A DNA stretch of 64,000 nt from Octopus vulgaris. Taxonomy: Eukaryota. The position numbers and the translations under genes were made by a program. The stretch covers positions 5,828,001-5,892,000 of the forward strand of contig OX597819.1 of the NCBI GenBank assembly GCA_951406725.2. The letters run 5' to 3'. Shown in pieces: positions 1 to 64,000 of the stretch. The notes below the pieces were generated by a model that ran no database searches, was not told the origin of the DNA, and was given only the letters and a program-made list of their open reading frames with translations. The first letter of the stretch is position 1; the number at the start of each line of letters is the position of its first letter.

Positions 1-34
1 AGGAATGAGAACCCAGGTTCGAGTTCTCCCCAAA

Positions 35-78
35 ACACCTGACGAAGGCTGGAGGGTATATCAGCCGGAACGTTGTGT
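35..78 (+). ncRNA. Minimal type I hammerhead motif (family H1), GAAA mutated to GGAA
   Basis: acac-CTGACGA-a-ggctg/cagcc-GGAA-cg-TT-gtgt; the same repeat recurs at 38262 (-) and 39565 (+). Confidence 0.65.
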
Positions 79-450
79 TAACAACAAACAAGATGCGGAC
101 AAATATCCGTCAAATGTAAACAATGTACATAATTCCTCATCTCTTAAATAAAGAACTGAAAAGATATGTTGTTTACTCTTTCTTGACAACACGTGCTATT
201 TTCAGGATGTTGACACAAGGTGCAGTCACGCACAAAATGACGGCTTCCAAATTCTCTTTCCCGACTGAGTGAAAAATGAACAAACTTTAAACCTCTATAA
301 CTTTTTAAAAACCTTTTTTCTGGTAAAAGTGTAATAACTCCAGCAATTCAGCATTAATATGTACCAAATTTTAAAATTTTCAATAGATTTTAATTTTTGA
401 AATGCTGGCAACCGAACCAAATATATCCATTTGCAGCCAAAATGAAAAGA

Positions 451-451
451 T

Positions 452-533
<82 letters not shown>

Positions 534-555
534 AACAACAACAACAACAACTACT

Positions 556-649
<94 letters not shown>

Positions 650-650
650 T
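451..650. repeat. (TAC)n/(AAC)n microsatellite
   Basis: Direct reading; source of the poly-T/S/V/Y ORFs. Confidence 0.98.
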
Positions 651-1183
651 ACACACGCAACGACACACTCACTTTAAAAGCAGGTATGTATTTTTAGTGG
701 CAAAATTCATAGAAAATGAGAACTGTATAACCAGTCTCAATAAAACTAATTCTAAATAGTAGAAAGATATGTAGAGTGGGCGGATGTAAAGCGTTTGCAC
801 CCTCTCCCTTCCACTTTTTTTTCCAAATATTTCTTCCGATTCCTGTTTTCGATATAGTAAGATTACGATTTTGCCAAAAAAGAAAAAAAAAAAACACGTC
901 TTCAAAATTTTAATTTCCCCTCTCTCAATTAGAAACATTTCCCCACATTCGCAATCTCTGTATTTTTCTACTCTCTTTACTCTTTTACGCTTTTACTTGT
1001 TTCAGTCTTTTGACTGCGGCCATGCTGGAGCACCGCATTTAATCGAGCAACTCGACCCCGGGACTTATTCTTTGTAAGCCCAGTTCTTATTCTATCGGTC
1101 TCTTTTGCCTAACCGCTAAGTAACGCGGACATAAACACACCAGCATCGGTTGTCAAGCAATGCTAGGGGGACAAACACACACA

Positions 1184-1223
<40 letters not shown>

Positions 1224-1227
<4 letters not shown>

Positions 1228-2100
1228 CAATATAGGGTGGCAAAAAATTTCGCAATGCCTAGTGGGAAAAAATTAAATAGTCATAGACCATTTATAAATT
1301 CAACAGCAAAATCAAGGAACGGCCATAATAGGCCATTCACCCACTAGAAATAACAGCCAAGGCTTCAACCGCAAAACAACATTAATTCCATAAACCAGGA
1401 GAAAATTAAAAAACATTTACCCTGTAATTCTTTATACGATGCACCGTTTCTTCAATTGTTTAATGGTAAACTAACCTGATTAAATTAAATCAAGCTAGTC
1501 TTCCATAGGCCGATAGAATCGTCAGTAAAGAACAGCCAGATCGGAGCAGATATTTACACGAGGCACTTCTACTACTGTCTCGGCAATATCTGACCTAAAA
1601 TTTTCAAATCATCGCACTCGCGCCAAATTTATCGGCAGCAAATATAAGTCGCCGATTCCATTACGGAATTAACCAGAAAATTCATAATTAATCAATATAG
1701 GGTGGCAAAAAATTTCGCAGAATTTTTTGCCACCAGCGGCCTAGTGGGAAAAAATTAAATAGTCATAGACCATTTATAAATTCAACAGCAAAATCAAGGA
1801 ACGGCCATAATAGGCCATACACCCACTAGAAATAACAGCCAAGGCTTCAACCGCAAAACAACATTAATTCCATAAACCAGGAGAAAATAAAAAAAATATT
1901 TACCCTGTAATTCTTTATACGATGCACCGTTTCTTCTATTGTTTAATGGTAAACTAACCTGATTAAATTAAATCAAGCTAGTCTTCCATAGGCCGATCTT
2001 CTCCTGGTTTATAGAATTAATGTTGTTTTGCGGTTGAAGCCTTGGCTGTTATTTCTAGTGGGTGAATGGCCTTTTATGGCCGTTCCTTGATTTTGCTGCT
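1224..2100 (-). mobile_element. Non-autonomous HHR-bearing Penelope-like/retrozyme-like element: 465 bp unit, partial tandem copy, inverted segment
   Basis: 1224-1688 is repeated from 1689 to 1997; 1998-2099 is an inverted copy of part of the unit; (TA)n on both sides; contains an HHR. Confidence 0.8.
1428..1532 (-). ncRNA. Type I hammerhead ribozyme with long stem II
   Basis: Minus strand: ttcttta-CTGACGA-ttc...gaa-GAAA-cggtgcatcg-TA-taaagaa; 7 bp stem I, GUA cleavage triplet. Confidence 0.85.
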
Positions 2101-3098
2101 ATATATATAAATATATATATATATATACATATATACGACCGGCTTCTTTCAGTTTCCGTCTACCAAATCCACTCACAAGGCTTTGGTTGGTCCGAGGCTA
2201 TAGTAGATGACTAGCCCAAGATGCCACGCAGTAGGACTGAACCCGGTACCATGTGGTTGGTAAACAAGCTACTTACTACACAGCCACTCCTGCGCCTACG
2301 GGGATTAAAAAAAATTTCGAAAAAAAGTGGGGAAGGTGAGAAATAAAAATTTTGAAAACGTGATTTTTGGCGTAATCTGTATTGAAAACATAGTATTCTG
2401 AAGAAATTACAGTTTACCACAGTAGCTGGCGAGCCACGCGACAAATGCCAATATCTCGACAGCAATTTAGTAATAACGAAACCAGAATGATAAATAAACG
2501 CCAAAGATAAGAAGAAACTCCCAAGTTAAACCATCTACAATAAGCTTTACTTTACTCAAGCACGATCTTCATTGATAGCAAGATAAGAGGGAATGTTAGG
2601 GTGTTAGTAAAGTGGACTCCGGGGAAAGTGGTGGGTGATGCTTTTATAGTTTGCTGTTATAGAAAACTGATCTCTCTACAAACAGAATGAAACAGCCGGC
2701 CTATACTTTTATTACAAGTAGTTTGTGATGGTGACCAACTCCACTTCACATAGATACTGTTATACAGAGTAGCGGGGTCGGAGAAGAGAGACGGCATCTG
2801 TTGGATTTTTGCTTCGCCCAGTATTTTCCCCTACTATACGCTTATTAGTGGTTATTTTCAACACTGCAATACACACAAGCTCCACGCTTCGACTTATTAT
2901 TTTAACTGGAAAAGGCAAAGATATTCATACACATCTTTACAAATGCGTGACTTCACACAAAGGTGGCAACATCGGAAAACTGGTTCACATACACAAACGT
3001 AAAGGGGTAAGTGTGAAATGTGTATGCGCGCGCGTGTATGTGTGTGTGTGTATTTATACTAACATACGTTCAGGCACGAGCGTGGATGTATGGTAAGA

Positions 3099-3328
3099 AG
3101 CGGCGAGCTGGCAGAATCGTTAGCACGCCGGACGAAATGCTCAGCAGTATTTCGTCTGCCGTTACGTTCTGAGTTCAAATTCCGCCGAGGTCGACTTTGC
3201 CTTTCATCCTTTCGGGGTCGATAAATTAAGTACCAATTACGCACTGGGATCGATGTAATCGACTTAATACCTATGTCTGTCCTTGTTTGTCCCCTCTATG
3301 TTTAGCCCCTTCTGGGTAGTAAAGAAAT
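3099..3328 (+). mobile_element. SINE family B inserted into the head of a family A SINE (3072-3480)
   Basis: gcggcgagctggcagaa...gagttcaaatt...gtagtaaagaaata; flanking duplication atgtat(g/a)gtaagaag. Confidence 0.88.
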
Positions 3329-3529
3329 ATGTATAGTAAGAAGCTTGTTTACCAACCACATGGTTCTGGGTTCTGTCCCACTGCGTGGCACCTTGGGTAA
3401 GTGTCTTCTACCATAGTCTCGGATCGACCAAAGCCTTGTGAGTGGATTTGATAGACGGAAACTGAAAGAAGCCCGTCGTATATATATGTATATGCACTTT
3501 TTGAAAAACAAATTATAGTTTTAATACTC

Positions 3530-3923
3530 ATTTACTTGTTTCAGTCATTTGACTACGGCCATGCTGGAGCACCGCCTTTAGTCGAGCAAATCGACCACAG
3601 GACTTATTCTTTGTAAGCCTAGTACTTATTCTATCTTTCTCTTTTGCCGAACCGCTACGTTACGGGGACGTAAGCACACCACCATCGGTTGTCAAGCGAT
3701 GTTGGGGGGGGGGTGGTGGCAAACACACACACACACACATACACACACACGCACACACAAACACATACACACACATATACATATATACGACGAGCTTCTT
3801 TCAGTTTCCGTCTACCAAATCCACTCACAAGTCTTTGGTCGTCCCGAGGCTATAGTAGAAGACACTTGCCGAAGGTGCCACGCTGTGGGACTGAACCCAG
3901 AACCATGTGGTTGGCGAACAAGC
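3530..3923 (-). mobile_element. SINE family A
   Basis: Matches the consensus seen in about 25 copies in the window. Confidence 0.88.
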
Positions 3924-4333
3924 TGGAGGGACTCAAAGAGGAATATCGCTTGTGGCCGGGTGACGCAGACTCGGAGCCCGCTTTGGTTTTAAACGAGGTG
4001 TGGATAATGACGGAGTATACGGGCAGAAGCGATGTTGGGGAGGAAAATTGACAAGAGGTTGAAAAGCCTCACTGTTATAATGTTTAAGTATGCAAAAGGC
4101 TCAGCGCCTCAATTTGTAAATGGACTATGAAGTCCAAAACATTGTAAAAACGGAAGTAAGAGGTTCAATACCTCGGTTTGTTTTTTGTGTAAAAAATAAT
4201 GTTTTAGAGAAGCGGGCGTTTTTTGTCTTCTCCCATTAATATAATTGTATTTCATCATTCATCTCATCAATGTTTCTGTCCAGCCCGAAAGCTACTCTGT
4301 ATCGTACCTTCATGGCAAATTTAAAAAAAATAA

Positions 4334-4811
4334 AGTAGCCTGCTTACCAACCACATGATTCCAGGTTCAGTCCCACTGCGTGGCATCTTGGGCAAGTGTC
4401 TTCTACTATAGCTTTGGTAGATGGAAACTGAAAGAAGGCCATCGCATATATGTTTATATATACATATATATATATATGTATAGAAATTAAATATAAATTA
4501 CAAAATGGGAAAGAACGCAAAAACACACAAAGAGACGGCACAAAAAACAGACGGGTCATTCGAAGCCTCTAATCTTCAGTCGGGAACCGGATCATCTTAG
4601 CAATTTCGGCTGGTTAATCCTCGATATCGCTCCGATACGGCCAGTCCCAAAGAAAAACTAAGCCACGGGCATTAGATTTCTTGGAAAGAGGATCGAATGT
4701 ATACGAAACAAGGACAGGATGCCACACGAACATAAATACAAGAAGCAAAAAATAGAAATAAAAAACAAGAATAGTAATAACAGGACAAAACAGTGGATGT
4801 CTTACGACTTC

Positions 4812-4853
<42 letters not shown>

Positions 4854-5072
4854 CTATGTGTGTGTATATGTTTGCGTGTCTGTGTTTGTACCCAACATCG
4901 CTTGACAACCGATGCTGGTGCGTTTACGTCTCCGTCACCTAGCGGTTCGGCAAAAGAGACCGATAGAATAAGTACTAGGCTTACAAAGAATAAGTCCTGG
5001 GGTCGATTTGATCGACTAAAAGGTGGTGCTTCAGCATGGTCGCGGTCAAATGACTGAAACAATTAAAAGAGT
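4334..5072 (+). mobile_element. SINE family A interrupted in its (TA)n by a ~330 bp repeat (4481-4812) homologous to 27415-27600 (opposite strand)
   Basis: Head 4334-4445, tail 4840-5072; the insert aligns by eye to the reverse complement of 27415-27600. Confidence 0.75.
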
Positions 5073-5257
5073 AACAGAATACGAGTGAGTAGACAAACAA
5101 AAGGAAAGGCACTCAACACGTTTAGGACGAGTTCCACGTATTATTTACAACAGTTTGATTCCGCGCTATTTCAAGCTTCGCAGGTTTCTGGAATGCCGAA
5201 TGGCAAGATCCAGAACCTCCAAGATGGCTATAGCAAGTTAGGCTGTGTATGTGTGTG

Positions 5258-5289
<32 letters not shown>

Positions 5290-5652
5290 TGTGTGTAATT
5301 CGCATGCATTAGTACTGTTGATTAGTAACAGAATTCATTACCAAAAAATGATGGGACAACCTTTGGTTTAATCTGGAAGGAGAAGTTGTCCTCATGATTT
5401 TTCCGGGCATGTATTGGGCTTAAAGTACATCATTAAAAGAAGTGAGCTTCTGATATTAGTGGGAGCCTAAGAAACAATAATTCCTAAAAAGATGTAGATA
5501 GATGAAAGCAAAATAATAACAATGAAAGAATTTGTGAAATGAAAATAAGATTGTGACCCTTTATCAAATTAAATTAAGGAAGTAGTAAATGAAGTAGGAA
5601 TGATGCCAAATTTATGATTTCTGTTTCACTCGGTCATACATTAAACATATTG

Positions 5653-6036
5653 TGGAGGCGCAATGGGCCAGTGGTTAGGGCAGCGGACTCGCGGTCATAG
5701 GATCGCGGTTTCGATTCCCAGACCGGGCGCTGGGAGTGTTTATTGAGCGAAAACACATAAAGCTCCACGACGCTCCGGCAGGGGATGGTGGTGATCCCTG
5801 CTGTACTCTTTCACCACAACATTCTCTCACTCTTACTTCCTGTTTCTGTTGTACCTGTATTTCAAAGGACCGGCCTTGTCACTCTCTGTGTCACGCTGAA
5901 TATCCCCGATAACTACGTTAAGGGTACACGTGTCTGTGGAGTGCTCAGCCAGTTACACGTTAATTTCACGAGCAGGCTGTTCCGTTGATTCGGATCAACC
6001 GGAACCCTCGTCGTCGTAACCGACGGAGTGCTTCCA
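5653..6036 (+). mobile_element. SINE family C (tRNA-derived head), full length
   Basis: ggaggcgcaatgg..cagtggttagggcagcggactcgcggtc..ggtttcgattccc; near-identical copies at 19620, 32524 and 58107. Confidence 0.92.
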
Positions 6037-6249
6037 ACATTAACATAAATTAGACATGTGAATATATAATTTACATATATTGGTTTTCCCCAATATTTGA
6101 TGAGTAATTTGACATACCAGACACCCAGTCTCAGTCTCAAAATGTATGAATTTCAAAACAGCAACTTTGCTCGTTTGTGAGAAAGGCTTGTTACAGACTC
6201 TAACGCATAACCGGATGAAAAAATATAATTCCTTGAGGTGTACATTAAA

Positions 6250-6417
6250 CGCAGGAGTGGCTTTGTGGTAAGTAGCTTGTTTACCAGCTACATGGTTCCG
6301 GGTTCATTCCCAGTGCGTAGCACCTTGGGCAAGTGTCTTCTACTATAGCCTCGGGACGACCAAAGCCTTGTGAGCGGATTTGGTAGACGGAAACTGAAAG
6401 AAGCCCGTCATATATAT

Positions 6418-6466
<49 letters not shown>

Positions 6467-6678
6467 TGTGTGTGTGTGTTTGTCCCCCCTCAACATCCCT
6501 TGACAACCGATGCTGGTGAGTTTGCGTCCCCGTAACGTAGCGGTTCGGCAAAAGTGACAGATAGAATAAGTACTAGGCTTACAAAGAATAAGTCCTGTGG
6601 TCGATTTGCTCGACTAAAGGCGGTGCTCCAGCACGGCCGCAGTCAAATGACTGAAACAAGTAAAAGAGTAAAGAGTAT
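6250..6678 (+). mobile_element. SINE family A
   Basis: Consensus match with (GTAAAAGA)n-type tail. Confidence 0.9.
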
Positions 6679-6977
6679 AAATAAATTGTGGAAGAGTATC
6701 ATAAAAGAATAAAATCTATGTAAATGAAATGGTGAGAAAACTTAAAGCAAAGGAGCATGTTAAAGTGGTAGATGGGAGGAGAGACAGAGAGAGAGAAAAA
6801 GTGAGAGAGAAAGAAAGGAAGAGAGAGAGAGAGAGAGAGAGAAGAAGAAGAAGAAGAAGAAGAAGAGAAGAAGAAGAAGAAGAAGAAGAAGAAGAAGAAA
6901 ACAACACAATAAGAGATAAATGGTGTTAAATATATAAATTATGCAGTTACTTGAAGCATGCACATGAGTATGAGCAC

Positions 6978-7017
<40 letters not shown>

Positions 7018-7074
7018 GTGTGTGTATTACACGTGAAGTAATTACTGGCTTCAAATTTTCAGGCAAGGCCAGCA

Positions 7075-7260
7075 ATTTCGGAAAGTGAGGTGAGTCGATT
7101 ACATTGATTCCAATACTCAACTGGTATTTATTTTCTCGATTTCGAAAGTATGAAAGACAAAGTTGACTCCGGCGGCATTTGAGCTCAGAACGTAAGAACG
7201 GACGAAATGCCGCTAACCTCTTTGGCCGGTAAGCTAACGATTCAGCCAACTCGCCGCCTA
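7075..7260 (-). mobile_element. SINE family B, diverged
   Basis: Reverse-complement match to the family B head and core. Confidence 0.75.
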
Positions 7261-7565
7261 GTGTGTTGTAATTATTAAGCATGTGTGTATAGGGTAGGGA
7301 ACAATCCTATAAAGTGTTCAGGTGGTGGTGTTAGTGGCTTCGCTGTGCAAACATTGCATGTTTAATTTCCGTTCTATAATCTTGCATTAGCTGAAACAAT
7401 TCCAATGGCTAGATGTAATCGGCTGATTTTATCGCATTTCTATTCTCGATGTATTTGGGGGGTTTGTTTGTTTTTTTGTTTGTGTGTGTGTGTGTGTGTG
7501 TGTGCGTGTGCGTGCGTGTGATCGTGTGTGCGTGCGTTTCTATGTGTTCCGCATTATATACACAA

Positions 7566-7948
7566 CTAGCAGTATCGCCCGGCGTTGCTCGGGTTTGTAA
7601 GGGAAATAACTATATAAGCATTTTTAGAGATGTAAAGTATAATAGCCATCTCAATATGGCTAACCACATATGTAGCTTCTTACATTCTGAGATTTAATAA
7701 TAAATTTTTAGAGAGTTACTTCCCTTATATATGCCAAAAATGCATTAAAAATGGGAAAAACTGATGGTAATTTTTTTTAAAAATCGTAGACTCATCGTAG
7801 AGGCGCGCTAATACCCAGAAGGGCTCGATATGAATCACGACTATAAGATACCCGGTTTTGGCTAAACTGCACCGCAAAATGTGGGAGTAGTTAGGAATCT
7901 AAATCGTAGGAGACAGACAGCACACAACCTCACTCTTATATATAAGGA
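7566..7948 (-). mobile_element. Non-autonomous Helitron-like element
   Basis: Minus strand starts TC..TATATATAAGAG, has a CTGT tract, ends with hairpin CCCGAGCAACGCCGGG then CTAG, between A and T. Confidence 0.7.
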
Positions 7949-8538
7949 TAAAGCGGAGGAAAATAAAAAAAACCGGATTGATAGAAAATCTAAGGTTAAA
8001 CATACTTTATAATTTGTCGTACACTCTACAAAACCGTTGACAAAGCCCTTGCTTTATTTATGTCTGCTTCCGTCATTTTGAAATCGTTTCTTTTACTTAT
8101 TCTCTACAGGTTTTGCGCATCGAGGAATTTATTAAGTAATATTTCCTAGGTGATATTTCCTAAATTGTATCCAGATCTCTAATCTATTGTATTGAATAAA
8201 AGCATCGAAAATCCTTGAATATATAATTTGAAATCTCTGAGGTTGCTACTTTTTTTTTTCTTAAGGATTTACAATGTCTTCTTTTACTTCATTCAGGAAC
8301 AGGAACGCAGCCGTTGTGGGACGTCAGTTACTTACTTTTTAAAAGTGATTATTGTTAGCCATCTTTCTTTTTTTGCGCCATTAAGTTTCCGAGTGTAAAA
8401 GCAAATACATAGAAACACATAAACACATATAAACTCACATACACACACACACACACAAATACACACACGACGGGCTTCTGCACAGTTTCCGTTTACCAAT
8501 CTCACCTATAAGGCGTTAGTCTTTTTGAGGCTATAGTA

Positions 8539-8690
8539 CAGGCATGGGTGACTGCATAAAACATGGCTCATCATCAGACGGACCGCACTACTAAAATTAT
8601 TTAAGATAATCTTTCGTCAGGTATTGCTATTCAGAAAATCCCGGGGGCCGCAGGGGCCGCAGGGGCCGCAGGGGCCGCAGGTTGCCCATC
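8539..8690. mobile_element. Possible short hAT-type MITE with (GGGGCCGCAG)n subterminal repeats
   Basis: Ends caggcatgggtgac / gttgcccat are imperfect inverted repeats; 10-mer repeated 4 times at 8644-8681. Confidence 0.4.
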
Positions 8691-8904
8691 GACTTATTTG
8701 TTTTCCACATAAAACGGAAAATAAGGCTGGAAAGAAATACCGGTCGCAAATTGTGTTTTGTAAAAGATGGTAGCATATAGCAAGTATGTTGCGAGTGAAA
8801 GAACCTGTTTAAACGAGAATGTAAAAAAGGGGAAAGCAAAGTGTTCAGTGTGAGTATGTGGTTTGTGGGATCGACTCCGTCCTCCGCTCATTCTCATTTA
8901 ATTA

Positions 8905-9131
8905 CTCTCTTACTCTCTTTTACTCTTTTACTTGTTTCAGTTATTTGACTGCGGCCATGCTGGAGCACCGCCTTTAGTCGAGCAACTCGACCCCGGGACT
9001 TATTCTTTTTGTAAGCCCAGTACTTATTCTATCGGTCTCTTTTGCCGAACTGCTAAGTAACAGGGACATAAACACACCAGCATCGGTTGTCAAGCAATGC
9101 TAGGGGGACAAACACAGACACACAAACACAT

Positions 9132-9164
<33 letters not shown>

Positions 9165-9326
9165 CACGACAGGCTTCTTTTCAGTTTCCGTCTACCAAAT
9201 CCACTCACAAGGCTTTGGTCGGCCCGTGGCTATAGTAGAAGACACTTGCCCAAGGTGCCACGCAGTGGGACTGAACCCGGAACCATGTGGTTGGTAAACA
9301 AGCTACTTACCACACAGCCACTCCTG
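8905..9326 (-). mobile_element. SINE family A
   Basis: Consensus match; followed by an inverted partial copy at 9367-9520. Confidence 0.92.
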
Positions 9327-9890
9327 TATATATTTTAATTGTTTGTTTATTCATACGTTTCGTCTCATTGCTTGACAACCGATGCTGGTGTGTTTATGTC
9401 CCTGTTACTTAGCAGTTCGGCAAAAGAGACCTATAGACTAAGTACTGGGCTTACAAAAAGAATAAGTCCCGGGGTCGAGTTGCTCGACTAAAGGCGATGC
9501 TCCTGCATGGCCGCAGTCAATGTTTGTTTTGTCTGTCCTCGTATCGTCCCCTCTTTTTCTCAACCTCATCGGTTAATAAAGAAATTGACTGTTATACATC
9601 TGACCACTGGTTGAGACTGAACTCAAGACTTGGTCGGTGCAAAGCTAGCAACTTAACCTCATAGCATACCTGTGTGTCTATATTACACATAAAGGGCTGT
9701 GACTTTAACATGATATTTATTACTCATTCTCTTGAAATGTTTCTTGTCACGGATTTCATTTTAAACTAATTTATTTCATACCCCGTCCCACCACTCTGTC
9801 CTGTTTTCCTGTATTAGCTCATACACCTTTCACTGTAATTCTCTTCTTCAGTGTGTGTGTGTATGTGTGTGTGTGTGTGTGTGCATGTGT

Positions 9891-9926
<36 letters not shown>

Positions 9927-10017
9927 GTGTGTGTGCATGTGTGTGTATTCTTTTATAAGTTTCAGCCTAAAGGAAGTATTTATATGCACACAAACATATT
10001 GCTAACGATACACTGAT

Positions 10018-10106
<89 letters not shown>

Positions 10107-10776
10107 CGCACACACACACACACACACACGCACACACACACATGCACACACATTTATTTCTAGACAGATAATCACACTACCTTCCATATCTCCTCCTATC
10201 ACTCACCCCTTTCCTTACAATACATTATTCACCACACACCCTCCTTCTCTCTCTCTCTCGCAATCAGGGAAACATGTTTCTCACCTCGAGACATTATTCC
10301 TTCACCTCCTCTCTTCCTCCTCCCTACACCACTACACATATTTCGTCAGTCTTCACTTACAAATAACAAGAACAAAGCGTTTTACAGTGGGGAATATGCT
10401 TGCTTCTTACTCATCCTGAGAAATTGGTTTTCTCCCCTCCTCCTCCTCCCCCTCCTCGTTGTTGTCGTCGTTCATTGTTGTCGCATTACATTCTTCTTTA
10501 TCAGCTAATATTTGGGCCATCACCATATCCGTCACTCCTACAAGGGTCAGAGGTTGTAGGCTTAAGGCCTACCTCTGTGTGTGTGTGGGCGTGTTTGATA
10601 TCAGGTTTCTTAAGAATAAAAAAATATCCTCCATTTGCAATGTACTTCATCAGGTACACTCATCTACGCACAACGCACCGCACCGCACACACGTTTCTGT
10701 TGATACACGCACATACAGACACAAACACATTCATACATGTATGAGGTAGATACATGCTTGCACATACATACCAATA

Positions 10777-11160
10777 CAAGGGTATGATTTGTTCAATTTG
10801 GCTCACAGATTTTTTTTTAAAGTAAACAGTTTGAAACTTCGTAAACTGGTGTAATTTCTCACGAAGAAAACGGTTTAGTTTGAACATTTTGGCAAAATTT
10901 CGTACTTTAGAAGCTATTTCGTGTTAAAGTTTTCGTATTTGCGTAATTTTAACCAATCAACGACATGTATCCAGTTGAAGAATGGTTAAAATTACCTAAA
11001 TACGATAACTTCAATACGAAATAACTTCTAAAATACGAAATCTTGTCAAAAATGTTCAAAATAGACCGTGTTCTGCGTGAGAAATTACACCAGTATACGA
11101 AGTTTCAAACTGTACACTTAAAAAAATTTTTTTAATCCGTGGGCCAAACTGAACAGATCC
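10777..11160. mobile_element. Foldback MITE (nearly whole element palindromic)
   Basis: 10786-10955 pairs with 10983-11159 (e.g. cagtttgaaacttcgta / tacgaagtttcaaactg); starts TA|CAAGGG; right end abuts a family D SINE. Confidence 0.8.
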
Positions 11161-11162
11161 CA

Positions 11163-11518
11163 GGGGTAAAACTCCCAGCTTCTTCGGTCATGAATGACCT
11201 TGGTATTGCATCCAGAAAGTTCCCCTCCGAGGCACAAGTCCGAGCAAGGTTGTTTGTGGAAGACCAGCAGTCACCCATGCATACCAGCTTCCCTCTTCAC
11301 ACCACCGATGTCATCCAAAGGAAAGGCGAAGGCGATTACAGCTTGCCGCCAAGTGACGTTGCAACTCATTTCTAAAGCTGAGTGAACTGGAATCTCTTAC
11401 TCAACATGAAATAAAGTGTCCTGCTCAAGAACACAACACACAGCTCGATCCGGGAATCAAACTCACTACCTCATGATTGTGAGTCCCACTCCCTAACCAC
11501 TGGACCATGTGCCTTCAC
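11163..11518 (-). mobile_element. SINE family D, diverged
   Basis: Homologous to 14268-14610 and 53908-54246. Confidence 0.85.
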
Positions 11519-12329
11519 TTACTAATACAAACACATACACAAACGCACACACGCACAAAAATCATACACCACCACAACCACCATAACCAGCATCGCCATC
11601 ATAACTAAGTTCTTATTTCCATCTACATTGCTACATCTGCTATCACTAACTCTCCCCCCCACCACCACCGGCTACGAATAACCACGACGACGATGACGAC
11701 GCCGGTTACCAGTACCAGCACCACCAGCACCACCACCACCACCTACACCAGCGCCGCCGCCACCGCTGCCATCGCCGTCGCCGCAATCGCACACACGCAC
11801 AAAAATCATACACCACCACTACCACCACAGCCATCCTAACTAAGTTCTTGTTCCCACCTACATCACTGCAGCAGTAGCAGTCCTACCCACCCCGCTCTCA
11901 GCTCTTCCCCTATCAACACACTTCGGACGATGTTTTCTTGGTGATCGTTCTTATTTGCTTATCACGTTTCTCAAACTAAACATCCTAATCTTGTTCTATT
12001 GTGTTTGTTTATCAGATAATCGAGTCCTACTAAAGCAATGCTGATGATGAAGCCGTGATTTTTGCTGTAAACTGATTACCCACAAAGAAACACTAAAGTT
12101 TTCCTTTACATGTTCTTTTTTACTTTTTTACTCTTCTACTTGTTTTGGTCATTTGACTTGTGGCCATGTTGGAACATCGCCTTGAATAGTTTTTAGTCGA
12201 ATGACTTGTTTCTTTTTAAAACCTGGTACTTATTCCATCGGCCTGTTTTGTCTAATCGCTAAGTTACGGGTACATAAACACACCAACAACAGTCGTCAAG
12301 CGGTGATGGGGGTACAAACACAGACACAA

Positions 12330-12362
<33 letters not shown>

Positions 12363-12433
12363 AAGTAAATATAAGTGATAGTACTATGAAAATGCCCTTA
12401 CTAGTGGCAGCGAATACCAGCCGTACAGGCAAA

Positions 12434-12494
<61 letters not shown>

Positions 12495-13011
12495 TGAGTG
12501 CGTGTGTGTGTGTATACAAGGGTACTACGTGAGCACCTGCATCGCTAAAAATAGAGGTCAAAAATACTTCTGTGCCACGAAATAGTCACATAATTAATAC
12601 AATATATAAATAATATTTATATATATCTTACTTTGAACCACGATTAATCTATCTTTTCCACAGTGACCTCAACTCGTTACTACTGGATTGTCTTGATCAT
12701 CTTGACCCACGCCAATGAACTCATTCGTATCTCTCCCTCTCGCCGCTCATATTGTGAATACTCCTCTTGATCTCGTACTAACTACTGCACCGAATCCTTC
12801 TTACTACCTATCAGAAAGTCTGCTCTCTGAAATTTCCACCCTGCCAGTGTTACCCTACTAACTGCCAAAAACTTGCAGTTGTTCAATAGGAAAATGAAGC
12901 GGTCTTATATGGCCCGGAAAAATCATGAGGATAACTTCTCCTTCCAGATTAAACCAAAGGTTGTCCCATCATTTTTTGGTAATGAATTCTGTTACTAATC
13001 AACAGTACTAA

Positions 13012-13243
13012 AGGCGGCGAGCTGGCAGAAACGTTAGCACGCCGGGCGAAATGCGTAGCCGTATTTCGTCTGCCTTTACGTTCTGAGTTCAAATTCCGCT
13101 GAGAACGACTTTGCCTTTCATCCTTTCGGGGTCGATAAATTAAGTACCAGTTACGCACTGGGGTCGATGTAATCGACTTAATCTGTTTGTCTGTCCTTGT
13201 TTGTCTCCTCTGTGTTTAGCTCCTTGTGGGTAGTAAAGAAATA
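13012..13243 (+). mobile_element. SINE family B with TSD AGTACTAA
   Basis: TSD at 13004-13011 and 13244-13251; empty paralogous site at 5305-5408 (-). Confidence 0.93.
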
Positions 13244-14211
13244 AGTACTAATGCAGTTGATAATTTCATAGTTATATGAAAAGAAACTTTTGAATACTTG
13301 ACTTATTGTGATGCATTCACTTAATTCTTCCAGTCAGATATTACTTGTTTTTATACCAGTTCAAGCACATTGATCATCATCACAAACACTTCAATACGCC
13401 AGTTGCAGCTAAAGCTCCAGTGAAACTGCATCCATCATTTCAGATTTTCTGTCATATACTTCGCACATACAGGAATACAATTACTCCATGTCTGCAATGT
13501 TAAAATCATTGGAGAGATTATGCAAAGTACTGCAATTAGTTGAACTGATATTATGATATACTGGTTTTCTATTTATTACTGAGAATTAGTTTCTATTTTT
13601 GAACTACGCCATCGCCGTTGGCATAAAAATTGCAATAGATACCGAATATTATATTGAGGGTTGGGTTGTCTTTCTATTTTGAGAATGTTTCAGATGTAAT
13701 CACAAGGTAGACCACGATACCATATTGGAAGAATGCTGAGATTTAATAAGTTGAGATCTAGGTCAGACGATCCAGTTATCATAAGAAATATTTTATTCAA
13801 ATGTCTAAGTGTTAAACATGTTGATATCTGAGCCAGCATAAAGTCTTTTCGCTAGCATAATATGTAGTTAGTACTTACTCGTAATAACATTGATATTAAG
13901 CTTTTCTGGATTGTAGTCATATTACTACCCTTTAGAATAAAGATATATTGTCACTGATAGAGTCGCTGCAGTTCGTGTCCATTGCACTTCGCATCAGGAG
14001 ACCTGTAATGCAAACCATTGCCGCTGTGACCATCCCTTCATTTTTCCAGCACGATGTACCAACGACATGTTATCCAATGTGCTCCTTTTTTAAGCGCATA
14101 AGTGGGATTCTAAAGAGATTTGGCAGCTATTTCTAGCTGGTTGAGTGACTAAGTAGAACCTTGTTCGTCGGTACCAAAATGTAATTGGGAGTGATCTACA
14201 GGTGTGTGTTT

Positions 14212-14242
<31 letters not shown>

Positions 14243-14267
14243 TATATGTGTTTTATAGCATTATAAA

Positions 14268-14610
14268 GGGGGTAAAGACCCCCTTCGGTCATGAATGACC
14301 ATGGGATTGCACCTAGAAAGTTACCCTCCTAGACACAAGTCCGGGCAAGGTTGTTTATGGAAGGCCAGCAGTCGCCCATGCATACCGGCCTCCCCTCTTC
14401 ACGCCACCAGTGTTATCCAAGGGAAAGACAAAAGTCGATACAGCTTGGCACCTGTGACGTCGCAACTCATTTCTACAGCTGAGTGAACTGGAGCAACGTG
14501 AAATAAAATGCCTTGCTCGAGAACACAACACGCAGCCCGGTCCGGGATTCGAGCTCACAACCTCACGATCGTAAGCTCGACGCTCTAACCACTGAGCCAT
14601 GCGCCTTCAC
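14268..14610 (-). mobile_element. SINE family D, full length, TSD TATAGCATTATAA
   Basis: tRNA head on the minus strand (TGGCTCAGTGG, GAGCTCGAATCC); 13 bp duplication on both flanks. Confidence 0.92.
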
Positions 14611-14998
14611 ATATATAGCATTATAAGGTATAAAATATAAGATATAAAAAATATAAAAAATATGATTTTGGTGCCTTTATGGCGGTTGAAATGAGACCCT
14701 AGCTCTTATTTCTGAATAGATTGATGCTCACTGCATCCTTAAAGATTCGTGCTAATTATATATTTTATATTTTATGGCTTATGATGCTATTAAACTTGCG
14801 AACCGCCTATCTTACTGCTGTTAATATCAAATAAAAATATTTACCATAGATGGTATTAACAATAGTAACATCGTATTTCGATTGTGAACATTCGAATGTT
14901 TTTTGCTCATAAATATGCGTTGCTGGTTTTTGTCGCAAAACAAGCCAGAGCGCTAATGGATTTATAACGTGGCGGATTTGGAATGTATTGCCAAGTGA

Positions 14999-15055
14999 CT
15001 CATACTGATGAAGGTTAAGGCTCGTGGGCCAACACACGAAACCATGGTATATGAG
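14999..15055 (+). ncRNA. Type I hammerhead ribozyme
   Basis: ctcata-CTGATGA-(gtt.ggctc/gggcc.aac)-GAAA-ccatgg-TA-tatgag; 6 bp stem I, palindromic stem III, base of stem II imperfect. Confidence 0.8.
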
Positions 15056-16038
15056 CATCTGAACAGCATAATCTTTATAGGTATACTCTCTTTACTCTTT
15101 TACTTGTTTCAGTCATTTGACTGCGGCCATGCTGGAGCACCGCCTTTTAGTCGAGCAAATCAACTCCGGGACTTATTCTTTGTAAGCCCAGTACTTATTT
15201 ATACATACACACACAGACACTCCCACATACTGACACGCACGCACACACGCATATGTCCGGCTGACAAAAACATACACAGATACACGCAAGCATATGTCCG
15301 GTTGATTTTTACGCACACACAGACACATACACATACACGCGTATATCCGGTTGACTTTTACACACCTACACAAGCCTAAAACATGACACATGCAAACACA
15401 TACACATATACACACACCACACCACACAGACACAGAGTCACACACACACACACACATACCACACAGATGTGCACCCATACACAAACACACGCACACACGC
15501 ATACACAACCACTACTGGCACGCATTAGCTGCTACAACATGCATTTTCACACAAACAAACACATCAGATAGCTTCACACACACATGTTAAGCAGCCTAAC
15601 ACACTCCCGCATATATGTCCACACACACATACATGCACGCATAAATACACGGAGCACATACGCGCACCTCGCTCCGTACACGCGTACGTACTTGTTTCCT
15701 CACACATAGACACGTGTACACACACACACACACACACACGCGCGCGCTCCCATAATCTTCCAATTCACACACATGTTTGCCCACGCACATACGCGTACAC
15801 GCATATACGTGTACACGCACATACGCGTACACGCACATACGCGTACACGCACATACGCGTACACGCACACACATTATCCTCACATACATAACACACGCTT
15901 ACGCACTGTTGTCCCCCGTTCCACCAACCGTTTCCTTCCTTTCCATCAATTCAGTATGTGAAACCGTAAATCCAGACACGTCTTTTATTTTTGTCTCCCT
16001 TCGTTTTTGCCTCTCTGCATTGTTTTCTTTCCTCATTC

Positions 16039-16074
16039 CTTTCTGAAGAAGAGCGAGGGCTCGAAACGTCAAAG
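16039..16074 (+). ncRNA. Minimal type I hammerhead (family H2), intact core
   Basis: cttt-CTGAAGA-a-gagc(gagg)gctc-GAAA-cg-TC-aaag; relatives at 48494 (-) and 60392 (+). Confidence 0.85.
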
Positions 16075-16128
16075 ACTCTTCTATTCTTTTTTGAGCGTCA
16101 AACTAATATATCTTGTTTGTTGTTCGTT

Positions 16129-16167
<39 letters not shown>

Positions 16168-16605
16168 TGTGTTCGTATTAGTCTATTTAAAATGCGATAC
16201 AAAAGAGCTGTTTGGAGTGAAATAGAAAAAAGAAAAATATGCGTAGAAAATATTTTTTAAGTAACTTTCATCATAGTGTTGACGTGTCATTACAAACCAG
16301 ACGATGACTATTCGAGAGAATTTCAGAATTTACCAGAATGCGAAAAGAAAAAAACTATTCTGTGATACATGATGAAAGTTGAGACATTCTTTTAATGTGA
16401 TTTGTGAGCAGAATGCAGAAGTTCCTGAATTCATTTCATTCCCGGAATAATTTTGCTGAAATATATTCTGCATAGGAATCGCGACAGCTGCTAGGTGAAC
16501 ATTTAAATTAGTTTCTTCGAAAGAGATCGGTTAGTGCTGTTGAAAGTTGTTTGCTCAGAATTATATTTGTGTTTGGAACAGAAAAACAAAAAAACACCAT
16601 ATAAA

Positions 16606-17016
16606 CGCAGGAGTGGCTGTGTGGTAAGTAGCTTGTCTACCAACCACATGGTTCCGGGTTCAGTCCCACTGCGTGACATCTTAGGCAAGTGTCTTCTGCT
16701 ATAGCCCCGGGCCGACCAATGCCTTGTGAGTGGATTTGGTAGACGGAAACTGAAAGAAGCCTGTCGTATATATGTATATATATATATGTAAGTGTGTGTG
16801 TGTGTGTGTGTTTGTGTGTCTGTGTTTGTCCCCCTAGCATTGCTTGACAACCGATGCAGGTGTGTTTACGTCCCCGTTACTTAGCGGTTCGGCAAAAGAG
16901 ACTGAGAGAATAAGTACTGGGCTTACAAGTCCTGGGGTAGATTTGCTCGACTAAAGGCGGTGCTCCAGCATGGCCGTAGTCAAAATGACTGAAACAAGTA
17001 AAAGAGTAAAAGAGTA
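16606..17016 (+). mobile_element. SINE family A
   Basis: Consensus match. Confidence 0.92.
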
Positions 17017-17480
17017 ATATTGTCTATTAACAAAATTGCCTTGTAACTTCAAAAGATATTGTTTCTCTATAAACTTGTGAGCTGGTATATAAGTACTAAC
17101 TTGAGAAGTGATCCCTTACAGCGTCAGTTCGCGTCTTAAGCTATATTAGTTTATGATGATTTGTGCATTTTCTTTTTGAGAAAATATTTGTTACTGACAT
17201 TGCGTTACTATCTAATTAAATGTCTAACTTCACGAGTAGCTGTAGAAATGTAAAATAAAACTATAATCAGGAGAACACAATAGGCATCGTCCGGGCACCA
17301 GACTACTTAAATGTATAAGTATATTATTCTTTTTACAAACTTTTAGCGTCCCATTCACAACCTTCCTTTCGTTGTTGTATTGTTTCCTATCAGGAAACAA
17401 TACAACGGCTCTTAAATTTCAGTGGAACTATGAATACAGCATCAATGTTATTATACAGACACGCGCGAGCGCACACGGTC

Positions 17481-17531
<51 letters not shown>

Positions 17532-17566
17532 CGTACACACACACGTATATATACACATATGTACAT

Positions 17567-18401
17567 GTGGCTGTGTGGTAAGTAGCTTGCTAACCAACCA
17601 CATGGTTCCGGGTTCAGTCCCACTGCGTGGCATCTTCGGAAAGTGCTTCTGCTATAGCCCCGGGCCGACCAATGCCTTGTGAGTGGATTTGATAGACGGA
17701 AACTGAAAGAAGCCTGTCGTATATATGTGTATATATGTATATATGTGTATGTGTGTGTGTTTGTGTGTGTGTGTTTGTCCCCCTAGCATTGCTTGACAAC
17801 CGATGCTGGTGTGTTTACGTCCCCGTTACTTAGCGGTTCGGCAAAAGATCCGATAGAATAAGTACTGGGCTTACAAATAATAAGTCACGGGGTCGATTTG
17901 CTCGACTAAAGGCGGTGCTCCAGCATTGCCGCAGTCAAATGACTGAAACAAGTAAAAGGGTAAAAGAATATATATATATATATATATATATATAGGCGTA
18001 GGAGTGGCTGTGTGGTAAGTAGCTTGCTCACCTACCACATGGTTCCGGGTTCAGTCCCACTGTGTGGCATCTTGGGCAAGTGTCTTCTACTATAGCCTCG
18101 GGCTAACCAAAGCCTTGTGAGTGGATTTGGTAGACAGAAACTGAAAGAAGCCCGTCGTATAAATGTATATGTATATATATATGTGTGTGTTTGTGTGTCT
18201 GTGTTTGTCCCCCCCCAACATCGCTTGACAACCGATGCTGGTGTGTTTACGTCCTCATAACTTAGCAGTTCGGCAAAAGAGAACGATAGAATAAGTACTA
18301 GGCTTACAAAGAATAAGTCCCGTGGTCGATTTGCTCGACTAAAGGCGGTGCTCCAGCATGGACGTAGTCAAATGACTGAAACAAGTAAAAGAGTAAAGAG
18401 A

Positions 18402-18404
<3 letters not shown>
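17567..18404 (+). mobile_element. Two head-to-tail SINE family A copies (17567-17968, 17994-18404)
   Basis: Consensus matches separated by (TA)n. Confidence 0.92.
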
Positions 18405-18464
<60 letters not shown>

Positions 18465-18541
18465 TATGTATATATACACATATATATGTATACACATAGA
18501 CATATATATATGCATGTATATATATGTCTATCTAAGTATGA

Positions 18542-18584
<43 letters not shown>

Positions 18585-18618
18585 CGCATATGTGTACATA
18601 TATATATATATATGCATA

Positions 18619-18651
<33 letters not shown>

Positions 18652-18914
18652 GCATACACATGCATATATGTACATATATATTCACATATATGTGTATAGT
18701 TATATATATATGTAAGTATATACACATACATTTATATATATATATATGAATTATATGTGTATGTATAATTTCTTTTTACTTCCTTTTACTTGCTTCAGGC
18801 AATAGACTGCAGTCATGCTGGGGCACGAGTACTTATTCTATTGGTCACTTTTGCCGAACCATTAAGTCTCGAGGATTTATACACACCAACACCGATTCTC
18901 ATACACTGGGGGAG

Positions 18915-19026
<112 letters not shown>

Positions 19027-19619
19027 TCCTTTAAGTTTCTTTACGGGCAACGTTTTGAATATGCATATAAAAGCTCAAATTCTATTCTGCCGGTTGCAGC
19101 CTCATGATACCAACTGGCGATAGCAGTATTTGTGGGGTTGCACCGAGCTGTCGCGCCGATATACTGCAGGACAAATATAGTAATAAGTATAATAATCCTC
19201 TGATGGAATTTATAAATGCTTTAATGCATTGCTACACGCGTTTCCACAAATATCTTCTTAAAGATCATAGTCCGTATTCTTGGGATGATTACAGCGCAGT
19301 CCATAGCATCCATGGACATCGGGTAGACCATGTTCATGCATTCATTTCTTCGGGCGAAATAGCATTAATGAATGTTTAACTAAGAGTTATTTATCAGTTT
19401 TGACCAACGAAAAGGTTGATTGGGATTTCTGTATTTGGTGGGGAAAGGTGATGGAAAGGAAGGAGTGGTAGTTATAAGGAGGTGGAGGCGTGTGTGGTGA
19501 TGTTGGACTTATTTTTTGCTTCTTGAGTATTGAGGTTTTGTTGTTGATGAATTTTTATTATTCCCGTTTGCAAGTATTCCATCGTCGATTATTATGCTAT
19601 GAGCTCTGGTCTTTTCATA

Positions 19620-20020
19620 TGGAAGCACTCCGTCGGTTACGACGACGAGGGTTCCGGTTGATCCGATCAACGGAACAGCCTGCTCGTGAAATTAACGTGT
19701 AAGTAGCTGAGCACTCCACAGACACGTGTACCCTTAACGTAGTTCTCGGGGATATTCAGCGTGACACAGAGAGTGACAAGGCCGGCCCTTTCAAATTGTT
19801 GTGCCTTTGAAATACAGGCACAACAGAAACAGGAAGTAAGAGTGAGAGAAAGTTGTAGTGAAAGAGTACAGCAGGGATCACCACCATCTCCTGCCGGAGC
19901 CTCGTGGAGCTTTTAGGTGTTTTCGCTCAATAAACACTCACAACGCCCGGTCTGGGAATCGAAACCGCGATCCTACGACCGCGAGTCCGCTGCCCTAACC
20001 ACTGGGCCATTGCGCCTCCA
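19620..20020 (-). mobile_element. SINE family C, TSD ggtc(t/g)tttcata
   Basis: Reverse complement of the 5653 copy; flanking duplication. Confidence 0.92.
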
Positions 20021-20568
20021 CAGGTCGTTTCATATACCCTGTCTGGTTTTATCCTATTGAGTGTTTGTGTTATTTCGTTTGTGCATGTGGTACTCTAGAT
20101 TGCGAGAGGTCGCTTATGCTAATTTTACATTATGCCTGTTGATAATTTTGTGATATGTGGAAGGTTTCAGGAAGTGCCTAGCTAACGCTGAGAAGAATTC
20201 CTCACCTGTTTTGGATTTTATTTGTGAATTCAAAATTGGATTAAACCAAATGATTTCACTTATTTTTCCATTTCTTTTAATATATCTGTTAGGCTTGTTA
20301 CCGCATTTTGTTTTATCTGCTTATTATTATTTCCATCCACATTTAACGGTTCTTTTCTTTCTACCTTTGGCTGCTGTTTCGTGGGTTCTTTTTATATCTA
20401 TCTTTCTTAATATTGTGTTTTTTTACCTTCTTGTTTGGTCCCTATCACATTTACTGTTTTTCTAGGTTCTGCTATTCTGTGGTTATTTTTATGATAATAT
20501 CTACTATTAATAATGCTCCATGGGCATTCAGCCTTCTCTGTCCTATTCTGTGCATATACTATTCTATC

Positions 20569-20612
<44 letters not shown>

Positions 20613-20622
20613 TATATATATG

Positions 20623-21160
20623 ATAAATCTTAGGGTAGCAAAAAATTAAGAAAAATTCTTTGCTACCAGTGATCTAGCGAGAAGAAAAAACTAGTCAATA
20701 GACTATATATTATTCATATAAAAATACAGTATATTTCTAAACACATAAGAGATGGCCATAACAGGACATCTGACTCGCTAGAAAGAGTAGTTAAACTACA
20801 AACCACTAAATAGGGGTAATTTCGAAAGGGAATGAAAAATAAAAACATTTACCCTATTTTTCTTGGACTATGCATTTTGAAAAATTATAACTTATAAACA
20901 CGAGGCATGTTCTTTATCGCCTCGTGTCTATATGTTAAACTTGACTTCCTGCTGATGAGAGCTTCGCCAATTGTAAATTATTTTATTTACGAACGATTGC
21001 TTGAAACTATGCATAGTCCAGGAAAAATAGGGTAAATGTTTTTATTTTTCATTCCCTTTCGAAATTACCACTATTTAGCGGTTTGTAATTTAACTACTCT
21101 TTCTAGCGAGTCAGATGTCCTGTTATGGCCATCTCTCATGTGTTTAAATGTACACTGTAT
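20623..21160 (+). mobile_element. HHR-bearing Penelope-like non-autonomous element with inverted arms
   Basis: 20726-20875 is the reverse complement of about 21010-21160; homologous to the 1224 element. Confidence 0.8.
20946..21024 (+). ncRNA. Type I hammerhead ribozyme, intact core
   Basis: ttcctg-CTGATGA-gagc...gctt-GAAA-ctatgcatag-TC-caggaa; 6 bp stem I, 10 nt palindromic stem III, GUC triplet. Confidence 0.92.
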
Positions 21161-21555
21161 TTATATATATATAATTTTATTGAAGCTGTAAACTTTACAT
21201 ACATACGCGCGCGCACCACACATAAGCACTCAGACACACTTACACACACACACAGTCACGCCCCTTCATCTATATATGAGGATTACATGTTACCAGATGA
21301 TATCCTCATCATGGATTATAGTTACGTAAGCTTGTAGAACTCGAATGGCACTCTCCAGTTGTCTATACTAAAGCAAGCAGTGAGAGGTTAAAGCAACGTG
21401 GCTGCTATTTCCGGAAGTGGAACTTCTCACAGACTTTTCCTAAAGAACGATAAGTCTAACAAATCAGTCGTGCTTTGATCTTGGAGTTTTTCTTCTCTAA
21501 GTAGTTTTTACTGTGTACCCTGTCACAAACCTCTATATTTCTATTCTCCCACGCA

Positions 21556-21743
<188 letters not shown>

Positions 21744-22130
21744 CATCTAAATTCCTCCAGTGACTTACACAAACGCACATCTGGAACCTGCCAATCACTC
21801 TTATTAATATGCTATCTATTACATCCTGTTTCTCTCCGAGACGAACACTCCTCACCTCTCTCCATAACTCATCACTGATATTATTCAGGTTACACTTTAT
21901 ATTTAAACTTTGCACTGGAGAGTTGAGCCTACGCAAATATTTAGAATCCAGTTTTCCAACTACAAACTACTCTCATCGAGATATCAGCCACAAAGACATC
22001 CAAAACTTCTAGCTCAAAGCCTCCCGTACAGTCTTCTAAATCAATCTAGTGTCTTTGCCACTCTAGACATCTTTGACCTACTAACAAAGGTTCGACTATG
22101 TCTCGTTCAGACATCCCATTTATCTGTCTG

Positions 22131-22163
<33 letters not shown>

Positions 22164-22498
22164 TTCTCTGAAGTATTCGTTTTTACTGACTTCAATGTTT
22201 ATTATGAATCTTTGTTTTCGCACCTCATCCCTACAAATGCAGCTGGCATAATAACCGAAACGTTTACCATTGTGAACTCTTTGCAGCTATTAGAATCATC
22301 GTTCACCCAATGTAACAGACAAAACACCCAAAAGAACTCCAATCACATTTGATCTCTTTCTCATCTTAAAAACACAGCCTATGCTAAACAATCACCGTCT
22401 CATTACATATTTGGTTGTAGGGCGATTAGGTTTTTCTGAAGTTCTGTTCACGGATGTCACGAACATGCAACTTAAAATATTATATATAGTCCTATATA

Positions 22499-22724
22499 TA
22501 CTCTTTTACTTGTTTCAGTCATTTGACTGCGGCCATGCTGGAGCACCGCCTTTAGTCGAGCAACTCGACCCCGGGACTTATTCTTTTGTAAGCTTAGTAT
22601 TTATTCTATCGGTCCCTTTTGCCGAACCGCTAAGTAACGGGGACGTAAACACACCAGCATCGGCTGTCAAGCAATTCTAGGGGGACAAACACAGACACAC
22701 AAACATATACACATACATACATAC

Positions 22725-22774
<50 letters not shown>

Positions 22775-22923
22775 GACGGGCTTCTTTCAGTTTCCGTCTA
22801 CCAAATCCACTCACAAGGCTTTGGTCGGCCCGAGGCTATAAGTAGAAGACACTTGCCCAAGGTGCCACGCGGAGGGATTGAACCCGGAACCATGTGGTTG
22901 GTAAACAAGCTACTTACCACACA
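22499..22923 (-). mobile_element. SINE family A
   Basis: Consensus match. Confidence 0.92.
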
Positions 22924-24663
22924 TTACGTTTGTGAAGAGAAAGATCCCAGGTATGCTCAGAGTTCTTTGCTAAAACGACAATAATAAGGCATCACAACGA
23001 TGACAACGACAACAACTACAACCACCACCACAACCCCCCTCCCCACTGTCGCCACCACCTCCACCGATCGTGGGGAGTAGTCTCTCCCCTTCCTCTCCAG
23101 TTAGCTATGCTCCTGCTAGTCACACGACAAAATTGCCCTCTGTAGAGAAACATAACTGATTAGCTTTCCCTGTTGGCCCAGGGACGAAACATTCGATAAT
23201 CAGGAAATTCTTGTCAGTTGCCATGAAATACCCCGGGATTCAGGAAATAGGGTTTATGCAAAAAATGGGCGTATAGTGTATTGCCTGGATGAATTAGTGG
23301 TCTGACAAACTGTCTTACAAAGACACTATCATGGTTTGGAGAAAGGAGGTTTGCTAGGCGAGGAGGCCAGTATGAGAAATAAAATGTTTATTCTAGGTAA
23401 AGAGAATGACATAATGGAACAATGCCCGAATAATAGGAGAATCTTTAGTTTAGACATGGAAGAAGTGAGAGAGATAACAAAACCGGATGCTATTGCAAAT
23501 AACTCACTTCCACAAATGCTATATGTATGTGTGTGTGTGAGAGGGAGAGAGGGAGAGAGAGAAAAAGAGGGAGAGAGTGAGAGGAAGAGGGAGAGAGGGA
23601 GAGAGATGGGGAATTCGTATATACATGTTTATAAATGCAAGTGGTTTATATGTATCCTACGTCTGACAGATAACTTTGAAGTTGTGTAAATAACGAATAT
23701 TATTAACACTCAACGTATAAACACTCGTATAAAGAAGCATATTATCAGTTTATGAAAACTTTTACGGGTTTTTAGTATATTTTACGTTGTGCTTCATTAA
23801 TAACAAAATGGCTTCTGTAAATCTCTGTCTATGGAGCCGTCGAAAAAGATGGCGTTTATGATTTTATCGTTGTGCGTCCTAAGTTAACGATGGACAAATG
23901 GTGATGACAGAAAAGCAGAATAAGATAAATACTGAGCAGGATATGATTGACTAAAACATTTGAAGACTACAATAACCTTAGTCTAACTTTTGAAAACAGT
24001 AAAGTGAATAAAAGAATAACAAATAACACCTGCGTGTGCACGCGCTAAGTGTACATACATATGCGTATGTGTGAACGTCATGCATATGTTGCTTCTGCTA
24101 AATATGAATAAAAAATATACATATACTCATACTTTACCTGTTTACATCACGATACATACATACATATACATACATGGAAAAGAATGTTGGTAATTTTGTA
24201 GATTAACACTCGCACGATTTTCACTTAGAAAAATAAATCGGATTTTTTGCGTGGAATCAACTACTCTGGCTTCCTAATATGCTACAAAACCATTTTTGTG
24301 GTCCGAAAAAACGGGGTGTGGTGTGGTAGAAGCCTCATAAATTGTACCCATTTATATTGTGACAAATTGTTACCTATCTTTTGTATCTTTGTTGTTAAAT
24401 AAATGGATTCTCAACAAAACACTTTTTTCCTCGGCGTAAAATAAAAACAAAACTCTTTCGCGCACAAAGAAATGTGTATGTGAGAGGGGGGAGAAAACAA
24501 TGAACGATTTGAAATAAATTTATTATTATTACTATCATTAATGAATAAATTCAATTCATATATTTATAAATGTATAATCATTTAGTATAATGAAGATAGC
24601 AAATTTTAAATTTATTATTTAAATGTAATGATATATTTTACAGACAAAACATATTTTCATTGG

Positions 24664-25051
24664 TACTCTTTTACTCTTTTGCTTGTTTCAGTCAACTAAC
24701 TGTGGCCATGCTGGAGCACCGCCTTTAGTCGAGCAAATCGACCCTAGGACTTATTCTTTGTAAGACTAGTACTTATTCTATCGGTCCGTTTTTTTGCCGA
24801 ACCGCTAAGTTACGGGGACGCAAACACACCAGCATCGGTTGTCAAGCGATGTTGTGGGGGGGGGGGGGGACAAACACAGACACACAAACATAAACACACA
24901 CATACATATATATACATATATACGACGGGCCTCTTTCAGTTTCCGTCTACCAAATCCACTAACAAGGCTTTGGTCGTACCGAGGCTATAGTAGAAGACAC
25001 TTGCTCCCGGAACCATGTGGCTGGTAAGCAAGCTGCTTACCACACAGCCAC
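24664..25051 (-). mobile_element. SINE family A with internal deletion
   Basis: Consensus match lacking the B-box segment. Confidence 0.88.
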
Positions 25052-25070
25052 TATACATATATTTATATAT

Positions 25071-25141
<71 letters not shown>

Positions 25142-25252
25142 TACACACATATATATATACACATATATACAGATATATATATACATATATATATACAGAT
25201 ATATATATATATACATATATATATACATATATACAGATATATGTATATATAT

Positions 25253-25490
<238 letters not shown>

Positions 25491-25524
25491 ATATTTATAT
25501 ATATATATATCCATATATATATAT

Positions 25525-25984
25525 AATGAAGGGTGAAATTAATTAATTTGGAATAATTATCAATTACACCAAGTAGTCTTCGGCATGTAAAAGCCTCATT
25601 CGAGGAAAATTTAAGTAATACTAAGCTCGCTCTGATACTGAGTAGAGTTGGTGCCTTCTAGTATCTCAAAATTCAATATACAATCATTCATGATTGTTTG
25701 TATCCTGCGCTGATGAGAGAAGAAGTTTGGGTAAGGTAGAATTATCTAATTCTTATGCTTTCCTAAGACTTGATTTCGAAACGTACGTCCGTAGGTGACT
25801 TAAAACTGTATGATAGATTGCCGTCAATTCATTCTCTCTTACCTGTTTGTGTTTGCCTTTCAAATGGTGTGTTTTTACTGAGATCTCCCTTTTAGTAGAA
25901 GAAATAGCTATAATCTCTTTGACTGCTATTTCTAAATTCGGTGTGCGGTAAGGCAATTCGTTGCTAAACCCTTAATTGCTTAGC
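25525..25984 (+). mobile_element. ~460 bp HHR-bearing element embedded in giant (TA)n tracts
   Basis: Unique island between TA arrays; homologous to 54894-55266. Confidence 0.82.
25704..25795 (+). ncRNA. Type I hammerhead ribozyme, intact core
   Basis: cctgcg-CTGATGA-gaga...tttc-GAAA-cgtacg-TC-cgtagg; extended stem II. Confidence 0.92.
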
Positions 25985-27358
<1,374 letters not shown>

Positions 27359-27789
27359 TTCTCTTTTTTCTTTTTTTCTAGTTTCAGCTCAGATCTGCGG
27401 CCATGCTGATATATATTTTTCCGGTCTTGTTTCGTATACATTCGCTGCTTTCTTCCAAGGAATGTAATGCTCTTAGCTTATCTTACCTTGGGGTTGGCCA
27501 GATTGGAGCAATCTCGAGTATATCCAGCCGAAATTGCCAAGATAATCTAGAACTCGACTGAGGATGGAAAACTCTGAATGATTCGTCCTTGCTTTCCTTG
27601 TATCGTCTGTCTGGAAACTTTGTTAGCTGTTCGGCAAAAGAGACCAATAGAATAAGTACTAGGCTTACAAAGAATAAGTCCTGGTGTCGATTTGCTCGAC
27701 TAAAGGCGGTGCTCCAGCATGGCCATAGTCAAATGACTAAAACAAGTAAGAGTAAAAGAGTAAAAGGGAGCCACATCATTGTTTATCAT

Positions 27790-28170
27790 GGGTCGATTTC
27801 TATGAGAATTTTGATGGATCACCAGGCCCACACGACTCAAACATCTCCGCCCACAAACCACACACATAAATACCAATAGTCTCTCACTTTCCACAGTTTC
27901 TCCCTTCTAAGCCCACTCCTAATTCTCTCATACTTCATTCTCTCCCTCTCAAACCTTGAGCAACCATCATGCACTATGTTCCTCCATCCATCGCGGTCTT
28001 GTGCCTCCCACTCCTAATTACCTGCTGCAATTCCTGTCTGTATTAGAGCACTTTTAAAGCAATCTGCGCTGGTCTCCTGCTATCTTCCAGGTCCGGATTC
28101 AGCCTGGAATATATTTAATTTACTCACGGAGTCAACCAAAATGGTATATGTTGGGCTACGGCCTCTAGGA
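27790..28170 (-). pseudogene. RTE-clade LINE ORF C-terminal remnant
   Basis: Minus-strand WEAQDRDGWRNIV..G..FE followed by C2H2 finger CVVCGRRCLSRVGLVIHQNSH, typical of RTE C-termini. Confidence 0.75.
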
Positions 28171-28539
28171 TTAAAGGTGAAAAAGTGTGATACACTGACA
28201 CACTGACATTCACATTTATTATTTTATATTATATTCTATTATTATATTCTATCAAGGCAGGAATGCTTAGTGGTATTTCGTCCGCCTTTAGGTATTGAGT
28301 TCGACTTTGCCTTTCATCCTTTCATCCTTTTGGGGTCGATGAAATTAATACCAGTTACGTCCTGGGTCGATGTAATCGACTTAATCCCTTCCCTTAAAAT
28401 TTGAGGCTTTGCGCTTGCAGTAGAAAGGATTTATTAAAGTTGAGAAAGTGTGACACACTGACATTCACATTTATTATATTAGATATGTTTAATTTTTGGG
28501 AAACTGTATTTCAATTAAAGTGTATTATATATATATATA

Positions 28540-29543
28540 CTAGCATTATGACCCGTCGTTGCCGGGTCATCGTGCTAGTGCATGCATATATGTGTATATA
28601 TATGTGTACATATTACATGTACATCTATATATATATACATCTACACATAAAATACAAAATACAAAGTTATATCTTGATATCGCTAGTGATAACAATACTC
28701 AAAATATATAACAGACTGGAATTGATAGCCCGTCTCTTGCAATTTCGATCAATTGTATCTTGTCCTCCCTCTTGTATAGAAGTGTGGCTACAATCCAGCC
28801 TACCTCTACTTCGGGGAGGGGGGCATTTTTAATTTTTATCCGGGACATCCTACGTTCCAGATATAAAGGTAAAAATAAAATATTTCCACTTTGCAAGTTC
28901 GAGTCGAGTACTCCTTGACTCGAACCTTGCTTCTATTGTGGCGAATTTACCGCCTCTGGTTAGATATCTTTCATAGTCGCAGTAAGACACTTTTCGAAGG
29001 TGCTTCCCTCCAGGTGTTCAAATCTTATTTTTTCTCTACATTGTATACTTTAGAGACAATAGTCTTTTCTTTAATTTAATTTTTTATTATCCATCTGGAC
29101 TATTCCATTTCTGCACACTAATTTTATTTTTAATTTATTCCCATTCATGTGAAACCACTTATTCAAGTTCAAATCATTGATGCAATTTTATACCAATTGC
29201 TATTTTTACTTTTGTTATGTTACGATTTAATTATTATATTATACTTTAGTTTGGTTTTAATTATTACTTACTACATATAACTCAATTGTTATTATTATCT
29301 CTAATTTTTATTGTTAAAGTGAAATATCTGACATAAAATAGAGAAATGTTTTTGTTTCATTTTTAACACGTAATACTGAAATAGTGGAGAAGATATGATA
29401 TTGCTATGGGCTCGCCCTAGGCAAGAAGTTGAACATTTGTTTTTGCCGATGACACTCCCCGGACCCTAAGTAAGGTATGTGTAAAATTTGAATGAAATTG
29501 GTTGTGTAGTTCTCAAGTTTTAGGGAAACACACAGACAGACAC

Positions 29544-29575
<32 letters not shown>

Positions 29576-29602
29576 CACACATTCTCAGTTTTATATATAT
29601 AC
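28540..29602 (-). mobile_element. Helitron-like non-autonomous element (extent uncertain)
   Basis: Minus-strand 5' end TATATATAAAACTGAG then (CTGT)n at about 29530-29602; hairpin GACCCG..CGGGTC plus CTAG at 28540. Confidence 0.55.
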
Positions 29603-29949
29603 AAATATATTTTGGCTTTCGTTTATCTCCCCGGTACCTTTCTCTGAATTTTTTCGAATCCTTCAATCCCGCTGCCCCTATTTTTTCTTCCTTCCACGTG
29701 ACCGTTGTCCAGCCAGCAACGATCTTTCTTTTTTTTTGCCTGGCAGCCGACCGTCAACACTTCTTATGTCCATCTCCCATGTTCCTGCCTTTAGGCTTTC
29801 ACTTTATACACACCAGCTCAATTTGATTCGTTCTCAGTCGAAAGACACCCGTTGTTATATTCCTGTTTGTATTTGTAATTGTGTACCATGTTCTCCGTTT
29901 TTTTGTCTTTGTTGCCGTATACATTCACTAGATCGAACTGTCTCAAGTG

Positions 29950-30590
29950 TAATTGGCCGAAACAGTAAGTTCCAGCAACCATGCATGCAAAATTTCCTGC
30001 AACAATCATGGCTTTTGGAATCGTCAGTACTGAAGGATGTTATGCCTTCTCACTTCTTTCCTTAAAGCGTGAGAGTTAACTCTGCTGGCTACATTGAGGT
30101 CCTGGAAACAGTTATGAAGCCCTGGATAGATAGAGTACTCAGTGGGGCTCAGCACCATCACATAAGACTCAAGTAAGCCAAGAATGGATGGTTTGGCTTA
30201 CAATTTTCATGATTATATAACCCCTAACATTTCACTTCCAAACTCACCATATCTCAATCCATTGGACTACTATGTGTGGAGCGTTGTTAAGAGGGAGAGA
30301 GAGTGTGTGTGTGTGTGTGTGTGGGGGGTAAATCAATATTCTCATAACACCAAGGATTCTTTGAAAGCAGTCATAGAGTAATGTCCGATATGAACCAGGA
30401 CCCATCAATCTGGTCCTGGTTCATATCGGAACCAGTTGTTTAAGTTTAAGGTGGCTACATTGAATGATTGTAAAGATGATAATTTAGTTTATATATACAA
30501 ATGTTTTCATTAATAAAGTTGCTTGCTGTTATTATAATGTATAATTTTCTAAAAGAACAAATTTGTCCCAAAAACCTAACGCGCTTTGTA
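29950..30590 (+). pseudogene. Tc1/mariner (maT/DD37D-like) transposase remnant
   Basis: NSAGYIEVLETVMKPWI and PNSPYLNPLDYYVWSVV (SPDLNPLDY motif); frameshifted. Confidence 0.78.
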
Positions 30591-31068
30591 CACACTGGTA
30601 ACTGTTAGCTAACAAATTCCTTCCATCAACCAGCTTTCTAACGAAATGTCAAGTTTTGTCTCCCCATTTTTCACCCCCAATTCTTCTTTCTCATATATCT
30701 TTTATTTCTCTTCTCTCTCTTTATTCCACGTTGATTTTTTGCCATTTTCTTCTTGTCTAACACATTTAAATAGTTCGAGTTTTAAACGGAAAGTTTGTAA
30801 AAGAGTTTATAATGTCTGTAGATAAGACGTTAAAATCAACAAAACAGACAGTCAGCTTACAACGAACCAACAACGTTTTATGATGTTTAGAAATGTGTAC
30901 GCGACCTACACACGCCGTTTGACTTAAAAGATAAATAAACTCTTCAAGCTGACTTGTTGATTAGTTTTATCTACGTATTAACCCCCACAGAGAGTATTTT
31001 ATCACATTTTGTTATCAACAGCTTCCGTATGGAGGCATATACATACATACATACATACATACATACAT

Positions 31069-31145
<77 letters not shown>

Positions 31146-31163
31146 CATATATGTGTGTATATA

Positions 31164-31227
<64 letters not shown>

Positions 31228-31231
31228 TATA

Positions 31232-31458
31232 CTCTTACTCTTTATTCTTTTACTTGTTTCAGTCATTTGACTGCGGTCATGCTGGAGCACCGCCTTTAGT
31301 CGAGCAAATCGACCCCAGGACTTATTCTTTGTAAGCCCAGTACTTATTCTATCGGTCTCTTTTTGCCGAAACGCTAAGTAACGGGGACGTAAACACACCA
31401 GCATCGGTTGTCAAGCGATGGTGCGGGGACAAACACAGACACACAAACATATACACAC

Positions 31459-31499
<41 letters not shown>

Positions 31500-32066
31500 T
31501 ACGACACGCTTCTTTCAGTTTCCGTCTACCAAATCCACTCACAAGGCATTGGTCGGCCCGGGTCTATAGCAGAAGACACTTGCCCAAGATGCCACGCAGT
31601 GGGACTGAACCCGGAACCATGTGGTTGGTTAGCAAGCTACTTACCACACAGCCACTTCTTATATATATATATATAAACACACACACACACACGCATATAT
31701 TTTTTAATTCTTTTATTTGTTTCAGTCATTTCACTGCGGTCATGCTGGAGCACCGCCTTTAGTCGAGCAAATCGACCCAGGACTTATTCTTTGTAAGCTT
31801 AGTACTTATTCTATCGGTCCGTTTTTTGCCGAACCGCTAAGTTACGGCATCGGTTGTCAAGCGTTGTTGGGGGTGGGGTGGGACAAACACAGACACACAA
31901 ACATATTCACACACACACACACAAGTGTGTGTGTGACGGTCTTCGGTTAGTTTCCGTCAACCAAATCCACTCACAAAGATTTGGCCGGCCCGAGGGTATA
32001 GTAGAAGACGCTTGCCCAAGGTGCTACTTGCCCAAGCTACTTCCCACACAGCCACCCCTGCGCCTA
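31232..32066 (-). mobile_element. Two tandem SINE family A copies (31232-31660, 31705-32066)
   Basis: Consensus matches; the second is more diverged. Confidence 0.9.
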
Positions 32067-32523
32067 TATATATATATATTTATAGGCGAAGGGGGAACAA
32101 TGTTTCCGTTGTGCTCATCCTACCTTCTAATTTCAAATATAATGTATCCAGAAGCACATTACACAATATATTCTTTTTCTTTTATGAGGTAAATTGTCAT
32201 TTGAAGAAGACTGATTTGGTTGCAATTTCTAGCAGGTTACACGGCGCCGTAGCACAAATAAGAGCTTGTAATTGAATGATGCCCTTCCCATATCAATTGA
32301 TACCTTCTTTTCTATATAAAAAGAATCAATATCGAGTTTGTAGCCAATTTTTTTTTCTGTAAATCGGTGTGACAATTTATCTACGAGCAGAAGGATGAGT
32401 GATTTTCATGAAGGCGAGATATGTTGATTTCCTGCCGTTATTCACCAGAATAACCGAGTAAACGTAACCAACGACGACCCAAGCTGGATTATCCAAACGA
32501 TGGAGGTACTACAAACACCAGAG

Positions 32524-32908
32524 TGGAGGCGCAATGGCCCAGTGGTTAGGGCAGCGGACCCGCGGTCATAGGATCGCGGTTTCGATTCCCAGACCGGGCG
32601 TTGTGAGTGTTTATTGAGCGAAAACACCTAAAAAGCTCCACGAGGCTCCGGCAGGGGATGGTGGTGATCCCTGCTGTACTCTTTCACCACAACTTTCTCT
32701 CACTCTTACTTCCTGTTTCTGTAGTACCTGTATTTCAAAGGGCCGGCCTTGTCACTCTCTGTGTCACGCTGAATATCCCTGAGAACTACGTTAAGGGTGC
32801 ACGTGTCTGTGGAGTGCTCAGTCACTTACACGTTAATTTCACGAGCAGGCTGTTCCGTTGATTCGGATCAACCGGAACCCTCGTCGTCGTAACCGACGGA
32901 GTGCTTCC
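32524..32908 (+). mobile_element. SINE family C, TSD ACAAACACCAGA
   Basis: TSD at 32511-32522 and 32917-32928; empty site at 43581-43650. Confidence 0.93.
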
Positions 32909-33977
32909 GTCCATCCACAAACACCAGAATTCGTGATGTTTCTTTCTTGATCCTCTGTACTACTTTATAGACGAATAAAGTCTCACTGTTATTTCGAAAG
33001 TTCGTTTCTTGTATTACTTCCATGTGTAAACCCGCAGCATATATTGTATAAATGGTAAACATGATTCAGCTGTGAAACCAAGGGAGACTTTAGACCACCG
33101 CAAAAAGTTAAATAAGATTTTCTAGAAGAGCGTTAATACTATTAAAAAAATGTATGAACTTCACAATTTTCCATTTCTCCTCCCCGTGCCTATTCGATAA
33201 GAATACAATATTTTATCAAAGCACAAAATCTTTTGGTTTTTATTAGAAAATAATTTAATAAGCCGTTATTAAATTAGCATAAGGCAACTGATTTGCAAGT
33301 AACGAGCATAAGTGAATGTATCAACTATTATGTATAAGTAATACTTAGTATGTCGGCGCCAGAGGGATTAAATAAAATAACTTTTCCAGCTGAATTTAAA
33401 CACTGAATGTAAAGATGGATGGATCTAAATTCTGTTAGTCTTTTAGTAAAGAACTCTGCAGCAAATGATTTAATTGGAATGTAATTCCAAAATTTAATGC
33501 TGTTAACAGAAAGAGCTTAAATGGAGATTTAAAGGCTTCACCGAAGTTTTAATTCCATCATGAATGAGTAAATACAGGAAAATAACACGAAATACCAGCT
33601 TCGGTAATCTCTTCAGAGGATTTTATATATTCAATATTTTTTGGAGTCGATCGTGATTCGACTAATTAAATCTGCAACTTATTTTATAGACCCACTTATC
33701 GAAATTACTGAATTTGCCATTATTCGACGCACCTTGATAAACCGTTTTATATCGGTGCACACAAAAATACACGAATATGCGTGTACGCATCTATTTATCT
33801 GTCTGTCTGTCCATACATACATGCATGCATGCATACATACATACGTACGTACGTACGTACATACATACATTCATACATACATACATACATACATGCATAC
33901 ATACATACATACATATACATACATACATGCAGATATCCCCCACACACACACGCATACACACACACACAAGTTGGGCT

Positions 33978-35345
33978 TCTGGCATCCAGAGTCAAAGACA
34001 TTCTTGTAGTTTAGCCGCATTGAAACTAGGTTCTTCCTCTAACATCACAGTTCTGTTGATTAGCAATTGCTCGGCACATCTCCAGACTCCCTTCTTCCCA
34101 GCAGCTTGTTCTGCTGTGATAATGTTATTGGTTTCACAATTGTACTGGAGGAAGAGCTTTAAACATGCTGTATATATAGGCGCAGGAGTGGCTGTGTGGT
34201 AAGTAGCTTGCTAACCAACCACATGGTTCCGAGTTCAGTCCCACTGCGTGGCATCTTGGGCAAGTGTCTTCTGCTATAGCCCCGGGCCGACCAATGCCTT
34301 GTGAGTGGATTTGGTAGACGGAAACTGAAAGAAGCCTGTCGAATATATGTATATATATATATGTATATATGTGTATGTGTGTGTGTTTGTGTGCGTGTGT
34401 TTGCCCCCCCCCCAACATCGCTTGATAACCGATGCTGGTGTGTTTACGTCCCCGTAACTTAGCGGTTCGGCAAAAGAGACCGATAGAATAAGTACTGGGC
34501 TTTCAAAGAATAAGTCCCGGGGTCGATTTGCTCGACTAAAGGCGGTACTCCAGCATGGCCGCAGTCAAATGACTGAAACAAGTAAAATAGTAAAATAGTA
34601 AAAATAGTATATCTTATTAAGTTCTGGCATGCAACTGGCCGGTAGTTTTTTGCCATGTGGATGGCACTGCATTTGGGGATCAATTTTGTCTCCGCCAGAG
34701 CTAACCAGTGTGGTATGCTACTGTTCCCAATGAAAACTTGCCGGTATAGATTAATAAAATATGGTCAGTAGAATGTTAACTTCTTGTACCCATATCCAAC
34801 TATCAAGTCTCTTCCAGGTGCTTTTTCATCCTGGAGTTTCTGGATCACAGTTGCAAGAATTTCACCATCAATATTTTATGTCTTGGATGTAACGCAGGAG
34901 CAATAACTTTTTCGGATTTTTTCCAGCCACAAAGCATCTTGGTTAAATTCTTGTCATCGCTTCAGATTTTCCTCCAGAAGGAGTCTATGTCTTCTCGTGA
35001 AGGAGCTTCTGTGATATTTATTGCTCCCCCTCTCATGTCTCTGTATACTGCTGCCTGGTCGCGGTTAAATCTTTTGTTTGTTGTTCTTCTTTCGGTCATT
35101 CTCTTCTGATGTCGGAGTATTTCACTGACAGCTTTTAGATCCTGCTTGAGGCTAATCAGTTTGCAAGTGAGTGTCTTCTTTTTGCTGTCTCCAAACACAT
35201 CATTTCTATCTCCTTCTTTATTTTCTGTTGGCGGGGTGTATAGTGATTTGCTTGTTTGTATCATTACATCACTGATGGTCTTCCGTAAACCAGTCATCAT
35301 TTTCTTTGTCTTCAAATCCCATGATGGTACTTTCTTTGCTATTTC
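33978..35345 (-). pseudogene. R4/Dong-type non-LTR retrotransposon, N-terminal RT region, interrupted by SINE A (34178-34605)
   Basis: FNRDQAAVYR..APSREDIDSFWRKI; LIPK..NYRPVACQN; NNIITAEQAAGKKGVWRCAEQLLIN. Confidence 0.82.
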
Positions 35346-35364
35346 GTTTTTTTTTTCTTTTTTT

Positions 35365-35757
35365 CTTTTACTTGTTTCAGTCATTTGACTGCGGCCGTGC
35401 TGGAGCACCGCCTTTAGTCGAGCAAATCGACCCCGGGACTTATTCTTTGTAAGCCCAGTACTTATTCTATCGGTCTCTTTTTGCCGAACCGCTAAGTGAC
35501 GGGGACGTAAACACACCAGCATCGGTTGTCAAGCAATGCTAGAGGGACAAACACAGACACACAAACACACACACATACATATATATACATATAAACGACA
35601 GGCTTCTTTCAGTTTCCGTCTACCAAATCCACTCACAAGGCTTTGGTCGGTCCGAGGCTATAGTAGAAGACACTTGCCCAAGGTGCCACGCAGTAGGACT
35701 GAACCCGGAACCATGTGGTTGGTAGACAAGCTACTTACCACACAGCCACTCCTGCGT
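35365..35757 (-). mobile_element. SINE family A
   Basis: Consensus match. Confidence 0.92.
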
Positions 35758-36114
35758 TTACTTTTTGAATATCATTCAGGTACTGTTTTACAGTAGTAGC
35801 CAGAGCATATAGACAGGCGTTCATCTGCCAGTATGTGGTTTATCACTGTTGTAAATACTCATCACCATTTTCGTTAACAGCTTTTAATACCGTATCTGGT
35901 GTTTTGTTTCTACTTACTTTGATAGAAAATACTCTCTCCTCGAAAGAGTATTTCAAAGCCAAAGTTATTTTTTGTCGAAAAATTTCCGTAAAAGCACATT
36001 TCACCAGCATACAATCATAACTACCACTACTACTAGAATAATCGTTGCGGTTGTGCCTGCTATTTACCATAGCCGTAGTAGGGGGACAGTGGTCACTTAC
36101 TTGAGCCAGTAATG

Positions 36115-36530
36115 TACTCTTTTACTTGTTTCAGTCATTTGACTGCGGCCATGCTGGAGCACCGCCTTTAATCGAGCAACTCGACCCCGGGACTTATTCT
36201 TTTGTAAGCCCAGTACTTATTCTATCGGTCTCTTTTGCCGAACCGCTAAGTGACGGGGACATAAACACACCAGCATCGGTTGTCAAGCAATGCTAGGGGG
36301 ACAAACACAGACACACAAACACACACACGCATATATATATATATATATTCAAATATATACATATATACGACGGGCTTCTTTCAGTTTCCGTCTACCAAAT
36401 CCACTCACAAGGCTTTGGTCGGCCCGAGGCTATAGTAGAAGACACTTGCCCAAGATGCCACGCAGTGGGACTGAACCCGGAACCATGTGGTTGGTAAACA
36501 AGCTACTTACCACACAGCCACTTCTGCACC
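36115..36530 (-). mobile_element. SINE family A
   Basis: Consensus match. Confidence 0.92.
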
Positions 36531-36941
36531 TATGCTACGGTTTCTTCTGTAACTACAAGTAGAAGGAATTTGCTTACCTGTTGAGCTATTTGCTTTTGTT
36601 CTGTTCGTCGAAGGTGTTGTTGATGTGTCCAGCCATGTAGTTTGTAGTAACACTCTGCATGTAAAATTCAAGTTTCAGTCGAAAATCACTACGATCGTGA
36701 ATAAAAGGCTCCCTCAGTCAATTCATCTGAAGATTAACCAGATATCTAACACGCCCAATAGTTGTGGCTCCAAAGTTGGAGATAGTATTCATTGTATTTT
36801 CGATAAATAGTCACCCACGCCAATACGCTACTTGCCGCTACGAGTTATGCATGCATACATGCATGTATGTAAGTATGTATGTATGTATGTATGTATGTAT
36901 GTATGTATGTATGTATGTATGTATGTATGTATGTATGTATG

Positions 36942-37580
36942 TACAAGGTGCATTCCAGAAGTTTTGAGACTATTTCAGTTGATTTCAAAGAAGTGTTTAA
37001 CTTTTATCTCCTTCAAAGTACGATCCTCTGATTACAATGTCCCTGTAATATTCTAACCATTTTGTGAAGACCCAGTGAAAGTCTTCCGAAGTGAAAGTGT
37101 CCAGGACCCTTCTTCGATTCCGCCTTCATCATCTCAATATCTGTAAAATGACTGTTCTTGAGGTTCTCCTTCAATTTGGGGACTACAGAGAGCGTGAGGA
37201 ACAGTTTTGATGTCCAAATTTATCAAATAGTTGGATACTAGGATGTAAGTGGGAACTGGTGCGTTGTCATGGTGCAGATACAGACCTTTTGCGACAAAAT
37301 ATCTTCCTGAATCCCTCAAAATCGCTACAATTTATTCTTTGTTAATCGTGTAGCCAGAGGGAATTCAGTGGATATAGATGATGCCATTGTTGTCGAAGAA
37401 GGGGTCATCATGAGATTCCCGGTGGACATGCTTTGCCTGGCCTCTTTGTGCTAGCCTAAACAGATGCTCAGTTGATACAAGTCGATCCCTAAGAAGTCTG
37501 GAGCATTGCATTTCGGTAGTATTTTCCATTAGCTTAGCAGAAAACTTTATTGCGTGGCGAGCTTCCAAATTATCTGGCAT
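36942..37580 (-). pseudogene. Internally deleted mariner transposase remnant with one TIR
   Basis: EARHAIKF (N-terminus), FFDNNGIIY, LHHDNAP..IKTVPH; TA|CAAGGTGCATTCCAGAAG end at 36942. Confidence 0.82.
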
Positions 37581-37970
37581 CCAGAGTCAAAGGCATTCAT
37601 GTAGTTTAGCCGCATTGAAACTAGGTTCTTCCTCTGACATCAGTTTTTTTTACTAATAATTGCTCGGCACATCCCCAGACTCCCTTCTTCCCAGCTGGTT
37701 GTTCTGCTGTGATAATGTTATTGGTTTCACAATTGTACTGGAGGAAGCAGAGAGTGAAGGCTTCATATTGGCTGCTCAAGACCAAAGCTTATTAACCCGG
37801 AACTACCAAGCCAATGTGATAAAAAATGGAGCCGACCCAAAATGCCGATTCTGTAACGTCGAGATTGAAACTATAGACCACCTAATTTCAGGGTGTAACG
37901 TCTTAGCACCTGTAGAATATAAAGCAAGACATGACAGAGTCGGCCAGTATTTACATTGGACAATATGTCT
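37574..37970. pseudogene. Chimeric R4/Dong fragments: RT piece on minus (37574-37745) joined to zinc-knuckle piece on plus (37741-37970)
   Basis: First part repeats 33978-34155; second reads AESEGFILAAQDQ..CRFC..ETIDHLISGC..RHDRV. Confidence 0.82.
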
Positions 37971-38261
37971 GCATTCTGCAAACTAATCAGCTGTGAAAAG
38001 CAGTGTTTAGAAGGATTCTTTCAAAATGTTGTTGCTGCCCACTTCCAACAGAAGTTGGCATTTCAGCTTCTTAGATGTATAATAATGATATACTAAAATT
38101 ACAAAAAAGCTCAAAACGTCTGCAATGCACCCCCACCCCACTCCACACACATTCATAATTTAAAACAAATCTGAAATAATACAATTCTATATTTAAGAAA
38201 TGTGGAATTATGTACATTATTTACACTTGACGGATATTTGTCCTCATCTTGTTTGTTGTTA

Positions 38262-38305
38262 GCACAACGTTTCGGTTGATATACCCTCCAGCCTTCTTCA
38301 GGTGT
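38262..38305 (-). ncRNA. Minimal hammerhead (family H1)
   Basis: acac-CTGAAGA-a-ggctg/caacc-GAAA-cg-TT-gtgc; one mismatch each in stems I and II. Confidence 0.7.
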
Positions 38306-38337
38306 CTTGGGGAAATTTCGAACCTGGGTTCTCAAAC

Positions 38338-39468
38338 CACCACGATTGGACTGGCCAAATACCTTGCAACAACCAACGATTGGATGCTAAGACTTGTTGA
38401 AAAGCATCAAAGACCGAAAAAATTTCACTCTATTCTGAAAGAGAGCAAAACATTCGCTACTGATCTCTTAGATACCTACCAGATTGATCAGGTTGAAGGA
38501 AATGCGCCAACTGCTGCTGCAAAGAAAATATAATTAATTGCAAAGACAAAAGCACATGAAAAATTAGCTAGCAGATGGGAACAGAAACCTCTGCATGGCA
38601 AGTATGTGACCCGTAGCAAACAAGCTGATGTCGACCAGAAACACACGCATCAATGGTTACGAAGCTCTGGGCTAAAAGCAGAGAGTGAAGGCTTCATATT
38701 GGCTGCTCAAGACCAAAGCTTATTTACTCGGAACTACCAAGCCAATGTGATAAAAAATGGAGCCGACCCAAAATGCCAATTCTGTAACGTCGAGATTGGA
38801 ACTATAGACCACCTAATCTCAGGGTGTAGCGTCTTAGCACCTGTAGAATATAAAGCAAGACATCAAAGAGTCGGCCAATATTTACACTGGACAATATATC
38901 GGCATTATTAAATCAAAACCGCTGACAAATAGTATAAACACCATCCTGAAGCTGTGACTGAGGGAGAAAATGTGTCGATTCTATGGGACTTCCCCGTACA
39001 TACCGACAAAACTATAAAAGCTAATAAACCGGATATTATTATAAGAGATCAAACAAAAAAGGTGTGTTTATTAATTGACATGAGTATTCCCTGCGATCAC
39101 AATATAGCGGTGAAAGAATTTGACACGATCAGTAAATATAAAGACTTGATAATAGAAATTGAAAAAAATGTGGCATCTCAAGGTGACTACAGTAACAGTG
39201 ATTGTAGGATCTCTAGGAATGATAAAAAAAAAGGTACTGAAACCTATTTGAAAATGCTACCAGGAAGTGCAAGAAATCGTGTTAACTGGAACGGCTCATG
39301 CAGTGAGAAAAGCGTTATCATGAATTTATTTATTTATTAATTTTTAAATACATATTTTACCTGTGAATTTGCGAGTGTAATCTGGGAATACATACAACGA
39401 ATTTCTCTGCCCTAAGTGTACGGAAAACACTCGGCGAGAAACGGAAGAAAATTTGAAGAAGGAAGGAA

Positions 39469-39514
<46 letters not shown>
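38338..39514 (+). mobile_element. 5'-truncated R4/Dong-clade LINE: CCHC knuckle, restriction-like endonuclease, 3' UTR and (TAA)n tail
   Basis: WEQKPLHGKY, CQFC..IDHLISGC, RHQRV, LWDF..ANKPDIII..LLIDMSIP, KYKDL; stops and frameshifts; TAA repeats 39471-39514. Confidence 0.92.
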
Positions 39515-39517
<3 letters not shown>

Positions 39518-39564
39518 TCGAAAAATACCTAAGGAATGAGAACCCAGTCCGAAATTTTCCCAAG

Positions 39565-39608
39565 ACACCTGATGAAGGCTGGAGGGTATATCAGCCGAAA
39601 CTTTGTGT
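39565..39608 (+). ncRNA. Minimal hammerhead (family H1)
   Basis: acac-CTGATGA-a-ggctg/cagcc-GAAA-ct-TT-gtgt; stem III palindrome broken. Confidence 0.7.
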
Positions 39609-39704
39609 TAACGACAAACAAGATGGGGACAAATTCCCGTCAAATGTAAATAAAGTAAATAAATCTGAAATATATGTACATAAAAAATACTAATTAAATG
39701 ACTG

Positions 39705-40310
39705 CGAGCTGGCAGATACGTTAGCACGCCGGGCGAAGTGCGTAGCCGTATTTCATCTGCCGTTACGTTCTGAGTTCAAATTCCGCCGAGGTCGACTTTG
39801 CCTTTCATCCTTTCGGGGTCGATTAAATAAGTACCAGTTACGTACTGGGGTCAACATAATCGACTTAATCCCTTTGTCTGTCCTTGTTTGTCCCCTCTGT
39901 GTTTAGCCCCTTGTGGGTAGTAAAGAAAAAAAAACTAATTAAATGACGCAGGAGTGGCTGTGTGGTAAGTAGCTTGTTTACCAACCACATGGTTCCGGGT
40001 TCAGTCCCACTGCGTAGCATCTTGGGCAAGTTTCTTCTACTATAGCCTCGGGCCGACAAAAGCCTTGTGAGTGGATTTGGTAGACGGAAACTGAAAGAAG
40101 CCCGTCGTATATATGCATGTGTGTTTGTGTGTCTGTGTTTGTTCCCTGGTGTGTTTATGTCCCCGTTACTTAGCGGTTCGGCACAAGAGACCGATAGAAT
40201 AAGTACTGGGCTTACAAAAGAATAACTGGTCGAGTTGCTCGATTAAAGGCGGTGCTCCAGCATGGCCGCAGTCAAATGACTGAAACAATTAAAAGAGTAA
40301 AGAGTAAAGA
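39705..40310 (+). mobile_element. SINE B (39705-39926) inserted at the head of SINE A (39947-40310)
   Basis: Duplication ACTAATTAAATGAC flanks the B copy. Confidence 0.9.
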
Positions 40311-40737
40311 GACTAATAAATAATAATCTTAGTGCATTATCTAAGGGAAACAACTTTTGCCATAAAAATTAAAAGTTATGTTTCTTTATTTCACATTTTA
40401 AAAATCCCCTCTAATATTGGCACGAGATCTGGAATTTTGTGTGAGGGGCAAATCGATTACATGGACACCAGTGCTCAACTGATACTTATTTTATCAACAC
40501 CGAAAAGACGAAGTGCAAAGTCAATCTCGACGGAATTTGAACTCGAACGTAAGGATGGACAGAATAATCTGTCAGCGATATAAATGGATTTGAAAGTTGT
40601 AACAACACGTGGATGTGCTAACGGTGATAGCAAATAGCAAGTAGCTACTATTAAGTTCAATTCTTCTCGTTATTGGAACAGTGAAATGCAGGACAACTCC
40701 ACTGGGTCTTCAACAACAACAAAAAAAAAGGAAAAAT

Positions 40738-41148
40738 ACATTTGGCATCAAGAGTTACACAAATGCCAGAACTGGGCGCCACTGCGTGGTGCCAAGAACT
40801 CCAAATTTGCCATCAAGATGTAGGACAAGATACTGTGATAGCCTGGGCTTCCGTGGCCCACAGCTCTTCAATATCCTCCCGAAGAACCTAAGAGACCTGC
40901 ATGGGGTGGATGCAGATGTCTTTAAAATGAAACTGGATCTCTTCTTGTCAGGTGTCCCAGATGAACCAACTTCACGGCAGGAGGTGCAGATGAGGGCAGC
41001 TGCATCGAACTCTCTCATGCACCAAATGGCAGTTGCTAAAAAGCATTCGTGAAGTAAAATCATGTAGCAACACCTAATGGCGGTGCCCCAGCATGGCCAC
41101 AGCTCGTGAGCTGAAACTAGATAAAATAAAATAAAAAAAATAAAAAAT
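40738..41148 (+). mobile_element. 5'-truncated CR1-like LINE: ORF2 C-terminus, 3' UTR and (TAAAA)n tail
   Basis: RGPQLFNILPKNLRD..VFKMKLDLFLSGVPDEP, stop at 41052; 3' UTR resembles the SINE A tail. Confidence 0.82.
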
Positions 41149-41315
41149 AGGCGCAGGAGTGGCTGTGTGGTAAGTAGCTTGTTTACCAACCACATGATTC
41201 CGGGTTCAGTCCCACTGTGTGGCATCTTGGGCAAGTGTCTTCTGCTATAGCCTCGGGCCGACCAAAGCTTTGTGAGTGGATTTGGTAGATGGAAACTGAA
41301 AAGAAGCCCGTCGTA

Positions 41316-41353
<38 letters not shown>

Positions 41354-41576
41354 TGTGTGTGTTTACGTGTCTGTGTGTGTCCGGCTAGCATTGCTTGACA
41401 ACCGATGCTGGTGTGTTTATGTACCTGTTACTTAGCGGTTCGGCAAAAGAGATCGATAGAATAAGTACTGGGCTTACAAAAGAATAAGTCCCGGGGTCGA
41501 GTTGCTCGATTAAAAAGGCGGTGCTCCAGCATGGCCGCAGTCAAATGACTGAAACAAGTAAAAGAGTAAAAGAGTA
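41149..41576 (+). mobile_element. SINE family A
   Basis: Consensus match. Confidence 0.92.
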
Positions 41577-41944
41577 TAACTACTCTACCAAATGCATGTA
41601 TTGAGACCTCATTGAGACCTCGCAGCTCGACACTGAGATTGTTCACATATACTGTGGAGATGGACCTTAGGTGGGACAGTACAGGTGATTGAAAGAGTCA
41701 TCGTTGTCATTACACTGTGTCACGCTGATTCTGCATAAAGATTCTGCATTGAATACACGTGTCCGTGGTAAACTCAGCGAACGACAACGAATTGGCACGA
41801 ATTAGTTGTTCGGTTGGCCGAGAAGCTGCAAAACAAAGCGTCTAAATCGACGGAGAGTCATTTCTTACCTACCACACCGCCACACACACAGAGGCGTGTA
41901 TGCAGAATATGTGTGTGTATGCGAGTGTGCGCGCGCGTACTTGC

Positions 41945-41994
<50 letters not shown>

Positions 41995-42000
41995 ATATTA

Positions 42001-42055
<55 letters not shown>

Positions 42056-42071
42056 ATATTATATATGTATG

Positions 42072-42134
<63 letters not shown>

Positions 42135-42163
42135 GTATGTATGTATATATATATATATTTATG

Positions 42164-42368
<205 letters not shown>

Positions 42369-42377
42369 ATATATATA

Positions 42378-42683
42378 TTCACAAACGCGAATATGAACTG
42401 CAAAAGCAGAAATTTAATTTACTGCATCAAATGCCCAAATTGTGAAGAAATATATGTAGGTCAGACGGGAAACGCACTATTAGAACGCTCACGTGTACAC
42501 CGGCAACAGATTAGAGACCCAGAGGTCCGTCAGATACCTTTGAGTAACCACCTAGCAACATGTGGTCGGAAAATATATATAATATTTCCATTCTACAAAT
42601 TACACAGCCCAAGTGAAATCGAGAGGAAAATCAGAGAAAAGAATTTTATTGATAAATTCGAACCCAAGCTAAATAAACAATAA
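42378..42683 (+). pseudogene. Penelope-like element GIY-YIG endonuclease domain (5'-truncated, open frame)
   Basis: [52 protein letters not shown]. Confidence 0.92.
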
Positions 42684-43177
42684 TAATAATACTTAGAGGT
42701 ATTACTTCCACTGCTACGACCATGACCACTAACAACAACAACAATACTAAAGGTGATCAAGACGAAGATAGCAGGAAAATTATCTTATTTAGGGTTAAAA
42801 GTTCTATTGCCACCACCATCACCACTAGCAACAATAATTAAGGTGCTGACAATGATGATGATGACAATTGAAATATAAAAATATAAAAATCTCTGACAAA
42901 GGATATTTACAACATTTCTAAAAATAACCCAACAATTGCTGCTTCGGCCAGGGTCAAGATATAGGACTCTTGACCTGTCCAACAAAGCGTGATGCCTAAA
43001 CCAATCAGCTCAACCAACCAATCAGCTTAAGTAATTGAGTGATACTACACACTGATTGGTCAGAATACAGTTTGCAAAACCTAGCACTCTGGAGCCTACC
43101 CAGCTGTATTTATAGCACAGAATCACTCATCTTGCTACAGTCAAAAATTGTGAAGCATGACTGTCAACACTACTACA

Positions 43178-43222
43178 TGAACCCGAAGATTGCAGAATTC
43201 AATGCATGAAAGTACTAGTTCA
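43178..43222 (+). ncRNA. Hammerhead in Penelope pseudo-LTR, core U4>C
   Basis: tgaac-CCGAAGA-ttgca/tgcat-GAAA-gtac-TA-gttca. Confidence 0.78.
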
Positions 43223-43399
43223 ATCAGAATGAATATTTAACATTCTACTATTTCATTTTATTTTATTCAATTATAATATATTATCTTATAATATATCATT
43301 ATAAGATTGTAAATAAAACGTGAAAATCAGACAAGGTTGGAATTCTTTTTATTAATATATTCTTCTATACACAATCACACACACCCATATATATATATA

Positions 43400-43542
<143 letters not shown>

Positions 43543-43929
43543 CTGTCCGGCTAATGCGTTGTCGTTCTTTTTCGGCTGAATTATCCAAACGATGGAGGTA
43601 CTACAAACACCAGAATTCGTGATGTTTCTTTCTTGATCCACTGTACAACTTTCGATAGACAACACGTTGATCTCATAAGTGTCATGTGATGGAAATAAAC
43701 GCAATTACCAAACTTTCATTCATAAGACCATTTACTATTTCGTTTCTTTGCATTTCAATTTGTACATTTGTACAACCGATTGCGTACAAGCGCTTTATGT
43801 AAAACTACGGCCTTTATTTTTTAATCATCATCTGCTGATATCAAAATAAAAATATTTTGTAGCGGGGACCGTTTGTAACTCCAAGGGTCAAAAGTTGAGA
43901 ACCTTTACTGTATAATATACTAAATCATA

Positions 43930-44140
43930 GCGTGGAAGGTGTTTGTAAGCCATTTAAGAAACACACAAAAGCCGTTCGATTCACTTCAACATTTAAGTTT
44001 AATTTATCAAAATATTTTCGTCGCTTTAAGACCGCGACCTGTTCACTGACAAAAATATTTTGACAAATTAAACTTAAATGTTGAAGTGAATCGAACGGCT
44101 TTTGTGTGTTTCTTAAATGGCTTACAAACACCTTCCGCGC
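43930..44140. repeat. ~88 bp inverted repeat with a hammerhead variant at the centre
   Basis: 43930-44018 pairs with 44052-44140. Confidence 0.92.
44005..44051 (-). ncRNA. Hammerhead variant with G3:C8 core (GUGAACA)
   Basis: tgtca-GTGAACA-g-gtcgc(9 nt)gcgac-GAAA-atat-TT-tgata. Confidence 0.72.
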
Positions 44141-44509
44141 TGCAATTGTTTTCGTTCCAGCACACGATCTCAGATCAAATCACTTGCTATGCAAGTACAT
44201 CTCCGTAATACTAAATCAGATCTTCAAGAACAGATATATGCCTTTCTAACATACCCTCCCCTTCCCATCATTGGGACAATGCATAGAACTGTTTGTAATT
44301 GCTAAGTTGGTTTCGTTTGTCTTTGCTTCATCTAATATTTTAGTCTGTAGACGACCCTGCAATGATAATGCTGATGATGGGTCAGTTGTTTTTTCAGGGA
44401 AAATGAAGAACGTGGATTGCTGGACAGTGAAGGGTTTTTCATTGTGGTGTTTAATAGGGCATCAATGGTTCTAGTTTTGAAGAGTGGCCGTACTGCTGGT
44501 CATGTTGTC

Positions 44510-44880
44510 GCTGCTGCTGTTGCTGTTTAGTGAACGGTCTTCGTCCCAGAGCTCGCAAGATGGGAGAAGTCCGAATCGTGGTCCTTTGCTATTTGTAAGA
44601 ACCCGCAGAAGAGAAAGCAGGTCAACCCCCGACACCGAGAGCATCGACGGATGAATGAATGCGCATCCAGGCTCAGCGGTTGCGTAGAAAGTCGGAGGAC
44701 AAGAAAGAGGAAGAAAGAGTGAGAGAAAGAGTACAGCAGGGATCACCACCATCCCCTGCCGGAGCCTCGTGGAGCTTTAGGTGTTTTCGCTCAATAAACA
44801 CACACAACGCCCGGTCTGGGAATCGAAACCGCGATCCTCCGACCGCGAGTCTGCTGCCCTAACCACTGGGCCATTGCGCC
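44510..44880 (-). mobile_element. SINE with family C head and a different 3' tail
   Basis: 44715-44880 matches family C; 44510-44710 is unrelated to the C tail and ends in (CAG/CAA)n. Confidence 0.82.
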
Positions 44881-45488
44881 CCCATTGTCGTTGCTGTTGC
44901 CACTGCTGTCTGTATATACTTTTAATTTTGCTGTTGACGGTGCTTCATTTCCTTAGCATATTTTTCTTGAGAATTCCCTTGGTAATTTTATGAACAGCTT
45001 CATCAGTAAGCATTTTCAACTTTTTAATTTTTAGACATTGTTTTCTAAATCTGGCAATGTATGTAGGGGGTGTAAATTTTGATTTTGCACCCCTCCAAAA
45101 TTTTAGGGGTGTAAGCGCACCACCGACACTCCTGTTCCCGGGCCTTTGCCGGAAGCTTGTAGTTGGGAAGCAAACTTCTCACTACACAGCCTCGTCTATG
45201 CCTGTATATAAAATCATGTAATTTGCTTCTTAAATGCTATTAATTTTCAAATTCTCTCCCTATTATAGTCTCCCACTTCTTTTTCAAGACGTCAGCCGTC
45301 ATAACTCATTATTTCTGCCTGTTATTACTGAACGAACGCAGTTACAGTTTAGACCAGGGGTTCCCAACCTGTGGTCCGTGAACTACATTCAAAATTTCAT
45401 ATATATATATATGATTGATTGATTGATTCCAGTTTCAGCTTATGAGCTGTGGCCATGCTGGGGCACCGCCATATATATATATATATTT

Positions 45489-45679
45489 TACTCTTTTACT
45501 TGTTTGAGTCATTTGACTGCGACCATGCTGGAGCACCGCCTTTAGTCGTGGAAATCGACCCCAGAACTTATTCTTTTTAAGCCTTGTACTTATTCTATCG
45601 GTCTGTTTTGCTGAACCGCTAAGTTACGGGGACGTAAACACACCAGCATCGGTTGTCGAGCGATGCTGGAGGAGGGGGA

Positions 45680-45724
<45 letters not shown>

Positions 45725-45727
45725 GCG

Positions 45728-45814
<87 letters not shown>

Positions 45815-45978
45815 ACATATATAACGGTCTTCTTTCAGTTTCCGTCTACCAAATCCACTCACAAGGCATTGGTCGACCCAAGGCTATAGTTGAACACACT
45901 TGCCCAAGGTGCCACACAGTGGGACTGAACCCGGAACCATGTGGTTGGTAAGCAAGCTACTAACCACACAGCTACTCT
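45489..45978 (-). mobile_element. SINE family A with expanded (CA)n
   Basis: Consensus match. Confidence 0.9.
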
Positions 45979-46201
45979 TATATATATATATATATATATA
46001 AAAGGGTTTGTATGATTGCGTATAGAGGGATATATATTATTCAAAGAAATTCCAACTCTGTTTTTTATGATTTATTTATATTCTTTATAATATTAATGTA
46101 GAATATACAATATATAGTATAAATAGTATATATATACTGTATATACTAGAGTTGGAATTCCTTTGAATAATATATATCCCTCTATACACAATCATACAAA
46201 A

Positions 46202-46279
<78 letters not shown>

Positions 46280-46840
46280 GATAAGCATATTAAAAGGTGG
46301 GCGTGGGGAAACTCCTTTAAATAAAAAGTGTTCTAGTTAGTCAAAAGGTTAGGAAATATTGATTTAAACTAAACATATATTAAAGAAGCAGATGAAATGA
46401 TATTAAAGGGAAATAACTGTTGTCACCAATAGAGTAAGTCATGTCCCTTGGTTCAAAATTATAAAATTTATCCACATGTAGGATATTTCAATATTTGTTT
46501 TACGCCACCCTGCACAGATTGTACAAGGACCATCTACTTTGCACACGATGTCAAATTGATTCTAGCTGAGGATTACATTAAGTGAATACATGTTGTGATT
46601 TTCTGAGGCAATTCCATCGAGTAGCTAATCAATCGAAGAACTGGAATATTCATCTTCTAAACGACGGAGATCCATTTCGCACATACATACATATATATAT
46701 ATATATACATTTATGCATACATGCATACGTACACACACACACACACACACGCACATACAAACATACATACATGCGTACCTACATACATACATCCATGCAT
46801 ATATACATAGGTATACACATACCCACAGGTGTGGTTGTGT

Positions 46841-46900
46841 ATATTAGACTAGATATTAGACTAGATATTAGACTAGATATTAGACTAGATATTAGACTAG
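46841..46900. repeat. 12 bp tandem repeat ATATTAGACTAG x5
   Basis: Direct reading. Confidence 0.95.
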
Positions 46901-47204
46901 ATTCCCTTTGGAATTATATGTATATATATATATTTATATATATATATGTACACATATACATACAGATATATGTATATATATATATTTATATATATATATG
47001 TACACATATACATACAGATACACACACATATAAATATGTGTGTGTGTATGTATATAAATATATGTATGTTTATATATATATATATATGCATGTATGTATA
47101 TGTATGTATGTATACACATAGCCACACACACATATATATATATATATATATGCATGTATGTATATGTATGTATACACACACACACACATATATATACATA
47201 GATA

Positions 47205-48038
47205 TATATATGGGTGTGTGTGATTGTGTATAGAAGAATATATTAATAAAAGGAATTCCAACCTTGTCTGATTTTCACGTTTTATTTACAATCTTATAAT
47301 GATATAATATAAGATAATATAATATAATAAAATAAAATAATAGAATGTTAAATGTTCATTCTGATTGACCTAGTACTTTCATGCATTAAATTATGCAATC
47401 TTCAGGTTCATGTAGTAGTGGTCACAGTCATGCTTCACGATTTTTGACTGTAGTGAGATGGTTAAATCTGTGCCTTAAATAGGGCTGTGTGGGCTCCAGA
47501 TTGCTAGGTTTTGCAAACTGTATTCTGACCAATCAGTGTGTAGCATCACTCAATTACTTAAGCTGATTGGTTGGTTTAGGCGTCACGCTTTGTTGAACAT
47601 GTCAAGAGTCCTGTATCTTAACCCTGGCCGAGGCAGCAATTGTTGGACTATTTTTAGAAATGTTGTAAATAGCCTTTGTCAGGGATTTCTATATGTCAAT
47701 TGTCATCATCATCATCATTGCCAGCACCTTAATTATTGTTGCTAGTGGTGATGGTGGTGGCAATATAACTTTTAACTCTAAATAAGATAATTTTCCTGCT
47801 ATCTTCGTGTTGATCACCTTTAGTATTGATGTTGATGTTAGTGGTCATGGTCGTAGCAGTAGAAGTAGTACCTCTATGTATTATTATTATTGCTTATTTA
47901 GCTTGGGTTCGAATTTATCAATAAAATTCTTTTCTCTGATTTTCCTCTCGATTTCACTCGGGCTGTGTAATTTGTAGAATGGAAATATTGTATATATTTT
48001 CCGACCACATGTTGCTAGGTGGTTACTCAAAGGTATCT
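47205..48038 (-). mobile_element. Second copy of the Penelope-like 3' end, inverted relative to 42378-43390
   Basis: [30 protein letters not shown] plus the same pseudo-LTR. Confidence 0.9.
47366..47410 (-). ncRNA. Hammerhead in Penelope pseudo-LTR, intact core, stem I mismatch
   Basis: tgaac-CTGAAGA-ttgca/tgcat-GAAA-gtac-TA-ggtca. Confidence 0.8.
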
Positions 48039-48360
48039 TACATGTGGTCGGAAAATATATGAATGAAGAAAGTAGTGTTTTGACACTTAAAAATGACAAC
48101 TGATGAGATTAAAAATTATTTTAACAGTATTTTGTGGCATAGAAAATCATAAATTTATTCTGTACGAATACATTTTTCACAGCTAAATATTTATAATCGA
48201 ATATAAATTCCTTAGTTACTATAATTTATTAGTTTCTTTTGCATATTCTTAGTTTATGCATGTGTATGCAAATATAGTATTGGTATATCCCATTCATGTT
48301 CATTAGAAATTAAATAAATAAAGAATTTTGACATCTACGAATATTTATTTCCCCCCACTG

Positions 48361-48393
<33 letters not shown>

Positions 48394-48493
48394 TAAATCC
48401 AAACATGAACAAGCAAGAAAAAACAACAACACGAGGACGTGGAACAAGTACTGCGTTATTGGACGCTCAGGGAAGGAAAGAAAAGGCGGAGGA

Positions 48494-48526
48494 CTTCACG
48501 TTTCGAGCGGAGCTCTTCATCAGAAA
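48494..48526 (-). ncRNA. Minimal hammerhead (family H2), triplet GUG
   Basis: ttt-CTGATGA-a-gagc(tcc)gctc-GAAA-cg-TG-aag. Confidence 0.72.
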
Positions 48527-49707
48527 TATAGAAAAAGTCTAAGGAGGGGATGTCGGAGAAGGAAAATCGCCAACGATACACACGCGGTCACATATTGAAA
48601 TGACCGGAAGGGAATGGGTCAAGAAAACGTTCTTCATTAATACACTGCAAACACATGTCTAAATTCCTTCGATACATGGTCAAATGAAGGACGGGAATTG
48701 GATGGATGTAGAGTTATGGAACCGAAAAGCGATCCAGATCATCCTGAAGAGAACGAGCATTTGAAAATATCAAATAAAAAAATCTTGAATCAAGTTTCAA
48801 TTTTTAAACTGGTAATTGCTTCTTCAACCATTCTTGTTCTTGGATACAGTATAAAACAAAAACAAAATAACCAAAGCATTAGTCTTATTAGTTACTGTAG
48901 TGTTCATCGCTTAAACCACGCCTACGTTGACCAAAATTAAAGTATCGCTTCTAATAAATTCTGAAAATTCAGAGATTCCCAATTTGATGTACGTGATATT
49001 CTCATTTACTGCAATGCAGCGAGGTAGACGAAGTAAATGGCATTACTTTTCTTCAGGAAAGTGGTATAATGTGACCAATTGAAAAAAATTCCAGCCAAAT
49101 ACTAAGTTGAATTACTAGATAACAGCATAAAAGAGTTAGTGAGATGACAGAGACAACAGGTTCTAGAATTCGTTAGCTAACAAACATTCATTCACAGCTA
49201 ACAAATTTCAAATCAAGAAACAGTACATATAACAGAATTCTCAGCACAAAATATATTAAGTATTAACAATGGAAAACAACGTTTGTGCTTCACTACTTCT
49301 TGGCATTACAGAATCAATAGCTTTCCATTCAAGTTTTATAAACTGTCAACGATAGTCACAGAATTTCTACTTCATGTTTTGCAAGCCTCCATTTGGCACG
49401 CATTTACCTAAAAGCATTGATACCTCGCTCTGAACTCTTCCATTATAAAGTATGTCTTCATATACAGCGAACTTTTACAGCGAACTTATTGTAGTCTCTT
49501 GGTTACACTCCGAGAACAATTGAGTTAATTTGTCATTTTCTAAACTAAACACCGGGTGGCTGCGTAGTAAGAAGTTTGCTTCCTAATTATAAGGTTTCGG
49601 GTTCAGTCCCACTGCATGACATCTTTGGCAAGTGTCTTCCATTATAGCCACTGGCCGACAAAGCCTTGTGCGCGGATTTGATATATATATATATATATAT
49701 ATATATA

Positions 49708-50012
49708 TGGAGGCGCAATGGCCTAGTGGTTAGGGCAGCGGACTCGCGGTCACAGGATCGCGGTTTCGATTCCTAGACCGGGCGTTGTGAGTGTTTATTG
49801 ACCGAAAACACCTAAAAGCTTCACGAGGCTCCGGTAGTGGGGGGTGATCCCTGCTGTACTCTTTCAACACAACTTTCTCTCACTCTTTCTACTGTTGGCC
49901 TGCTCGCTTAGCCAGCGGGGTGGCGTCATTCGAAGGCTAAAACAATGCGAACGCATTGTGACCAGCGATGTGTAACAACATCTGATGGTCTGGTCGGTCA
50001 CGTGATCACGTG

Positions 50013-50013
<1 letters not shown>
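49708..50013 (+). mobile_element. SINE with family C head and a third type of tail
   Basis: Head matches C; tail cctgctcgcttagccagc...ggtcacgtgatcacgtga recurs alone at 62196-62312. Confidence 0.85.
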
Positions 50014-50064
<51 letters not shown>

Positions 50065-50322
50065 CTTTACATTTATGGCTATTCTCATCACTACTTGGGT
50101 GTAAGTTTGTTTGCATCCCCGCTAAATTACCGGTTTCGCAAAAGGAACCGATAGAAAAAGAGCAAGTCTTAAAATATAAGTACTCCTGGCGATTCGTTCG
50201 ACTAAACCCTTCGTGATATAATTTCAATTCGACCGCATCGATTCCATGGTTGTGGTAACGCTTCGTTTTGTTGTGTGCAGAATAAAAACAACAAGGAAAC
50301 CAGGATTATTTAAAGAAGCGCA

Positions 50323-50392
50323 TTAGCTAACTGCGGTTTCTTCTTAATGATACACTGCAGTTAAAACTGAGTGGTAATGAATCCTCAGCTAC
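50323..50392 (-). ncRNA. Degenerate hammerhead-like motif
   Basis: gtag-CTGAGGA-ttc..gaa-GAAA-ccgcag-TT; stem I register off by two. Confidence 0.4.
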
Positions 50393-50639
50393 GGCAGAGT
50401 GCATTTCCCTTTTGAAGCTCTGACAAAGCTATAAGGTGACGCATATGTGCTCAATTATAAGTGCATTGTATTTTATAGCAGAAACAGCTGTAAGCTAATG
50501 AAGTTCATTACACAATTTAATTTCTTGTTACCTTGTGATTTATTTCATTACTTATCCAGCTCTGTAGTCGACTAACGCTTTTTTCTGGGGCATATGTATA
50601 TTGAGTTGTAACATCAGGTTGTTAGTATTATTATTTAAT

Positions 50640-51215
50640 TGAACACCATCATAAAGAGTGATGCTAAGGGGATCTGCCCGCTATACAGGAGTAAATCCTG
50701 GAACAGGATACATAAGATACATAACGCCAACAAAAATTACCAGAGTGTCATGCTCGTTGATGCTACCCCTTGCGGCGAACTAGCATACCTTTTTAGAAAA
50801 ACATTAAAGTAGTAGAATGGCCTGGTGCTCCTTTAAAATCTCTGAACTGCAATACCTACCCCTTTGACAAGTCCCCCTGTACGGAGTACAATTGTGTTGT
50901 ATGTAGGATGAAACAACAGGTTAACTGTAAGGTTAGGAATGTAGTGTATAGCTTACGATGTACTGAGGGACGGTGCAGAAACATGACAACTACCTACAAA
51001 GGAGAGACTGCACGCAGCATAGGAAAGCGTATAGGTGAACATTGGCGAGAGCTCGTCAGTGCTCTAACATGCTCAAGCAGAATATGGAGACTCGATTAAT
51101 AGCATAGAGGTTAAAGTACTATCGACACATAAAACTGACATGACATTTAGATAGATTACAGAAGCCACACACATAACAGTAAACAGAGCGAGCCTCAGTA
51201 GAAAACATGAATCGA
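50640..51215 (+). pseudogene. Second, unrelated Penelope-like GIY-YIG remnant (Naiad-like by motif recall)
   Basis: PLYRSKSW, VDATPCGELA, PF..C..C.VC..CKVRNVVYSLRC..YKGETARSIGKRIGEH, ITEATHI; frameshifted. Confidence 0.78.
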
Positions 51216-51964
51216 TCAGTAACGCCCACCACCACAGCATATGACTAAAAACAGAAGGGATGTGAAGAGAGAGAGGGAAAGGGAAAAAAGAACCCGTAAA
51301 TAATACACAGAAACATACAGGGTTATACACACACAATAGACATATATGCACTCAACTGTGATACTTATGAGAAATAGAGATAGATGTGTAAAAAAGTAAA
51401 TAAATATATATATGTATAAATAATCAATAGATAAATATATATATAAATATATCTGCCACATACCTGTGATAAATGTAAGACAGAGATAGATAAAATATAC
51501 AAATAAAACTATGTAAAGGGCATGGATACATACGAAGCGAACCCATACACACACAAACGCACTAACATAACTAACATACACACATGGAACTTCATGGACG
51601 GCTATAACGATGTCAGCAACAGAGCTAATACGGTCAGCAGCAGTGGCGGTGCTAACGATGGCAATAAAATAATAACAACTACAATGATGGCAATACCGTG
51701 GGCGGACACACACAGAGGAATACAAGAACTGTACCATATTTTAAAAACTTTTATTCATTTTCTTCTGGCCTTAGGACAGCAACAGCACAATAGAGTGAGA
51801 GGATGGGATTGAGGGCAAGGCCACACTTCTGCTAAAAACTATGACACACACACACACACACACACACACACAAGGACAACGACACAAACACATGCGCACA
51901 TAAGGATACATAACTTAGAACAGAATGGAGTAAATGGAGCAAGAGCACACACGGAAACGAAAAG

Positions 51965-52009
51965 TGTCACTGAAGAGGTCACAGATGTGTGATGAACGTT
52001 TTCCGGACA
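51965..52009 (+). ncRNA. Degenerate hammerhead downstream of the second GIY-YIG remnant
   Basis: tgtca-CTGAAGA-ggtcaca/tgtgat-GAAC-gttttcc-ggaca. Confidence 0.45.
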
Positions 52010-52067
52010 AGGGACATAAGTTAAAACAAAAATAAACGAGTGAAGAAAAGAAAATGACAAAAGAAAT

Positions 52068-52098
<31 letters not shown>

Positions 52099-53542
52099 CA
52101 TACACACATAGACACACAGGCAGTTAATTATACAACAAGCATCCACAGTGTTTGTTCCTAGTAAATTACAATTAGAAGGCTTTTACTCAACATAGATCAT
52201 GGTAGAATACAATTTCCTAAGGTTCTACACAATAAGATCGAACATGGAACCACGTAGTTGCAAAGCGTTGCTCTCAACCTCATGGTTTTAATTTGCAGTT
52301 GTATTTAAAATCTATTCAACCTTAATTATTTTAATTGTTTCCATTCTACTGTGAAAACTCATGTGCATAGCAAGATCGAGTTCTGAACTCTGATTTGAAG
52401 TAAAGATGTATGGACAATTAATTTTAACCGAATGAATTGTTATTTGCCCAAGAGCATTTCCACTTTTTTATCCTGAAGATGACGTTAAATTCACAGTTGA
52501 AATGAGTGTTAAATTTAGTTAGATTCGACTTAATTTTGGATTGTTTGTGAGGAGAAACGGTAGAATAGTTTGAATGCTGACATTACTAGCAGCTCACGGG
52601 TTTAACACGTGAAATTACACTTTGTTTATCAAATCGCATTACGCTTGTTGTTGAACTGGTTTAGCTAGTAGGAAAAATGAATGGAAGTTTGTTTCATTAC
52701 AGCTTAAGTGAATATATATAACCATGTATGTATGTATGTATGTATGTATGTATGTATGTATGTATGTATGTATGTATGTATGTATGTACATACGTACGTA
52801 CGTATGTATGTATGTATGTATGTATGTATGTATGTATGTATGTATGTATGTATGTATGTATGTATGTATGTATGCATGTATGTGTGCATGCATGTGTGTG
52901 TGTTTGCGATAGGTTTTATATATCTTCTATTATATATTTGTGAAAAGGGCGGACGTTGTCTCAAGTGCAGGCAAAAGAGTTAGTGGCCGGTTTGAGCTGA
53001 AAATTAGCACACCCATGGGGAAGGTGCTGGTGAGTATGCATGGCAAATTTAAGTTTGCTCGATTGAAAGGCGTGGCCGCTAGGGCAAAATTCCTCGTCTT
53101 TAAATTGACTTTTTGACAAGTGGTTGTCGTTTCACTCTTTCGGCTATGACGCTTTCTTCCTCAGTCTCATACATAAATAAATATATACATACATAAATAT
53201 ATAAATTCATGCATATATGCATACGTACATACACACACACACACACATACATACATACATACATACATACATACATACATACATACATACATACATACAT
53301 ACACACAAAAAAACAAAGCTGGTGACCACCTGTGTTTAATGGAGAGGAATAAAATAGTAAATAATCATATTGTGTCGAAAATACATTTCACTCTCTTGAA
53401 GTTTAAATAATCCCGCCACAGGGCTTTTACAATGGTGAATTATTATCGCACAATCATGTATATATATATACATATATATTAACACAATAAATAAATATCT
53501 GATTAATAATAACTGTATTTTCGACATAATATGATTATTTAC

Positions 53543-53583
<41 letters not shown>

Positions 53584-53641
53584 ATATAATGCGTGTATGT
53601 ATATATAAAGTGTATATATCTATATTTATATATAAAGCGAT

Positions 53642-53870
53642 AAACGTCGCCCTTTTCAAGCCTAGCCAAGCTCATGGGCCCGGTTTCCCGGTTTCTGTGG
53701 CGTATGTGTTCCCCCCAGCTGGACGGGACGCCAGTCCATCGCAGCGTTACTCAAGAAACAGGAAGAGAGAGCGAGAGAAAGTTATGGCGAAAGAGTACAA
53801 CAGGGGTCGCCACCACCCCTGCCACAACCTCGTGGAGATGTTAGGTGTTTTCGCTCAATAAACACACACA
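53642..53870 (-). mobile_element. Family C-related SINE body with a fourth tail type
   Basis: C-type middle followed by CTGCGATGGACTGGCGTCCCGTCCAG (V-SINE-like by recall) and cagaaaccggg tail. Confidence 0.7.
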
Positions 53871-53907
53871 TATATATATATGTATGTATATATATATATA
53901 TATGTAC

Positions 53908-54246
53908 TGAGACCCTCTTCGGTTATGACTGACCATGGAGTTGCACCTAGAGAGTTCCTCTCCCAGGCACAAGTCCGGGCAAGGTTGCTTATGGAAGACC
54001 AGCATTCGCCCATTCATACCGGCCTCCCCTCTCCATGCCCCCAATGTTATCCAAGGGAAAGGCAAAGGGGCCGATACAGCTTGGCACATGTGACGTCGCA
54101 ACTCATTTCTAGAACTGAGTGAACTGGAGCAACGTGAAATAAAGTGTCTTGCTCAAGAACACAACACGCAGCTCGGTTCGGGATTCGAATTCACAACCTC
54201 GCGATCGTAAGCTCGACGTTCTAACCACTGAGCCATGTGCCTTCAT
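53908..54246 (-). mobile_element. SINE family D
   Basis: Homologous to 14268-14610. Confidence 0.9.
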
Positions 54247-54256
54247 GCACATATAA

Positions 54257-54326
<70 letters not shown>

Positions 54327-54369
54327 GCGAATATATATACGTATATTTAATGCGTATGTATATACATGT

Positions 54370-54775
<406 letters not shown>

Positions 54776-54831
54776 AATTTTCCCTCACGGGCTATTCTTT
54801 ACTGGAAAGCAATACTCTCGTATTGTATTAC

Positions 54832-54895
<64 letters not shown>

Positions 54896-54991
54896 CTCTG
54901 ATACCATGAGTTGAGGTCATATCTTCTAGTGCCTTCAAATTTAATACACAATTATTAATAATTGAGCCGCAATTATCTATAATTGAAGAGT

Positions 54992-55082
54992 CCTACGCTG
55001 AGGAGGAAAATAGTCAGGTAAGACATAATTATTTAATTTTTATGCTCTACAATGACTTAATTCTGAAACGTGCGTCCGTAGG
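54992..55082 (+). ncRNA. Type I hammerhead ribozyme, intact core, in element 54894-55266
   Basis: cctacg-CTGAGGA-ggaa...ttct-GAAA-cgtgcg-TC-cgtagg. Confidence 0.9.
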
Positions 55083-55264
55083 TAACTTAATATAGAATGA
55101 TTTCCGTCATTTCCTTCTCTTTTGCCTGCGTCGTTTGTTTTTTAAGTGGTTTGGTTTTACTGGGATCCCCCTTTTAAGTAGAAAGAATAGGCAAAACTTT
55201 TTGACTGCTATTTCTAAATTTGGTGTGTGGTGAGGCAAATCGTTGCTGAACCCTTAATTAATTA

Positions 55265-55303
<39 letters not shown>

Positions 55304-55509
55304 CATACATGCATACATGCGTACACACACACACACACATATATATAAATAAAGTATGGGGTATTAGTTCACAGGTGATTAGGTACGCTAGGTAAGTGCT
55401 GTAACGAATTACTGGGGTTCCAAGGTTATTGCAAATTTCCGATGCATCAGATATATAATAGTTAAACGAGACGTCAAACATTAAGGCAAGGTTAACATCT
55501 CAAGTCATA

Positions 55510-55928
55510 TACTCTCTTACTCTTTTACTTGTTTCAGTCATTTGACTGCGGTCATGCTGGAGCACCGCCTTTAATCGAGTAACTCGACCCCGGGACTTAT
55601 TCTTTTGTAAGCCCAGTACTTATTCTATCGGTCTCTTTTGCCGAAACGCTAAGTGACGGGGACATAAACACACCAGCATCGGTTGTCAAGCAATGCTAGG
55701 GGGACAAACACAGACACACAAACATATACACACACACACACACACATATATATATACATATATACGACGGGCTTCTTTCAGTTTCCGTCTACCAAATCCA
55801 CTCACAAGGCATTGGTCGGCCCAGGGCTATAGCAGAAGACACTTGCCCAAGATGCCACGCAGTGGGACTGAACACTGAACCATGTGGTTGGTTAGCAAGC
55901 TACTTACCACACAGCGTCTCCTGCGCCT
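55510..55928 (-). mobile_element. SINE family A
   Basis: Consensus match; diverged plus-strand partial copy at 56178-56490. Confidence 0.9.
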
Positions 55929-56266
55929 ATACAATATTATTATAGGAAGAAATTCCAAGACAAAGATGCGAACATATCAACGTTCAATAACAGAATGGTA
56001 TATATGGTGGCTGTTAATTGGTAAAAAAAAACAAAAAAAAAAAACGAAGATAAAGAGAAAGATAGGTGGGCAAAGTGAGGTAAGCGGTATTTTAAGGATT
56101 GGCTTTACATTAAAGTAAGGTACGTATATGTATGGTGTCTAAAAATTGTATGGGGTTGCCCGTACACACTTCTTAGACACTATAGCCTTGTGAGTGGATT
56201 TCGTACACGGAAAACTGAAAGGCAACTGTCGTATATATGTGTATATTTGTTTGTTTCTGCGTGTGT

Positions 56267-56307
<41 letters not shown>

Positions 56308-56704
56308 TGTGTACCCACTATTGCTTGACAACCGATGTTGCTGTGTTTACGTTCCCATAGCCTAGCGGTTTGGCAAAAGACACTGATAGAATAAGTACTA
56401 GGCTTACATAAAATAAATCCTGTGGTCGATTTCTTTACCCAACGGCGGTGCTCCAGCATGGCCGTAGTCACATGACTGAAACAAATAAAAGGACAAAAAT
56501 CTATGCCATTTTAATCCCGTTTTAATTTCTCTGCTAGTCTACTATATATTTGTGAACAGAGCGGACGTTGTCTCACAAGCAGTTGTGCAGGCAAAAGTGT
56601 TAGTAAATGTGGTTGGATTGACCTGAAAATTTACACACCTATGTTAAAAGTGGTGGGGAGGTTGCATGGCAACTTTGAGTTTGCTCAATTGAAAGTTGTG
56701 GCCT

Positions 56705-56893
56705 CTAGATGAATTCTTTGCCATGAAACCACCTCAATTCTGGGAAGAGGGTATTTTCAAGTTAAAGGAAAGATGGAGACGCATTGTGCAACAAAATGGC
56801 TCATATTTTGTTGACTAAAAATGTAATGGCAAGTATTTATTGACCATTTTCTTTTCTTTAAAAATCGGCACGAACTTTCCGGACAACCCAATA
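56705..56893 (+). pseudogene. Mariner 3' end with TIR
   Basis: LDEFFAMKPPQFWEEGIFKLKERWRRIVQQNGSYFVD*, then aaaatcggcacgaactttccggacaacccaa|TA. Confidence 0.88.
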
Positions 56894-56916
56894 TTTATAT
56901 AAAACAACTTATATAT

Positions 56917-57137
56917 ATTTCTTTACTACCCACAAGGGGATAAACACAGAGGGGACAGACAAAGGGATCAAGTCGATTACATCGACCCCAGTGCGTAACT
57001 GGTACTTAATTTATCGACCCCGAAAGGATGAAAGGCAAAGTCGACCTCGGCGGCATTTGAACTCGGAACGCAACGACAGACGAAATACGGCTACGAATTT
57101 CGCCCGGCGTGCTAACGTTTCTACCAGCTCGCCGCCT
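56917..57137 (-). mobile_element. SINE family B, TSD ACTTATATATATTT
   Basis: Reverse-complement consensus; flanking duplication. Confidence 0.92.
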
Positions 57138-57389
57138 TCTACTTATATATATTTGGTATGACACTGTTATACATCCGCACCCGTCCCTCCATTCTACGAA
57201 TATTGCAGTTTCTTACCACCGGCCAATTCAATTCTTTGCTGATGAAAACCATTATTAGTTTCCTCGGATTGTCCTATCCTGCTTCTTGGTGAGCAATTGT
57301 TATTTATGTCTGCTACAGTCTTATGTAAGTACAATCACGCACAGTTTGTTGTATCGTCATTATTCACGAGAAATGGGGAGAAAATCATA

Positions 57390-57497
57390 AAGAAGAGGCG
57401 AAGGCATAATGCCAAAAGTAGTCGCCAGGTGATTACATTGGACATTAAATTTGATATATTACAAAGATTTGTTGTGGGAGAAAAGTTGTCAAATTGA
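57390..57497 (+). pseudogene. Tigger/pogo-like transposase N-terminal HTH remnant
   Basis: RQVITLDIKFDILQRFVVGEK resembles the psq-type HTH start. Confidence 0.5.
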
Positions 57498-58106
57498 AAA
57501 GCACTCAAATTTTCATCTACAATAATGTGAATAATACCTAACTAAGTCCAGCGCTCTGAATATGGAATGGCTCCTGAGTGTGTGAATCAACGAAGAGATT
57601 TAACGTAGTGTGCAGATAAATAGAATGGCTTTTTGAGTGGAAGTTACGTGTTTGTAGAGGGTTTTCTAGAAAGAGTAAGGTGTAAATTCTGATGTAAAGT
57701 CATTTCCTGTCTATTTAGTGCCTTTAGAAGCGGTGGCTTTGTTGAAAGCATTCGGTCTAGGCTTCCGAGAGTATATACTACATCATTATACTACGCAATA
57801 CCTTCTAGACCTCGCGCGCTATGGTACTAAGTCAACTGGTCGGTGATCTTTCATTAGTTTTATGCTATCTCTGGCATCATATGATTATCGCTCTTCATTT
57901 ATAAGAAACATCTGAACCTACACTTTTAGGAATGTCCTTCACAAATCCTATAAGAAATTCGGTCATAGTTGCACGGTGGCTGTTCAAGCAAAAAAAAGTA
58001 TTCGAACTACATTTGAAGAATCTCACTCCAAATCTTTCGCCAGCTCAACTCTATTCCTGTTCACTCTTTCAGGCCTACAGTTTTGTATACACATATACCA
58101 AGAGCG

Positions 58107-58492
58107 TGGAGGCGCAATGGCCCAGTGGTTAGGGCAGCGGACTCGCGGTCGTAGGATCGCGGTTTCGATTCCCAGACCGGACGTTGTGAGTGTTTATTGA
58201 GCGAAAACACCTAAAAGCTCCACGAGGCCTCCGGCAGGGGATGGTGGTGATTCCTGCTGTACTCTTTCACCACAACTTTCTCTCACTCTTACTTCCTGTT
58301 TCTGTTGTACCTGTATTTCATAGGGCCGGCCTTGTCACTCTCTGTGTCACGCTGAATATACCCGAGAACTGCGTTAAGGGTACACGTGTCTGTGGAGTGC
58401 TCAGCCACTTACACGTTAATTTCACGAGCAGGCTGTTCCGTTGATTCGGATCAACCGGAACCCTCGTCGTCGTAACCGACGGAGCGCTTCCA
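58107..58492 (+). mobile_element. SINE family C, TSD ATACCAAGAGCG
   Basis: Consensus match; 12 bp duplication. Confidence 0.93.
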
Positions 58493-59419
58493 CATACCAA
58501 GAGCGAAAGTAACTTTGGTAGATTCAAACAAACAACGCCAACGAACCTCACGTTGTCCTTTCCACCGAGCTTAAAAATTGCACCTCAGAATTAGCCCATT
58601 TACTCACCAAACTTCATCAGGATATTTTGAAACATGTTAACTATCATCTCACCCTAATATTTCCAGGTTAATGGAAACAGCTATTTACAACAATGATTAC
58701 TCTCACCTTGTATCACTCACTCTGTCTGTCCATCTTTCTCTGTCTCTCTCTCCTGTTAAAAACCAACAGTATAGCCTCCATAAAGTCAGATCCAAAAGTG
58801 GCTCGTTCTCCTATGCCCTCAATTTTATCCCATGTCTCGCCTCGGAAAAACTTGCTAAAATCAATGTTGTCGCCTTCAGCAACTGCAATATTGTTCACCA
58901 TGTCTGGTATGAAATCTATCAAAACTGCTCCCCTATGGATTCCAAGACCGCATCTCAAAGACTGGACCTTCTCTTCAGGACCAGATGCTGCTGCTTTCTT
59001 CAATAATCACTGACACTCTACAAAGCTCCGATGTTATACAGTGTTATACCCACAGCTATGGCACAGCTATGGAACAACTGACATCTTATATCACATCCAT
59101 AAAAGACCCCACCACCCGACCGATTGGCATAAATCACTCATAGATAATCTGCAATAACGGCCTTTTCTACTGCTTCTTTAATTGCCTCTAGTGCTCAGAA
59201 TTAGCTCGACTCAAACCGCTTCCCCTCAGGTACTCCCAACCACTTAACTCTCCTTTCACCAGCTTGTTGCGGTGTAGGGTCCACAATAAATATTACACCC
59301 AAGAACGTCGGCGATTTAGAATTCCCTCGCTTCCCTCTGTCTCAAAATAACTCCCATTACAGCAACTTCAGTCATGCAGCAATTAAAATTCGTAGTATTT
59401 ACACACACTACAACGCTAT

Positions 59420-59790
59420 TCCGGTAGGGTATGGGGTATGCGCCGTTGAGGCAAGTCGCTGCATCTATCATTTGTCAGTATTCCTCGGCTTGTCCCAGGT
59501 AACTCTCCGAGCAGCGTCCATGTCATTTCCCGTCTCTGCGAGATGCTTCCCCATCCGCCAGGATCATATGATATGTAACTGGTCAACTCGAAGCTTCACC
59601 CCAGACGGATCTTCAGAGAAGAGAACATAATGCGCAGGGACCCACTCAGAAAATTGAGCAACAGGTCCAAACTGTCTCAACTGACGCTCCCGCATCATAC
59701 AAGCATCAGGGCACATCTCAGTTTCTGAGAATAGCTGTTGGTTGGATACGAAATCCGACCAATAGTAACCCGTATTCTTTCGAAGCGTCC
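59420..59790 (-). pseudogene. RTE-clade LINE ORF C-terminal remnant
   Basis: GYYWSDFVSNQQLFSET..RERQLRQFGPVA..PAHYVLFSEDPSG. Confidence 0.72.
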
Positions 59791-60391
59791 TGGTACCAAA
59801 ATTATTGTTGACAACGCTATTACTGCATTTTTATTCCCCAATGAATTTATCTTTCAAATATTTGTTTTTGGTGTACACATCCTGAATAATGTGTTTATAA
59901 ACTCACTTTATAGAAGCATTGCTTCTTTGACCTGGAGTTTGAAAAAATGACAGTACACATCTCATGAAAATCAACGAGAATTATGTCGTCTAACGAAATT
60001 CTGCGTTGCAGCAATATTTTCATGCTCTATATTGATTCTTATCAACATAGGTCCACTATTTTGGTTGTGAGGGCCTGGATAACAGCCCCCTCTTCCGTTC
60101 CCTTACCATTCTTTCCACCTCTCTGTTATATAAACATGCTAGCTCTATATTTGTGATTTGTATTTCTCGTCTTCTGAAGAACAGCTTATGATGAGCATCT
60201 ATGAATTCCATTTAAGGTGCGACACAGACAGACAGACACACACATGCACACACACACACACGCACGTACACATACACTCATAACACGCACACACACATAT
60301 ACATACATACATACATACATACATACATACAAACATACATACATACATACATACAAACATACATGCATACATACACACACGAATACAATTT

Positions 60392-60428
60392 CCTTTCTGT
60401 AGAAGAGCGTAGCCTCGAAACGTCAAGG
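60392..60428 (+). ncRNA. Degenerate minimal hammerhead (family H2)
   Basis: cttt-CTGTAGA-a-gagc(gtag)cctc-GAAA-cg-TC-aagg; A6>U. Confidence 0.62.
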
Positions 60429-60523
60429 ACTCTCCCATTTTCCCTGAACATCAAACTAATACATCTTGTCTGTTCTCTCACCTGTCTAACTTTTGATTTT
60501 TGTTTTCTGTACAGTTTTGAACC

Positions 60524-60618
60524 ACATACATACATACATACATACATACATACATACATACATACATACATACATACATACATACATACATACATACATA
60601 CATACATACATACATACA

Positions 60619-60651
<33 letters not shown>

Positions 60652-60812
60652 GCATACATACACATACATACATACATACATACATACATACATACATACA
60701 TACATACATACATACATACACATACATACATACATGCATGTATGCATACATATATACATACATATATACATACATACATATATGCATACATACATACATA
60801 CATACATATATG

Positions 60813-60843
<31 letters not shown>

Positions 60844-61118
60844 GCATACATACATACATACATGCATGCCTACATACATACATACATACGTACATGAATA
60901 CATACATACGTACATACATACATGCATGCATGCATACATACATACATGCATACATACATACACACATACATACATACATACACACATACATACATACATA
61001 CATACATACATACATACATACATACATACATACATACACACATACATACATACATACATACATACATACATACATACATACATACATACATACATACATA
61101 CACACCTACATACATACA
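60524..61118. repeat. (TACA)n microsatellite
   Basis: Direct reading. Confidence 0.98.
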
Positions 61119-61179
61119 TGTAAATAGGAATATATGCGATGGAAATCTTACTGGAATTCTACAACACCTCCTGAAACAG

Positions 61180-61265
<86 letters not shown>

Positions 61266-61587
61266 GTTTGTGTGTGTGTTTGTGTGTAAGAATGTAAGAG
61301 AGTTAAGGCAATATGTGCAACTAACAAATTAACAAATTAAAGCTTTAGTCGAAAAGCGGCCGAAAAAATGCTTTAAAACTTAGCAAATTGAAATACAAGA
61401 AAAACTGACGTAAATGTAATTTGAAATGGCGGAGAAATTCTTTCGGTTTCTAAGGCTGAACTTGTTTTCACTACAGGCAAATGTATGAAGAATATAAGCA
61501 AATGAAAAAAGACGGACGTAAACTAAAAATGCATTAAAATATAAACTCAAATTACAACATACCCACATACACATACACACAGATAGA

Positions 61588-61634
<47 letters not shown>

Positions 61635-61734
61635 GTACATGTGCAAAAATATACTACATATGCATATATTTACACACATATAGACACATACGCGCGCACA
61701 CACGCACACACGCACATACATATTAGCATATATG

Positions 61735-61781
<47 letters not shown>

Positions 61782-61845
61782 TTAGAGACAAAACCACTAT
61801 TTTGCAAAACAAACAAGGAAAGACTTAATCAAGACTTATATATAT

Positions 61846-61905
<60 letters not shown>

Positions 61906-61906
61906 G

Positions 61907-62027
61907 TATTGGCAGGGCAAGACTGCTAGGTAGTCGGCCGTATGCTAGAAATAGATCACCAACGATCAAACTACAATTTCTATTTCTAGCATACGGCCGA
62001 CTACCTAGCAGTCTTGCCCTGCCAATA
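61907..62027. repeat. 49 bp perfect inverted repeat beside (TA)n
   Basis: 61907-61955 pairs with 61979-62027. Confidence 0.95.
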
Positions 62028-62130
62028 TACACATATATTAGAATTTTCTCTGACTTCTCAGATTTTTTGTATGCTGGACTACTGGTTTTAAATTGATATT
62101 AAAATTAATATTAATTTATCTCCTCATTAG

Positions 62131-62194
<64 letters not shown>

Positions 62195-62315
62195 TGACCT
62201 GCTCGCTTAGCCAGCGGGGTTGTGTCGTTCGAAGGCTAAAACAATGCGAATGCATTGTGACCAGCGATGTGTAACTACATCTGATGGACTGGTCGGTCAC
62301 GTGATCACGTGATAT

Positions 62316-62352
<37 letters not shown>

Positions 62353-62440
62353 CATACATTATAAAATATTTACATAAGTATAATTATATATATATACCTA
62401 TGTATATATATATATATATATATACATACATACATACACA

Positions 62441-62479
<39 letters not shown>

Positions 62480-63101
62480 GCACACACACGCACACTTACG
62501 CACACACACATATATGTATATTTGATATATATATATATATATATTGTGTGTATATATATTGTGTGTTGTTGAAAGACTATATAATTGAAATAGTTGAATA
62601 CGTAACCACAGTGTATATATTTCCTTCCATTTTTTGTTGTGTATTTCCCAAATTCACTCTACTGTGGTTACTGGAATATTCTGAGCCAAATATGCCCAAG
62701 GGTACAGAGAGCATTAAAATATTGGCCTCTATCTGAATTTCTAAAAAAAATCAGCCATTCACCATTGCCAGATATTCTGACCGGAATCAATTAATGTTAA
62801 TTCAATTTTGTATCTCAATCAAAATAGGAAATACTTTATGTATAATTAATTGCGAGGAAATGTGGATTCCATTGTTTTCACTCTATCTTTTTTAAGTAAA
62901 GCATTTTACTTGCAGTCTCAATCGTCCAGTTATTATTTGGTGATGTTGATCAACCCGGGAGCAAAATTTTATTGCAACAAAACAATGTTTTATTTTTTAT
63001 ATACGAATTGTAATTGTGTATGTGTGTGGACGTGTGTCTCTCTGTGCAAACTTTTATAGATACATGCGTACATGCATGCAAGCATACAGAGAAACACTAT
63101 G

Positions 63102-63650
63102 TACCTACCTACCTACCTACCTACCTACCTACCTACCTACCTACCTACCTACCTACCTACCTACCTACCTACCTAGCTACCTACCTACCTACCTACCTAA
63201 CTACCTACCTACCTAACTACCTACCTACCTACCTACCTACCTACCTACCTACCTACCTACCTTCCTACCTAGCCAGCTAGCTACCTACTTACATACGTAC
63301 CTACTTACCTACCTACCTACTTACCTACCTACCTACCTACCTACCTACCTACCTACCTACCTACCTACCTAGCCAGCTAGCTAGCTAGCTACCTACCTAC
63401 CAACCTAGCCAGCTAGGTACCTACTTATATACGTACCTACATACGTACGTACCTACCTACCTACCTACCTACCTACCAACCTACCTACCTACCTACCTAC
63501 CTACCTACCTACCTACCTAGCCAGCTAGCTACCTACTTACATACGTACCTACTTACCTACCTACCTACTTATCTACCTACCTACCTACCTACCTACCTAC
63601 CAACCTATCTACCTACCTACCTACCAACCCACCTACCTACATACCTACCT
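63102..63650. repeat. (TACC)n microsatellite
   Basis: Direct reading. Confidence 0.98.
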
Positions 63651-63838
63651 ACATATATACGAGGGGGTATATACGTATTATATACGTATGAGAGGGATGA
63701 CCACTACGTGGACAACCCTTATGCTAGAAGTAGATCCGCTATGATCTTACCACTAAGAAATGTTCTCAAGAAAAATTTAGCAAACACCAGAAACGTAATC
63801 GAGCAAGACAAAAGAAAAGCAATAAAAATATGGATTAC

Positions 63839-63910
63839 TCGCATACATGTTTCACTATTAATATATTACGTAATTTTACTTACGTAAATGTCCGTAGATC
63901 TTCGGTGTGA
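63839..63910 (-). ncRNA. Degenerate type I hammerhead, core U4>C
   Basis: tcaca-CCGAAGA-tcta..ttacgtaa/ttacgtaa..tag-t-GAAA-catg-TA-tgcga. Confidence 0.6.
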
Positions 63911-64000
63911 CCATCCAAATAAATATAATTTGCAGAACTATAGTCGGAACTTGTATATAGTCCGACCTATTACACTCGTGGTTGCTATTCAAATGTCTTC

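Follow-up and report, generated by a model that had tools for sequence, protein, structure and literature searches.

In Octopus vulgaris (genome size 2.8 Gb), non-coding tandem repeats that each carry a hammerhead ribozyme share, 3' of the ribozyme, a domain whose pairings covary across clades and onto which both fixed ends of the genomic insertions map. Covariation beyond phylogenetic expectation, the criterion by which a structured RNA motif is recognised, is present, and we are highly confident that the RNA fold is conserved. With lesser confidence, we consider it probable that the 3' part of this fold sets where copying starts, by binding a Penelope-type reverse transcriptase (RT) supplied in trans at two sites. 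The elements belong to the retrozymes, a class that is itself known; the new part is the covarying domain tied to both insertion ends. A literature search, outside which most subscription papers and supplements lay, found neither a description of these families nor a paper on covarying structure in retrozymes beyond the ribozyme.

Two-armed retrozyme insertions in TA repeats

The stretch of DNA analysed here (64,000 nucleotides, hereafter the window) contains two of these elements (Table 1). The one at 20623-21165, an aged copy of a ~480-nt type I hammerhead repeat, i.e., a non-LTR retrozyme, has inserted into a TA microsatellite with two arms and is flanked by TA runs. The sequence following the predicted cut recurs as its reverse complement in the left part (20623-20876), and positions 20709-20875 and 21009-21175 form a 167-bp inverted repeat (93%), which is a product of the insertion geometry and lies outside the RNA fold. 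The element at 1224 has the same build, with the ribozyme on the minus strand; it belongs to clade A and the 20623 element to clade B, and the two are 62% identical (276 of 447 columns).

Hammerheads were found by a core-and-stems scan built for this analysis, not by Rfam, which at gathering thresholds gave no matches within the 64-kb window. A core with three stems is present in both window elements and in 74 of the 78 scan matches assigned to clades A or B. Neither 20650-21165 nor 1224-2112 contains a stop-free frame of 100 amino acids, the RT/GIY-YIG reading frame expected of an autonomous Penelope-like element (PLE) is absent from the element, and PLE protein matches near retrozyme loci are separate insertions. 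Those traits of metazoan non-LTR retrozymes that could be tested were all found, namely (i) a hammerhead in each unit; (ii) tandem, dispersed monomers; and (iii) lack of coding capacity, as was the geometry expected of a Penelope-mobilised element (a partial tandem plus an inverted truncated copy, a tail and a microsatellite target).

Table 1. Features of the two retrozyme insertions in the window
Feature	Positions	Strand	Description
Clade A insertion, left arm	1224..1997	-	Partial tandem of ~484-nt units; distal end ~1224; intact 3' domain 1692-1859; first unit with P11 deletion
Type I hammerhead motif, clade A copy	1428..1532	-	Core 1525, predicted cut 1435
Clade A insertion, right (inverted) arm	1996..2100	+	Ends in TA run at proximal fixed end (~2097-2100)
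Clade B insertion, left arm	20623..20876	-	3' half of clade B monomer, from hammerhead stem III to distal fixed end (~20623), which adjoins TA run
P11 terminal hairpin	20634..20667	-	Distal insertion end ~8-15 nt 3' of P11
P6 long-range helix	20668..20807	-	Strands 20802-20807 and 20668-20673; local alternative partner for 5' strand equally supported
P8, the long-range CTAG helix of the first-pass annotation	20674..20781	-	Strands 20774-20781 and 20674-20681
P10 small hairpin	20692..20705	-	3' of proximal end site
Proximal fixed end, template position	20723..20729	-	Predicted unpaired linker within P8 loop in most clades
P9 hairpin	20750..20771	-	
Clade B insertion, right arm	20871..21165	+	Sense-strand monomer piece, 5'-truncated; ends in TA run at proximal fixed end (~21157-21162)
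P4 hairpin upstream of ribozyme	20888..20937	+	Outer stem covaries; inner GCCTCG stem (20898-20906 with 20919-20927) does not
Type I hammerhead motif	20946..21024	+	Stem I 20946-20951/21019-21024; core 20952; GAAA 21003; palindromic stem III; predicted cut after 21018

Genome searches identified clades A and B as tandem-repeat families with monomers of ~475-490 nt. Head-to-tail periods range from 450 to 492 nt, arrays lie on many contigs, and exact patterns gave 2974 and 1046 matches, with none in reversed controls. Clade D and further subfamilies were added by pattern and DNA searches; clade E, with a 450-nt monomer and 53-64% identity, came to light once the set of pairs analysed below had been fixed; and clade H was found with a covariance model built from an alignment of 34 copies. 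One copy of a further family scored 27 bits in covariance-model searches. Chimeras between clades A and B, proposed early, proved to be plain cross-matches. In assembled contigs from four runs, representing four organisms, all 30 bins of the clade A stretch are covered, a result that concerns presence only and not strand, level or ends.

Several features of individual families were also recorded. The hammerhead core CUGAUGA is replaced by CCGAUGA in all five clade D subfamily consensuses and in several clade H copies (loci L155, L173-L202 and L320), and subfamily D3 occurs in tandem copies despite missing part of stem II. Retrozyme copies of different families are nested in each other's flanking TA runs (L247, ~1500-1700; L044, ~890-1400), and short tandem stutters of the sequence just upstream of an end site occur at two loci (L269, 1500-2000; L337).

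Covariation of the fold across clades

The clade A and clade B consensuses, folded separately, gave matching layouts, in which a long helix, P1, encloses the ribozyme and closes a 5' domain, and P6, P8, P9, P10 and the terminal hairpin P11 make up a 3' domain; the loop closed by P8 contains P9, P10 and, between them, the proximal end site. The minus strand of 20623-20876 has a folding z-score of -5.1, with none of 200 shuffles as stable. The covariance model scores 159 bits at 20624-20811 on this left arm, a copy that is itself part of the model.

The first-pass annotation had claimed that the 20623 and 1224 elements keep the same pairings with compensatory changes. All words quoted for the 20623 element are present (GGTAGCAAA at 20634 with TTTGCTACC at 20659, CTAGCGAG at 20674 with CTCGCTAG at 20774 and, in a third hairpin, ACACGAGGC at 20898 with GCCTCGTGT at 20919), as is the long-range pair CTAGTGGG/CCCACTAG of the 1224 element (1259/1340 and 1741/1822). 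For the terminal hairpin of the latter the claim stands in one unit: GGTGGCAAAA occurs at 1236 and 1701 but its partner, TTTTGCCACC, at 1725 only, the unit starting at 1224 having lost the 3' strand, so that the intact hairpin (1701-1734) is that of the second unit. The first two pairings were quoted on the plus strand, which in 20623-20876 and 1224-1997 is antisense to the ribozyme RNA, the strand being fixed by the hammerhead cores at 20952 (plus) and 1525 (minus); on the ribozyme RNA, both helices sit 3' of the cut. The shared pairings are real and extend beyond the two elements, and for each of the three changes cited, another subfamily has a G-U intermediate when read on the ribozyme strand. 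The GCCTCGTGT hairpin, however, is conserved sequence without covariation: in 13 subfamily consensuses its GCCTCG stem shows no compensatory changes, the 3' strand being nearly invariant and the 5' strand breaking pairs in four of the 13, and the motif is absent from clade E. In the outer stem below GCCTCG, six of 11 pairs occur as at least two Watson-Crick types.

The 13 subfamily consensuses, built from 3-22 loci each and 62-96% identical, were scored for 71 pairs that had been hand-curated on the same alignment that first scored them. Of the resulting cells, 95.8% pair, a level that matched random column pairs, reaching at most 84%, do not attain. At least two Watson-Crick types occur in 16 of the 71 pairs, compared with 7.5-9.3 in matched random column pairs (p 0.004-0.018). 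In the 3' domain alone, 97.9% of cells are paired and 6/37 pairs are compensated (4.3-4.9 under the null, hence no excess); 5'-domain helices, far from the ends, covary too (10/34 pairs).

That no covariation would appear in a larger alignment had been named in advance as the outcome speaking against a conserved structured RNA scaffold. In 34 natural copies from four clades, both window copies included, we found both sides changed in 14 of 34 pairs, against 8.3 +/- 1.5 in shuffled data (0/500), and pairing in 96.1% of cells, a figure that lies at 32-54% in slid controls; within this alignment the clade E rows are misaligned in P11. Together with two sets gathered later and an excess of G-U over A-C states (see below), this supports the proposed scaffold. 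In clade E, which was held out and aligned by sequence only, 12 of 14 changed 3'-domain pairs are kept (5.7 expected, p 0.0005); against other references the numbers are 13/15 and 17/19 (6.8 and 8.4 expected), and the clade adds seven new pair types. Over all 71 pairs the clade E test is weak (p 0.04-0.28), as a register shift in the 5' domain prevents its alignment by sequence. The other set consists of further old copies: 40 regions chosen among the first 100 of the 1046 pattern matches yielded 42 segments, 25 of them with both P8 strands. In these 25, P8 positions 5-8 are Watson-Crick paired in 86 of 100 cases, compared with 56 after shuffling (maximum 75 in 10,000).

Furthermore, the clade H consensus (50 bits) adopts the same layout when folded by itself, although its P9, P10 and P11 sequences differ. 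Single-sequence folds tested on another clade gave a mixed outcome, with p<0.05 in five of nine sense and two of six antisense comparisons. Covariation across clades is shown for P8, P9 and P11 as well as for several 5'-domain helices. The 5' strand of P6 (alignment A1, columns 8-13) can pair with either a local or a long-range partner, though not with both at once, and the two alternatives are both kept across clades and score equally; P6 is therefore either uncertain or a switch, and an RNA switch involving this strand is possible.

Insertion ends, coding elements and family C

Across five locus sets, two intervals ~100 nt apart, covering ~14% of the monomer, contain 196 of 208 outer 3' ends, one site lying inside the 3' domain and the other just after it. 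The two arms of an insertion face outward, one ending just 3' of P11 and the other ~100 nt earlier inside the P8-closed loop. Among two-armed loci, 59 of 67 have one proximal and one distal end and none has two alike; some loci were picked by queries spanning the 3' half, a choice that biases the sample towards distal ends without affecting the pairing rule. Taken separately, 34/40 of the clade A and ~75/85 of the clade B 3' ends lie at the two sites, while clade A 5' ends are scattered. Clade B 5' ends are denser near the ribozyme, a pattern toward which the search queries are biased, and from which nothing is inferred.

On the predicted fold, the linker joining P9 to P10 contains the proximal end, and the distal end comes after P11. 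The proximal ends of clade A stop sharply at a template position that is no TA run. Clade B has an extra ~18 nt between P9 and P10, and its proximal end lies 23-27 nt from P9 (8-18 nt in clades A, D and E); despite this addition, its distance from P10 stays at ~11-21 nt. A CT-N2-3-ATT word, spotted post hoc, is common to the surroundings of both ends.

The first-pass annotation had also suggested that the scaffold may be the signal recognised by a partner RT. This reading is supported indirectly by the mapping of both fixed insertion ends to the domain in every clade examined; on the other side, no coding PLE that we examined carries the domain. The genome contains intact-looking PLEs, PLE-1 and PLE-2, that also end in TA runs at two sites, with a spacing of about 46 and 65 nt, respectively, versus ~100 nt in retrozymes. 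The covariance model scored no more than 11.7 bits on the PLE-1 and PLE-2 loci and no more than 13.5 bits on six other PLE fragments outside nearby retrozyme copies, a small sample in which some elements lack their ends. PLE-1 has a 4271-bp tandem unit with two overlapping frames (~430 and 775 amino acids), the second of which contains RT and GIY-YIG domains and the first of which has no Pfam match. The core scan found no hammerhead in it, its ends are 46 nt apart, and it has no likeness to clades A or B. PLE-2, whose terminal repeat has a hammerhead-like motif with C at the usual A9 position in most copies, matched neither the profile nor the model.

Fragments of PLE-1, which is very young and abundant (17001 first-look candidates), lie in the window at 42380-43330 and 47240-48050 (also L121 and L122), and the PLE-2 lineage, which has a cysteine-rich linker before the endonuclease, at 50797-51099 (also L235-L246). 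Broken frames at 37660-39340 and 34962-35528 resemble a non-LTR retrotransposon (weak zf-RVT match below the cut-off).

The window also contains two copies of a second, young hammerhead repeat with a 585-nt unit, family C (25540-25990 and 54880-55270; window positions 25710 and 54998), the first of which lies beside ~1.2 kb of nearly pure TA repeat (26119-27366). Family C (1969 first-look candidates) has no significant profile match to the clades. Nevertheless, 29 of its 31 ends are at two sites ~90-100 nt apart, it folds into the same predicted layout, and the covariance model aligns family C weakly, placing its ends at corresponding positions (16 bits, E 0.07-0.09). These results are suggestive only of a 3'-domain architecture that family C would share with the clades.

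Competing explanations and relation to known systems

Since relatives keep the same predicted fold at both places where insertions end, the fold is likely a handle for a borrowed RT, and as no coding element examined has the domain, we infer the enzyme from the geometry of the insertions. By analogy to published retrozymes (PMC7229834), the monomer RNA would be transcribed, self-cleave and probably circularise; a Penelope-like RT/GIY-YIG protein would then bind it through the 3' domain, nick both strands of a TA repeat and prime cDNA at two sites, leaving two arms that face outward and join at their truncated 5' ends. The fold would be kept because source elements are selected for being copied, and inserted copies would decay regardless of it. 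We propose only tentatively a more specific model, in which the P8 loop (P9, open linker and P10) and P11 would form a two-site loading platform for a dimeric Penelope-type RT, common to many retrozyme families, family C among them, and absent from coding elements; given that absence, these parasites would have evolved an RNA handle of their own.

The same fold might instead be selected for the life of the RNA (a stable circle, ligation, free folding of the ribozyme or escape from decay), with the ends set by local sequence or enzyme geometry. Such an explanation, the chief rival but one that we consider somewhat unlikely, accommodates the covariation of the 5'-domain helices noted above, the lack of the domain in the coding elements examined, and the sequence around the proximal end that clades B and E have in common; published retrozyme circles are also predicted, in the accessible part of that report, to be highly self-paired (PMC7229834). 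Because structure extends over the entire monomer, local sequence may account for the association of fold and ends. However, both ends occupy the same structural positions in clades A, D, B and E (and, as judged by match ends, in H), family C has the same predicted topology and end positions with no significant sequence match, and general stability is not expected to keep one multiloop layout with an open linker of ~25-45 nt. The remaining alternatives concern the molecule and process that produced the pairings, on which the wobble states bear. Fixed subfamily states, read on the ribozyme strand, comprise G-U and A-C at 28:7 overall and 13:0 in the 3' domain, in contrast to singleton changes in old copies (45:46; Fisher p 0.002 versus fixed states). 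Automatically picked helices, which included spurious ones and served as a strand-neutral check only, gave 38:17, and base composition alone predicts a G-U excess of ~29:19. In the 25 old single copies, A-C outnumbers G-U 8 to 2, a ratio that decay after insertion could produce. By shuffle z-scores the two strands are indistinguishable, sense and antisense folding equally far below shuffles.

Watson-Crick helices form on either strand and invariant words such as GCCTCG do not covary, as would be expected if the structure acted in DNA, as single-stranded cDNA or a cruciform presented to the endonuclease, or if the invariant words were promoter elements; indeed, the non-covarying words may have a promoter role. 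Yet wobble states work only on the ribozyme strand and become A-C mismatches in first-strand cDNA, at the 13:0 ratio of the 3' domain, and a double-stranded promoter needs no pairing, so we regard this explanation as improbable. A mechanical origin of the compensatory changes, through template switching or repair between short inverted repeats without selection on RNA, was already disfavoured and appears to us the least credible, and very improbable indeed. Although the elements are written with inversions and fold-backs, and ten of the 16 double changes lack an intermediate in the sample, copying yields perfect complements, whereas G-U pairs are fixed across whole subfamilies (P11, all five of clade D); moreover, the 16 compensated pairs include six with a G-U bridge and one with an A-C bridge, and the helices are of 5-11 bp with strands up to 300 nt apart.

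Our preferred reading, a 3' fold used by a Penelope-type RT, can be compared with three published systems, each described here as far as the accessible text of the reports extends. Metazoan non-LTR retrozymes (Cervera and de la Pena 2020, PMC7229834; Li, Clavereau and Pollet 2026, bioRxiv 10.64898/2026.07.22.740005) are likewise non-coding tandem monomers of a few hundred nucleotides with one type I hammerhead each, present in many dispersed copies of low GC and co-occurring with PLEs. In contrast to the present analysis, that text presents single-sequence folds or phylogeny and describes neither cross-family covariation outside the ribozyme nor fixed 3' ends nor a two-armed geometry. Of 57 retrozyme families in Xenopus, 24 matched known elements, mostly PLE ends (10.64898/2026.07.22.740005), whereas here no examined coding PLE matches. 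Canonical EN+ PLEs with pLTR insertions (Craig et al. 2021, PMC8557442) also combine partial tandems with an inverted copy truncated at the 5' end, can have a tail at one end, target TA microsatellites and carry a hammerhead in the terminal repeat; the octopus monomer differs in having no RT/GIY-YIG frame and a tail of ~100 rather than 30-40 nt. The closest parallel to two fixed start points, an idea already contained in that work, comes from the anole Poseidon element PAc in vitro (Frangieh et al. 2024, PMC11167929), in which RT starts at two internal sites downstream of the hammerhead that match genomic ends, both strands of an AT-rich target are cut, and a start lies in a stem-loop. Unlike the retrozymes, PAc is coding and its sites are 30-40 nt apart within the ORF start; in the accessible text, its RNA determinant was narrowed only to a 172-nt region, without covariation analysis (PMC11167929). 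How retrozymes recruit an enzyme is, in the corresponding part of PMC7229834, treated as a hypothesis only.

The families described here address how Penelope-like RTs recognise their RNA and why they start inside it. These enzymes are the closest retroelement relatives of telomerase. A non-coding family of at least six clades provides a covariation-backed model of ~170 nt, natural compensatory variants and two mapped start sites. With a model this short, its natural variants and the two sites, both RNA recognition and the recruitment of an enzyme by retrozymes become directly testable with short RNAs.

What the first reader, a model, noticed from the sequence alone, without database searches (positions are those of the whole stretch)
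25525..25984. Diverged pair of (TA)n-targeted ribozyme elements (25525-25984 and 54894-55266)
Seen: two clearly diverged homologues, each flanked by TA arrays on both sides, both keeping intact cores. Stem I is cctgcg or cctacg against cgtagg, and the stem II base is gaga/tttc versus ggaa/ttct. Inference: purifying selection on the ribozyme and TA-specific insertion, as for microsatellite-targeting Penelope clades.
Basis: partly seen in the sequence, partly recalled or inferred. Interest (0 to 1): 0.7.

Follow-up and report, generated by a model that had tools for sequence, protein, structure and literature searches.

The report
Truncated retrozyme copies in TA repeats
These are two cut-short copies from two branches of a large family of small protein-free jumping repeats that sit in TA microsatellites and carry a predicted self-cutting RNA motif; they were likely pasted in by a Penelope-type enzyme, and the kind is already known.

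Summary
In detail: two homologues (73% by BLAST) with type I hammerhead cores, each between TA arrays. They are not a special pair. Each is a 5'-truncated copy from a different subfamily of one non-coding 584-599-nt tandem repeat (1,102 exact hits of one ribozyme 18-mer genome-wide). TA targeting is real: 53 of 56 insertions have a TA run beside them, against 8% background. Insertions show Penelope-like marks: partial tandems, inverted truncated arms and two fixed 3' ends. Selection acted on the source lineages and on the whole RNA fold (13 of 164 pairs compensated), not on these loci. The core (12/12 identical, p about 0.05) is not clearly more conserved than the 3' block (59/66). Copy 2 has lost the G-C pair at the base of helix II, both copies are predicted to misfold, and 385 of 906 motif hits carry a U4C core. 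No autonomous partner was found; cleavage and circles are untested. It is a new member of the animal non-LTR retrozymes / non-autonomous Penelope-like elements. The scan found such families in this genome before, probably this one too.

The parts
25052..25525 (.). (TA)n array left of copy 1
   Evidence: period 2, 237 copies, 90% matches
25526..25626 (-). Inverted arm of copy 1: unit positions 581-586 then 1-96, ending at the second fixed 3' site (the roughly 100-nt tail)
25624..25983 (+). Sense arm of copy 1: 3' 360 nt of the 586-nt subfamily A unit, 5'-truncated at unit position 227, ending at fixed site 1
   Evidence: best other copies 99% identical
25704..25795 (+). Type I hammerhead of copy 1: helix I 25704-25709/25790-25795, CUGAUGA 25710-25716, 61-nt helix II 25717-25777, GAAA 25778-25781, palindromic helix III, predicted cut after 25789
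25918..25983 (+). Conserved 3' block, 59 of 66 positions identical between the copies; related stretches occur in other non-coding TA-inserted repeats
25985..27359 (.). (TA)n array right of copy 1
   Evidence: 688 copies, 96% matches
54835..54893 (.). (TA)n array left of copy 2
   Evidence: 29.5 copies
54894..55265 (+). Copy 2: 3' 372 nt of the 599-nt subfamily B unit, 5'-truncated at unit position 226, single arm ending at fixed site 1
   Evidence: best other copies 94-96% identical
54992..55082 (+). Type I hammerhead of copy 2: CUGAGGA 54998-55004, 60-nt helix II with G-U at its base (55005/55064), GAAA 55065-55068, predicted cut after 55076
55266..55307 (.). (TA)n array right of copy 2
   Evidence: 21 copies, 90% matches

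Best explanation
The two elements are 5'-truncated copies from two subfamilies of one non-coding, roughly 590-nt tandem repeat with a type I hammerhead motif, likely inserted into (TA)n by the enzyme of a Penelope-like retrotransposon acting in trans. Shown: tandem units, no long reading frame, TA flanks, two fixed 3' ends about 105 nt apart, variable 5' ends, inverted second arms. Inferred: a source array is transcribed into a highly folded RNA; the hammerhead cuts it, probably as a dimer through its palindromic helix III; a GIY-YIG endonuclease nicks (TA)n and the two target strands prime reverse transcription at the two sites on one RNA; copying runs through the cut site, so the template is either a re-ligated circle or an uncut multimer. 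Selection acts on the RNA of the source lineages. These two copies are likely inert.
For: Units of 586 and 599 nt in tandem, longest stop-free frame 72 aa, GC 36-37%. 1,102 exact 18-mer hits, 0 for the reversed control. TA run of 10 nt or more within 30 nt: at least one side 53 of 56, both sides 34 of 56, at 3' ends 68 of 78; background 1,653 of 20,888. 141 of 160 arms end at one of two sites. Of 48 insertions with two outward 3' ends, 32 pair site 1 with site 2, none pair site 1 twice, one pairs site 2 twice, 15 have one other end; copy 1 is of the paired type. This matches the Penelope layout (partial tandems, inverted truncated copy, tail at one end) in PMC8557442 (passages). Only 2 of 52 unselected encounters with the cut site stop there, 1.07 expected. 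13 of 164 pairs change on both sides, shuffles 6.3 +/- 1.8, slid controls 0-2. Folds predicted from one lineage are broken less often than chance by the other's changes: 18 against 26.4 and 14 against 30.0. Helix III self-pairs in both variants, -9.8 and -8.8 kcal/mol. Two young Penelope-like families with open frames of 1,312 and 781 aa, a C-terminal GIY-YIG-like region and TA-abutting ends exist in this genome.
Against: No autonomous element with homology to the unit was found in 60 loci from two searches, so the enzyme is unidentified. The tail is about 105 nt, not the 30-40 bp described for Penelope-like elements. Rfam gave no hammerhead match for copy 1 up to E 10. Cleavage, strand, RNA ends and circles are not shown. 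Long arrays are not clean prints of one monomer circle: three show 2- or 3-unit periodic variants private to the array, and one has a unit differing at 11 of 12 variable sites. The pair-count shuffle ignores relatedness, and the structure was derived from the same alignment.
Confidence: 0.85

Rival explanations
1. The ribozyme is now largely a passenger: the folded RNA and the two priming sites drive spread, and fast cutting is dispensable or even limits array length.
For: 385 of 906 exact motif hits carry U4C, a variant said to lower activity considerably in vitro (PMC3088659, passage). That subfamily has more multi-unit arms (19 of 53 against 10 of 88, Fisher p 0.001) and longer insertions (median 899 against 648 nt, p 0.045). 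The 3' block is about as conserved as the ribozyme.
Against: 11 of 12 core positions are invariant across subfamily consensuses and position 7 takes U, G and A. The same passage says U4C keeps enough activity in vivo for a viroid. The length difference is one lineage contrast, confounded by age and by local block duplication.
Confidence: 0.3
2. The two loci are themselves under host-level purifying selection as working ribozymes, the strong form of the first reader's idea.
For: All 12 catalytic letters are identical in both copies; folded locally, helix I forms with probability 0.99 and 0.81.
Against: Copy 1 has only 2 rare substitutions against its subfamily consensus, too young to show selection; copy 2 has 9, one at the base of helix II. 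In the truncated copies helix I is predicted not to form (0.02-0.05 and 0.0), while in full units it does (0.98, 0.79, 0.97).
Confidence: 0.04
3. The TA arrays are by-products: the element inserts anywhere and seeds or carries (TA)n, or the repeat is a satellite that spreads by DNA recombination.
For: TA also flanks many 5' ends (19 of 34); some long arrays show local block duplication.
Against: The unit holds no TA run; junctions inside arrays are TA-free; fixed 3' ends with scattered 5' ends and inverted arms point to target-primed reverse transcription.
Confidence: 0.07

Closest known systems
Animal non-LTR retrozymes (Cervera and de la Pena 2020, PMC7229834: passages and section 16 read; Li, Clavereau and Pollet 2026, bioRxiv 10.64898/2026.07.22.740005: parts 1-3 of 5 read)
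   Same: Tandem non-coding units, one type I hammerhead per unit, GC under 50%, short helix III with a palindromic tetraloop, dispersed monomers and multimers, co-occurrence with Penelope-like elements.
   Different: Unit 584-599 nt against 150-450 bp in the 2020 paper (51-972 bp in the 2026 preprint); helix II about 60 nt against about 4 bp; strict (TA)n targeting, two fixed 3' ends and inverted arms; a large U4C subfamily; circular RNA not shown here.
EN+ Penelope-like elements, insertion structure and (TA)n bias (Craig et al. 2021, PMC8557442: passages read; Cervera and de la Pena 2014, PMC4209133: passages read)
   Same: Partial tandems, inverted 5'-truncated copy, a tail at one end, microsatellite bias, hammerhead in the repeat.
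   Different: No open reading frame; tail about 105 nt against 30-40 bp; full three-helix hammerhead rather than the minimal motif of metazoan elements; no homology to the autonomous families sampled. Naiads, the (TA)n-biased clade in that paper, lack canonical hammerheads.
Plant LTR retrozymes (as described in the introductions of PMC7229834 and the 2026 preprint)
   Same: Non-autonomous hammerhead retroelement with a monomer near 600 nt.
   Different: Type I not type III; tandem, no LTR pair, no 4-bp duplication seen.

Membership tests
Type I hammerhead ribozyme | Conserved core CUGANGA, GAAA, UH | tested here: met
   12 of 12 positions in both copies; a sister subfamily has U4C
Type I hammerhead ribozyme | Three helices around the core, helix I open | tested here: met
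   Local constrained fold within about 3 kcal/mol of the minimum; helix I is predicted to form in full units but not in the two truncated copies
Type I hammerhead ribozyme | Tertiary contact between helix I and helix II | tested here: inconclusive
   A U just after helix I and an A beside the 4-bp base of helix II are present in 115 of 115 aligned rows; that these form the known U-A contact is recalled, not tested
Type I hammerhead ribozyme | Self-cleavage | not testable with these tools
   needs an in vitro assay
Animal non-LTR retrozyme | Tandem repeats with a type I hammerhead in consecutive units | tested here: met
   Met by the family: 31 cut-to-cut monomers in fetched loci. The two window copies hold one ribozyme each and would not count as active by the 2026 preprint's two-unit rule
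Animal non-LTR retrozyme | No protein coding, GC under 50%, no LTR | tested here: met
   longest stop-free frame 72 aa; GC 36-37%; no tRNA gene in 3 loci scanned
Animal non-LTR retrozyme | Monomer of a few hundred bases | tested here: met
   584-599 nt: above the 150-450 bp of PMC7229834, inside the 51-972 bp of the 2026 preprint
Animal non-LTR retrozyme | Expressed as circular RNA | not testable with these tools
   only assembled contigs were offered
Non-autonomous Penelope-like element | Partial tandems, inverted 5'-truncated copy, tail at one end | tested here: met
   tail about 105 nt rather than 30-40 bp
Non-autonomous Penelope-like element | Insertion bias for microsatellites | tested here: met
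   53 of 56 against 7.9% background
Non-autonomous Penelope-like element | Homology to the terminal repeat of an autonomous element | tested here: inconclusive
   none in 60 loci, but these are the top hits of two capped searches with 8,103 and 6,136 candidates
Autonomous Penelope clade (Naiad, Neptune) | Reverse transcriptase and GIY-YIG open reading frame | tested here: not met
   no long frame in either unit

The most novel reading that the evidence does not exclude
This family is a natural experiment on what the ribozyme does in transposition: a viroid-like, fully folded 590-nt RNA is copied from two fixed priming sites by a Penelope-like enzyme, and ribozyme speed sets the size of the template, so the U4C subfamily leaves dimeric and trimeric RNAs or circles that are written into the genome as longer arrays with 2- and 3-unit periodicity.
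Probability: 0.2. Interest if true: 0.65.

Novelty: new member of a known kind. Interest (0 to 1): 0.3.

Why it matters
As a pair of loci it matters little. The family is a useful test bed: U4 and U4C cores, an unusually long helix II that Rfam misses, compensated structure across the whole unit, and a strict two-site insertion rule allow a direct test of how animal retrozymes are mobilised and whether cutting is needed. Both points are proposed but not shown in the papers read.

Tried and rejected
Rfam: no hammerhead hit for copy 1; the 150 rows shown of 236 in the window-wide scan were microsatellite-driven matches; copy 2 was not scanned alone. Expression: no RNA holder listed on record; contigs from four runs guessed to be RNA cover 30, 30, 30 and 29 of 30 bins, but no silent control was laid, so nothing is concluded. 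Splice donor: a GGTAA motif in helix II suggested an intron, but no skipping joint appeared in those contigs; contigs cannot show absence. Primer-binding-site look-alike at 54895-54906 (resemblance to plant initiator tRNA, recalled): lies in a hairpin loop and is broken in subfamilies A, C and D, rejected. Per-copy core conservation (2 of 696 against 157 of 11,274) is not used, since the extraction pattern required part of the core. First crossing of the cut site (118 of 141 arms) is biased by the queries and was replaced. Single monomer circle as the only source of arrays: not supported. Inheritance of periodic variants from a source array: each of 3 variants occurs only twice, in its own array. 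Autonomous partner: not found; short matches in L070, L168 and L187 are not shared by other copies of those families and are taken as neighbours. Paper searches octopus + hammerhead ribozyme, retrozyme + cephalopod, retrozyme + microsatellite + insertion and Penelope + twin priming + inverted listed no description of this family; subscription papers, Repbase and Dfam were not searchable, and supplements were not read (those of PMC8557442 and the preprint may list octopus elements).

Full report
Observation. Both elements are present as described. A scan for type I hammerheads found four motifs in the window, two of them these. The copies align at 73% over 380 columns, and all four flanks are TA arrays. 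Rfam does not recognise copy 1, probably because helix II is about 60 nt long (inference).

What the copies are. The window lies at G000:C6:5828001-5892000 in a 2.8-Gb genome, cephalopod-like by my impression and by earlier notes. The best relatives of copy 1 are 97-99% identical and those of copy 2 are 94-96% identical (only 40 candidates scored in each). Tandem loci give units of 586 nt (A) and 599 nt (B) with no stop-free frame over 72 aa. Intermediate subfamilies C and D bridge them, with consensus identities of 80-95% between subfamilies. An exact 18-mer over the cut site occurs 1,102 times, control 0. Copy 1 is an inverted 101-nt piece joined to the 3' 360 nt of unit A; copy 2 is the 3' 372 nt of unit B. 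Their divergence is the distance between subfamilies, not divergence of two loci.

Targeting. I examined 26 insertions (4 overlapping loci dropped), 29 (1 dropped) and 56 of the 61 contig-C1 insertions (five already seen were not added; two others are shared with those sets). In the C1 set, chosen without regard to flanks, 53 of 56 have a TA run of 10 nt or more within 30 nt on at least one side and 34 of 56 on both; 68 of 78 3' ends and 19 of 34 5' ends do. Background is 1,653 of 20,888 windows in the same loci and 490 of 6,397 in the window.

Insertion anatomy. 141 of 160 arms end at the unit junction or about 96-121 nt beyond it, while 5' ends are scattered. 48 of 109 insertions have 3' ends pointing outward on both sides; 32 of these pair the two sites, none uses site 1 twice, one uses site 2 twice and 15 have one other end. 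Craig et al. describe partial tandems, an inverted truncated copy and a 30-40-bp tail at one end for Penelope-like elements (PMC8557442, passages). Reverse transcription does not stall at the cut site: 2 of 52 unselected encounters stop within 5 nt, 1.07 expected. The template is therefore a circle or an uncut multimer (inference).

Selection. Between the window copies the core is 12/12, helix I 11/12, inner helix III and loop 5/6, helix II 42/60, the 3' block 59/66 and the rest 144/191; the chance of 12/12 at the non-core rate is 0.048. Across six cluster consensuses, two of them near-identical B clusters, invariant positions are core 11/12, 3' block 59/66, helix II 37/61 and rest 140/198. 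Position 7 varies as U, G or A. Nine full monomers, chosen from 31, give a 164-pair consensus fold with 13 pairs changed on both sides, against 6.3 +/- 1.8 in shuffles and 0-2 in slid controls. Folds predicted from one lineage are broken less often than random placement of the same substitutions: 18 against 26.4 (6 of 500), 14 against 30.0 (0 of 500), 7 against 13.6 (10 of 500), 15 against 24.0 (1 of 500). Nine monomers from three loci fold 3.7-8.7 SD below 8 shuffles each. So the constraint covers the whole RNA of the source lineages.

Against a simple intact-core story. Copy 2 carries 9 rare substitutions, one turning the G-C base of helix II into G-U; copy 1 carries 2. Helix I is predicted at 0.99 and 0.81 locally but 0.02-0.05 and 0.0 within the truncated copies, against 0.98, 0.79 and 0.97 in three full units. 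Exact motif counts are 385 with U4C, 470 with U4 (A and C) and 51 with U4 (B). Perreault et al. note that U4C lowers activity considerably in vitro but supports viroid infection (PMC3088659, passage). Using 85 of the first 100 listed U4C hits (contigs C1-C3) and the first 100 U4 hits, multi-unit arms are 19 of 53 against 10 of 88. In the C1 set, median insertion length is 899 nt (16 U4C) against 648 nt (32 U4), p 0.045, with 8 lacking that part left out. This is one lineage contrast and exact matching undercounts older copies. Three long arrays show 2- or 3-unit periodic variants, and each of the three variants searched occurs only in its own array. Local block duplication after insertion is the simplest cause; multimeric circles with their own errors are not excluded.

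The enzyme. Two young Penelope-like families with open frames of 1,312 and 781 aa abut (TA)n. Neither shares DNA with the unit in 60 loci examined, so the partner is unidentified.

Comparison. It works like, and at family level meets the testable criteria of, an animal non-LTR retrozyme (PMC7229834, passages and section 16), which Li et al. argue are non-autonomous Penelope derivatives; in their assay 1 of 9 dimers cleaved (bioRxiv 10.64898/2026.07.22.740005, parts 1-3 of 5). The palindromic helix III fits the dimer model of PMC4209133 (passages), and both loop variants self-pair. Circular RNA and cleavage could not be tested. Earlier scan notes report many such families in this genome, one with roughly 590-bp monomers (e1-8666589); they are leads, not support.

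Verdict. Real, correctly seen, partly misread. A new member of a known kind, interest 0.3. The points worth following are the U4C subfamily, the whole-unit fold and the two-site insertion rule.

Noticed in passing
window 25526-25983, 54894-55265 and L024 (G000:C6:6084149, about 230 kb from the window's copy 1): These three copies, from two subfamilies, share the same C-to-G change at one homologous site that none of the other 112 aligned rows has; C/G swaps are 17 of 302 rare changes. The two window copies are also cut at nearly the same 5' position. Unexplained; chance or local conversion.
   Followed up: partly
window 20946-21020, + strand: A third type I hammerhead motif of an unrelated family, flanked by a long inverted copy of its downstream part.
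   Followed up: no
window about 1230-2030, - strand; core at 1525: A fourth hammerhead family with a long helix II (fold z -4.5) in a partial tandem ending at a TA array; its 3' part resembles the conserved block.
   Followed up: no
window 54471-54775: Perfect 107-bp inverted repeat arms just left of copy 2's TA array, possibly another two-armed insertion.
   Followed up: no
L087, L083, L085 and relatives: Young Penelope-like family with a 1,312-aa open frame, cysteine-rich linker, C-terminal GIY-YIG-like region, a minimal hammerhead-like motif and two 3' ends abutting TA. Neptune-like by recalled features.
   Followed up: partly
L167, L172, L186 and relatives: Second young Penelope-like family with a 781-aa open frame ending at (TA)n.
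   Followed up: partly
L159, L134, L129: U4C arrays with 3-, 3- and 2-unit periodic variants; the one tested per array is private to it. In L159 the outermost units of the two arms share one variant.
   Followed up: partly
L002:166-390, L070:242-759, L150:2524-2713, L168:478-750: More distant non-coding repeats share the 3' block and the junction hairpin, suggesting a common recognition module across families.
   Followed up: no
L003:1275-1860 laid on runs X16, X19, X20: Contigs of three other organism labels cover all 30 bins of the unit and join its end to its start; the listed majority differences miss the 12 core positions and include the helix III loop change seen in copy 2.
   Followed up: partly
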